A stretch of 63,979 nucleotides of DNA, counting the filler, from Vicugna vicugna (Eukaryota), in the NCBI GenBank assembly GCA_013265495.1. It is 75 parts of 71 records of this genome, joined end to end, with 100 filler letters (N's around TTAATTAATTAA, not from the genome) between each part and the next. Parts side by side here need not be neighbours in the genome. Positions count along the whole stretch, not along the records: positions 4,748 to 5,586 come from PNXW01019801.1; 74 more parts are not named here. One strand, written 5' to 3'. The position numbers were made by a program, and so were the translations under genes. Positions 1 through 63,979 of the stretch are shown here, piece by piece (the stretch's first letter is position 1; every line of letters begins with the position of its first letter). The notes below the pieces were generated by a model. It did no database searches. It saw only the letters and a program-made list of their open reading frames with translations, and was not told the origin of the DNA.

Positions 1-630
1 GAGCCCCGCCTCTCTTCCCCCAAAAAGTTTCCGCGGGTTTTCAGAAATGGGGCTATGCACCCTTCCCCTGAGAACACATCAACCTTGCTGTTTTATGGAG
101 GGCCCAGGTTGTTCTTCCCTGTGCACCCACAGCCACGGCGCCCAGCCCCTTGCTTTCCCCCGGGGCTGCCTCCGTGCAGCCGCCCCCATCCTCTTCCTGG
201 CTTGTGCAGCCTGGTCCTGCCCGCCGCTGCCGGCCCGCGTCTCAGGCTGGGTGTCGGGGGGACGCTCTGTGCCCGTTTAACTTAGTTCTGTCAGACAAGG
301 GCTGCTCTGTACAGATCCGAGCCTCGGAGGCTCCCCCTCCGTCCCACTGGCTTCTCAGTTGGAGAGGGGAGACTCAGAGAGAGAGCGCCAGTCCTCCTTT
401 GCCGCTCCCTCCCTGTGGGACCCGTCCCCTGCTGCTTTGCCTTTTGTTCTTTCTTTTTTTCTTTTCACCTACCAGATTTTTGGCGTCTTAATCTTTTGAA
501 GAGGGCGATGTTCTGTTGGAGTTCCGCAGGTGCTCTGGTTGGCTGAGTGGGTCTGTAGATGTGGGTCTTGGTGTATTTGTGGAAGAGGGTGACTTACAAG
601 CATCCTTCTACTCTGCCATCTTCTCCGTCT
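1..630 (-). mobile_element. LINE-1 5' UTR including the 5' terminus
   Basis: Minus strand starts GGAGAAGATGGCAGAGTAG (YY1-type AAGATGGC, 615-622), typical of mammalian L1 5' ends; GC-rich UTR, then an abrupt switch to AT-rich flank after ~630. Confidence 0.7.
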
Positions 631-864
631 CTAGAAACAGTAATATTGAAACCAAACTGAGTAATGCTTAAACTTCAAAACCTTTAAATATTATGGGATA
701 TTATATTTAAAGAAGGAAAATGAATTATTTTAATTCATTTGTTTTGATTTTGAATATTGTCATTCTGTGTTTTCCATAGATATACAAATTTTTTTCCCCG
801 TATTTATACTGAGAGAGGACATATAGTTTTCTATAATAACTTCCCTTTTAATCTTGTGGTTAAT

Positions 865-964
865 NNNNNNNNNNNNNNNNNNNNNNNNNNNNNNNNNNNN
901 NNNNNNNNTTAATTAATTAANNNNNNNNNNNNNNNNNNNNNNNNNNNNNNNNNNNNNNNNNNNN
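865..964. other. Artificial scaffold-joining linker (first of ~74 copies)
   Basis: 44 N + TTAATTAATTAA (909-920) + 44 N; the same structure recurs through the whole window; the 12-mer gives stops in all six frames. Confidence 0.98.
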
Positions 965-1557
965 CTGTGGCCACAGCTTTCCATGCTGGTGGTGTACAGG
1001 CCTTCCTCAGGAAGTCTCTGCTGTCCTGACCATGCCTTGTTCCCAGGGAAGGAATCAGAAGTCAGAGCCTGGAAAAGGTGCACTGTGTAGGGGAGAAGCA
1101 GGGGTGAGAGTCAGTCCATGTCCACGAAGGATCAGAGCATGAGGGTGGGGTGAGGAGGAAAGGCTGGAGAGGTGGGCCAGCACACACTGTGGTTGAAGAC
1201 TAGGCAGATTGGGAGGGGGCCAGGGGAGTTGTGGGAAACAGCAGTGGTCTACTCCCCTGCTGGGCTCCTGTCCCTCAACAACCTTACGAGCCGGTCATTG
1301 CCCCTGTTCTGACACCGTGGGGTATCAGCTAGCCCCCATCAATTGTGGAACCCGGCTCCTACCCAGTCCTGCAGAACACGGACGTCTCAGCCCATGCTGT
1401 CCCTGCTGGGCAAGCTGTTCTTGTGAAAACTGGTCATGTTTGGAAGGAAGAACACTTNNNNNNNNNNNNNNNNNNNNNNNNNNNNNNNNNNNNNNNNNNN
1501 NTTAATTAATTAANNNNNNNNNNNNNNNNNNNNNNNNNNNNNNNNNNNNNNNNNNNN

Positions 1558-2627
1558 ATTCTATATTTTAAATTCTGTGTTCTGCATTCCATGTTCTTTA
1601 TTGTGGGTTCTATATTCTGTTTTCCATATTCTTAATTCTGTGTTCAATATTCTATATTCTGTATTCAATATTCTGCATTCCGTATTCTAAATTCTATATT
1701 CTGTGTTCTACATTGTATATTCTAAATTCTATATTCAAGATCGGNNNNNNNNNNNNNNNNNNNNNNNNNNNNNNNNNNNNNNNNNNNNNNNNNNNNNNNN
1801 NNNNNNNNNNNNNNNNNNNNNNNNNNNNNNNNNNNNNNNNNNNNNNNNNNNNNNNNNNNNNNNNNNNNNNNNNNNNNNNNNNNNNNNNNATTCTGTGTTC
1901 AACATTCTATATTCTAAATTCTATATTCAGTATTCTGTATTCTATATTCTAAATTCTGTGTTCTGCATTCCATGTTCTAAATTTTGTGTTCCATATACTC
2001 TATTCAATATTCTATATTTTGTGTTCTACTTTCTATATTCTGTTCTATAGTCTGCATTCTATATTCTATATTCTATATTCTCGGTTCTACATTGTATATT
2101 CTAAATCCTATATTCTTTATTATGTATTCTATATTCTAAATTCTGGGTTCTATATTGTATATTCATATTCTATATTCATTATTCGTTATTCTATACTTTA
2201 AATTCTGTGTTCTACATTCCATGTTGTAAATTTTGTGTTCTATATCCTGTTTTCCATATTTTAAATTCTGTGTTCTACATTCTATATTCTGTATACTGTA
2301 TTCTGCATTCCGTATTCTATATTCTATATTCTCGGTTCTACATTGTATATTCTAAATCCTATATTCAATATTATGTATTCTATATTCTAAATTCTGGGTT
2401 CTACATTGTTTATTCATATTCTATATTTAGTATTCCGTATTATATTTTCTAAATTCTGTGTTCTGCATTCCATGTTCTAAATTTTGATTTCTATAATCTG
2501 TATTCTATATTCTATATTCTGTGTTCTACATTCTATATTCTAAATACTATATTCAGTATTCTGTACTCTATAATATATATTTTGTATTCTACATTCTATA
2601 TTCTTAATTTCATATTCAGTATTCGGT
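1558..2627. repeat. 7-bp satellite (TTCTATA/AGAATAT family)
   Basis: Degenerate heptamers ATTCTAT, ATTCTAA, ATTCTGT, GTTCTAC. Confidence 0.95.
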
Positions 2628-3239
2628 NNNNNNNNNNNNNNNNNNNNNNNNNNNNNNNNNNNNNNNNNNNNTTAATTAATTAANNNNNNNNNNNNNNNNN
2701 NNNNNNNNNNNNNNNNNNNNNNNNNNNGGTATATTTGAGTATGTTTATTATTGGGTTGACCATTTGAATGAGAATTCTGTTCTAAATTGAAAATAATTTC
2801 CCTGATACTTCAAAAACATTGATCCACTTCCTTTTAGCATCACCGTTATTGTTGAAAATTTTGATGTCAATCTGGGTCTCATCTATTTGCATGTGACCTC
2901 CCTCCTACTGCTCCAGTCCTGCTCCCACTGCTGGAAACTTCATGACCTCACATCCAGAATCCAGAATTGCACAGAATATCATTCTGTGTACAACCTAAGT
3001 GTGTATAATGACTCACTAATCCTGTTTGGCATACAATAGGCTCTTTTTTATGGGAAATTTGTGAGTCTGTGGTGTCTCAAGTGTCACTATCTGAGTGACA
3101 CTTTGCCTGACCACCCAACTGAAGTTGCAGACCTGCCCCAGTATTCAGTCTGTCTTCCTTCCCTGCCTTGATTTTGTCCAAAGCACATACCAGTCTCAAA
3201 AACACTGAATAATTACTTTACCTTTTTTCCCCCTCTTCC

Positions 3240-3358
3240 ATCACTAGAATGTAAACTCCAAGAGTGCACAGATTTTGTCTTTTTTTACTTACTACTATAT
3301 GCCAAGAACTCTGCCCAGCATTGAGTGGGTATTTAATAAGCACTTGTTAAATAAATTG
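3240..3358 (+). mobile_element. LINE-2 3' end remnant
   Basis: CTAGAATGTAAACTCC...AATAAGCACTTGTTAAATAAAT resembles the L2 3' terminus. Confidence 0.6.
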
Positions 3359-3723
3359 TTTCATATTTAAGAAAGAAGCAATAAAAGCTGCATCTGCGTG
3401 TGAAGGGCTTGTCAACTGGCTTCTTCAGTTTAGATTGGGTGTATGGGCTGCTGCCCATGAGGAGAGCCACCCATCACACTGGGAATTCTCAGGGGGGAGG
3501 TTAGAGAAGAAGTTACACTGGGGAGCAAATACCCAAGTTCTTTCCAGAGGGTTCATTCGGAAAACCAATTGAGATACAAATTTTTATTTAGAGTTATGAA
3601 TAAATATCTTTAAAAATATGTAGNNNNNNNNNNNNNNNNNNNNNNNNNNNNNNNNNNNNNNNNNNNNTTAATTAATTAANNNNNNNNNNNNNNNNNNNNN
3701 NNNNNNNNNNNNNNNNNNNNNNN

Positions 3724-4647
3724 CCTCCCCAAGCTCAGGATTCCGGAACCATTTTCACTGAGTGGGGGAGCCCGCGAGACAACTCCACGCAGCTATCTTC
3801 AGTCAAAAGTGTTCCCTGCTCGGGGAAATCCGAGAAAATTTTTCCCTGACATTTGGGAGGCAGCCTCTGTCACTGGGATATACTGCAACCCCCCCTAGCA
3901 TTCCCTGTCACAGAGAAATGAGGAAAACCCTCAGGGGAGACGAGCACAGGCATTCCCTTAGAACCCACGCGCTGCCGACCGTTGGTGGAATTTCCACACT
4001 CTCAGGATTCCGGAATCATTGTCATTGAGTGGAGGAGCTCGAGAGACAGCACCACGCAGCTCTCTTCATTCACAGGTGTTCCCTGCTCGGGGAAGTCCGA
4101 GAAATAACTTCCCAGAACCTCTGTCACTGGGATATCCTGAAAACCCCATAGCATTCCCTAGCACAGAGACATGAGGAAAACACTCAGGGGAGATGAGCTT
4201 AGGCATTCCGTTAGAACCCATGCGCTGCCGACCGTTGGTGGAACCTCCCCACGCTCGGGATTCCGGAACAATTGTCATTGTGAGGTGGAGCTGGAGAGAC
4301 AACTCCACGCAGCTCTCTTCAGTCACAGGTGTTCCTTGCTCGGAGAATTCCGAGAAATACCTTCCCTGAACTTGTGGATGCAGCCTCTGTCACTGGGATT
4401 TCCTGCAACCCCCCCCTAGCATTCCCTGGCACAGAGACATGACGAAAACACTCAGGGGAGACGAGCACAGGAATTCCGTTAGAACACAAACGTTGCCGAC
4501 CGTTGGTGGAACCTCCCCAAGCTCAGGATTCCGGAAACATTGTCATTGAGTGGGGGAGCTCGAGAGACAACTCCACGAAGCTCTCTTCAGTCACAGGTGT
4601 TCCCTGCTCGGGGAAGTCGGAGAAATAACTTCCCTGACATTGGGGAG
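3724..4647. repeat. 267-bp satellite (~3.5 monomers)
   Basis: CTCAGGATTCCGG anchor at 3734, 4001, 4254, 4522 (267, 253 with a deletion, 268 bp). Confidence 0.95.
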
Positions 4648-4899
4648 NNNNNNNNNNNNNNNNNNNNNNNNNNNNNNNNNNNNNNNNNNNNTTAATTAAT
4701 TAANNNNNNNNNNNNNNNNNNNNNNNNNNNNNNNNNNNNNNNNNNNNCAGGTCCCATAGAGAGGTGAACACACTGATGCAGGAGAGGAGGGACTTACTGG
4801 AGTGATGTCCTCGGGTGGAGAGCTTGATTTTCCAGGAGCAGGTGCGTCTCCTGCACAGAAACAGAGAACAGACTGTGTGCACACATGCATCAGGGTGGG

Positions 4900-5055
4900 A
4901 GCTGCAAGGCTTCTTCTGATCTAATCGTGCATGTTCCAGACATGTGTATTCATCAAGCAAGTCTGTGAGGCCAACCCAGATTTAAGGGAAGGGAAATTAG
5001 AGTCCACCCTCCAGTGAGAGGACCAGCAAGCAATTTGTAGTCATTGTTCATCTCC
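4900..5055. mobile_element. MaLR (MLT1-like) LTR remnant
   Basis: CCCAGATTTAAGGGAAGGGAAATTAGAGTCCACC resembles a conserved MLT1 terminal segment. Confidence 0.45.
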
Positions 5056-5271
5056 TGCTCTTGTCCAGTATTTCCTTATTGATTTACAGAATTTCCTTAC
5101 GGAATCTTTGTGAATCTAATGTCAGTTGCATGGTTTGGAATGACCTCTCCCAGCGTGGCTTTCTTTCACTTCCTTTATGTCTTTCCCCCCTTAGTGACTA
5201 GTGGTTTTTGAGTCTTGTTGAAGAGAGTTTTCTCACCCTCAAGGTCATGAAAATGGTCTCTTAAAAACATT

Positions 5272-5586
5272 AAGCCTCTGGGTCTGTGGCAGCCGCGTTA
5301 GCCCCGCCCGGGGAGCAGAGAGCGAGGGGAGGCGGAGACGGAGGAGGGTCCGAGGATCAGCTGTGGTCCCCGCTGAGCCGCCACCACAGGCGGAAGGCAG
5401 TAGGACTCCAGCGGCGGGAGGAGCCCTATCTTCTGAGGTGGCGGGGCGCTCCTTTCCTTACCCTTTCGGAGCTGCTCCCGCTCCCTCTTCGGAGCCAAAC
5501 TTCATTGTAGGCGCGCCGCCCTGGCGGTGGGTAGCCGGCCTGGCGCAGCCCGGAGGCCTGGGGTGAGGATTGGTTGGTGCTGGCCG
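5272..5586 (+). pseudogene. CTNNB1: CTNNB1 (beta-catenin) non-coding exon 1 (5272-5437) plus start of intron 1, outside its promoter context
   Basis: AAGCCTCTGGGTCTGTGGCAGC...GGCGGAGACGGAGGA...GGCGGGAGGAGCC...CTGAG|GT matches recalled human CTNNB1 exon 1; followed by GGCGCTCCTTTCCTTA...GGAGCCAAACTTC as in intron 1; upstream DNA is AT-rich, not a CpG island. Confidence 0.8.
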
Positions 5587-6619
5587 NNNNNNNNNNNNNN
5601 NNNNNNNNNNNNNNNNNNNNNNNNNNNNNNTTAATTAATTAANNNNNNNNNNNNNNNNNNNNNNNNNNNNNNNNNNNNNNNNNNNNGCTCTTGTTTCTAA
5701 TGAGACACAAATGGATTATGTGTATAATGTTACACAAAAACCCTAAAATACTATCACCCCAACTTGAAACATGAAGAAACTGAGGGAGAGAAGTTTATCA
5801 CATTGTGCAAGATTAGAGAGAGGCCACATCAGACACCGTATTTAAACCCAATCCCCTTCTCCACTGCTCACACTAGAAAGTGTGACATACAGCCCCTTTC
5901 CTGCCCTTTCCCTGCAATAAATCTCTGAAGAGTCTTTTCTGTGCCACCTGGAATCACAATCACATCAGTTTTCCACAAAGAACTTTGTCACTCCTTGGAG
6001 GACGTATCAAAATCTAAACAGTTGGGATGGGAGGAGAGATTTGCATTTTCTGTTTCTCAAAGGAAACATGGCTTTAAAAGAAACTGAAAAGCACTTACCT
6101 AGTCTATGGTCTCATTGTGCAGAGAAGGAAACGGACGCTGAGAAGAGATGAGGAAAGGGCCTTATTAACAAATATTGCCTGAGTGCAGCACCAAGCCAGC
6201 CCTGGGCACCACTGTGGGAAGATCTGGGAGGCCCAGGNNNNNNNNNNNNNNNNNNNNNNNNNNNNNNNNNNNNNNNNNNNNNNNNNNNNNNNNNNNNNNN
6301 NNNNNNNNNNNNNNNNNNNNNNNNNNNNNNNNNNNNNNNNNNNNNNNNNNNNNNNNNNNNNNNNNNNNNNNNNNNNNNNNNNNNNNNNNNNNNNNNNNNN
6401 NNNNNNNNNNNNNNNNNNNNNNNNNNNNNNNNNNNNNNNNNNNNNNNNNNNNNNNNNNNNNNNNNNNNNNNNNNNNNNNNNNNNNNNNNNNNNNNNNNNN
6501 NNNNNNNNNNNNNNNNNNNNNNNNNNNNNNNNNNNNNNNNNNNNNNNNNNNNNNNNNNNNNNNNNNNNNNNNNNNNNNNNNNNNNNNGCCAAGCAGCTTA
6601 ACTAGGAAAAACGGTGCTG

Positions 6620-6747
6620 CTAGAAATGGACTCATGGACATAGAAACAAACTGTGTTTAACAGGCAGGAAAGGGGGGATTAACAGATACACATTAATAAA
6701 TTTAAAATAAATGACAAGGACCTGCTATATAGCACAGGGAACTATAT
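6620..6747 (+). mobile_element. LINE-1 3' UTR fragment, cetartiodactyl-type
   Basis: GACTCATGGACATAGAAACAAAC...ACAAGGACCTGCTATATAGCACAGGGAACTATAT. Confidence 0.65.
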
Positions 6748-6847
6748 NNNNNNNNNNNNNNNNNNNNNNNNNNNNNNNNNNNNNNNNNNNNTTAATTAAT
6801 TAANNNNNNNNNNNNNNNNNNNNNNNNNNNNNNNNNNNNNNNNNNNN

Positions 6848-7769
6848 GAATTCGCTCAAAGAGAGTTTTCTAGTGCCAGATGTCCGATTTTAAAACCTAG
6901 TGATACAAAAAACCTATGATGTCAGTTTAAATATTTCAAAGTGTATATATGCCTTGTTTGGTGGATGAAAGTTCACTAATCCACATGCTCACAACTCAGA
7001 AACTCATGTTTCTCGAATCCGTCATGCATGTATCATGTACGGAACACGGANNNNNNNNNNNNNNNNNNNNNNNNNNNNNNNNNNNNNNNNNNNNNNNNNN
7101 NNNNNNNNNNNNNNNNNNNNNNNNNNNNNNNNNNNNNNNNNNNNNNNNNNNNNNNNNNNNNNTCTGAAAATGATGATTCTATATGAAATTATTCCTTTTA
7201 TAGAGGATGAAAGATCAGTAATCCACATGCTCTCAACTCAGGAATGCATGTTTTTCGAAACCGTCATGCATGTAGCATGTAGTGAATACTGAATATCATT
7301 TAGATGGAATCTATTCAAATTACATATCTAAGGTAGAATTCGCTCCAAGAGGGTTTTTCTGGGATCAAAGTGTGATTCTTGAACCTGGTGATAGGAAGAA
7401 GCTACGAAGACAAAGTATATATATTTAAGTGCATAGGTAACTTGTAATGATTGAAANNNNNNNNNNNNNNNNNNNNNNNNNNNNNNNNNNNNNNNNNNNN
7501 NNNNNNNNNNNNNNNNNNNNNNNNNNNNNNNNNNNNNNNNNNNNNNNNNNNNNNNNNNNNNNNNNNNNNNNNNNNNNNNNNNNNNNNNNNNNNNNNNNNN
7601 NNNNNNNNNNNNNNNNNNNNNNNNNNNNNNNNNNNCTGGTGACAGAAACCTATGAAGTCAGAGTAAATATTTCTAAGTGTATATATGCCTTGTTTGGTGG
7701 ATGAAACGTCAGTAATCCACATGTTGACATCTCAGAAACTCATGTTTGCCGAATCCGTCATGCACGTAG
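6848..7769. repeat. AT-rich ~740-bp trimeric satellite (~247-bp subunits)
   Basis: Recurrent GGATGAAAG-N8-ATCCACATGCTC...GAATCCGTCATGCATGTAGCATG motifs; same family as 62147-63434. Confidence 0.9.
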
Positions 7770-9102
7770 NNNNNNNNNNNNNNNNNNNNNNNNNNNNNNN
7801 NNNNNNNNNNNNNTTAATTAATTAANNNNNNNNNNNNNNNNNNNNNNNNNNNNNNNNNNNNNNNNNNNNTAAATATAAATTAACAGATATTTGTGAAACT
7901 TTGAAAAATATAGTCTAGAAAAATTTTAGCAACTAAAAAAATCTATTCTGTGGAGCTCTAGAATTTCAAAAGTGGAAGAGAATAGTATTGTAACTCAAGG
8001 TCTTGTTTTAAATGCAGGGATCCTGAGACCTCAAAAGACATATCAATTTGCCTGATTTTATACACTGTCCTATAACAGAAAACCTAGAACTAATTTCCTG
8101 GTCTTTGAGAAACCAAGGCTTCCTCTGCTGGTGCAGGGCTGAACTTTATGNNNNNNNNNNNNNNNNNNNNNNNNNNNNNNNNNNNNNNNNNNNNNNNNNN
8201 NNNNNNNNNNNNNNNNNNNNNNNNNNNNNNNNNNNNNNNNNNNNNNNNNNNNNNNNNNNNNNNNNNNNNNNNNNNNNNNNNNNNNNNNNNNNNNNNNNNN
8301 NNNNNNNNNNNNNNNNNNNNNNNNNNNNNNNNNNNNNNNNNNNNNNNNNNNNNNNNNNNNNNNNNNNNNNNNNNNNNNNNNNNNNNNNNNNNNNNNNNNN
8401 NNNNNNNNNNNNNNNNNNNNNNNNNNNNNNNNNNNNNNNNNNNNNNNNNNNNNNNNNNNNNNNNNNNNNNNNNNNNNNNNNNNNNNNNNNNNNNNNNNNN
8501 NNNNNNNNNNNNNNNNNNNNNNNNNNNNNNNNNNNNNNNNNNCAATTCATTTGTCTTAAAAGCTGTGCTATAAAATATATTGTCCTTTGCTGTTCCAAAT
8601 CACATTTGAAAGAAATAATGTTTCTTAAGTGTGTTCCTGGAAATTTCTTCTATTTCCTAACACCAAATCTCAGACCCTTAATTAAATGGGGGGTTGGCAT
8701 TTTGTTCACTGTTCTCTTGGCAATTTGCTGTTCCTTCAAAGAACAAGGGGGGAGTCACACAGAAAAGCATTTGAGCATCAGGCTGCTTACATTTCCTCCA
8801 GAAGTCTTGGAAAATAACGTGGAAATGAACAGCAGGACAGAAACCTGGCGGGAGGTTCCCTGGCTAGAAGGTGAGAACAAATGTGTTCTCCAACGTGCTC
8901 TGGTAGCAACTAGTTTAAATGAACCGAGCAACTGTTCCAGCATATACGCAGCTCTATATGAAAATCTCAATCGTTACCAGCCGCTCAGTGCAGCCCGAAG
9001 CANNNNNNNNNNNNNNNNNNNNNNNNNNNNNNNNNNNNNNNNNNNNTTAATTAATTAANNNNNNNNNNNNNNNNNNNNNNNNNNNNNNNNNNNNNNNNNN
9101 NN

Positions 9103-9852
9103 AGTATAGTAACAACCCCTTTTATAACTGCACCCAAATTTATAAAATGCTTAAGAATATCTCAGACCAAGGAGGTGAATGAATTGTACATGGAGAACAA
9201 GAAAACATTGATTGAGGTAATCAAGAAAGATTTGAAGAATTGAAAAGATACCCAAAGGTCTCATAATGGAAGAAATATTATTGTTAAAATGGACATACTA
9301 CCCAAGGCAATCCACAGACGTAATATGAGTTCCTATCAAATTATTCAAAACATTTCTTTTTAGGACTGAACAAATGATCATAAGAATTATATAGATACAA
9401 TAAAGATCGATAATTTCCAAAACAATATTGAAGACAAAGAAAGAGGCTGGAGGAATAACCTGCCTGCTCTCCATACACTATTGTAGAGCTACAATAATCA
9501 AAACGTCATGATATTGGTACAGAAACAGGCATATGGATCAATGGAACAGAATAGAGAGCCTAGGAATAAATCTACAGGCCTATGTTCAATTAATATTTGA
9601 CAGAGTAACCAAGAATATGACAGAGAAAAGACCATCTCTTCACCAACTGGTGTTGGGAAAATTGGATTGCAGGATCAGAGCAATGGAGTTAGAATTCTCC
9701 TTCACTTCATACACAACAATAAACTCAAAATGACTTGAAGGCTAAAATGTAAGCCAAGCCACAGTAAATCTCCTAGAAGAAAACATACACAAAACACTCT
9801 AAGTTAAATCGGAGCAATGATCTCCTAAAACAGCCTACCCAGGTAATTGATG
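9103..9852 (+). mobile_element. LINE-1 ORF2 fragment (degenerate)
   Basis: Translates to MDQWNRIES...QLIFD...KLD, post-RT L1 ORF2p motifs, with stops and frameshifts. Confidence 0.9.
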
Positions 9853-9951
9853 NNNNNNNNNNNNNNNNNNNNNNNNNNNNNNNNNNNNNNNNNNNNTTAA
9901 TTAATTAANNNNNNNNNNNNNNNNNNNNNNNNNNNNNNNNNNNNNNNNNNN

Positions 9952-10772
9952 NTTTGTTTCCTTTGTCATAGTTTAGTTGACCATATGTGTGATGTTTAAT
10001 TTCTGCCTCTGTGTTCTTTTCCAGTGATATAGATGTTTGTATGGTTTCTGGTATTGTGTTGTTTTGATTACTGTATTTTTGTAATATATTCTTGGTCCTG
10101 GGAGTATTATGGGTTATGCCTCCAACTTTGTTCTTTTTCCTCATTGTTCCTTTTACAGTTCTGGGTCTTTTGCAGTTTCTTACAAATCTTAGGACTGTTT
10201 TTATTTCTGTGGAAAATATCATGTAGTTCGATCTGAATCACTTTATATCTGTAGACATCATTTGTAGTATGTATATTTTAACAATAATAATTCCTATATT
10301 TTAACAATAAAATTCCTCTAAATTAAGACATTGAGATTTCTTTCCATTTCTTTACATCATCTTCAAATTTATTTATAAGTGTCTTATTGATTTTATTATC
10401 TTGGTTTTTTCACAGGTTTTTCATTTTTTGATCTGATTTCATATGAATTTTTTAAAATTATGGAATATTTTGCTTTTAGGGTAAAGAAATGTGACAGTTT
10501 TTGTATATTAATCATGAATCATGCAACTTTGCTAAATGTATTTGTTTTAGTTTTTCTGGTGTGGAGATTCTTTAGGGATCTCTATATAGATTATCATGTC
10601 ATCTAAAATAACAACAGTTTTACATCATTCAATCCAACAAGATTAAATTATTTTCTAGTCCATTTGCTGTTGCTAGGACATCCCATACTGTGTTTAATAG
10701 AAATGGTGAGAGTGTGCATCCTTGTCGTATTCCTTTATTTGGCTTTCAGTTTTTCACTTTTGCATATTATTT
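9952..10772 (-). mobile_element. LINE-1 ORF2 fragment (degenerate)
   Basis: Minus strand gives FSTEIKT...KKNKVGGIT...YGQLNYDKG and GCTLSPFLLNTV-like RT motifs. Confidence 0.85.
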
Positions 10773-11456
10773 NNNNNNNNNNNNNNNNNNNNNNNNNNNN
10801 NNNNNNNNNNNNNNNNTTAATTAATTAANNNNNNNNNNNNNNNNNNNNNNNNNNNNNNNNNNNNNNNNNNNNAATCATTTCTTCAGTAGCAAAAGGAGAA
10901 AAGACTTTGTGTTCCCCGCCTCCAACTTTTTTCCTCCACCTTCAGATGTTTCTCATCCCTGGGCAAGGGTAGAAAGCAACTCACAGAATATTATTTTTCA
11001 ATGTTTTTTCCCACTCTGAAGATTGCTTTCCCAGAACCGATGAAGGCTAGAATGGTTTACCTTTCCTGGACTGAGTAGGTGGGGAGGGGAGAGGGGGAGG
11101 GGAGATAATTCAGCAATATTGAACCTAACAGAGACATTAAAAGGTTCTACTCTAAACAGAAAGGAAGCAGGATGCTATAGAAACAGGACAACCATAGTTG
11201 GAAATGCAATAACGAGTTACAAGAGAATAAACATAAAGATGTAAAAATGAAAAAGGACATCAAAATATAAAAAGGCGGAATGGGAGAGGGGAGCAAGAAA
11301 ATATAGATTTTTTTTCTTTCTNNNNNNNNNNNNNNNNNNNNNNNNNNNNNNNNNNNNNNNNNNNNTTAATTAATTAANNNNNNNNNNNNNNNNNNNNNNN
11401 NNNNNNNNNNNNNNNNNNNNNGGTCGACAAACCAGAGTGGCTCGGACTCGTCAGCG

Positions 11457-11499
11457 CTACAGGTCTTTTCCTGCCTAGTGAGTGGCTCTGAAAAGAGCC
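11457..11499 (-). terminator. Histone 3' stem-loop (11484-11499) and histone downstream element (~11457-11470)
   Basis: Minus strand CCAAAGGCTCTTTTCAGAGCCACTCA is the canonical SLBP stem-loop; AAAAGACCTGTAG ~15 nt downstream resembles the U7-binding AAAGAGCTGT. Confidence 0.93.
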
Positions 11500-11534
11500 T
11501 TTGGTTTGTGATGCTCAGGTGGTCCTGAGGCAGC

Positions 11535-11963
11535 TCATTCGCATAAGATGTACTTGATGAGAGCGTTAGTGCCCTCGGACACGGCAGACTTGCCGAACTT
11601 CCCAGGCAGCAGCAGGCACACCGAGCTCTGGATGTCTTCGTAGGTGATGGTGACGCGGTTTTTGGAGCGGGCCAGGCGCGCGGCCTCGCTGGCGATGCGC
11701 TCGAAGATGTCCTTAACGAACGAATCCATGACGCTCACGGCCTCCCGCGAGAGGCTCAGGCCTGTGTGCACCCGCTTCAGCACCCTGCGGAAGTAAGTGG
11801 CGAAACTGGCGAAGCTGTCTGCTGGGCGGCGGCGGCGGCGTTGGCGGCGCACGGGTGTCTCCTGCTTCGGCGTCTTCTGCTCTGGGCTCTTGGACTCGGC
11901 TTCTTTGCGCTCCTCGGTGTCCACGATCTCCTCCGAAGTGCGGGAAGACCACGGCTCAGCCAT
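11535..11963 (-). CDS. H2BW: Histone H2B.W (H2BFWT-like) germline variant, 142 aa, intronless
   Basis: ATG at 11963 in strong Kozak context (GACATGG); MAEP...TSEE...KEA...SFATYFRRVLKRVHTGLSLSREAVSVMDS...LLLPG...SEGT matches H2B.W signature; complete histone fold. Confidence 0.9.
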   Translation of the reverse strand: MAEPWSSRTSEEIVDTEERKEAESKSPEQKTPKQETPVRRQRRRRRPADSFASFATYFRRVLKRVHTGLSLSREAVSVMDSFVKDIFERIASEAARLARSKNRVTITYEDIQSSVCLLLPGKFGKSAVSEGTNALIKYILCE

Positions 11964-12025
11964 GTCGGAGTGTCTCGCCTTCCCCACAGCTCAGAAGGAA
12001 AGGCAGAGGCAGCTGCGAGGACCGG

Positions 12026-12127
12026 CTTATAAAGGCTGCCTTGCCTGACGTCACGGCCAATCTGCAGATCTGATTGGGTAGGATGCGGGGCAGGGAGCCG
12101 TGTCGCTAAGGCAGGCCATGTCACGTG
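12026..12127 (-). promoter_or_regulatory. H2B.W promoter: TATA, CRE, paired CCAAT boxes, E-box
   Basis: TTTATAAG (12026-12033), TGACGTCA (12046-12053), CCAAT (12057-12061), ATTGG (12073-12077), CACGTG (12122-12127). Confidence 0.8.
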
Positions 12128-12508
12128 TCCTTAGATGCCCCGCGGCTTGGCCGCACATCAACCAGTCCGAGTGGCAATCTGGTGACCTTTAAACTTTCCG
12201 TGACCCCCACCAGGTGACCTGTAAACTTTCCATGACCTCCACCAGAAAAGCTTTGCAACCCGCAAGGTCGTGTCGGAAAAGGTCATCCGTTCCCCTCAGC
12301 TGCTTTATGCCTGCCAGTTATGCGTGAGAAGTTTGCAAAGAGGTCAAACCCACCTCTCCTACGCGGAAGAAAACTCACTTTGATCTCTCTGAGAGGGTCT
12401 GACCTCCGNNNNNNNNNNNNNNNNNNNNNNNNNNNNNNNNNNNNNNNNNNNNTTAATTAATTAANNNNNNNNNNNNNNNNNNNNNNNNNNNNNNNNNNNN
12501 NNNNNNNN

Positions 12509-12989
12509 AGTTGGAGCTTGTACCTCCCCATATATATGTATGAAATGGTGTTTACGACTGAAATGAAACTTTGTGTTCCCTTCAAGCTAATTGAATGATG
12601 GCTTTCACACACAATTATCTCTCAGAACTGAGCATGTGGAGAGACGTTCGTTCATCCAGCACAAAGGGAACGGGTTGCAGGAGAAACCCTGACTCTGGTT
12701 TCTCAGTCTGTNNNNNNNNNNNNNNNNNNNNNNNNNNNNNNNNNNNNNNNNNNNNNNNNNNNNNNNNNNNNNNNNNNNNNNNNNNNNNNNNNNNNNNNNN
12801 NNNNNNNNNNNNNNNNNNNAACTTTGTATTCCCTTCAAGCTAGGTGAAGGACGGCTTTCACACACACTTATCTCTCAGAACTGAGCATGTGGAGAGACGT
12901 TCGTTCATCCAGCACAAATGGAACGGGTTACAAGAGATACACTGACTCTGGTTTTTCAGTCTCTTTCCTAGTGCCGGTTTGAAGTGCCT
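12509..12989. repeat. ~248-bp satellite (family E)
   Basis: Two copies of CTCAGAACTGAGCATGTGGAGAGACGTTCGTTCATCCAGCACAAA; reverse complement of 32660-33192. Confidence 0.9.
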
Positions 12990-13089
12990 NNNNNNNNNNN
13001 NNNNNNNNNNNNNNNNNNNNNNNNNNNNNNNNNTTAATTAATTAANNNNNNNNNNNNNNNNNNNNNNNNNNNNNNNNNNNNNNNNNNNN

Positions 13090-14119
13090 TATATTCTCTT
13101 TTATATTTTGTATATTTTGTGTTCTTAATTTTATATACTACATTCTATATTCTGCATTCGTTATTTGTATTGTATATTCTGTGTTCTACAGTCTATATTC
13201 TAAATTCTATATTCAGTATTCTGTATTCTATATTCTAAATTCTGTGTAGTACATTCCATGTTCTAAATGCTGGGTTCTATATTCTCTATTCTATATTATA
13301 TATTTTGTGTTCATCATTCTATATTCTATATTCTAATATTCTATATTCTATATTTTATATTCTGCATTCTGTATTCTATATTGTATATTCTGAGTTCTAC
13401 ATTCTGTATTCTAAATTCTATATACAGTATTATGTATTCTATATTCTAAATTCTGTTTCACCATTCCATTTTCTAAATTCTGGGTTCTATATTCTCTATT
13501 CTATATAATATATATTTTTTTCTTCATTCTATACTCTAAATTGTATATTCAGTATTCTCTATTCTATAATTTAATTCTGTGTTCTGAATTCCATGTTCTA
13601 AATTCTATATTCATTATTCTGTATTCTATATTCTAAATTCTGTGTACTGTTTCTAAGTTCTAAATTCTATATTCAGTATTCTGTATTCTATATTCTAAAN
13701 NNNNNNNNNNNNNNNNNNNNNNNNNNNNNNNNNNNNNNNNNNNNNNNNNNNNNNNNNNNNNNNNNNNNNNNNNNNNNNNNNNNNNNNNNNNNNNNNNNNN
13801 NNNNNNNNNNNNNNNNNNNNNNNNNNNNNNNNNNNNNNNNNNNNNNNNNNNNNNNNNNNNNNNNNNNNNNNNNNNNNNNNNNNNNNNNNNNNNNNNNNNN
13901 NNNNNNNNNNNNNNNNNNNNNNNNNNNNNNNNNNNNNNNNNNNNNNNNNNNNNNNNNNNNNNNNNNNNNNNNNNNNNNNNNNNNNNNNNNNNNNNNNNNN
14001 NNNNTGTTTTATATATATTTTGTGTTCTTAATTCTATATACTACATTCTATATTCTGCATTCTGTAGTTATATGGTATATTCTGTGTTCTACATTCTTTA
14101 TTCTAAATTCTATATTCAG
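13090..14119. repeat. 7-bp satellite
   Basis: ATTCTAT-type heptamers. Confidence 0.95.
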
Positions 14120-14219
14120 NNNNNNNNNNNNNNNNNNNNNNNNNNNNNNNNNNNNNNNNNNNNTTAATTAATTAANNNNNNNNNNNNNNNNNNNNNNNNN
14201 NNNNNNNNNNNNNNNNNNN

Positions 14220-14897
14220 GAGCTGCGTGGAGTTGTCTCTCGTGCTCCCCGACGCATTGACAATTGTTCCGGATTGCTGAGAGTGTGGAGGTCCCACCAA
14301 CGGTCGACAGCGCGTGGGTTCTAACAGAATGCATAAGCTCGTCTCCCCTGAGGGTTTTCCTAATATCTCTGTGCTAGGGAATGCTAGGGTTGATTGCAGG
14401 ATATCCCAGTGTCTGAGGCTGCCTGCACAAGGTCAGGGAAGCTATTTCTCAGACTTCCCCGAACAGAGAACACCTGTGAATGAAGAGAGCAGCGTGGAGT
14501 TCTCTCTCGAGCTCCCCCACGCACTGACAATGNNNNNNNNNNNNNNNNNNNNNNNNNNNNNGTCGGCAGCGCGTGGGTTCTAACGGAATGCCTAAGCTCG
14601 TCACCCCTGAGGGTTTTCCTAATGTCTCTGTGCCAGGGATGCTAGGGGTGATTGCAGGATATCCAGGTGTCTGAGGCTGCCTCCACGAGGTCAGGGAAGG
14701 TATTTCTCAGACTTCCCTGAACAGAGGACACCTGTGACTGAAGAGAGCAGCGTGGAGTTGTCTCTCGAGATTCCCCACACACTGACAATGTTTCCAGAAT
14801 CCTGAGCGTGGGGAGGTTCCACCAACGGACCGCAACGCGTGGGTTCTAACAAAATGCCTCAGCTAGCCTCCCCTGAGTCTTTTCCTAATGTCTCTGT
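14220..14897. repeat. 267-bp satellite (reverse orientation)
   Basis: Repeated GCGCGTGGGTTCTAAC...CCCCTGAG. Confidence 0.95.
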
Positions 14898-14997
14898 NNN
14901 NNNNNNNNNNNNNNNNNNNNNNNNNNNNNNNNNNNNNNNNNTTAATTAATTAANNNNNNNNNNNNNNNNNNNNNNNNNNNNNNNNNNNNNNNNNNNN

Positions 14998-16172
14998 GAT
15001 ACATGTGTTTCTGAGTTGTGAGCATATGGATTACTGAACTTTAATCCACGAAAGAAGGCATATATACCCTTAGAAATATTTACTCTGACTTCATATGTTT
15101 TTTTCTATCACCAGGTTTTAATCAGAGGTTTGGCACCAGAAAACACTATTTGAGCGAATTTTCACCAACACAGATGAATTTAAATTTTTTACATAACCAT
15201 TGCATTCCGTAATCCGAACATGTTTCAATTCCGAACATGTTTCATGCATCACGGATTCCTCAAACATGCATTTCTGAGTTGTGACCATGCGCATGACTGA
15301 TGTTACAACCACGAAACAAATACCTATGCACTTTGAAATATATACATAGACTTGGTTGTTTCTTCCTATCACCAGTGTCAAGAATCACACTTTGATCCCA
15401 GAAAAACCCTCTTGGAGCGAATTCTAACCTAGAGATATTTAATTTGAATAGATTCCATCTACATGATATTCCGTGTTCATTACATGCTACATACATGACT
15501 GATTNNNNNNNNNNNNNNNNNNNNNNNNNNNNNNNNNNNNNNNNNNNNNNNNNNNNNNNNNNNNNNNNNNNNNNNNNNNNNNNNNNNNNNNNNNNNNNNN
15601 NNNNNNNNNNNNNNNNNNNNNNNNNNNNNNNNNNNNNNNNNNNNNNNNNNNNNNNNNNNNNNNNNNNNNNNNNNNNNNNNNNNNNNNNNNNNNNNNNNNN
15701 NNNNNNNNNNNNNNNNNNNNNNNNNNNNNNNNNNNNNNNNNNNNNNNNNNNNNNNNNNNNNNNNNNNNNNNNNNNNNNNNNNNNNNNNNNNNNNNNNNNN
15801 NNNNNNNNNNNNNNNNNNNNNNNNNNNNNNNNNNNNNNNNNNNNNNNNNNNNNNNNNNNNNNNNNNNNNNNNNNNNNNNNNNNNNNNNNNNNNNNNNNNN
15901 NNNNNNNNNNNNNNNNNNNNNNNNNNNNNNNNNNNNNNNNNNNNNNNNNNNNNNNNNNNNNNNNNNNTTGTTTATATAACCATGGCATTCCGTATTACGA
16001 ACATGTTTCATGCATCAGGGATTCCTCAAACATGAATTTCTCAGTTGTGAACATGCGTATGACTGATGTTCCAACCACCAAACAAGATACCAAAGCACTC
16101 TGAAATACTTACTTTGACTTCATAGCATATTCCTAACACCAGTTTCAAGAATCACACTTTGATCCCACAAAA
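14998..16172. repeat. ~740-bp trimeric satellite (reverse orientation)
   Basis: Reverse complement of the family motifs. Confidence 0.9.
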
Positions 16173-16272
16173 NNNNNNNNNNNNNNNNNNNNNNNNNNNN
16201 NNNNNNNNNNNNNNNNTTAATTAATTAANNNNNNNNNNNNNNNNNNNNNNNNNNNNNNNNNNNNNNNNNNNN

Positions 16273-16816
16273 AGGAGCAGACCATGGTCTTAGGGCAAGT
16301 CGGAGATGCTCCGGAGCAGTCTGGCATCCTCCCACCTCCCGGGGCTGTACCTGCTCTCCTAAACCCGGGTATAAGCGGCGGCAAAAACGGGGGGTTCAGG
16401 AACTACTAATAGCGGGATTACCATGAACTACAGCGCCGGCTGCCACCCGCCTCATTTTCCTAACCGGACGCGCGGCCGGGACCTCACCTCCGCACCCCTC
16501 CCTGGGCGCCTCCCCAGCCGCACAGCCCAGGCGTCATCCGCCGGCTCCCCAAGCAGCGCGCCCCCACCATCGTCCCCTGAACTGCCCTGCAGCGGCAGCC
16601 GAGCCGAGGGCAAGCGACGGACCCCAGGCCGTGTTCCTCTTCCAGGAGCTGGTCCGGGAGCAACCAGCTGCCGCCAGCTTCCACGCGTTCTGGGCGGGTT
16701 CCGGGTTCCGCGCGTCTGTCCGTCTGCGCGTGCGCGCCCCTCCTCCTCCAGCCCGCAGTGCAAACTGCTCTGGTGGGTCTCCTGCTTTACCGGACCTGGC
16801 CACTGGGGCTGGGAGG
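16273..16816 (-). promoter_or_regulatory. CpG-island promoter and probable first exon of an unidentified gene
   Basis: High GC and CpG; GC box (16692-16698), ETS CCGGAA (16699-16704, minus), NRF1-like GCGCGTGCGC (16726-16735); minus-strand donor GAG|GTGAGG at 16488/16487. Confidence 0.6.
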
Positions 16817-17512
16817 NNNNNNNNNNNNNNNNNNNNNNNNNNNNNNNNNNNNNNNNNNNNTTAATTAATTAANNNNNNNNNNNNNNNNNNNNNNNNNNNN
16901 NNNNNNNNNNNNNNNNTGCCGATTTGGAATCAAAAGGATTCCTAGTCCGTGATGTAGACTTCTATGTCTTCCAACAGAATGAAGGAATGCCATATTGTAT
17001 GCTATGAAGAGAAGAAATGTAAGAAGCCTTTAACAAAGGCAAGTAGCTCTGCCAAGGTGTACTAAGTGCAAAAGAGACCGACAGCAAAGTGCACATTGGG
17101 GTTGGTTTCATTTCTTGGAATTTCAGCCCCCATGAAACAAATGGATCCATGTCCTGAGAGTGAAATGGATCCATGTCCTGAGAGTGCGGGTGTTTCAGCA
17201 GAAATCAGGCGACGCATATGTATTCCGGGTGTATGGATATTATAGGAACATATGTCTCCTTAAGTGGGTTTCTGTGTACTGTGAACTGTTAGAAAGTTTA
17301 AAGACGTGTGAAACCATCAACTGAAAAGGGACACACTTCCCTCCATTGGTTCTGTGCATAGAGAACTTAACAAAAGAAAAGAGGGAAGAAGAAAGGCCCA
17401 TGGGACGCTAGTNNNNNNNNNNNNNNNNNNNNNNNNNNNNNNNNNNNNNNNNNNNNTTAATTAATTAANNNNNNNNNNNNNNNNNNNNNNNNNNNNNNNN
17501 NNNNNNNNNNNN

Positions 17513-18696
17513 TTACAGACCTTTCACCCTCCGAACAAGGTGTATATAGACTTAGAAGTATTTACTTTGACTTCATAGATTTTTCTATCACCAGGTTCCA
17601 AAATCGGACATTTGTCACCAGAAAACACTCTTTGAGCGAATTCTCACAAATACACATGTAATTTACATTGTTTACATAACCATGGAATTCCGTATTACGA
17701 GCATGTTTCATGCNNNNNNNNNNNNNNNNNNNNNNNNNNNNNNNNNNNNNNNNNNNNNNNNNNNNNNNNNNNNNNNNNNNNNNNNNNNNNNNNNNNNNNN
17801 NNNNNNNNNNNNNNNNNNNNNNNNNNNNNNNNNNNNNNNNACCAGTTTCACACTTTGATCCCACAAAAACCCTCTTGGAGCGAATTTTTCCCTAGAGATA
17901 TGTAATTTGAATGGATTCCATCTACATGATATTCCGTGTTTCATACAAGCTACATACATGACGGACATGACAAACATGCATTCCTGAGTTGAGAGCATGT
18001 GGATTACTAATCTTTCATCCTCTATAAAAGGAATATTTTCATCTAGACACGTGTACACATTTTCACAAGCTTTCCCTAACACNNNNNNNNNNNNNNNNNN
18101 NNNNNNNNNNNNNNNNNNNNNNNNNNNNNNNNNNNNNNNNNNNNNNNNNNNNNNNNNNNNNNNNNNNNNNNNNNNNNNNNNNNNNNNNNNNNNNNNNNNN
18201 NNNNNNNNNNNNNNNNNNNNNNNNNNNNNNNNNNNNNNNNNNNNNNNNNNNNNNNNNNNNNNNNNNNNNNNNNNNNNNNNNNNNNNNNNNNNNNNNNNNN
18301 NNNNNNNNNNNNNNNNNNNNNNNNNNNNNNNNNNNNNNNNNNNNNNNNNNNNNNNNNNNNNNNNNNNNNNNNNNNNNNNNNNNNNNNNNNNNNNNNNNNN
18401 NNNNNNNNNNNNNNNNNNNNNNNNNNNNNNNNNNNNNNNNNNNNNNNNNNNNNNNNNNNNNNNNNNNNNNNNNNNNNNNNNNNNNNNNNNNNNNNNNNNN
18501 NNNNNNNNNNNNNNNNNNNNNNNNNNNNNNNNNNNNNNNNNNNNNNNNNTTCAAGAATCACACATTGATCCCACAAAAACCCTCTTGGAGCGAATCCTTC
18601 CCTAGAGATATGTAATTTGAATGGATTCCATCTACATGATATTCCGATTTTCTTACATGCTACATATATGATGGATTCGACAAATATACATTCCTG
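17513..18696. repeat. ~740-bp trimeric satellite (reverse orientation)
   Basis: Family motifs. Confidence 0.9.
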
Positions 18697-18796
18697 NNNN
18701 NNNNNNNNNNNNNNNNNNNNNNNNNNNNNNNNNNNNNNNNTTAATTAATTAANNNNNNNNNNNNNNNNNNNNNNNNNNNNNNNNNNNNNNNNNNNN

Positions 18797-19575
18797 TCAG
18801 TTGGAGGAGGCTGCCCAATCTCAGGATAACTGTGCAAGTGTACGTGTGTGTGCTGGAGGTTTGGAAACAGACTCCAAGAATCTTTATGGGGGCACAGGTG
18901 TTCCCAGGTTAGGGATGTAATTTAAACACCTCCAAAATCCACAGAGAGGTCATCGCAAATACTTGGTTTCGGAGCCCAAACCACACTGTCCCCCGAACTC
19001 CCGCCTACGCTTTCCATCAGGGAAGACAAGAAAAGCGATTCAATTAGAACCCAGGCACTGCTGTCAGTTGGAGGAACTTCCCTGCTCTCAGAATTCCACA
19101 ACACATTCTTAGGTGTGGGAGAGTTGTGCAGCCCCACTGCACCGAGATGAATGGAGGAAAAGGTGTTCCCTTTAGGGAGAAGTCCTCTAAGTAATTCCTC
19201 AATGGATCAGGGGGCACTGACTGCTACATGGCCTCCAAGCCCAACCCCCAGCTTTCCCTCGTGGCCTGGCCTAAAGGAACACTCAGGGAACAGATGCTAA
19301 AGGATACTAATAGAACCCAGGTGCTGCTGTCAGTTTGAGGAACCTCCCCACACTCAGAATACCAGGACACTACTTTGCGTGTGTGTTGGATGTAGGGAAA
19401 CAGTCAAAAGACACTACTTTGCGTGTGTGTTGGATGTAGGGAAACAGTCAAAGCATCTTTCAGGGGGCACATTTATTCCATGGTTGTGGGTTGTAAGTTA
19501 AAAACCCACATCCCATGGATAGGCTCTTGTTAATAGTTGGTTTAGAGCCCAACCCCCACTTTCCCCCACTCTCCA
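18797..19575. repeat. Diverged ~267-bp higher-order satellite (family D)
   Basis: TAGAACCCAGG-N-CTGCTGTCAGTT anchor at 19045 and 19311 (266 bp); adjacent monomers are strongly diverged. Confidence 0.9.
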
Positions 19576-19675
19576 NNNNNNNNNNNNNNNNNNNNNNNNN
19601 NNNNNNNNNNNNNNNNNNNTTAATTAATTAANNNNNNNNNNNNNNNNNNNNNNNNNNNNNNNNNNNNNNNNNNNN

Positions 19676-21070
19676 AACACCAGTTTCGAACTCGTGCATT
19701 TTCCTCAGAAAAATACTTCTAGAGCGATTTACACCAAACAGATATTTAATTTACATGAATTCCATCAACATGGCATTCCGGGTTCCGTACATGCTACATG
19801 CATGACGGATTCGGCAAACATGTGTTTCTGAGATCTCAGCATGTGGATTACTGACCTTTCATCCACCAAACAAGGCATATATANNNNNNNNNNNNNNNNN
19901 NNNNNNNNNNNNNNNNNNNNNNNNNNNNNNNNNNNNNNNNNNNNNNNNNNNNNNNNNNNNNNNNNNNNNNNNNNNNNNNNNNNNNNNNNNNNNNNNNNNN
20001 NNNNNNNNNNNNNNNNNNNNNNNNNNNNNNNNNNNNNNNNNNNNNNNNNNNNNNNNNNNNNNNNNNNNNNNNNNNNNNNNNNNNNNNNTGAACATGCACA
20101 TTGCAGATGATTCAACCACCAAAAATTACCTATGCACTTTGAAATATTTACTTAGNNNNNNNNNNNNNNNNNNNNNNNNNNNNNNNNNNNNNNNNNNNNT
20201 TAATTAATTAANNNNNNNNNNNNNNNNNNNNNNNNNNNNNNNNNNNNNNNNNNNNATTTCAGAGTGCATAGGTAAACTGTTTGGTGGTTGAAACATCAGT
20301 TATGTGCAAGATTACAACTCAGAAATTCATGTTTGAGTAATCCGTGATGCATGAAACATGTTCGGAATACGGAATGCCATGGTTATGTAAACAATGTAAA
20401 TTACATGTGTATTGGTGAGAATTCGCTCTAAGAGTGTTTTCTGGTGCCAAATGTCCGATTTTAGAAACTGGTGATAGAAAAATCTATGAAGTCAGAGAAN
20501 NNNNNNNNNNNNNNNNNNNNNNNNNNNNNNNNNNNNNNNNNNNNNNNNNNNNNNNNNNNNNNNNNNNNNNNNNNNNNNNNNNNNNNNNNNNNNNNNNNNN
20601 NNNNNNNNNNNNNNNNNNNNNNNNNNNNNNNNNNNNNNNNNNNNNNNNNNNNNNNNNNNNNNNNNNNNNNNNNNNNNNNNNNNNNNNNNNNNNNNNNNNN
20701 NNNNNNNNNNNNNNNNNNNNNNNNNNNNNNNNNNNNNNNNNNNNNNNNNNNNNNNNNNNNNNNNNNNNNNNNNNNNNNNNNNNNNNNNNNNNNNNNNNNN
20801 NNNNNNNNNNNNNNNNNNNNNNNGTCGAATCCGTCATGTATGAAGCATGTATGGAACACGGAATATCATGTAGATGGAATCTATTCAAATTACATATCTC
20901 TAGGGAAGGATTCGCTCCAAGAGGGTTTTTGTGGGATTAAAGTGTGATTCTTGAAACTGGTGATAGGAAGAAGTTCCGAAGTCAAAGTAAATATTTCAGA
21001 GTGCATATGTAACATGTTTGTTGGCTGAAACATCAGTCATGCGCAAGTTTACAACTCTGAAATTCATGTT
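19676..21070. repeat. ~740-bp trimeric satellite (two scaffolds: 19676-20155 reverse, 20256-21070 forward)
   Basis: Family motifs. Confidence 0.9.
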
Positions 21071-21170
21071 NNNNNNNNNNNNNNNNNNNNNNNNNNNNNN
21101 NNNNNNNNNNNNNNTTAATTAATTAANNNNNNNNNNNNNNNNNNNNNNNNNNNNNNNNNNNNNNNNNNNN

Positions 21171-22852
21171 GGAATGCAGAATTAAGAATTTACAATATAC
21201 AATACAGAATACTGAGTATAGATTTTAAACATGGAATGCAGAACCCAGAATATAGAATATAGAATACGGAATACTGAGTATAGAATTTAGAATATAGAAT
21301 GTAGAACACAGAATAGAGAATATAGAATAGAGAATATAGAACCCCGAATTTAGAAAATGGAATGCAGAACACAGGATTTCGAATATAGAATACAGAATAG
21401 TAAATAGAGAATTTAGAATATAGAATGTAGAACACAGAGTATAGAATGTAGAATACGGAATACTGAATATAGAATTTAGAATATAGAATGTAGTACACAG
21501 AATATAAAATGTAGAATACGGAATGCAAAATATAGAATACAGAATATAGAATGTAGAACACAGAATGTAGAATATGGAAAACAGAATACAGAACCGAGAA
21601 TTTAGAACATGGAATGAAGAACACAGGGTTTAGAAAATAGAATAAAACAGAAAACTGAATATAGAATTTAGAATATACAATGTAGAACTCAGAATATACA
21701 ATATAGAGTATGGAATGCAGAATATAGAATATAGAATATAGAATATAGAATGATGAACACAAATTATAAAATATAGAATAGAGAATATAGAACCCAGCAT
21801 TTAGAACATGGAATGTTGTACACATAATTTAGAATATGGAATACAGAATACTGATAATTTAGAATATGGAATACAGAATACTGAATATAGAATTTAGAAT
21901 ATAGGATGTAGAACACAGAATATACAATATAAATACGGAATGCAGAATATATAATATAGTATATAGAATTAAGAACAAAAAATATACTATATATAAAAGA
22001 GAATATAGAAACCAGAATTTAGANNNNNNNNNNNNNNNNNNNNNNNNNNNNNNNNNNNNNNNNNNNNTTAATTAATTAANNNNNNNNNNNNNNNNNNNNN
22101 NNNNNNNNNNNNNNNNNNNNNNNAATACTGAATATAGAATTTAGAATATAAAATGTAGAACCCAGAATTAATAATATACAATATAGAATGCTGAATATAG
22201 GATTTAGAATATAGAATGTAGAACACGGAATATAGAATATAGAATATAGATTATAGAACACAGTATTTAGAACATGGAATGCAGAACACAGAATTAAGAA
22301 TATAGCATACCGAATACTTAATATAGAATTTAGNNNNNNNNNNNNNNNNNNNNNNNNNNNNNNNNNNNNNNNNNNNNNNNNNNNNNNNNNNNNNNNNNNN
22401 NNNNNNNNNNNNNNNNNNNNNNNAAAGAATACACAGAAGAGAATTTAGAACATGGAATGCAGAACACAGAATTTAGAATATAGAATACAGAATACTGAAT
22501 ATAGAATTTGGAATATAGAATGTAGAACACAGAATATATAATGTAGAATAAGGAATGCTGTATATAGAATACAGAATATAGAATTTAGAATACAGAACAT
22601 AAAATATGGAAAACAGAATATAGGACCCAGAAGTTAGAACAAGTTATACAGAACACAGAATTTAGAATATACTATACAGATTACTGAATATAGAATTTAG
22701 AATATAGAATGTAGATCACAGAATATAGAATATAGATTACAGAATGCAGAATATAGTATACAGAATATAGGATTTAGAACACAGAATATAGATTATGGAA
22801 ACTTAATACAGAACCCAGAATATAGAAAATGGGATGCAGAACACAGAATTTA
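21171..22852. repeat. 7-bp satellite (two scaffolds, AGAATAT orientation)
   Basis: AGAATAT, AGAATTT, AGAACAC heptamers. Confidence 0.95.
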
Positions 22853-22952
22853 NNNNNNNNNNNNNNNNNNNNNNNNNNNNNNNNNNNNNNNNNNNNTTAA
22901 TTAATTAANNNNNNNNNNNNNNNNNNNNNNNNNNNNNNNNNNNNNNNNNNNN

Positions 22953-23562
22953 GTAATAGAAAAAACCTATGAAGCCAGAGGAAATATTTCTAAGTGTTTG
23001 TATGCCTTGTCTGGTGGATGAAAGGTCAGTAATCCACATGCTCACAACTCAGAAACGCATGTTTGTCGAATCCGTCAAGCATGTAGCATGTATTGAAACC
23101 AGAATACCATGTTGTACAAATTTATGTAAATTACATGTCTATTAGGTATATATCGCAACAGAAGTTTGTTTTGGTGAAAAATGAACGAATTAGATACTGG
23201 TGTTAGGAAAAGCCTGTGAGAATGTGGACACGGCTCTTGATGAAAATATTCCATTTATAGAGGATGAAAGATCAGTAATCCACATGCTGTCAACTCAGGA
23301 ATGCATGTTTGTCGAATCCTTCATGCATGTACCATGTACAGAACACGGAATATCATGTTGATGCAATCTATTCAAATTACATATCTATAGGGTAGAATAG
23401 GCTTCAAGAGAGTTTTCTGGGATAAAAGTGTGATTCTTGAAACTGGTATAGGAAAAATCTACGAAGTCAGAATAAATATTTCAAAGAACATAACATAAGT
23501 ACATTGTATGGTGGTTTAAACATCAGTCATCCACATGTTCACAAGTCAGAAATTCATGTTTG
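22953..23562. repeat. ~740-bp trimeric satellite
   Basis: GATGAAAG anchors at 23017 and 23263 (246 bp); third subunit at ~23514. Confidence 0.9.
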
Positions 23563-23662
23563 NNNNNNNNNNNNNNNNNNNNNNNNNNNNNNNNNNNNNN
23601 NNNNNNTTAATTAATTAANNNNNNNNNNNNNNNNNNNNNNNNNNNNNNNNNNNNNNNNNNNN

Positions 23663-24536
23663 CAGAATATGAATATACAATGTAGAAAACAGAATTTAGA
23701 ATATAGATTACAGAATAATGAATATAGAATTTACAATATACGATGTAGAACACAGAATATAGAATATAGAATACGGAATGCAGAATATAGAATTCAGAGT
23801 ATAGAACACAAAATTTTGAACATGGAATGCACAACACAGAATTTAGAATATAGAATACCGAATACTGANNNNNNNNNNNNNNNNNNNNNNNNNNNNNNNN
23901 NNNNNNNNNNNNTTAATTAATTAANNNNNNNNNNNNNNNNNNNNNNNNNNNNNNNNNNNNNNNNNNNNATGGAATGTAGAATATGGAATGCAGAATATTG
24001 AATACAGAATATAGAATGTACAACACAGTATATAGAATATAGAATAGAGAATATAGAACCCAGAATTTAGAACAAGGAATGCAGAACACAGAATTTAGAA
24101 TATACAATACAGAATATTTTATATAGAATTTAGAATATAGAAAGTAGAATACAGAATTTAGAATAAAGAATACAGAATACTGAATAAAGAATTTAGAAAA
24201 TAACTGTAGAACACAGAATATAGAATAAAGAATAAGGAATACTGAGTATACAATTTAGAATATAGAATTTAGAACACAGAATATACAATATGGAATACAG
24301 AATACAGAAAACAGAATTTAGAACATGGAATGCAGAACACAGTATTAAGAATATAGAATACAGAATACTCAATATAGATTTAGAACATAGAACATAGAAT
24401 GTAGAACACAGAATGTAAAATACGGCATGCAGAATATACAATATAGAATATAGAATACAGAACACAGAATTTAGAATATAGTATGCAGAAAACTGAATAT
24501 AGAATTTAGAACATTGAATGCCGAACACAGAATTTA
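23663..24536. repeat. 7-bp satellite (two scaffolds)
   Basis: AGAATAT heptamers. Confidence 0.95.
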
Positions 24537-25589
24537 NNNNNNNNNNNNNNNNNNNNNNNNNNNNNNNNNNNNNNNNNNNNTTAATTAATTAANNNNNNNN
24601 NNNNNNNNNNNNNNNNNNNNNNNNNNNNNNNNNNNNGCTTCTAAAGTTTCTCAGCTCTGCATTCAGCTTTATGTCATTTTGGTGTGCTTCCAAAACAGCA
24701 AACTGACAGTGCGCTTATGCTTCTTAGTGCCATGGGAATGTCCCAATGTAAAAAGTCCTTCCCAGAATTTCTCTGTCGACACAAAAAATATTGGAAGCTT
24801 ATCTACGGATGTCATTAATCAGGAACTGCTGGAATGGTCCCGAAAATCAACCTTGGTGTCCTCGGTGCTGTAAAGTGTCAGTGGCATTCAAATATAGCAG
24901 CTGATTTTGGGAGATAATGGTGAAGGTAATGCTTCATCTATTAACGCTGTGGACTTGTACAACTCTTCCTTGCCCTCTCATCATTGTGGCACGGGTGCAC
25001 TAAGGCAATGACAGAGCTGTTGCGCACCCTGTGCCTCAAACCAAACAATAATCCCAGCCCAGGTTATGGATGTAGCAGAACCTAAGATTGATTTCAAACC
25101 CAAGGCCCCCTGGATCCCTCACACCAAATGAATGATATCTCTAATTCAGCCCCACACGTGCTCTATTGGCAACATGCCAAATTGGTCCCTGGTCCTGCAG
25201 ATGCACTGGGTGTGGCCATGGGAATTAATCGAAAATCTCAACCGTGTGTGCCAGGGTAGTTGCATTCTCATTGGGGCCACAGGTCGGTTTGCTCTGTTGA
25301 TAGGACACAACACATCCCACAACACACTCCAGATCCCTGAGACTCAGACTGTGCCATCATAATGTGGGGATGCGCTGGTTTCTTTGAGTTCTGTCAGCCA
25401 AGCATCTGCTGTGCACTCTTCTAACACTCAGCGCAACACCTTCAATCCCATGTCTCCTGTCTGCTTGAGAGTGTGCATCCAATCCAAGTNNNNNNNNNNN
25501 NNNNNNNNNNNNNNNNNNNNNNNNNNNNNNNNNTTAATTAATTAANNNNNNNNNNNNNNNNNNNNNNNNNNNNNNNNNNNNNNNNNNNN

Positions 25590-27087
25590 AAACAGAATAC
25601 AAAACCAGGAATTGAGAACATGGTATGCAGAACAAAGATTTAGAATATATAACACAGAATACTGAATATAGAATTTCGAATATAGAATGTAGAACACAGA
25701 ATATAGAATATAGAATACGGAATGCAGAATATAGAATACATAATATAGAATATAGAACACAGAATATAGAATATAGAATACGGAATGCAGAATATAGAAT
25801 ACATAATATAGAATATAGAACACAGAATATAGAATATAGAATACGGAATGCAGAATATAGAATACATAATATAGAATATAGAACACAGAATATAGAATAT
25901 AGAATACGGAATGCAGAATATAGAATACATAATATAGAATATAGAACACAGAATATAGAATATAGAATACGGAATGCAGAATATAGAATACATAATATAG
26001 AATATAGAACACAGAATATAGAATATAGAATACGGAATGCAGAATATAGAATACATAATATAGAATATAGAACACAGAATATAGAATATAGAATACGGAA
26101 TGCAGAATATAGAATACATAATATAGAATATAGAACACAGAATATAGAATATAGAATACGGAATGCAGAATATAGAATACATAATATAGAATATAGAACA
26201 CAGAATATAGAATATATAATATAGAATATAGAACCCAGAATTTGGAACATGGAATGCAGAACACAGAATTTAGAATATAGAATACAGAATTCTGAGTATA
26301 GAATATGAATATAAAATATAGAGCACAGAATTTAGAATATAGAATACAGAATACTGAATATAGAATTTAGAATATACAATGTAGAACACAGAATATAGAA
26401 TATAGAATACGGAATGCAGAATAAAGAATACAGAATATACAATGTAGAACACAGAATTTAGANNNNNNNNNNNNNNNNNNNNNNNNNNNNNNNNNNNNNN
26501 NNNNNNNNNNNNNNNNNNNNNNNNNNNNNNNNNNNNNNNNNNNNNNNNNNNNNNNNNNNNNNNNNNNNNNNNNNNNNNNNNNNNNNNNNNNNNNNNNNNN
26601 NNNNNNNNNNNNNNNNNNNNNNNNNNNNNNNNNNNNNNNNNNNNNNNNNNNNNNNNNNNNNNNNNNNNNNNNNNNNNNNNNNNNNNNNNNNNNNNNNNNN
26701 NNNNNNNNNNNNNNNNNNNNNNNNNNNNNNNNNNNNNNNNNNNNNNNNNNNNNNNNNNNNNNNNNNNNNNNNNNNNNNNNNNNNNNNNNNNNNNNNNNNN
26801 NNNNNNNNNNNNNNNNNNNNNNNNNNNNNNNNNNNNNNNNNNNNNNNNNNNNNNNNNNNNNNNNNNNNNNNNNNNNNNNNNNNNNNNNNNNNNNNNNNNN
26901 NNNNNNNNNNNNNNNNNNNNNNNNNNNNNNNNNNNNNNNNNNNNNNNNNNNNNNNNNNNNNNNNNNAATATAGAATATAGAGAATATAGAACGCAGAATT
27001 TAGAAATGGAATGCAGAAAAGAGAATTAAGAATATAGAATAAAGAATACTGAATATAGGTTTTAGAATATAGAATGTAGAACACAGA
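25590..27087. repeat. 7-bp satellite containing 8 perfect 63-bp units (25692-26195)
   Basis: GAACACAG recurs every 63 bp from 25692 to 26196. Confidence 0.95.
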
Positions 27088-27330
27088 NNNNNNNNNNNNN
27101 NNNNNNNNNNNNNNNNNNNNNNNNNNNNNNNTTAATTAATTAANNNNNNNNNNNNNNNNNNNNNNNNNNNNNNNNNNNNNNNNNNNNGCCCCTGGCCTTG
27201 GCTTTGGAGTTGTTTCCATGATAACAGGGCCTTATGTATTCAGTATACATACTACCATAAATAAAACACCTGTAGCTAGAAAAGACCCTGTATTTCAAAT
27301 ATCTTGTAAATAAAGTCAGTTGAGCTATAC

Positions 27331-27504
27331 CTGGTTTATCGCCTCGATATTTGCATTATAGCGGAGCAGCTCTGCTGCAATTGATGTGTTTTCAGCCAAG
27401 ACGGCGTAATGCAGAGCAGTGTTTTGAAAGTTGTCCTCAAGATTTGGGTCAGCACCCTGTTTCAGCAGGATAGTGACACACTCTTCTTTCCGGCATTGTA
27501 CAGC
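27331..27504 (-). CDS. Internal 174-bp ankyrin-repeat exon of an ANKRD26-family gene
   Basis: cag|AVQCRKEECVTILLKQGADPNLEDNFQNTALHYAVLAENTSIAAELLRYNANIEAINQ|gtatag; open frame, phase 0, canonical splice sites; matches the family's GADPN...NTALHYA exon. Confidence 0.88.
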
Positions 27505-28346
27505 CTGTTGGTATCATGCCAAAAAACAGACTGTAAGTGCTAGGAAGTTAACATTCCTCAGTTCCAGCAGTTCGTTATATTTAAAACAGATAAATTCATT
27601 TTTATTCTAAGTNNNNNNNNNNNNNNNNNNNNNNNNNNNNNNNNNNNNNNNNNNNNTTAATTAATTAANNNNNNNNNNNNNNNNNNNNNNNNNNNNNNNN
27701 NNNNNNNNNNNNCCCTTCATTGCTATCCCCAGTCGTCTGTCCCTCCACGTCCCTAACTGGGCCCTGCTCCTCTGAAACACTTGCCGCTGGACTCTACTCC
27801 CCCGCTACATTGCAGTCATCTGCCATCCTTCTGGACCCAGCCTTCTGATCTACTACTCTTCCGGCCACTCTCTCTCCTTCAGTGAATGTTTGGCTTCAGT
27901 TTGCTGCCCTTCTCTCCACTGTCTCTCTTGTCTTCCTTCTCCAAAAACTCAATGGAAACTCGATTCCTGGAGATTCACTTCCTTGATGTCCTTACCATCA
28001 ATCACGTCTCCTTATATCAGGCCCCTCACTCCACGTTCACACCACCAATAACCAAATCATCTCAAAAATATCAACTATATGGTCATGCAATTAGTTGATC
28101 CCCCACCAAGGAGCTTAAAAAACTGACCAAATCAGCTTTTCACTGTATCACCCTGTCATATCCTTGTTTCCTTCTCTAAACAACTTGCATTCCATTCTAT
28201 GTGCCGTTGTAATAACTATTCCCATGTATATACCTGGTCTCCCTGCNNNNNNNNNNNNNNNNNNNNNNNNNNNNNNNNNNNNNNNNNNNNTTAATTAATT
28301 AANNNNNNNNNNNNNNNNNNNNNNNNNNNNNNNNNNNNNNNNNNNN

Positions 28347-28882
28347 ATTATGTGTTCTGCATTCCATGTCCTCTATTCTGGTTTCTGTATTTTGTTTTCC
28401 ATATTCTATTATCTGTGTTCTACATTCTATATTCTATATTCTATAGTCTAAATTCTGTATTCTGCATTCTATGTTCTAAATACTATGTTCATTATTCTAT
28501 ATTCTATATACTAAATTTTGTGTTCTGCATTCCATGTTATAAATTCTGGGTTCTGTATTCTGTATTCCATATTCTATATTCTGTGTTCTACATTCTTTAT
28601 TCTGTTTTCTATTTTCAGCATTCCGTATTCTAACTGTGTTTTACATTCTATATTCTAAATTCTATATTCAGTATTCAGTATTCTATAAACTAAATTCTGT
28701 GTTCTGCATTCCATGTTCCAATTTCTGGGTTCTCTTCCCTCTACTCTATTCTATATTGTGTGTTTTTCATTCTATATTCTACATAGTATAGTCTGCATTC
28801 CATATTTTATATTCTATATTATGAGTTCTACAATCTGTATTCTAAATTCTATATTCTGCATTCTGTATTCTATATTCTATAT
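28347..28882. repeat. 7-bp satellite
   Basis: Heptamers. Confidence 0.95.
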
Positions 28883-28982
28883 NNNNNNNNNNNNNNNNNN
28901 NNNNNNNNNNNNNNNNNNNNNNNNNNTTAATTAATTAANNNNNNNNNNNNNNNNNNNNNNNNNNNNNNNNNNNNNNNNNNNN

Positions 28983-29527
28983 CAAATTACATATCTCTAG
29001 GGTAGAATTCGCACCAAGATGGTTTTCCTCGGTTCAAATTGTGATTTTTGAAACTGGTGATAGGTAGAATCTACGAAGTCAAAGTAAATATTTTAAAGTG
29101 CATAAGTAACTTCTTATGGTTGAAACATCAGTCATGCGCATGTTCACAACTCAGAAATGCATGTATTAGGAATCCGTGATGCATGAAACATGTTCGGAAC
29201 ACGGAATGCCATGGTTATGTAAACAATGTAAATTAAATGTTTATACGTGAGAATTCGCTCATAGAGTGTTTTCTGGTGCCAAATGTCTGATTTTAGAACC
29301 TGGTGATACAAAATGTCCTCTAAAGTCATAGTAAATACACAAAAAATCCTCTAAAGTCATAGTAAATACTTCTAAGAGTATATATGCCTTGTTTGGTGGT
29401 TGAAAGTTCACTAATGCACATGCTCACAACTCAGAAACTCATGTTTGTGGAAACCGTCAAGCATGTAGCATGTACGGAACGTGGAATGCCATGTTGATGG
29501 TATTCATGTAAATTACATATCTGTTAG
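28983..29527. repeat. ~740-bp trimeric satellite
   Basis: Family motifs; contains a 31-bp internal duplication (29317/29348). Confidence 0.9.
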
Positions 29528-30281
29528 NNNNNNNNNNNNNNNNNNNNNNNNNNNNNNNNNNNNNNNNNNNNTTAATTAATTAANNNNNNNNNNNNNNNNN
29601 NNNNNNNNNNNNNNNNNNNNNNNNNNNACCATGGATTGATCCTCCTCCTAGGAAAGGAACCGTAGTGCTGTCGTTATGTTTGAGCAGGGGTAGGCGGAGG
29701 ATCTCAGAAGAGTTGTTTCAGCACACCAATAGAATTCTTGGCCACCGTGACCACGAAAGACAAGTCCCCTGCCATCCCGGTAGGCACTTGGGCTCCTGAC
29801 AAAAGCTGGGCTCAGTAAAGGGTTGAGTAGAAGGCACAGACCTNNNNNNNNNNNNNNNNNNNNNNNNNNNNNNNNNNNNNNNNNNNNNNNNNNNNNNNNN
29901 NNNNNNNNNNNNNNNNNNNNNNNNNNNNNNNNNNNNNNNNNNNNNNNNNNNNNNNNNNNNNNNNNNNNNNNNNNNNNNNNNNNNNNNNNNNNNNNNNNNN
30001 NNNNNNNNNNNNNNNNNNNNNNNNNNNNNNNNNCTAAAGGCAGGGAAGTGGCAGCACCAGATGAAACGCAGCGTGAAACCCCCGTTCAAGGCCGCTGACT
30101 CTGACGACGGGGCCAAGGTTTCCAACGAGCAGAATGAGACAGTGTAAATACTTTGTTCCCCCTAAAACCCCAAATGTTTTTNNNNNNNNNNNNNNNNNNN
30201 NNNNNNNNNNNNNNNNNNNNNNNNNTTAATTAATTAANNNNNNNNNNNNNNNNNNNNNNNNNNNNNNNNNNNNNNNNNNNN

Positions 30282-31032
30282 TATTCAGTATTCGGTATTC
30301 TATATTCTAAATTCTGTGTTGTGCATCCAATGTTCTAAATTTTGTGTTCTATACTCTGTATTGTATATTCTGCCTCCCGTATTTTATATTCTATATTCTG
30401 TGTAATACATTGTATATTCTAAATTCTATATTCAGTTTTCTGTATTCTATATTCTAAATTCTGTGTTCTACATTGTATATTCATATTCTATATTCAGTAA
30501 TCTGTATTATATGTTTTAATTTCGTGTTCTGCATTCCATGTTCTAAATTCTGGGTTCTATATTCTGTTTTCCATATTCTAAATTCTGTGTTCTACATTCT
30601 ATATTCTGTATTCAATATTCTGCCTTCCGTATTCTACATTCCATATTCTGTGNNNNNNNNNNNNNNNNNNNNNNNNNNNNNNNNNNNNNNNNNNNNNNNN
30701 NNNNNNNNNNNNNNNNNNNNNNNNNNNNNNNNNNNNNNNNNNNNNNNNNNNNNNNNNNNNNNNNNNNNNNNNNNNNNNNNNNNNNNNNNNNNNNNNNNNN
30801 NNNNNNNNNNNNNNNNNNNNNNNNNNNNNNNNNNNNNNNNNNNNNNNNNNNNNNNNNNNNNNNNNNNNNNNNNNNNNNNNNNNNNNNNNNNNNNNNNNNN
30901 NNNNNNNNNNNNNNNNNNNNNNTAAATTCTATGTATTCTGTATTCTATATACTAAATTCTGTGTTCTACTTTCTATATTCTACACTGAATATTCAGTAAT
31001 CTGTATTCTATATTCTAAATTCTGTGTTCTGC
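30282..31032. repeat. 7-bp satellite
   Basis: Heptamers. Confidence 0.95.
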
Positions 31033-31132
31033 NNNNNNNNNNNNNNNNNNNNNNNNNNNNNNNNNNNNNNNNNNNNTTAATTAATTAANNNNNNNNNNNN
31101 NNNNNNNNNNNNNNNNNNNNNNNNNNNNNNNN

Positions 31133-32559
31133 TTACATGTGTATTGGTGAGAATTCGCTCAAAGAGTCTTTTCTAGTTCCAAATGTCCGATTTTAGAACC
31201 TGGTGACAGAAAAAACCTATAAAGTCAGAGAAAATATTTCTAAGTGTATACATGCCTTGTTTGGTGGATGAAAGGTCAGTAATCCACATGCTGAGAATTC
31301 AGAAACACATGTTTGCCGAATCCGTCATGCATGTAGCATGTACGGAACCCGGAATGCCATGTTGATGGAATTCATGTAAATTACATATCTGTTAGGTGGA
31401 AATTGCTCCAGAGATATTTTTCTGAGAAAAATGCACGAGTTCGAAACTGGTGTTAGGAAAAGATTGTGAAAATGGGTACACGTGTCTAGATGAAAATATT
31501 GTTTTTATAGAGGATGAAAGATCAGTAATCCACATGCTCTCAACTCAGGAANNNNNNNNNNNNNNNNNNNNNNNNNNNNNNNNNNNNNNNNNNNNNNNNN
31601 NNNNNNNNNNNNNNNNNNNNNNNNNNNNNNNNNNNNNNNNNNNNNNNNNNNNNNNNNNNNNNNNNNNNNNNNNNNNNNNNNNNNNNNNNNNNNNNNNNNN
31701 NNNNNNNNNNNNNNNNNNNNNNNNNNNNNNNNNNNNNNNNNNNNNNNNNNNNNNNNNNNNNNNNNNNNNNNNNNNNNNNNNNNNNNNNNNNNNNNNNNNN
31801 NNNNNNNNNNNNNNNNNNNNNNNNNNNNNNNNNNNNNNNNNNNNNNNNNNNNNNNNNNNNNNNNNNNNNNNNNNNNNNNNNNNNNNNNNNNNNNNNNNNN
31901 NNNNNNNNNNNNNNNNNNNNNNNNNNNNNNNNNNNNNNNNNNNNNNNNNNNNNNNNNNNNNNNNNNNNNNNNNNNNNNNNNNNNNNNNNNNNNNNNNNNN
32001 NNNNNNNNNNNNNNNNNNNNNNNNNNNNNNNNNNNNNNNNNNNNNNNNNNNNNNNNNNNNNNNNNNNNNNNNNNNNNNNNNNNNNNNNNNNNNNNNNNNN
32101 NNNNNNNNNNNNNNNNNNNNNNNNNNNNNNNNNNNNNNNNNNNNNNNNNNNNNNNNNNNNNNNNNNNNCTCCAGAAGATTTTTTCTGTGAAAAAGGCACG
32201 AATTCGAAACTGGTGTTAGGGAAAGTTTGTGATAATTTGTACACGTGTCTAGATGAAAATATTTCTTTTTTAGTGGATGAAAAATGAGTAATTCACATGC
32301 TCTCAACTCAGGAATGCATGTTTGTCGAATCCCTCATTCATGTAGCATGTACGGAACACTGAATATCATTTAGATGGAATCTATTCAAATTACATATCTC
32401 TAGGGTAAATTTCGCTCCAAGAGGGTTTTTCTGGGATCAAAGTGTGGTTCTTGATACCGGTGTAAGGAAGAAGAAACGAAGTCTACGTAAATATTTCAAA
32501 GAGCATAGGTAACTTTTTTGGTGGTTGAAACATCTTTCATGCGCATGTTCACAGCTCAG
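31133..32559. repeat. ~740-bp trimeric satellite
   Basis: GATGAAAG anchors at 31267 and 31513 (246 bp). Confidence 0.9.
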
Positions 32560-32659
32560 NNNNNNNNNNNNNNNNNNNNNNNNNNNNNNNNNNNNNNNNN
32601 NNNTTAATTAATTAANNNNNNNNNNNNNNNNNNNNNNNNNNNNNNNNNNNNNNNNNNNN

Positions 32660-33192
32660 TTTACAGTGCAAACCTCAGGAACATCAAACCGGCTCTAGGA
32701 AACATATTGAGAAACCAGAGTAATTGTTTCTCCTGCAAACCGTTCCCTTTGTGCTGGATGAACGAACGTCTCTACACATGCTCACTTCTGAGGGATAAGT
32801 GGGTGTTAAAGCCGTCCTTTACCTAGCTTGAAGGGAAGACAAAATTTCTATTCAGTGGCAAACACCAGTCCTTACATATATATGGGGAGGAACTAACTTC
32901 AACTCGGTTTTACAGTGCAACCGCAGGAACTTCCACCCGGCNNNNNNNNNNNNNNNNNNNNNNNNNNNNNNNNNNNNNNNNNNNNNNNNNNNNTCCCTTT
33001 GTGTGAACGAAAGTCTCTCCACATGCTCAGTTCTGAGACAGATGTGTGTGTGAAAGCCGTCCAACACTTAGCTTGAAGAGAACACAAAGTTTCTTTTCAA
33101 TTACAAACACCAAACCATACATATATATGGCGAGGTACAAGCTCGATCTCGGTTTTACAGTGCAAACCGCAGGAACTTCAAACCGGCACTAG
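32660..33192. repeat. ~248-bp satellite (family E)
   Basis: TTTACAGTGCAA recurs at a 249-bp spacing. Confidence 0.9.
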
Positions 33193-33292
33193 NNNNNNNN
33201 NNNNNNNNNNNNNNNNNNNNNNNNNNNNNNNNNNNNTTAATTAATTAANNNNNNNNNNNNNNNNNNNNNNNNNNNNNNNNNNNNNNNNNNNN

Positions 33293-35524
33293 ATGCCTAA
33301 GCTCGTCTCCCCTGAGGCTTTTCCTATTATCTCTGTGGCAGGGATTGCTAGGGGGTTTTGCAGGATATCAAAGTGACAGATATTGCCTCCCCAAGTTCAG
33401 GGAAGGTATTTCTCGGACTTCCCCGTCCGGGAACACCTGTGACTGAAGAGAGCTTCGTGGAGTTGTCTCTCGAGCTCCCGCACGCACTGACAATGTTTCC
33501 GGAATCCTGAGCGTGGGGAGGTTCCACCAACGGTCGGCAGATCGTGGGTTCTAACGGAATGCCTAAGCTCGTCTCCCCTGAGGCTTTTCCTATTATCTCT
33601 GTGGCAGGGATTGCTAGGGGGTTTTGCAGGATATCAAAGTGACAGATATTGCCTCCCCAAGTTCAGGGAAGGTATTTCTCGGACTTCCCCGTCCGGGAAC
33701 ACCTGTGACTGAAGAGATCTGTGTGGAGTTTTCTCTCGTGCTCCCCCACGCACTGACAATTGTTCCGGAATCCTGNNNNNNNNNNNNNNNNNNNNNNNNN
33801 NNNNNNNNNNNNNNNNNNNNNNNNNNNNNNNNNNNNNNNNNNNNNNNNNNNNNNNNNNNNNNNNNNNNNNNNNNNNNNNNNNNNNNNNNNNNNNNNNNNN
33901 NNNNNNNNNNNNNNNNNNNNNNNNNNNNNNNNNNNNNNNNNNNNNNNNNNNNNNNNNNNNNNNNNNNNNNNNNNNNNNNNNNNNNNNNNNNNNNNNNNNN
34001 NNNNNNNNNNNNNNNNNNNNNNNNNNNNNNNNNNNNNNNNNNNNNNNNNNNNNNNNNNNNNNNNNNNNNNNNNNNNNNNNNNNNNNNNNNNNNNNNNNNN
34101 NNNNNNNNNNNNNNNNNNNNNNNNNNNNNNNNNNNNNNNNNNNNNNNNNNNNNNNNNNNNNNNNNNNNNNNNNNNNNNNNNNNNNNNNNNNNNNNNNNNN
34201 NNNNNNNNNNNNNNNNNNNNNNNNNNNNNNNNNNNNNNNNNNNNNNNNNNNNNNNNNNNNNNNNNNNNNNNNNNNNNNNNNNNNNNNNNNNNNNNNNNNN
34301 NNNNNNNNNNNNNNNNNNNNNNNNNNNNNNNNNNNNNNNNNNNNNNNNNNNNNNNNNNNNNNNNNNNNNNNNNNNNNNNNNNNNNNNNNNNNNNNNNNNN
34401 NNNNNNNNNNNNNNNNNNNNNNNNNNNNNNNNNNNNNNNNNNNNNNNNNNNNNNNNNNNNNNNNNNNNNNNNNNNNNNNNNNNNNNNNNNNNNNNNNNNN
34501 NNNNNNNNNNNNNNNNNNNNNNNNNNNNNNNNNNNNNNNNNNNNNNNNNNNNNNNNNNNNNNNNNNNNNNNNGGGGAGGTTCCACCAACGGTCGACAGCG
34601 CGTGGGATCTAACGGAATGCCTAAGCTCGACTCCCCTGAGGGTGTTCCTAATGTCTCTGTGCCAGGGAATGCTAGGGGGGTTTGTAGGATATCCCAGTGA
34701 CAGAGGCTGCCTCCCCTTGGTCAGGGAAGTTGTTTCTCGGACTTCCCTGGACAGGGAACACCGGTGACTTAAGAGAACTGCGTGGAGTTGTCTCTCGAGC
34801 TCCTCCACGCACTGAGTATGAATACGGAATCCTGAGCGTGGGGAGGTTCCACCAACGGTCGGCAGCGCGTGGGTTCTAACGGAATGACTAAGCTCGTCTC
34901 CCCTGAGGGTTTTCCTAATGTCTCTGTGCCACGTAATGCTAGGGGTGNNNNNNNNNNNNNNNNNNNNNNNNNNNNNNNNNNNNNNNNNNNNNNNNNNNNN
35001 NNNNNNNNNNNNNNNNNNNNNNNNNNNNNNNNNNNNNNNNNNNNNNNNNNNNNNNNNNNNNNNNNNNNNNNNNNNNNNNNNNNNNNNNNNNNNNNNNNNN
35101 NNNNNNNNNNNNNNNNNNNNNNNNNNNNNNNNNNNNNNNNNNNNNNNNNNNNNNNNNNNNNNNNNNNNNNNNNNNNNNNNNNNNNNNNNNNNNNNNNNNN
35201 NNNNNNNNNNNNNNNNNNNNNNNNNNNNNNNNNNNNNNNNNNNNNNNNNNNNNNNNNNNNNNNNNNNNNNNNNNNNNNNNNNNNNNNNNNNNNNNNNNNN
35301 NNNNNNNNNNNNNNNNNNNNNNNNNNNNNNNNNNNNNNNNNNNNNNNNNNNNNNNNNNNNNNNNNNNNNNNNNNNNNNNNNNNNNNNNNNNNNNNNNNNN
35401 NNNNNNNNNNNNCGTCTCCCCTTTTTCCTAAAGTTTCTGTGCAGGGAATTGTAGGGGTTTTGCAGGATATCCAAGTGACATAGGCTGCCACCCCTAGGTC
35501 ATGGAATGTATTTCTCGGACTTCC
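33293..35524. repeat. 267-bp satellite (reverse orientation, gapped)
   Basis: Near-identical monomers 266 bp apart (33293/33559) and 267 bp apart (34581/34848). Confidence 0.95.
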
Positions 35525-35624
35525 NNNNNNNNNNNNNNNNNNNNNNNNNNNNNNNNNNNNNNNNNNNNTTAATTAATTAANNNNNNNNNNNNNNNNNNNN
35601 NNNNNNNNNNNNNNNNNNNNNNNN

Positions 35625-36593
35625 TCTGTGAAAAAAGCACAAATTCGAAACTGGTGTTCTGGAAAGCTTTTGAAAATGTGTACACGTGTGTAGATGAAAT
35701 TATTCCTTTTACAGAGGATGAAAGATCAGTAATCCACATGATCTCACCTCAGGAATGCATATTTGCCGAATCCGTCACGCATGAAGCATGTACGGAACAC
35801 GGAATATCATGTTGATGGAATCTATTCAAATTAAATATCTCAAGGGTAGTATTCACTCCAAGAGGGTTTTTCTGGGATCAAAGTGTGATTCTTGAAACTG
35901 GTGAAAGGAAGAAGCTACGAAGTCAAAGTAAATATTTCAAAGTGNNNNNNNNNNNNNNNNNNNNNNNNNNNNNNNNNNNNNNNNNNNNNNNNNNNNNNNN
36001 NNNNNNNNNNNNNNNNNNNNNNNNNNNNNNNNNNNNNNNNNNNNNNNNNNNNNNNNNNNNNNNNNNNNNNNNNNNNNNNNNNNNNNNNNNNNNNNNNNNN
36101 NNNNNNNNNNNNNNNNNNNNNNNNNNNNNNNNNNNNNNNNNNNNNNNNNNNNNNNNNNNNNNNNNNNNNNNNNNNNNNNNNNNNNNNNNNNNNNNNNNNN
36201 NNNNNNNNNNNNNNNNNNNNNNNNNNNNNNNNNNNNNNNNNNNNNNNNNNNNNNNNNNNNNNNNNNNNNNNNNNNNNNNNNNNNNNNNNNNNNNNNNNNN
36301 NNNNNNNNNNNNNNNNNNNNNNNNNNNNNNNNNNNNNNNNNNNNNNNNNNNNNNNNNNNNNNNNNNNNNNNNNNNNNNGAATTCGAAACTGGTGTTCTGG
36401 AAAGCTTGTGAAAATGAGTACACGTGTCTAGATGAAACTATTCTTTTATAGAGGATGAAATATCAGTAATCCAAATGCTCTCAACTCTGGAATGCATGTT
36501 TGTCGAATCCGTCATGCATGTAGCATGTACGGAACACGGAATATCATTTAGATGGAATCTATTCAAATTACATACTTCTAGGGTAGATTTCGC
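35625..36593. repeat. ~740-bp trimeric satellite
   Basis: Family motifs. Confidence 0.9.
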
Positions 36594-37272
36594 NNNNNNN
36601 NNNNNNNNNNNNNNNNNNNNNNNNNNNNNNNNNNNNNTTAATTAATTAANNNNNNNNNNNNNNNNNNNNNNNNNNNNNNNNNNNNNNNNNNNNCCCATTT
36701 GTCTCAACTATGGGAGAGCGGCTGTGGGGCCACTTGGGGACTCGTGAGTCCAGATGGGTAGTGTTGGTGGCTTCCTCTTGAGCGGTGGGACGGTCAGTGG
36801 GTAAAAGCGAACAGATTGAAGGCATGTTTAGATGGTTGAAAGGAAAGGATGAATGTTGTCTGTGAAGGTAGGATGCAGTAAGGCCCAGGTTTCTGTGTGG
36901 ATTAATCTGGTAAATGATGGTCCTGCTGTGCTCTGAGGAGAGAAAGCTGCAGAGGGAGCTCTGGGGGAAAACTGATGAGTTCAGCTCTGGGTAAAGTGAA
37001 AGGCTGTTGGATGTGTGGTCTGGGAGCTCTGGTGAGAGCCAGTAGTGAAAAGGGGACAGAGACCTTCAAATTATTTTGCCTCGTGAACATACAAATAACT
37101 ATGAGTAATGACACACTTATCACCTCTNNNNNNNNNNNNNNNNNNNNNNNNNNNNNNNNNNNNNNNNNNNNTTAATTAATTAANNNNNNNNNNNNNNNNN
37201 NNNNNNNNNNNNNNNNNNNNNNNNNNNTCTAAATCACCCCCAAGACAGCAGCTAAACTCGGTTTAGACTTAC

Positions 37273-37559
37273 GATGCGGCTTCTGGTGGCTGGGTTGAAG
37301 AATGTATCTCTATCCTGAATATAAAAGTCATTCACGGAGCTCTTCTCAAATAGGGCAATGAAAAGCTCTTGTTCCGGTTGTTGATACTTTCATCCACTTG
37401 AAGGACTTTCATCAAACAGCTGAAGTTACCAAAGGCTGAGGACCTGGTTTTCAGATCATTGGGCTTCAGAGGCAATATTATGTGAAGTATCTCAGCGTAT
37501 GTGCAGAACACCTCCCACAGGGGGTGTACTTTTGCAAATACAAGCTTGTCATCCAAAAT
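37273..37559 (-). pseudogene. ANO6: ANO6 (TMEM16F)-derived exon with a 1-bp frameshift, flanked by intron sequence
   Basis: tag|ILDDKLVFAKVHPLWEVFCTYAEILHIILPLKPNDLKTRSSAFG...DESIN / shift / PEQELFIALFEKSSVNDFYIQDRDTFFNPATRSRI|gtaagt; 287 bp, not a multiple of 3. Confidence 0.85.
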
Positions 37560-38219
37560 CTATATTGGGAGAATGAAAACACAAACCAGGAAACTATTTT
37601 CACACTTTTAGTACACAGATTTTTCTTACGTTGCTGGTAGTTAAAGCACTTGTGTAAACACACACACATGTGGCACTTGTAAAAGTGAAGATATAATAAA
37701 AATAGATTTGCAAACCATCATACATTTTTGCCTTAAAGATAATTTCTTGTTTGAAATTACTGAAAAGTTATTTGAAATCGTTACACTTCATTCATAAAAT
37801 AACCAATGTTTTAGATGAAGAAAAGCAAACTTGTTAATTTTTGATCCAAATTAGTAACTAAAAATAGAAACACCAAAATATTCTTTGCAGTGGTATTGTA
37901 ATGACAATTTTTTTAATTTCTGATAATGACAATTAATTTCTGAAACCTAGGACTATTTACATATCTGTTCAATATAGTGTTAAACAGCCATTAAAAGGGA
38001 TTTAAAAGAATTATATTTATTGATATGGAATACATAATAAAAGAAGAAAGCAAAAATTATGTGAAATAATAACGTTCCTTTTTGGAAGGGAAAAATATCT
38101 TCATTTGAACAAAAAAATGNNNNNNNNNNNNNNNNNNNNNNNNNNNNNNNNNNNNNNNNNNNNTTAATTAATTAANNNNNNNNNNNNNNNNNNNNNNNNN
38201 NNNNNNNNNNNNNNNNNNN

Positions 38220-39307
38220 TTTCATCCACCAAACAAGGCATATATACACTTTGAATGTGTACTCCTACTTCAGAGGCTTTTTCTATCACCAGGGTCTAAA
38301 ATCGGACATTTGGCACCAGAAAACACTCTTTGAGCAAATTCTCAACAATACACATGTAATTTACATTGTTTACATAACCGTGGCATTCCATATTCCGAAC
38401 ATGTTTCATGCATCANNNNNNNNNNNNNNNNNNNNNNNNNNNNNNNNNNNNNNNNNNNNNNNNNNNNNNNNNNNNNNNNNNNNNNNNNNNNNNNNNNNNN
38501 NNNNNNNNNNNNNNNNNNNNNNNNNNNNNNNNNNNNNNNNNNNNNNNNNNNNNNNNNNNNNNNNNNNNNNNNNNNNNNNNNNNNNNNNNNNNNNNNNNNN
38601 NNNNNNNNNNNNNNNNNNNNNNNNNNNNNNNNNNNNNNNNNNNNNNNNNNNNNNNNNNNNNNNNNNNNNNNNNNNNNNNNNNNNNNNNNNNNNNNNNNNN
38701 NNNNNNNNNNNNNNNNNNNNNNNNNNNNNNNNNNNNNNNNNNNNNNNNNNNNNNNNNNNNNNNNNNNNNNNNNNNNNNNNNNNNNNNNNNNNNNNNNNNN
38801 NNNNNNNNNNNNNNNNNNNNNNNNNNNNNNNNNNNNNNNNNNNNNNNNNNNNNNNNNNNNNNNNNNNNNNNNNNNNNNNNNNNNNNNNNNNNNNNNNNNN
38901 NNNNNNNNNNNNNNNNNNNNNNNNNNNNNNNNNNNNNNNNNNNNNNNNNNNNNNNNNNNNNNNNNNNNNNNNNNNNNNNNNNNNNNNNNNNNNNNNNNNN
39001 NNNNNNNNNNNNNNNNNNNNNNNNNNNNNNNNNNNNNNNNNNNNNNNNNNNNNNNNNNNNNNNNNNNNNNNNNNNNNNNNNNNNNNNNNNNNNNNNNNNN
39101 NNNNNNNNNNNNNNNNNNNNNNNNNNNNNNNNNNNNNNNNNNNNNNNNNNNNNNNNNNNNNNNNNNNNNNNNNNNNNNNNNGAGTTGTGAACATGCACAT
39201 GACTGATTTTTCAACCACCAAACAAATTAACTATGCACTTTGAATTATTAAATTTGACTTCATAGCATCTTCCTTTCACCAGTTTCAAGAATCACAATTT
39301 GACCCCA
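38220..39307. repeat. ~740-bp trimeric satellite (reverse orientation)
   Basis: Family motifs. Confidence 0.9.
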
Positions 39308-39407
39308 NNNNNNNNNNNNNNNNNNNNNNNNNNNNNNNNNNNNNNNNNNNNTTAATTAATTAANNNNNNNNNNNNNNNNNNNNNNNNNNNNNNNNNNNNN
39401 NNNNNNN

Positions 39408-40441
39408 CATTTATTCCATGGTTGTGGGTTGTAGGTTAAAAACCCACATCACTTGGATAGGCTTTCGCTAATACTAGGGTTAGAGCCCAACCCCCACTTT
39501 CCCCCACTCTCCAGCCTAGGCATGCCATCAGGGAAGACAAGCCAAGTGATTCTTTTAGAACCCAGGCGCTGCTGTCATTTGGAGGAGCCTCCCCACAATC
39601 ACGATACCTGAGCACGTCTCCGTGTGTGTGCTGGAGGTGGGGAAACAGATTCCACGCATCTTTATGGGGCAGAGGTGTTCCAAGGTTGGGAAAGNNNNNN
39701 NNNNNNNNNNNNNNNNNNNNNNNNNNNNNNNNNNNNNNNNNNNNNNNNNNNNNNNNNNNNNNTCGCTTACTGCCTAGGAAAAACACTTAGGGAAGTCAAG
39801 CTAAGGGTTTCTATTAAAACCCAAGTGCTGCTGGCTGTTGGAGGAACCTCCCCACACTCAGAACCCTAGAACACTTCTTNNNNNNNNNNNNNNNNNNNNN
39901 NNNNNNNNNNNNNNNNNNNNNNNTTAATTAATTAANNNNNNNNNNNNNNNNNNNNNNNNNNNNNNNNNNNNNNNNNNNNTGGGTGCTCAGGTGTTTCCCT
40001 TTATGGAGAATTCATCTAAATTCTCCTCAGTCCATCGGGGACACCCGTTACTATTTGGCCTCAAAGCCCAACCCCCAGCTTTCTCTCAGAGTCAGTCCTA
40101 GGGAAACACTCAGGGATTACAAGCTAAGGGATTCTATTAGAACCCAGCCGCTTCTGTCACCTGAAAGTGCCAGCCCACAAAAAACTTCTTCATGTGTGTT
40201 CTGGTGGAGGGGATACAGAGTCCACGCTATTTTCAAGGAGCACAGGTATTCCCATGTTGTGGGGTTTTGGATAATAACCTCCAAATCCCATGGAGAAGCA
40301 CTCGCTAATACTTGGATTTAGAGCCCAACCCACCCTTTCTCCAGCACACCGTATCAGGCAACCAAACATGGTAGGCAAGTTAAGCGATTTTATAAAAACC
40401 AAAGCCCTGCTCTCAGTTGGAGGAGGCTGCCCACTCTCAGG
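39408..40441. repeat. Family D diverged ~267-bp satellite (two scaffolds)
   Basis: AGAACCCAG...CTGCTG...TGGAGGA motifs. Confidence 0.9.
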
Positions 40442-40541
40442 NNNNNNNNNNNNNNNNNNNNNNNNNNNNNNNNNNNNNNNNNNNNTTAATTAATTAANNN
40501 NNNNNNNNNNNNNNNNNNNNNNNNNNNNNNNNNNNNNNNNN

Positions 40542-41207
40542 ATTCTATATTCGAAATTCTATATTCAGTATTCTGTTTTCTATATTTTAAATATATGTTC
40601 TGCATACCATGTTCTAAATTCCTGGTTTTGAATTCTGTTTTTCATATTCTATATTCTGTGTTCTACATTCTATAATCTGTATTCTATATTCTGCATTCCG
40701 TATTCTATATTCTGTGTTCCACATTGTATATTCATATTCTATATTCAGTATTCTGTACTCTTTATTCTTCATTCTGTGTTCTGCATTCCATGTTCCAAAT
40801 TCTGGGTTCTATATTCTCTATTCTATATTCCATATTCTGTGTTCTACATTCTATATTCCAAATTCTATATTCAGTATTCTGTATATTAATATTCCAATTC
40901 TGTATTCTGCACTCCATGTTCTAAATTCTGTGTTTTACATTCTATATTCTGTATTCAATATTCTGCATTCCGTTTTCGACATTCCATAATCTATGTTCAC
41001 ATTCTATATTCTAAATTCGATATTCAGTATTCTGTATTCTATATTCTAAATTCTGTGTTCTGCATTCCATATTCTAAATTCTGAGTTCTATATTCTCTAT
41101 TCTATATTCTATATTTTGTGTTCATCTTTCTATATTCTATATTCTATATTCTGCTTTCCTTTGTCTATATTATATATTATGTGTTCTACATTGTATATTC
41201 TAAATTC
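40542..41207. repeat. 7-bp satellite
   Basis: Heptamers. Confidence 0.95.
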
Positions 41208-41307
41208 NNNNNNNNNNNNNNNNNNNNNNNNNNNNNNNNNNNNNNNNNNNNTTAATTAATTAANNNNNNNNNNNNNNNNNNNNNNNNNNNNNNNNNNNNN
41301 NNNNNNN

Positions 41308-41839
41308 ATTGTCAGTGCGTGGGGGAGCTCGAGAGACAACTTCATGCAGCTCACTTCAGTCATAGGTGTTCCCTGTTCGGGTAAGTCCGAGAAATAAATT
41401 CCCTGATTTTGGGGAGGCAGCCTCGGTCACTGGGATATCCTGCAATCACCCCTAGCTTTCCCTGGCACAGAGACATTAGGAAAAGCCTCAGGGGAGACGG
41501 NNNNNNNNNNNNNNNNNNNNNNNNNNNNNNNNNNNNNNNNNNNNNNNNNNNNNNNNNNNNNNNNNNNNNNNNNNNNNNNNNNNNNNNNNNNNNNNNNNNN
41601 NNNNNNNNNNNNNNNNNNNNNNNNNNNNNNNNNNNNNNNNNNNNNNNNNNNNNNNNNNNNNNNNNNNNNNNNNNNNNNNNNNNNNNNNNNNCTTCCCTGA
41701 CCTTGGGGAGGCAGCCTCTGACACTGGGATATCCTGCAATCACCCCTAGCATTCCCTGGCACAGAGATATTAGGAAAATCCTCAGGGGAGATTGGCATAG
41801 GCATTCTGTTAGAACCCACGCGCTGCCGTCGGTTTGAGG
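41308..41839. repeat. 267-bp satellite
   Basis: CACTGGGATATCCTGCAATCACCCCTAGC repeated. Confidence 0.95.
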
Positions 41840-42525
41840 NNNNNNNNNNNNNNNNNNNNNNNNNNNNNNNNNNNNNNNNNNNNTTAATTAATTAANNNNN
41901 NNNNNNNNNNNNNNNNNNNNNNNNNNNNNNNNNNNNNNNAACAGAAGAATGGATGTATAAATGGTAGTCTAACCACATGTGGGACATACTGGATCAGAAG
42001 GGCGTATGGTATAATAAGACCTACAAGATTTATTATTGAGTTTACAAAACAAGTTACAGAGGGTTGGCCCAAAATGTGTATTTGTATCATAATGAAAGAT
42101 AAATAAAATGCTACATGTTTTTTTGTTTATTCAAATCTACAGAAAACCACCTGGAAGCATCAACTCCAAATTGATGAAGATGAGGAGAGAACTAGGGTAA
42201 TAAGTGATGAAAGGATCAGAATAGCCAGTGGGAGTCAAAGGAGAGTTTAATCTCTACAATGTTTTATCACTTTTAATCATTCATATATTCATGAATTCTT
42301 CCTATTGTTAAAGTTAATAAAAAGTAATAAAAAGCCATCCTAAGAGTTTATGCATACTCTTTTCTGTTCTTCTCTTCAAAAAAGAAGGAAGGAGAAAAAA
42401 ACTACCTTGTTCATAAGATTTTATTCAACCATCCCATGTGTAAGTATTTCTCTCTCCTTTGGGATCATAAAGCATTTAGTTTTCATTCTGTTTAGGATCC
42501 TATGCTTTGACTCTATTATAGTTAC

Positions 42526-42536
42526 ATATATATATA

Positions 42537-42570
<34 letters not shown>

Positions 42571-42700
42571 TCATATGTATATATATATGTATGTGTGTGT
42601 GTGTGTATATATGTAACTATAATATATATATATGTAACATATATATGTCTTATATACATATAACATATAACTATAATATATATATGTAATATATATATAT
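42526..42700. repeat. Compound (TA)n/(CA)n/(TG)n microsatellite
   Basis: Direct inspection. Confidence 0.9.
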
Positions 42701-42800
42701 NNNNNNNNNNNNNNNNNNNNNNNNNNNNNNNNNNNNNNNNNNNNTTAATTAATTAANNNNNNNNNNNNNNNNNNNNNNNNNNNNNNNNNNNNNNNNNNNN

Positions 42801-43516
42801 GTGTTCTTCATTCTATATTCTACATACTATATTCTGAATTCCCTAACCTATATTCTATATGCTGTGTTCTTCATTCTATATTCTAAAATCTTTTTTTTCA
42901 GTATTCTGAATTCTATATTCTTAATTCTGTGTTCTTCAGTCCATGTTCTAAATTCTGGGTTTTGTATTCTGTTTTCAATATTCTATATTCTGTGTTCTAT
43001 ATTCTAATATCTGTATTCTATATTCTGCATTCCGTATTCTATATTCTATATTCTGTGTTCTATATTGTATATTCTAACTTCTATATTCAGTATTCCGTAT
43101 TCTATATCCTAAACTCTGTGTTCTACATTGTATATTCATATTCTATATTTGTATTCGGTATTCTATATTCTAAATTCTGTGTTCTGCATTCCATGTTCTA
43201 AATTTTGTGTTCTATATTCTGTATTCTATATTCTATATTCNNNNNNNNNNNNNNNNNNNNNNNNNNNNNNNNNNNNNNNNNNNNNNNNNNNNNNNNNNNN
43301 NNNNNNNNNNNNNNNNNNNNNNNNNNNNNNNNNNNNNNNNNNNNNNNNNNNNNNNNNNNNNNNNNNNNNNNNNNNNNNNNNNNNTTGTGTTCTATATTCT
43401 GTATTTTATATTCTATATTCTGTGTTCAACATTCTATATTCTAAATTGTATATTCAGTATTCTGTATTCCGTATACTAAATTCTGTGTTCTTCTTTCTAT
43501 ATTCTAAATTCTATAC
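42801..43516. repeat. 7-bp satellite
   Basis: Heptamers. Confidence 0.95.
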
Positions 43517-43616
43517 NNNNNNNNNNNNNNNNNNNNNNNNNNNNNNNNNNNNNNNNNNNNTTAATTAATTAANNNNNNNNNNNNNNNNNNNNNNNNNNNN
43601 NNNNNNNNNNNNNNNN

Positions 43617-44174
43617 ACAAAAATTATTTTAAAATTAAAAATAGAATTATCCTAGGATCCATTAATCCTGTTTCTGGGTATATATATATACAAAAATGAA
43701 AACAGGATAGCCAAGAGATATTTGCACTCTCGTATTTACTGTAGCATTATTCACAATAGCCAAGATATGGAAACAGTATAAATATCTGTCAACAGATGAA
43801 TGATAAAGAAGATGTGATGTAAATATGTATACATATATACACACAGTTTACCCTTGAATATAATATTGTTATATACATATGTATATACAGCTGAACCTTG
43901 AACAACAGAGTTTGAACCATATAGGTCCAACTACAAGCAGATATTTTTTCAGTAAATACTACTACGGTACCGCATGATCTACAGACACAGAACTGCGGAT
44001 GTGGAGGGCTGACTGTAAAGTATGTGGATTTTTGACTGTGTGGAGTGGTCAGTGCCCCTAAACCCTGCATTGTTCAAGAGTCTATACATAGAGAGGGGGG
44101 AATATTATTCAGCCACAAAAAAGGAAATTCTGCCACTTGTGACAACATGGATGGACCTTGAGGGCATTATGCTA
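43617..44174 (+). mobile_element. Old LINE-1 3' end interrupted by a DNA transposon
   Basis: GCATTATTCACAATAGCCAAGATATGG...AACAGATGAATG before the insert; GAATATTATTCAGCC...ACATGGATGGACCTTGAGGGCATTATGCTA after it. Confidence 0.85.
43888..44083. mobile_element. Tigger2-family (MER8-like) non-autonomous DNA transposon
   Basis: TA-preceded CAGCTGAACCTTGAACAA at left and TTGTTCAAGAGTC at right form terminal inverted repeats resembling CAGTTGACCCTTGAACAA. Confidence 0.7.
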
Positions 44175-44896
44175 NNNNNNNNNNNNNNNNNNNNNNNNNN
44201 NNNNNNNNNNNNNNNNNNTTAATTAATTAANNNNNNNNNNNNNNNNNNNNNNNNNNNNNNNNNNNNNNNNNNNNTCTAAATATATAAGAGAAAAAACAGA
44301 AACAGAATCACATATATAATTTTAGTGTATCAAGTAGTGGTTTCCTCTGGTGACACGGAAGGAGGATGGTGAAGACAGACATATGCAAGTTACTACTTAC
44401 AAATTATAGAACCAACAGTGCTATATTTACAGCACAGAAAAATATTTTCATAATTTAAATGATTTTAAAGTGATTACAGGCATATATTATACTAAAATGT
44501 GCATGCATGTGGGAAAAACTTTGAAGAAAAGAACCCAGGAAAATCAAAATATTTTGAAGTACTCTGATATTAAGGGAGCTGATTTATTCACTTTCTTTAC
44601 TGTTCTTATAATGTCCTTAGTAGAATTTAAGCTTTTAAATGAACAAGTTAAGACTTTGGAAAAAGTGACTTAAGTTTAAACTATTTCTGTCTCTCCCCTT
44701 AAATCTACAGTCAGTGAAATTTTCACATCTGAACAAAATAACTAACTGAACAAAATAACTACAACACAAAACAATACTCCAGAACAAGTGTGTGCANNNN
44801 NNNNNNNNNNNNNNNNNNNNNNNNNNNNNNNNNNNNNNNNTTAATTAATTAANNNNNNNNNNNNNNNNNNNNNNNNNNNNNNNNNNNNNNNNNNNN

Positions 44897-45406
44897 TTCT
44901 TGTTATTTTTTTTATTATTAGTTTTTATGATGTCTTTATATTTTGGAAATTTAGCCTTTGTCTGTTGCATCTTTCCTAAATATTTTCTTTAATCTTGTAG
45001 GTTGTCATTTTGCTTTGTTTATGGTTCCCTTTGCTGTGCAAAAGCTTATAAGTTTAATTATGTCCCATTTATTAATTTTGCTCTTACATCCATTACCTGG
45101 GTAGGCTGTTCTAGGAGATCATTGCTGAGATTTATCTCAGAGTGTTTTGCCCATGTTTTCTTGTTGGAGATTTACTCTGTCTTGACTTACATTTAAGTCT
45201 TCAAGGCTTTTTGAGTTTATTCTTGTGTATGGATTGAAGGAGTGTTCTAAATCCATTGCTCTGATGCTGCTGTCCAGTTTTCCCAACATCAGTTGGTGAA
45301 GAGATGGTATTTTCTCCGTCATATTCTTGGCTACTCTGCCAAATATTAATTGAACGTAGGGCTGTAGATTTATTCCTAGGCTCTCTATTCTGTTGCATTG
45401 GTCCAT
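44897..45406 (-). mobile_element. LINE-1 ORF2 fragment
   Basis: MDQCNRIES...QLIFG...YTRINSK; close paralog of 9533-9850. Confidence 0.9.
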
Positions 45407-46037
45407 NNNNNNNNNNNNNNNNNNNNNNNNNNNNNNNNNNNNNNNNNNNNTTAATTAATTAANNNNNNNNNNNNNNNNNNNNNNNNNNNNNNNNNNNNNN
45501 NNNNNNAATACTACTGGACTCGTTACCTGAGAGACCACCTGTGCCTCTTAGGCTGAGGCAGCTGAGAATGACGGGGTTGGGAGGGCTGTATTATTTTCAC
45601 ACAGGTCAGAGTCAGGACTAGGGGAACTAAATATTTCAGACTGCTCCTTCCTTTGGATATTTACTGAATATTACTTTGCCCCTCTCTCTCAAGTCAGCAG
45701 TCTTAAAGTAACACACTCTTTCAAAGTATTTATTTTCATAAGCTGCGGACTGGACTCTAATAAACAGTGACATGGCTGTAAGAGATGGTTTGACAGTAGG
45801 GATGTTTTCATGCAGTAGACATTACAATAGGCTTTTCACTAGAGATAGCCCAATATGTTGCTGCTTATTGTATTGATTTGTATCCAAGGTCTTTTTAGTT
45901 GCAAAAAGGGCAATATTTAGTTGCTTCTAAATATCAGNNNNNNNNNNNNNNNNNNNNNNNNNNNNNNNNNNNNNNNNNNNNTTAATTAATTAANNNNNNN
46001 NNNNNNNNNNNNNNNNNNNNNNNNNNNNNNNNNNNNN

Positions 46038-48268
46038 CCTTCGCTCCCAGCCGGTCCTTGGAAAACACACAGGGAAGTCAACTTAAGGGATTTTATTAGA
46101 TCCCAGATGCTGCTGTCAGTTGGAGGTGCCTCCCCACACTCAGGATACAAGAACACTTCTTCATGTGTGTGCTGGAGGTGGGGAAACAGAGTCCACGCAT
46201 TTTTCAAGGAGCACAGGTGTTCCCAGGTTGTGGGATGTGGGTTTTGGTTAATAACCTCCACTTCCCATGAAGAAGCACTCGCTAATACTTGGATTTAGAG
46301 CCCAACCCACACTTTCCCCCGCACTCCGTATCAGGCAACCAAACAGGGAAGACAAGTTAAGCGATTTTATTAGAACCCAGGCCCTGCTGTCATTTGGAGG
46401 AGGCTGCCCACTCTCAGTATACCTGTGCAAGAGTTCGTGTGTGTGCTGGAGGTCTGGAAACAGACTCCACGGGTATATATGGGGGCACAGGTGTTCCCAG
46501 GTTAGGGATGTAGTTTAAAAACCTCCACTAACCATAGAGAGGTACTCGCAAATACTTGGTCTGGATCCCAAACCACACTTTCTCCCGCACTCCCGCCTAT
46601 GCAAACCATCAGGGAAGAGAAGCAAAGGGATTCAGTTAGAACCCAGGCGCTGCTGTCAGTTGGAGGAACTTCTCTGCACTCAGGATTCCGGAACACATTC
46701 GTATTTGTTTGGGAGTTGTGCAGCCCCACTCCACATAGATGAACAGGGGCAAAAGTGTTCCCTTTATGGAGAAGTCCTCTAAGTACTTCCNNNNNNNNNN
46801 NNNNNNNNNNNNNNNNNNNNNNNNNNNNNNNNNNTTAATTAATTAANNNNNNNNNNNNNNNNNNNNNNNNNNNNNNNNNNNNNNNNNNNNAAGTCAAGCT
46901 AAGGGATTCTATGAAAACCCAGGTGCTGCTGTCTGCTGGAGGAACTTCCCCACACTCAGAACCCCAGAAAACTTCTTCCTGTGTGTGCTGGACCTGGGGA
47001 AACATAGCACACGCATTTTTCAGGGGTCACAGTAATTCCCAAGTTGTGGGTTGTAGTTTAAACATCTCCACTACCCATGGAGAGGCACACGCTAATACTT
47101 AGTTTTAGATCCCAAATCCCACTTTCAACCACACACTGGCGTAGGCAAANNNNNNNNNNNNNNNNNNNNNNNNNNNNNNNNNNNNNNNNNNNNNNNNNNN
47201 NNNNNNNNNNNNNNNNNNNNNNNNNNNNNNNNNNNNNNNNNNNNNNNNNNNNNNNNNNNNNNNNNNNNNNNNNNNNNNNNNNNNNNNNNNNNNNNNNNNN
47301 NNNNNNNNNNNNNNNNNNNNNNNNNNNNNNNNNNNNNNNNNNNNNNNNNNNNNNNNNNNNNNNNNNNNNNNNNNNNNNNNNNNNNNNNNNNNNNNNNNNN
47401 NNNNNNNNNNNNNNNNNNNNNNNNNNNNNNNNNNNNNNNNNNNNNAATGTGTGTTGTTGGGGATACAGAGTCCACGCTTTTTTCAAGGAGCACAGGTATT
47501 CCCATGTTGTGGGGTTTTGGATAATAACCTCCAAATCCCATGGAGAATCACTCGCTAATACTTGGCTTGGANNNNNNNNNNNNNNNNNNNNNNNNNNNNN
47601 NNNNNNNNNNNNNNNTTAATTAATTAANNNNNNNNNNNNNNNNNNNNNNNNNNNNNNNNNNNNNNNNNNNNGGGTTCTGATTGTGGGGAGGTTCCTCCAA
47701 CAGACAGCAGAACCTGGGTTTTAATAAAATCCCTTAGCTTGACTTCCCTATGTGTTTTCCTAGGCCTAGCAGTAAGCGATGGTGTGGGATGGGCTCTAAA
47801 GCCAAGTATTAGCGAGTGCATCTCTGTTGGTAGTGGANNNNNNNNNNNNNNNNNNNNNNNNNNNNNNNNNNNNNNNNNNNNNNNNNNNNNNNNNNNNNNN
47901 NNNNNNNNNNNNNNNNNNNNNNNNNNNNNNNNNNNNNNNNNNNNNNNNTATCCTGATGGACGCTCCTCCAAATGATAGCAGCGCCTGGGTTCTAAAAGAA
48001 TCCCTTAGCTTGTCTTTCCTGATGGAATGCCTAGGCTGCAGATTGGGGGAAGTGGGGGTTGGGCTCTAAACCATGTATTAGCGAGAGCCTATACATGGGA
48101 TGTGGGTTTTTAACCTACAACCACAACCATGGAATAAATGTGCGCCCTGAAAGATGCTTTGACTGTTTCCCTACATCCAGCACGCTCACGAAGAAGTGCT
48201 CAACTACAACCCACAACCATGCCATATATGTGCCCCCTAAAAGATGCTTTGACTGTTTCCCTACATCC
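46038..48268. repeat. Family D diverged ~267-bp satellite (three scaffolds; third reversed)
   Basis: Anchors at 46097, 46371, 46637 (274 with a small insertion, 266 bp). Confidence 0.9.
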
Positions 48269-48906
48269 NNNNNNNNNNNNNNNNNNNNNNNNNNNNNNNN
48301 NNNNNNNNNNNNTTAATTAATTAANNNNNNNNNNNNNNNNNNNNNNNNNNNNNNNNNNNNNNNNNNNNGGGGACTCAGATCTGAGAATAGCCTGGAATCC
48401 TGGAAAACTTCACACAGGAACCCCGTGGGCTGGACCAGCGCTCACAGGGCTGCTGTGGGACCAGCTCCATCGTCAGAGACCTGGGTGTGGACCATTCCAT
48501 GGGGAAAAGGGATGAGCCCGATGCCAAATCAGATAGGAGCGACAAAGTGTGTTCATTCTCATGTGACTAGGGCTTTGTGGCCTGGCTCACGGGTGGCAGG
48601 CTCAGGATGGTGTCTGGCAGAGAAAACCCTGGCAATGGGTTTGAGATGTCTTGGACTCTTTCTTGTTAAGCTTTTTGTAATACATTCTTATCAACTATCC
48701 ATCCTGAAATGCCAAATTCAAAACTGAAAGAATGTTAGAAGTTGCCTGCTCCAAAAATGGAAAACACACACTGCTACAGTTAGATAGCTGGTCAGGCAGC
48801 CTCTGCNNNNNNNNNNNNNNNNNNNNNNNNNNNNNNNNNNNNNNNNNNNNTTAATTAATTAANNNNNNNNNNNNNNNNNNNNNNNNNNNNNNNNNNNNNN
48901 NNNNNN

Positions 48907-49445
48907 CTAGCTTGAAGGGAACACAAAGTTTCCTTTCAGTTGCAAAATCCAATCCATACATATACATGGGGATGTAAAAGCTCCAACTCGGTTTTACAGT
49001 GAAAACGGCAGGCACTTCAAACCGGCACTAGGAAACAGACTCAGAAAGCAGAGTCAGTGTTTCTCCTGCAACCAGTTCCCTTTGTGCTGNNNNNNNNNNN
49101 NNNNNNNNNNNNNNNNNNNNNNNNNNNNNNNNNNNNNNNNNNNNNNNNNNNNNNNNNNNNNNNNNNNNNNNNNNNNNNNNNNNNNNNNNNNNNNNNNNNN
49201 NNNNNNNNNNNNNNNNNNNNNNNNNNNNNNNNNNNNNNNNNNNNNNNNNNNNNNNNNNNNNNNNNNNNNGCACTAGTAACTGAGAAAGCAGAGTCAGTGA
49301 TTCCCCTGCAATCCGTTCCCTTTGTGCTGGATGAACGAACGTCTCTCCACATGCTCATTTCTGAGAATTAAGTGTGTGTGAAAGCCGTACTTCACTTAGA
49401 TTGATGGGAACATAAAGTTTCCTTTCAGATGCAAACTCCACTCCA
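48907..49445. repeat. ~248-bp satellite (family E)
   Basis: GCTGGATGAACGAACGTCTCTCCACATGCTC motif. Confidence 0.9.
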
Positions 49446-49959
49446 NNNNNNNNNNNNNNNNNNNNNNNNNNNNNNNNNNNNNNNNNNNNTTAATTAATTA
49501 ANNNNNNNNNNNNNNNNNNNNNNNNNNNNNNNNNNNNNNNNNNNNAAGTGATAGAGCCCAAAAGTGACTTGAAAGCTCTGTAGCAGAGTAAGTAACTATG
49601 AGTATCCCAGATCCAAAGGCTTCATGAAGAAGGTAGAATGGAAATTAAGCCTGGGAGATTCAATAATATGCTCATGATGGGTGAGACTACCTGTTATGTG
49701 ACATAGGGGATGCACAGAAGCTTAATGATGTGAGTAGTCTCCTGCATAAAACACACAAGTGTCCAATGGAGAGGCCAGTATGGGCTTCAGTAATGAACTG
49801 GATCATCGAGATAATAAAAATGGATGCATTTGACTAGGGATCTAGCAGCCACTGGTATCTTGTGAAAAGGCTCCTAACAAACCTGTGAAAAACATATTAT
49901 CTGTATTTCACAGTTGAGAATGAGATTTCAGAAAGATGTGGTAATTTACATACTTCTCA

Positions 49960-50515
49960 AAAATGTTCTCCTAGGGCAGTGTACTCAAGCAATAGAAATA
50001 AAAGCAAGAATAAACAAATGGGACCTAATAAAACTTGCAAGCTTCTGCACAGCAAAGTAAACCATAAACAAAACAAAATGACAACCTACGGAATGGGAGA
50101 GAATTTTTGCAAAAGATGAAACTGACAAAGGCTTGATCTCCAGAATATATAAGCAGCTCACATGACTTAACAAGAAAAAAACAAACAACCCTATCCAAGA
50201 ACAGGCAGAAGACCTAAACAAGCAATTCTCCAAGAAAGAAATACAAATCATAAATAGGCACATGAAAAAATGCTCAATATTACTAATTATCAGAGAAATG
50301 CAAATCAAAACTACAATGAGATATTACCTCACCCTAATCAGAATGGCCATCATTGAAAAGTCCACAAATGACAAATGCTGGAGAGGATGGGAATGCAGTG
50401 CAGCCACTGTGGAAAACAGTATGGAGATTCCTCAAAAGACTAGGAATAGACTTACCAAATGACCCAGGAATCCCACTCCTGGGCATATATCCAGAAGGAA
50501 CTCTACTCTACTTGA
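49960..50515 (+). mobile_element. 5'-truncated LINE-1 ORF2 C-terminal fragment
   Basis: [52 protein letters not shown]. Confidence 0.92.
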
Positions 50516-52012
50516 NNNNNNNNNNNNNNNNNNNNNNNNNNNNNNNNNNNNNNNNNNNNTTAATTAATTAANNNNNNNNNNNNNNNNNNNNNNNNNNNNN
50601 NNNNNNNNNNNNNNNGGATTATAAATTGGGTATGGGTTAAGTGGCTTTGGGGCTTTAGAACAATTGCCAGAAATAGAGAAAGGAGGAGAGGAGGGAGGAG
50701 CTTGTCCTTTAAAAATACTTAGATCTGCACCAGATGGGCAGGGAGATTCCCCCGATCAAAGGTGCAGAGTACTCTAAAGCTTAGACCAAAAGGAACAGAA
50801 ATACTCACCAAGGATCAAGAACAACAGCCAAGCCATGACCAATGTAGCTAAAGATGATGAGTTGAAATCGAAGGCTGGAAGATGTCAGAACAGCAGAACT
50901 CAGCTTTGACTGCAAGTGTGCCAAGACAAGGGAGGGAAGCAGTTCCTATCTGCTGCAGAGCCTTTCAAATGACCAGAAATCAATGGGCTCAGGGGAAGAA
51001 TGACGGAGCTGGACTTGCTGAAATCAGCATGTCCCCAGAGGAACGCAGGTGGCAAAACTGGTAGAAAGATGCTGAAAACAAACAGAAAAATCCCAAGNNN
51101 NNNNNNNNNNNNNNNNNNNNNNNNNNNNNNNNNNNNNNNNNNNNNNNNNNNNNNNNNNNNNNNNNNNNNNNNNNNNNNNNNNNNNNNNNNNNNNNNNNNN
51201 NNNNNNNNNNNNNNNNNNNNNNNNNNNNNNNNNNNNNNNNNNNNNNNNNNNNNNNNNNNNNNNNNNNNNNNNNNNNNNNNNNNNNNNNNNNNNNNNNNNN
51301 NNNNNNNNNNNNNNNNNNNNNNNNNNNNNNNNNNNNNNNNNNNNNNNNNNNNNNNNNNNNNNNNNNNNNNNNNNNNNNNNNNNNNNNNNNNNNNNNNNNN
51401 NNNNNNNNNNNNNNNNNNNNNNNNNNNNNNNNNNNNNNNNNNNNNNNNNNNNNNNNNNNNNNNNNNNNNNNNNNNNNNNNNNNNNNNNNNNNNNNNNNNN
51501 NNNNNNNNNNNNNNNNNNNNNNNNNNNNNNNNNNNNNNNNNNNNNNNNNNNNNNNNNNNNNNNNNNNNNNNNNNNNAAGGACAGGGGTAGCAAGACCCTC
51601 AGTATTCCCAGGTCCTCAGCCTTGCTATTAAATGCAGCTATACTTCAAGAGCTATTTAACTCTGGACTCAATTATGTATGCTATTATCACTCCCTACTCT
51701 TTGAATCAGAATAATTTTTTACTCTGTAATAAAACATCTTAGCTTCTTTGTAATATTCGGATCCCTCCACACAAACTTTGGTTCATTATAGGCATTAATT
51801 TTTAATCCTGTTTTTTTCTCCTATATTTTACCTCTTATTATATTCAGTAAAAAGATTTTAGCCACCATGAGTGCCAGGTGAATATGATGTATGGAGGCAG
51901 TACCTTGATGAANNNNNNNNNNNNNNNNNNNNNNNNNNNNNNNNNNNNNNNNNNNNTTAATTAATTAANNNNNNNNNNNNNNNNNNNNNNNNNNNNNNNN
52001 NNNNNNNNNNNN

Positions 52013-52583
52013 TCCTGTCCGTCCGATCGTCCGTCCTTCGGTCCGTCCGTCTTTCTCCGCCCTCTCTGCAGGGGGCTGTCTTCTTTCGCCACGGGGGCTG
52101 GGCAGGGAGGCCCGCTGACGCCCACCGGCCCGGTGTGGGGTGAAGGGTGGGGCGGGGTGGGGCGTCGGGCCCGGGCTGATGCCTTCCCTCCCGCCGCGAC
52201 GGAGGTACTGGGTGGGTTTGGGCAAGTTGGTGGAGGCAGGAGGGGCGGCCAAGGTCCGCGCTGGGCTACGCCTAGGCCCGGAGGTGGGTGGGTGGGGCTC
52301 AGGGGCCGGCCGGCCGGCGGCCCGGAGGCCCGGGTCCGGACGCCTCCGGGGCCGCTTGCCCCCTGCCAGCGAGCCTGATGCGGGGATCCGAGCTGGGACG
52401 GGCCTGGAGAGTCCCTGGGAGGCGGGCGGCAGGCGCGCGGTGTGCGCCGAGTGCTGTGCGCGGTGGCTTGGCTCGGCTCGGCCCGGCCCGGCCGGGCTCG
52501 GTTCGGCACGGCGCGGGCCGGCCGAGCCGGCGGCAGGGAAGGCGCAGCGCGGGCTCTTGAGGCGCCGCGTGGCGCCTGCTGCT
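52013..52583 (+). promoter_or_regulatory. 5S rDNA upstream spacer with D-box
   Basis: GC-rich spacer; GGCTCTTGAGGC at 52552-52563, i.e. -32 to -21 from the 5S start (human D-box GGCTCTTGGGGC). Confidence 0.85.
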
Positions 52584-52610
52584 GTCTACGGCCATACCAC
52601 CCTGAACGCG
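52584..52610 (+). rRNA. RNA5S: 5S rRNA gene, first 27 nt (truncated by scaffold end)
   Basis: GTCTACGGCCATACCACCCTGAACGCG is the mammalian 5S 5' end. Confidence 0.95.
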
Positions 52611-52710
52611 NNNNNNNNNNNNNNNNNNNNNNNNNNNNNNNNNNNNNNNNNNNNTTAATTAATTAANNNNNNNNNNNNNNNNNNNNNNNNNNNNNNNNNN
52701 NNNNNNNNNN

Positions 52711-53346
52711 TTTTTTTTTTTTTTTTTTTTTTTTTTTTTCCCTCCCCTCCTCCGGCCTCCTGCCTCCGTCTCTTTAGCCGCCGCCCCTGTCCCCAAGGCG
52801 GCTCCCCGCAGGCCCGAGCACCTCCTGCCCCTCCCCCCCACCCCACGCCACGCCCGCGCAGCGCGCCCACGGCCTGCCCCGACCCCGCGGCAGGCAGCCA
52901 GCCAGCCAGCCAGCCGGCCGGCCTGCCTGCCGGCGGGCGCACCGGCAGCCGCTTCCCTGCCCCTTGGACCTCGCAGCCCGGGCCCCCCACAGCCCCCACA
53001 GCCCCCGGCCCTCCCCTGGGGGGACCGTGAGGCGGGAGGGGCGACGGCCCGACCGCGACTCCGCCGCAGGCCTGGGCTCCCTCGGTCCGTCCTCGTCCTC
53101 CTGCCGCCCGCGGCCCGCGAGCCCTCTCGACGTCCAACGGCGCCCAGCCGCCGGCTGCCCGCCCCAGTCCGCGCCAGCGCCCGCCCGCCGAGACCACCTT
53201 CTCTCCACCAGCCTTGGCCTGCTCTCCCCAGGGAAGGAAACCCGCGGCAGGCAGCCAGCCAGCCAGCCAGCCGGCCGGCCTGCCTGCCGGCGGGCGCACC
53301 GGCAGCCGCTTCCCTGCCCCTTGGACCTCGCAGCCCGGGCCCCCCA
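52711..53346 (+). repeat. T29 tract followed by GC-rich spacer with a ~105-bp direct repeat; probable rDNA (5S) downstream spacer
   Basis: Poly-T at 52711-52739; identical block at 52884 and 53241 containing (CCAG)n; no CpG depletion. Confidence 0.5.
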
Positions 53347-53446
53347 NNNNNNNNNNNNNNNNNNNNNNNNNNNNNNNNNNNNNNNNNNNNTTAATTAATT
53401 AANNNNNNNNNNNNNNNNNNNNNNNNNNNNNNNNNNNNNNNNNNNN

Positions 53447-54148
53447 TGGGACACACTGAGCTTCCTTTACTTGGATATCTGATTCCTTTTTCAGTTTGGG
53501 TAGTTCTCAGGTATGATTTCTTCAAACACTTTTGCAATCCCCTTTGATCTTTCCTCCTCTTCTGGGAATTTAATCATGCCAAGATTTCCATGCTTTCTAT
53601 TATTCCATAGGCCTCAATGATTATTCATTTGTTTCTCGTTGTTTCTCTTGTAGCTTTTCTGATTGGGTGTTTTCTATTTTCCTGTCTTCTTAGTCACTAA
53701 TTCATTCCTCTGCATTATCTAGTTGGCTTTGTGACCCCTTTAAGTCATTCCTCATTTCAGTCAATGGGTTTACCTATTCTACTCGGCTCTTCTTTATAGC
53801 TTCCATTTCGTTTTTTACATATTTTATTTCTCTAAACTCTATCTTTTATTTCCTTCATTAATTTGATCACTCCTCTTTTGAAAAAATCTTGATCAGCAGG
53901 ATATTGATGTCTATTTCACTGATTGTACTTTCAGGGGATTTCTCTTGTTCTTTTAATTGGTAATGGTTTGTCTGCTTCTTCATCTTGCTCCTACCTCTCT
54001 GGCACTGTGGTTTATGGATTATCAGTTACCTACTGTGGTCCTAAAGGAGTTTATCTACCTAATGCCTGTGTAGTAATACAGCTAAAAAAGAGAAAAAAGA
54101 GACAGGGAGACAAAGAATTTTGAAGAAGGGGAAATAAGTGTTTGAAGA
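53447..54148 (-). mobile_element. LINE-1 5' UTR end and ORF1 N-terminal part (degenerate)
   Basis: ATG at 53983, MKKQTNHYQLKEQEKSPE...; ENYPNxKKESDIQVKEAQ-like ORF1p motif near 53450-53510. Confidence 0.8.
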
Positions 54149-54248
54149 NNNNNNNNNNNNNNNNNNNNNNNNNNNNNNNNNNNNNNNNNNNNTTAATTAA
54201 TTAANNNNNNNNNNNNNNNNNNNNNNNNNNNNNNNNNNNNNNNNNNNN

Positions 54249-55569
54249 TAACCTGGGAACACCTGTGCCCCCATAAAGATCCGTGGATTCTGTATCCACA
54301 CCTCCAGTACACACAAGAACACTTGCACAGTTATCCTGAGAGTGGGCAGTCTCCTCCAACTGAGAGCAGGGCCATAGTTCTTATAAAATCGCTTAACTAG
54401 TCTACAATATTTGGTTGCCTGATACGGAGTGCTGGAGAAAGGGTGGGTTGGACTCTAAATCCAAGTATTAGCGAGTGCTTCTCCATGGGATTTGGAGGTT
54501 ATTAAACAAAAACCCACAACATGGGAATACCTGTGCTCCTTGAAAACAGCGTGGACAATGTATCCCCACCACCTGAACACACATGAAGAAGTTTTCTGGT
54601 ATCCTGAGTGTGGACTGGCAATTTCAGGTGACAGAAGCGGCTGGGTTCTAATAGAATACCTTAGCTTGTAATCCCTGAGTGTTTCCCTAGGACTGACTCT
54701 GAGAGAAACCTGGGGGTTGGGCTTTGAGACCAAAAAGTAGCGAGTGTCCCTGATGGACTGAGGAAGTATTTAGATGAATTCTCCATAAAGGGAAACACCT
54801 GAGCACTCATTCATCTGCGTGGAGTGGGGCTTCAAATCTCCCCACCACACAAGGATTTGTTCCAGTATTCTAAGGGTNNNNNNNNNNNNNNNNNNNNNNN
54901 NNNNNNNNNNNNNNNNNNNNNNNNNNNNNNNNNNNNNNNNNNNNNNNNNNNNNNNNNNNNNNNNNNNNNNNNNNNNNNNNNNNNNNNNNNNNNNNNNNNN
55001 NNNNNNNNNNNNNNNNNNNNNNNNNNNNNNNNNNNNNNNNNNNNNNNNNNNNNNNNNNNNNNNNNNNNNNNNNNNNNNNNNNNNNNNNNNNNNNNNNNNN
55101 NNNNNNNNNNNNNNNNNNNNNNNNNNNNNNNNNNNNNNNNNNNNNNNNNNNNNNNNNNNNNNNNNNNNNNNNNNNNNNNNNNNNNNNNNNNNNNNNNNNN
55201 NNNNNNNNNNNNNNNNNNNNNNNNNNNNNNNNNNNNNNNNNNNNNNNNNNNNNNNNNNNNNNNNNNNNNNNNNNNNNNNNNNNNNNNNNNNNNNNNNNNN
55301 NNNNNNNNNNNNNNNNNNNNNNNNNNNNNNNNNNNNNNNNNNNNNNNNNNNNNNNNNNNNNNNNNNNNNNNNNNNNNNNNNNNNNNNNNNNNNNNNNNNN
55401 NNNNNNNNNNNNNNNNNNNNNNNNNNNNNNNNNNNNNNNNNNNNTAGAATCACTTAGCATGTGTTCCCTGAAGGCATGCCTTGGCTGGAGGGTGGGGAAA
55501 GTGTGGGTTCGGCTCTAAACCAAATATTAGCGAGCGCCTATCCATGGGATGTGGGTTTTTAACCTACAA
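54249..55569. repeat. Family D satellite (reverse orientation)
   Basis: Reverse complement of the monomers in 39980-40441. Confidence 0.9.
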
Positions 55570-55669
55570 NNNNNNNNNNNNNNNNNNNNNNNNNNNNNNN
55601 NNNNNNNNNNNNNTTAATTAATTAANNNNNNNNNNNNNNNNNNNNNNNNNNNNNNNNNNNNNNNNNNNN

Positions 55670-56733
55670 ATGAACGAACTTCTCTCCACATACTCAATTC
55701 TGAGAGATAAGTGTGTGTGAAACTCCTCCTTCATCTAGCTTGTTTGGAACACAGGGTTTCTTTTCACTATCAAACTCCACTGCATACATATATATGTCTA
55801 GGTACAATCTCTAACCCTTTTTTACACTGAATATTGCAGGAACTTATAAACGGCAGTAGGAAACTGACTGAGAAACCTGAGTAATTGTTTCTCCTGCAAC
55901 CCTTTCCCTTGGTGCTTGATGATTAAACGTCTATCCACGTGCTCATTTCTGAGAGATAATGTGTGTAAGCGGTCCTTCACCTAGCTTGTTGGGAACGCAA
56001 TGTTCATTTTCAGTTGCAAACTCCACTACATATATATTTATGGGGAAGTACATGTTCCAACTCTGGTTTACAGTGAAATGTTCAGGTATTTCTAACTGGC
56101 ACTAGGAAACAGACTAAGAAACCAGAGTAAGTGTTTCTCCTAACCCATTTCTTTGNNNNNNNNNNNNNNNNNNNNNNNNNNNNNNNNNNNNNNNNNNNNN
56201 NNNNNNNNNNNNNNNNNNNNNNNNNNNNNNNNNNNNNNNNNNNNNNNNNNNNNNNNNNNNNNNNNNNNNNNNNNNNNNNNNNNNNNNNNNNNNNNNNNNN
56301 NNNNNNNNNNNNNNNNNNNNNNNNNNNNNNNNNNNNNNNNNNNNNNNNNNNNNNNNNNNNNNNNNNNNNNNNNNNNNNNNNNNNNNNNNNNNNNNNNNNN
56401 NNNNNNNNNNNNNNNNNNNNNNNNNNNNNNNNNNNNGCATATACCTCCCCATATATATGTTTGTAGTGTGGTTTCCAAATGAAAAGAATCTTTGTTTTCC
56501 CAAAATTCTTGGTGATTGTTGGTTTTCACACATACTTCTCTGTCATATTTGGGTATGTGTAGTGTCGTTATTCTAGCTATCATTAAGTGAATGGTTTGCA
56601 GTTATAATACTTACTCTTGTTTCTCATTATGTTTCCTAGTGCTCCTTTGAAGTTTATGCAGTTTTCACTGTTAAATCGAGTTCGAGCTCTTACCTCCCCA
56701 TATATATGTATATAGTTTTTTTCCAGTAGAAAA
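55670..56733. repeat. ~248-bp satellite (family E), diverged; orientation flips across the gap
   Basis: CTAGCTTG at 55735 and 55981 (246 bp); 56437-56733 is in the opposite orientation. Confidence 0.85.
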
Positions 56734-56834
56734 ANNNNNNNNNNNNNNNNNNNNNNNNNNNNNNNNNNNNNNNNNNNNTTAATTAATTAANNNNNNNNNN
56801 NNNNNNNNNNNNNNNNNNNNNNNNNNNNNNNNNN

Positions 56835-57347
56835 GGGAGGCAGCCTCTGTCACTGGGATAACATGCAAACCCCCCTAGATTTCCCTGGCAAAGAGACACT
56901 AGGAAAATCCTCATTGGAGACGTGATTAGGCATTCTGTTAGAACCCACGCGCTGCCGAAGGTTGGTGGAACATCCCCACGCTCAGAAATCCGGAAGCATT
57001 TTCTGTGCGTGGGGGAGATCGAGAGACAACTCCACGCAGCTCTCTTCAGTCACTGGTGTTCCCTGTTCGGGGAAGTCCGAGAAATAAATTCCCTGATCTT
57101 GTGGAGGCATCCTCCGTCACTGGGATAACCTGCAAACCCCCCTAGCATTCCCTGGCACAGAGACATTTGGAAAACCCTCAGGGGAGACGAGCTTAGGCTT
57201 TCCGTTAGAACCCACGCGGTGCCGATCTTTGGTGGAACCTCCCCAAGCTCAGGATTCCGGAAACATTGTCAGTGCGTGGGCGAACTCGAAGAAAAAACTC
57301 GAAGAAAACTCCACGCATCTCTCTTCATTCACAGGTGTTCCCTGTTC
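56835..57347. repeat. 267-bp satellite
   Basis: CACTGGGATAA at 56851 and 57118 (267 bp). Confidence 0.95.
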
Positions 57348-57447
57348 NNNNNNNNNNNNNNNNNNNNNNNNNNNNNNNNNNNNNNNNNNNNTTAATTAAT
57401 TAANNNNNNNNNNNNNNNNNNNNNNNNNNNNNNNNNNNNNNNNNNNN

Positions 57448-57845
57448 TATTCAGTGTTGCCAGGCTGTACATTTCAAGAAATTTGTCCATTTATTTAAGG
57501 TCCAGTTGTTCGTCACGTAACTGCTCAGAGTGCTTTCATAATCTTTGTTTGCATTTCTGTAATATCAGATGTTATTTCAACTGTTTCATTTCTTATTTTG
57601 TTCGTGTCCACTCTGTATTTCTTGATAAGCCTGGCTAAATGTTTGTCAATTTGTTAATATATTTAAGAAAAATTAAAGCTGTTGATTTTATGACATTTAA
57701 TTTATTTTTTGATTTTTATTTTTATATCATTTTGGGTGTTATGCTTGGTCCTTTGTGTCAGGTTTTTCTTGTTCCTTGTAAAAGGCCTTAATTGTTCTAA
57801 ACTTACTTAATAGATTTGTCTTTGCTGCATCCCGTACATTACATT
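57448..57845 (-). mobile_element. Degenerate LINE-1 ORF2 fragment
   Basis: AAGCCTGGCTAAATGTTTGTCAATTT (IDK-LA motif on the minus strand), AATTTGTCCATTT. Confidence 0.7.
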
Positions 57846-57945
57846 NNNNNNNNNNNNNNNNNNNNNNNNNNNNNNNNNNNNNNNNNNNNTTAATTAATTA
57901 ANNNNNNNNNNNNNNNNNNNNNNNNNNNNNNNNNNNNNNNNNNNN

Positions 57946-58712
57946 CACTCCTGCCTGGTCAGTCTGAAACATCTGACTGTACCATCGGGCAGGGCAGTGA
58001 CAAGCCAGCCCACAGTAAAGAGAGCTGCTTGGGAACAAGTGTTGGGAGTAGGAGTGATCTGCTTGCTGACAGGCCCTGGGAGCAGCACAGAGGCGGGCTC
58101 CAATGGAGGGCCAATGGAAAAAGCAAGTTGAGCTTCCAAAACAGGATGAATAGAGAAAGAGTTCACATTAAAATTGCACAATATCCAGGAGGACACTGAA
58201 CACCCCCTTGTTTTAATCTGTTTTCACCTGTTCCATTTTCTATTACCCTCTTAATTTTTACTTTTTCTGCAATTATAAATACCCCCATTTTAATCCCTTT
58301 GAAATTTTTAAAAATATTTTTATTACTATTATTTTTCAAAATTGTGCTTCAACTTACTTTTATATTATTTATTATACAATGCCTTCAAACCTTTATTTCT
58401 CCATTCTTTAAAATTCTTTATCTCTCTCTCTCAATTTTCTCTTTTCTTAGTTGTATTACTGTATAGGAATTAGGTAGATAAACTCTTTTAGGACCACAGT
58501 AGGTAACTGATACTCCATAAACCACAGTGCCAGAGAGGTAGGAGCAAGATGAATAAGCAGAGAAACAAGTTGCAATTAAAAGAACAAGAGAAATCCCCTG
58601 AAAGAATGATCAGTGAAATAGGGTTTGATAGCCTACAATATCATGATTTCAAAAAAGGAGAGATCAAATTATTGAAGTGAATAGAAGATAGGGTTTAGAG
58701 ATATAAAATATG
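57946..58712 (+). mobile_element. LINE-1 5' UTR and ORF1 start
   Basis: CCATAAACCACAGTGCCAGAGAGGTAGGAGCAAGATG (ATG 58549) mirrors 53981-54018. Confidence 0.8.
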
Positions 58713-58812
58713 NNNNNNNNNNNNNNNNNNNNNNNNNNNNNNNNNNNNNNNNNNNNTTAATTAATTAANNNNNNNNNNNNNNNNNNNNNNNNNNNNNNNN
58801 NNNNNNNNNNNN

Positions 58813-59220
58813 TTTCAAGGCTGACCATAAAAGGTCAAAAAGTGGGTGATGGGACATGGAGTTACTGGGAATCCTAGCCCCTTCCCCAGAGTAGTTGGAA
58901 TAATCCTCCTACTTGTTAGCATATGAAGTTACAGAGCCCATGAAAACTACCCACCCCACATCCCCGGGGCTGTGAGGTGGGCTCACTCACTCTCTCCCCC
59001 TCTCCCCCTCGCTCCCTTTCTCTTACCTTTTAAGACAGCCTGCATTCCGTCTATGGAGTTTGTATCTGTCTGAATAAATCCACCTTCATTCTTCCATGGC
59101 TCACTCTTGAATCCTTTCCTGTGCAAAGCCAGAGAACCTCACTTGATGGGGCACATCTCAGGGACTCACCTGGGACCTGGGACATGGCCATCCTCTCGCG
59201 CCCCCCATTTCTCCTGTACC
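58813..59220 (+). mobile_element. ERV LTR (3' part)
   Basis: AATAAA at 59073, ERV1-like R/U5 text (CTCTTGAATCCTTTCCTGTGCAAAGCC), ends ...TGTACCA; no obvious PBS follows. Confidence 0.65.
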
Positions 59221-59679
59221 ATTAACTCAGGGCTGTGGGAGAATGGACTGACAATACTCAGGCCTCGAGGTTTTGTTTTGCATGATTTATCTTTCTGTTT
59301 AGAGCTGAGTTGCTCTGTACTTTTGCATACAGATGTAATTTTCCATAATAAAAAGTTTAAAAAAATTAAAAGGAGTTGAATTGCTCCATCAGCCCCTCCC
59401 CTCCCCCGCCCCACCACTGGCAGAGAGAATCAAGAACCCAGGAAGTTGCTTGAAGGGTTTGGGCTTCAGTGCTTTAAGATTCACCTTATAAAAAAAAGGG
59501 GGGGGCATTTGGGAATAAGAAATAAGAAAAATGTGCGAGCTCAAGCAGCTAAAAAAGAAAGGCACAAAGGAATGCGTTGNNNNNNNNNNNNNNNNNNNNN
59601 NNNNNNNNNNNNNNNNNNNNNNNTTAATTAATTAANNNNNNNNNNNNNNNNNNNNNNNNNNNNNNNNNNNNNNNNNNNN

Positions 59680-60604
59680 GTGTTGGCCGGCTCACGGGAT
59701 GCTGGGGCGATATTCCCAGGGGGCGGGGTCGAGGAAAGGGGCGGGCGGCTGCGAGAGGGCAGCAGCGAAGGATGGGGCTGCTCACGGAAACCTGTGGATT
59801 TCATCGACTGTCCCCCTGAGCCTGCTCTGGGGGCGTCCTCTGCTACCCCATGGTCACTGGGTGCACTTCCCCGAGTTGGCTGGCTCCCAGGATGCTGTCG
59901 CAGGATGCCCAGGGGGCAGGATCTGGGAAGGGGGCGGGGAGGCTGCAGACAGGGCAGCAGCGAAGCATGGGGGCTGCCCAGGGAAGCCTGTGGATTTCGT
60001 CCACTGTCCCCCTCAGCCTGCTCTGGGGGCGGCCCTCTGCTTCCCCAGGTTCACTGGGTGCACTTCCCCGTGCTGGCTGGCTCCCAGGGTGCTGGCGCGG
60101 TATGCCCAGGGGGCAGGATCGGGAAAGGGGGTGGGGCGACAGCAGACAGGGCAGCAGCGAAGGATGGGGCTGCCCAGGCTAGGCTGTGTATTTCTTCCCT
60201 TGTCCACCTCAGCCTGCGCTGGGGCGCCCACTATTACCCCAGGTTCACTAGGTGCACTTCCCGATGTTGGCCGGCTCCTGAGATATTCTCGTGATATGCC
60301 TAGGGGCTGGGGGTGGGGAAGGGGTGTCGGGGCGGCTGCAGAGGGGGGGGGGGGGGGCGGGGGGCTGCCCAGGCAAGCCTGTGGATTTCCTCCCGTGTCC
60401 CCCTCAGCCTGTTCTGAGGGTGTCCTCTGCTGTCCCAGGTCCACTGGGTGCACATGTCCTTGTTGGCTGGCTCCCTGGACGCGGGTGTCGCTGCATTCAG
60501 GGGGCGGTGAAAGGAGTGGGGGCGGGGCGGCCACACGGAGGCCGGCAAAGGGGGACAGGGGCTGCCCAGGCAAGCCTGTGGGTTTCCTCCCGGGTCCCCT
60601 TCAG
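59680..60604. repeat. ~196-bp GC-rich tandem repeat (~4.7 copies)
   Basis: CACT(G/A)GGTGCAC at 59855, 60052, 60246, 60442. Confidence 0.92.
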
Positions 60605-60704
60605 NNNNNNNNNNNNNNNNNNNNNNNNNNNNNNNNNNNNNNNNNNNNTTAATTAATTAANNNNNNNNNNNNNNNNNNNNNNNNNNNNNNNNNNNNNNNN
60701 NNNN

Positions 60705-61454
60705 TTCAGCAAGACTTATTACAAAACACAGAATACCAAGAAGAATTTCAGACAATGAAACCAACATTTTGTTAATATCAATAATATATATATAGTATAT
60801 TAGACACATTATTTAAAAATCAAAGACCCCAACTTAAAAACAGTTTAAGGATCTTCTTGGAAACTTTCAAAAACAGACATGTGGATGATTTTCATGCACA
60901 TAAAAAGAAACATAACGTTGCTATTCATTAGGAAGATGTAAATAAAAACCAGAATGAAATATAATCTCACAGCAACCAAAATTGCTAATAAAAAGTCTTC
61001 AAATGACAAACATTTATAAGAATGTTGAATAAAAGGGAACTCACGTACACATTTGGTAGAAATATAAATTGATGCATCCACTATTATAAAAGTGTGGACA
61101 GTGCCCATAAAAGGTAGAAATAGAAGCATTATATGTTGCAGAAATTCCAGGTTTTGGTATAAATCTGAAAAAAATGAAAACACTAATTTTAAAGTATATA
61201 TTACCCCAAATGTTCTTAACATCATCATTTATAATAGTCAAGGATAGATGCACAACTCAACTGCCCATCAACAGATGATTGTCTGAAGTAGACATGAGAT
61301 ATAGATAACATAATAAATACTTAGTCATTGTCATATCAAAAAATAAAATTCTGCCATTCTGAGTAATGTGACTGGACCCAGAGTGTGTTGCACATAGGAA
61401 AATAAGAGGGAGAAAAACACTCTATGTTATCACTTACATGAGGAAACTAAAGAT
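60705..61454 (+). mobile_element. Degenerate LINE-1 ORF2 C-terminus and 3' region
   Basis: GCCCATCAACAGATGA, AAATTCTGCCATT, TTATCACTTACATG motifs. Confidence 0.8.
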
Positions 61455-62146
61455 NNNNNNNNNNNNNNNNNNNNNNNNNNNNNNNNNNNNNNNNNNNNTT
61501 AATTAATTAANNNNNNNNNNNNNNNNNNNNNNNNNNNNNNNNNNNNNNNNNNNNTTAAAAATGGGATCTTTAATGTGCATTTTTCAATGGCCAGAAAAAT
61601 ACCTGCCTACTGAGGAGAGGAAACCCTATCAGCCACGTGCAAATTATGCTTCAGACACCCCCGCTGCCCTTGGGTCCACACAGTCAGAACTACAATGGAT
61701 CAGGGACGTGAATCTTGTGCAAATGCAGGGAGTATGAATACCTGCCATTTTAAGATCTCAAGGAGTATGAAAAACATGTGAAGCTTCCATTAGCAGAGAC
61801 CTGCTGTCACTTCCACAACCTGCTGTCACTTCCACTATTTCCCTCATGGCATGTCCACAGCTTCACTGGTCCTATTCAGAATGAAGACGACAGCTACTAC
61901 CTGCTGGCCCCTGAATCAGTGATAGGTTCTCCCTTGAAAGGAAGCGTATCCCCTTCATGGGTTACAACTAGTTCATATTTGAAGTAATTCTATAGACGTA
62001 TAAGGGCTATTTTCATTGGTTCTGCTATCACAGACTTGTCTCCAAGNNNNNNNNNNNNNNNNNNNNNNNNNNNNNNNNNNNNNNNNNNNNTTAATTAATT
62101 AANNNNNNNNNNNNNNNNNNNNNNNNNNNNNNNNNNNNNNNNNNNN

Positions 62147-63434
62147 TTTAGAACCCGGTGATAGGAAAAACCTATGAAGTCAGACTAAATAAATCTAAGA
62201 CTATATACGCTATGTTCGAGGGATGAAAGGTTAGTAATCCACATGCTCACAAATCAGAAATGCATGAATGCCAATCCGTCATACATGTAGCATTTCCGGA
62301 ACCCGGAATGCCATTTTGTTGGAATTCATGTAAATTACATATCTGTTAGGTGAAAATTGTTCCAGAAATATTTTTCTGTGAAAAATGCACGAATTCGAAC
62401 ATTGTGGTAGGGGAAGCTTGTGAAAATGTGTACACGTGTCTAGATGAAAATATTCCTTTTATAGAGGATGAAAGATAGTAATCCAGATGTCCTCAATTCA
62501 GAAAATCATGTTTGTCGAATCCGTCATTTATGTAGCATGAGTACGGAACACGGAATATTATGTAGATGTAATCTATTCAAATTACATATCTCTGGGGTAG
62601 AATTCGCTCCAAGAAGGTTTTTGTGGGATCCCCGTGTGATTCTTGAATCTGGTGTTAGGAAGAATCAGCGAAGTCAAAATAAATATTTCAAAGTGCATAG
62701 GTAAATTGTTTGGTGGTTGAAACATCAGTCATGCGCATGTTCACAACTCAGAAATGCATGTTTGAGGAATCCGTGATGCATGAAACATGTTCGTAATACA
62801 GAATGCCATGGTTATGTTAACAATGCAAATTACATGTGTATTGGTGAGATTTCGCTCAAAGAGTGTTTTNNNNNNNNNNNNNNNNNNNNNNNNNNNNNNN
62901 NNNNNNNNNNNNNNNNNNNNNNNNNNNNNNNNNNNNNNNNNNNNNNNNNNNNNNNNNNNNNNNNNNNNNNNNNNNNNNNNNNNNNNNNNNNNNNNNNNNN
63001 NNNNNNNNNNNNNNNNNNNNNNNNNNNNNNNNNNNNNNNNNNNNNNNNNNNNNNNNNNNNNNNNNNNNNNNNNNNNNNNNNNNNNNNNNNNNNNNNNNNN
63101 NNNNNNNNNNNNNNNNNNNNNNNNNNNNNNNNNNNNNNNNNNNNNNNNNNNNNNNNNNNNNNNNNNNNNNNNNNNNNNNNNNNNNNNNNNNNNNNNNNNN
63201 NNNNTTACAGAGGATGAAAGATTAGTAATACACATGCTCTCAACTCAGGAATGCATGTTTGTCAAATCCGTCATATATGTAGCATGTAATGAACACGGAA
63301 TATCATGTTGATGGAATCTATTCAAATTACATATCTCTAGTGTAGAATTCTCTCCAAGAGGTTTTTTCTGGGATCAAAATATGATTCTTCAAACTGGTGA
63401 TAGGCAAAAACTACGAAGTCAAAATAAATATATC
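62147..63434. repeat. ~740-bp trimeric satellite, nearly complete unit
   Basis: Three distinct subunits anchored at 62222, 62467, 62716 (245, 249 bp). Confidence 0.92.
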
Positions 63435-63535
63435 ANNNNNNNNNNNNNNNNNNNNNNNNNNNNNNNNNNNNNNNNNNNNTTAATTAATTAANNNNNNNNN
63501 NNNNNNNNNNNNNNNNNNNNNNNNNNNNNNNNNNN

Positions 63536-63754
63536 TCACAGGTGTTCCCTGTTCGGGGAAGTCAGGAAATAACTTCCCAGAACTTGGGGAGGCATCCTGT
63601 GACACTGGGATGACCTGCAATCACCCCTAGCATTCCCTGGCACAGGGACATTAGGAAAACACTCAGGGGAGACGAGCTTAGGCATTCCGTTAGAACCCAC
63701 GCGCTGCCGACCGTTGGTGGAACCTCCCCACGCTCAGGATTCCGGAACCATTGT
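63536..63754. repeat. 267-bp satellite (partial monomer)
   Basis: GTTAGAACCCACGCGCTGCCGACCGTTGGTGGAACC. Confidence 0.95.
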
Positions 63755-63854
63755 NNNNNNNNNNNNNNNNNNNNNNNNNNNNNNNNNNNNNNNNNNNNTT
63801 AATTAATTAANNNNNNNNNNNNNNNNNNNNNNNNNNNNNNNNNNNNNNNNNNNN

Positions 63855-63979
63855 TGCATTCCATATTCTAAACTCTGGTTTCTGTATTCTTTATTCTATT
63901 TTGTATATTTTGTGTTCTAAATTTTATATTCTACGTTCTATATTGTGTATTCTATAATCTATATTCTGTGTTCTACATT
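63855..63979. repeat. 7-bp satellite
   Basis: Heptamers. Confidence 0.9.

Follow-up and report, generated by a model that had tools for sequence, protein, structure and literature searches.

The window analysed here, a 63,979-nucleotide stretch from Vicugna vicugna, contains a short fragment that appears to pass from host DNA into the 5′ end of the beta-catenin gene (CTNNB1) and on through the exon 1 donor into intron 1. The question raised by this locus is whether such a copy is real and, if so, by which route a piece of CTNNB1 that keeps its intron came to lie in foreign DNA. The original prediction was an L1-mediated insertion of an unspliced CTNNB1 RNA.

Fragment and sequence data

Fixed N spacers separate the 75 unplaced fragments, of median length 716 bases, that make up the window. 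Throughout the window the spacer, N44-TTAATTAATTAA-N44, is artificial and joins unrelated fragments, and a finding that spans it therefore describes no real neighbourhood. Since the pieces are unlinked, the DNA outside 4748-5586 likewise gives no genomic context for the insert. The focal fragment (4748-5586) comprises 839 bases without an internal gap and holds the left end and the first 315 bases of the insert (5272-5586), which is cut by the fragment end. Self-blastn of the window gave no partner for this fragment among the other 74. Parts of it were found in 20 of the 24 listed sequencing runs (five organisms), the best runs sharing 0.38-0.44 of its 82 words. Contigs were compared over 4748-5310 in three of the 14 DNA-type runs (X1, X3, and X5, from three organisms) and in the RNA run X15; RNA runs X16-X20 and the insert beyond 5310 lay outside this comparison. 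The junction was counted as bridged under a rule of 31 letters. The features assigned are as follows.

4748-5271, no strand assigned: host flank, multicopy and unrelated to CTNNB1 (contig identity classes, blastn, Pfam)
4748-4811, no strand assigned: part of the flank found in RNA-library contigs at depth 17-55 (run X15, records 9-11)
5261-5267, plus strand: TT/AAAAA, an L1-endonuclease consensus for a minus-strand nick and the putative start of the target-site duplication (TSD) (sequence)
5263-5271, plus strand: putative remnant of the left TSD, 7 to 10 bases shorter in the window copy (contig junctions)
5272-5437, plus strand: copy of the non-coding exon 1 of CTNNB1 (published primers, composition, and presumed exon length)
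5438-5586, plus strand: sequence past the exon 1 donor, putatively assigned by its position to CTNNB1 intron 1
5456-5464, minus strand: predicted donor-like AGG/GTAAGG, 7/9 consensus (sequence)

Identity of the insert

The assignment to CTNNB1 was borne out by published human primers and by a change in base composition. The available excerpts of PMC4770752, PMC13247265, and PMC7409538 print human CTNNB1 primers that share one 10-letter word with the window. Of all places in the window, the forward primer printed in PMC7409538 fits best at 5264-5286, with 17 of 23 letters (15 at the next best place); from 5270 on, 16 of 17 letters agree. Its partner primer agrees at 20 of 23 letters at 5335-5357, in the correct order and on the correct strand (by eye). 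The GC change point of the fragment was located at 5273-5280, with 5274 as the best position, and separates 45.8% GC on the left from 69.2% on the right. The homology had been said to start abruptly at 5272. A junction near 5274 was upheld, but the exact letter is not fixable at 5272, since CCATTTT lies directly 5′ of AAGCC in the parent gene, as all three published forward primers have it in the excerpts, and the TTTT before AAGCC is thus common to the parent, to the junctions of the relatives, and to the empty site described below.

Read-through of the exon 1 donor was supported by the sole AG/GT within the insert, at 5437/5438, and by the absence of a continuation into exon 2. The exon 1/exon 2 primer printed in the excerpt of PMC13247265, when set at this point, agrees at 9 of 14 letters before it and at 1 of 7 after it, a placement that is weak alone (10 of 21 letters, compared with up to 15 at chance places in the window). 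Intron loss, the mark of a classical processed pseudogene, was not found, as shown by this poor match to the start of exon 2 after 5437. The 315 insert bases contain no ATG and no AATAAA/ATTAAA; the longest A-run is 3, and no A- or T-run over 3 occurs elsewhere in the insert. The exon 1 copy has 69% GC and a CpG o/e of 0.68, and the intron 1 part has 69% GC and a CpG o/e of 0.73. The exon end at 5437 rests partly on the length of CTNNB1 exon 1, which we take to be ~166 bases. AAGCC is presumably the main human CTNNB1 start site, within 4 bases of which the insert begins; our literature search found no paper confirming this start. The 149 bases past the donor (5438-5586) were inferred from their position to be CTNNB1 intron 1.

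Junction and copies

The junction is real. Under the 31-letter rule it is bridged in two of the three DNA runs, by record 8 of X1 (5225-5307) and record 28 of X5 (5186-5307), which come from different organisms and studies, and X3 carries the same junction letters, too few for the rule. With the junction spanned by contigs of two other runs, the suspicion of a chimeric scaffold did not survive. An assembly artefact, either a chimera or a wrong flank joined to the true CTNNB1 locus, would suit a window of draft quality made up of 75 short unplaced fragments, and no listed contig spans the whole compared stretch (4748-5310); it is nevertheless highly improbable given the bridging in two other runs, the several sequence variants, and an empty-site paralog. 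The primer matches, the bridged junction, and this paralog together also confirmed a second locus distinct from CTNNB1.

The original prediction was right about a second locus but overlooked that the insert is multicopy and common to several organisms, which became apparent from the contigs of several runs. The contigs matched numbered 25, 29, and 28 per DNA run, with several identity classes in each (in X1, 9, 6, 7, and 3 contigs at 99+, 95-99, 90-95, and under 90% identity, respectively). Relative to long low-depth contigs of the same runs, the junction contigs were 4.3, 6.1, and 6.5 times as deep, which serves as a rough copy measure. At least three junction-bearing forms are present in X1, too many for a single diploid locus. 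The first resembles the window and has 7 additional letters at the junction (record 8), the second is 10 letters longer there, and the third, also found in X3, has an insert that differs from the window at 8 of 30 letters behind 5304. Host and insert are present together in several diverged copies with the same junction, as defines a segmental duplication.

The description of the flank as AT-rich and repeat-derived was not sustained. Its GC content is 45.8% overall (39% in the last 100 bases), it is multicopy, and no transposon origin was demonstrated; Pfam gave no protein family in any of its three longest open frames. Two stretches of the flank, 4952-4994 and 4774-4867, recur at other loci (86-89%) in each of the three DNA runs, with unrelated DNA beyond, and the stretch at 4952-4994 is also present in RNA run X15. 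They may be remnants of an ancient repeat or gene family within the host segment.

Empty site and original target

Record 7 of X1 (844 bases) aligns to 5163-5268 with 10 differences and then passes into unrelated DNA. After 5268 it reads CTTCCAG TTTTTT and then AAACTTCT into the unrelated DNA, while at the same place the filled copies read TTTCTAG TTTTTT AAGCC and the longer form reads AAAAAC TTTCTAG TTTTTT before AAGCC. Six T are present in both filled and empty sites, from which it was deduced that no poly(T) was added at the left end; the fragment contains no minus-strand polyadenylation signal. The empty site was found in one of the three DNA runs, among the matches listed, and is a paralog that is 9% diverged and not an outgroup ortholog. 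The expected insert-less site was thus found in X1, but as a paralog rather than as an empty orthologous site in an outgroup. Allowing up to 2 mismatches, the motif of its right flank is absent from the window, where 0.70 matches would be expected. A 20-base word from the flank, run against metagenomes, returned three loci; all were chance matches of 20-21 bases and were dropped. The empty site and the longer junction forms further indicate that AAAAACATT, proposed as the TSD, is a derived state produced by later shortening.

The original target was read as TT/AAAAA followed 19 bases on by TTTTTT/AA, which places an L1-endonuclease motif on each strand. In X1, X3, and X5, the longer junction form has TT/AAAAA at a distance of 19 bases upstream of the junction. 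In a background of 43,403 window positions, which include satellites, TT/AAAA occurs 7-21 bases upstream at 380 positions, TTTT/AA at the point itself at 28, and both motifs together at none. The L1-endonuclease motif anticipated at a TSD-like distance was therefore recovered, and on both strands. The target and the parent gene also share TTTTAA, a 6-base microhomology. From TTTT onward they agree at 10 of 12 letters, and beyond TTTTAA at 4 of 6 (P = 0.038 at 0.25 per letter).

Origin of the insert

The junction data and the motif pair favour an L1 insertion. Its direction is not readable from the left end, as each strand carries an endonuclease motif and the same 19- to 21-base duplication results either way. 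On balance, we lean towards L1 TPRT of an unspliced sense CTNNB1 RNA that began at the promoter and probably ended in intron 1, followed by duplication of the host segment. ORF2p would have nicked the minus strand at TT/AAAAA, with priming on the A tail of the RNA or on an A-rich intron stretch. Synthesis of cDNA would have proceeded back to the 5′ end of the RNA. The end of the cDNA would then have annealed via TTTTAA at the plus-strand cut, 19 bases from the first nick, to leave a TSD of 19-21 bases. The host segment would later have been duplicated to roughly 4-6 junction-bearing copies, decayed to different degrees, and in the window copy the left repeat would have become 7-10 bases shorter. 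The 19-base motif spacing fits the range of L1-type TSDs, given as about 15 bp in the available part of PMC2912911 and as 7-40 bp in that of 10.1101/2020.06.07.139212. That CTNNB1 RNAs containing TTTTAA exist is suggested by the excerpt of PMC4770752, in which human RT-PCR primers starting upstream of TTTT were run on cDNA with an exonic partner. The TTTTAA microhomology counts against a sense RNA, since full-length trans-mobilised insertions show the least microhomology in the excerpt of PMC2912911. Moreover, the site being symmetric, the plus-strand TTTTTT/AA could have been the first nick. L1-mediated insertion as originally predicted was thus strengthened by the motif, the empty site, and the second locus, but its start "at the TSS" coincides with the 6-base microhomology and is not specific, as an antisense or DNA-level origin could use the same letters.

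We regard as unlikely a tailless L1 retrocopy of antisense RNA, in which a convergent transcript would begin in CTNNB1 intron 1 and run back over exon 1, and ORF2p would nick the plus strand at TTTTTT/AA and prime on the internal A-run opposite the TTTT of the parent. No special isoform would then be needed to explain why the intron was kept and why the copy stops at the start site. A junction exactly at an endonuclease motif, primer-template complementarity, and the lack of an added tail all agree with this, as does the lack of any other A- or T-run over 3 in the insert, and the minus strand of the empty site matches 9 of 9 letters (by eye) of the tailless consensus TT/WAAAAWW given in the excerpt of PMC5322556. 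Convergent promoters may affect more than one-quarter of active start sites, at a median distance of 413 bp, according to the available text of PMC11735407. However, no antisense CTNNB1 RNA was found in the literature (CTNNB1 has 0 mentions in the PMC11735407 text), the tailless cases in the excerpt of PMC5322556 derive mostly from small structured RNAs, and the upstream TT/AAAAA would be a second coincidence. Sense and antisense RNAs each need one of the two motifs by chance, and the sense RNA was preferred because reaching the 5′ end of a short RNA was judged commoner than tailless priming. A polyadenylated antisense source is unlikely in view of the six T in both sites and the lack of a minus-strand signal in the fragment. 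Slightly less probable is a DNA-level copy, made by microhomology-mediated repair or template switching and then spread by segmental duplication. It explains the kept intron, and the agreement at the junction (6 letters exact, 10 of 12 in all) suits homology-guided copying within host DNA that is demonstrably duplication-prone. It requires, however, that the break hit the transcription start by chance and left the promoter out, and that it did so where each strand carries an endonuclease motif, for which the background gave 0 of 43,403 positions.

Composition and putative transcription

The 315 bases of the insert have 69% GC, with o/e values of 0.70 for CpG, 0.92 for TpG, and 0.83 for CpA. 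A CpG island has a GC content over 50% and a CpG o/e over 0.6 across more than 200 bases, and judged by composition the insert lies within these limits and is still island-like. The CpG decay that had been proposed was therefore seen in part (o/e 0.70), but strong decay was rejected, there being no excess of TpG or CpA. In the 30 letters behind 5304 the window copy has four CpG and a sister copy one, numbers too small to test. At one position pair, one copy has CA where the other has TG, which suggests that an ancestral CG was lost on two occasions.

The insert is most likely non-functional, with no coding part in the portion seen. It is quite doubtful that it acts as a CpG-island promoter of a new multicopy transcript, which would start in the intron-1-derived part, run backwards, and be spliced from a predicted donor at 5462/5461 across the exon 1 copy to the host flank near 4811, in reproductive tissue; if it did, the CpG-keeping copies would be the active ones. 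At least one such minus-strand donor arose in 24% of 2000 shuffles of the insert, indicating a weak site. In the RNA library X15, contigs are present for 4748-4811, where two variants merge into one, and for a distant 43-base paralog; these contigs show neither strand nor level and may stem from DNA present in the library. X15 gave no cover on 4812-4951 or 4995-5310, an absence that proves nothing, as the filter drops records. This run contains about 17 of the 82 words (share 0.21), of which the RNA-covered compared part offers about 1.4. The remaining words may come from the insert beyond 5310, which would need a copy within about 3% of the window copy, from filtered records, or from the parent's own mRNA. 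Under a spliced promoter model about 11 words would be expected (for 17 or more, P = 0.037), and in DNA run X1 up to 33 of 36 words are explained by the left part, leaving little room for insert words; the word-count excess, taken with the X1 word share, weakens this model. The acceptor that this model requires at 4811 is CCG in the window; CAG is found there only where a copy carries the 4813 variant, and the RNA contigs are without the 4799 variant that is linked to the 4813 variant. A 53-base minus-strand exon at 4850-4798 was rejected as a candidate, its donor at 4793 being changed in all matched contigs of four runs; Pfam was blank for it.

Other features of the window

The fragment at 11422-12408 carries an intact, divergent histone H2B-like gene of 142 amino acids on the minus strand (ORF 11535-11963; Pfam Histone, E 6e-21), with a histone 3′ stem-loop behind the ORF at 11459-11504 (Rfam RF00032). 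We take this ORF to resemble testis H2B variants of the H2B.W type. A 268-base tandem satellite is present in 3.5 copies at 3724-4644 and in 12 other fragments, the 13 satellite fragments forming one blastn cluster; the terms "267" and "268 bp" are absent from the alpaca satellite paper PMC13751797. Further repeat clusters comprise 12, 11, and 4 fragments (1558-2627, 6848-7769, and 12509-12989, with related fragments) and include an AT-rich short-period repeat and a repeat of roughly 250 bases. GC-rich and CpG-rich fragments lie at 52013-52610, 52711-53346, and 16273-16816 (CpG o/e 0.77-0.87). The first two presumably represent ribosomal DNA spacer, and neither gave an Rfam hit.

Relation to known systems and significance

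Intron-keeping retrocopies are known and easily overlooked, according to the available parts of PMC5470649 and 10.1101/2020.06.07.139212, the latter noting that retrocopy pipelines require lost introns. Like the intron-keeping L1 retrocopies in the excerpt of PMC5470649, the CTNNB1 insert corresponds to part of a Pol II transcript, lies at an L1-endonuclease site, starts near the TSS of the parent, and lacks the upstream promoter. Unlike those, it has no spliced junction or coding sequence in the part seen, so that the intron-loss test cannot apply; it was later multiplied by duplication and is known from its left end alone. With the tailless retropseudogenes of Noll et al. 2015 (PMC5322556, as excerpted) it would share the TT/WAAAAWW junction, target-template complementarity, and the lack of a tail if the RNA was antisense; those derive mostly from small RNAs and sense mRNAs, whereas here the RNA would be a putative promoter-overlapping antisense RNA. 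Retrocopy-borne CpG islands are also known (excerpts of PMC4122923 and PMC4772013), and in the PPP1R26-derived island of RB1 intron 2 described there a CpG-rich 5′ segment was likewise moved and can stay island-like. The CTNNB1 element differs in being multicopy, and the likeness is drawn from sequence composition. A promoter inherited from the parent accounts for only about 3% of expressed retrocopies in the available part of PMC4772013. Among the top 20 titles, none concerned a CTNNB1 copy in camelids or whales, and among the first 12 of 38 matches nothing was specific to polyadenylation in CTNNB1 intron 1; a full-text word count gave 0 mentions of CTNNB1 in PMC13751797, and no passage on partial processing was found in PMC2584115.

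The CTNNB1 5′-end copy is thus an old, multicopy genomic fossil of a known kind, probably L1-made, which calls for no new mechanism. An A tail within intron 1 at its far end would make it a germ-line record of transcription that terminated prematurely in intron 1 of beta-catenin; if that end is tailless, it would be a clean, internally primed antisense retrocopy of the sort missed by pipelines that require lost introns. The two-strand endonuclease motif provides a small example of how the direction of reverse transcription is not readable from one junction. The multiplied insert would matter more if it acted as a promoter. In practice, assays of promoter methylation, ChIP, or PCR in these animals can be misled by the additional CTNNB1 exon 1 copies.
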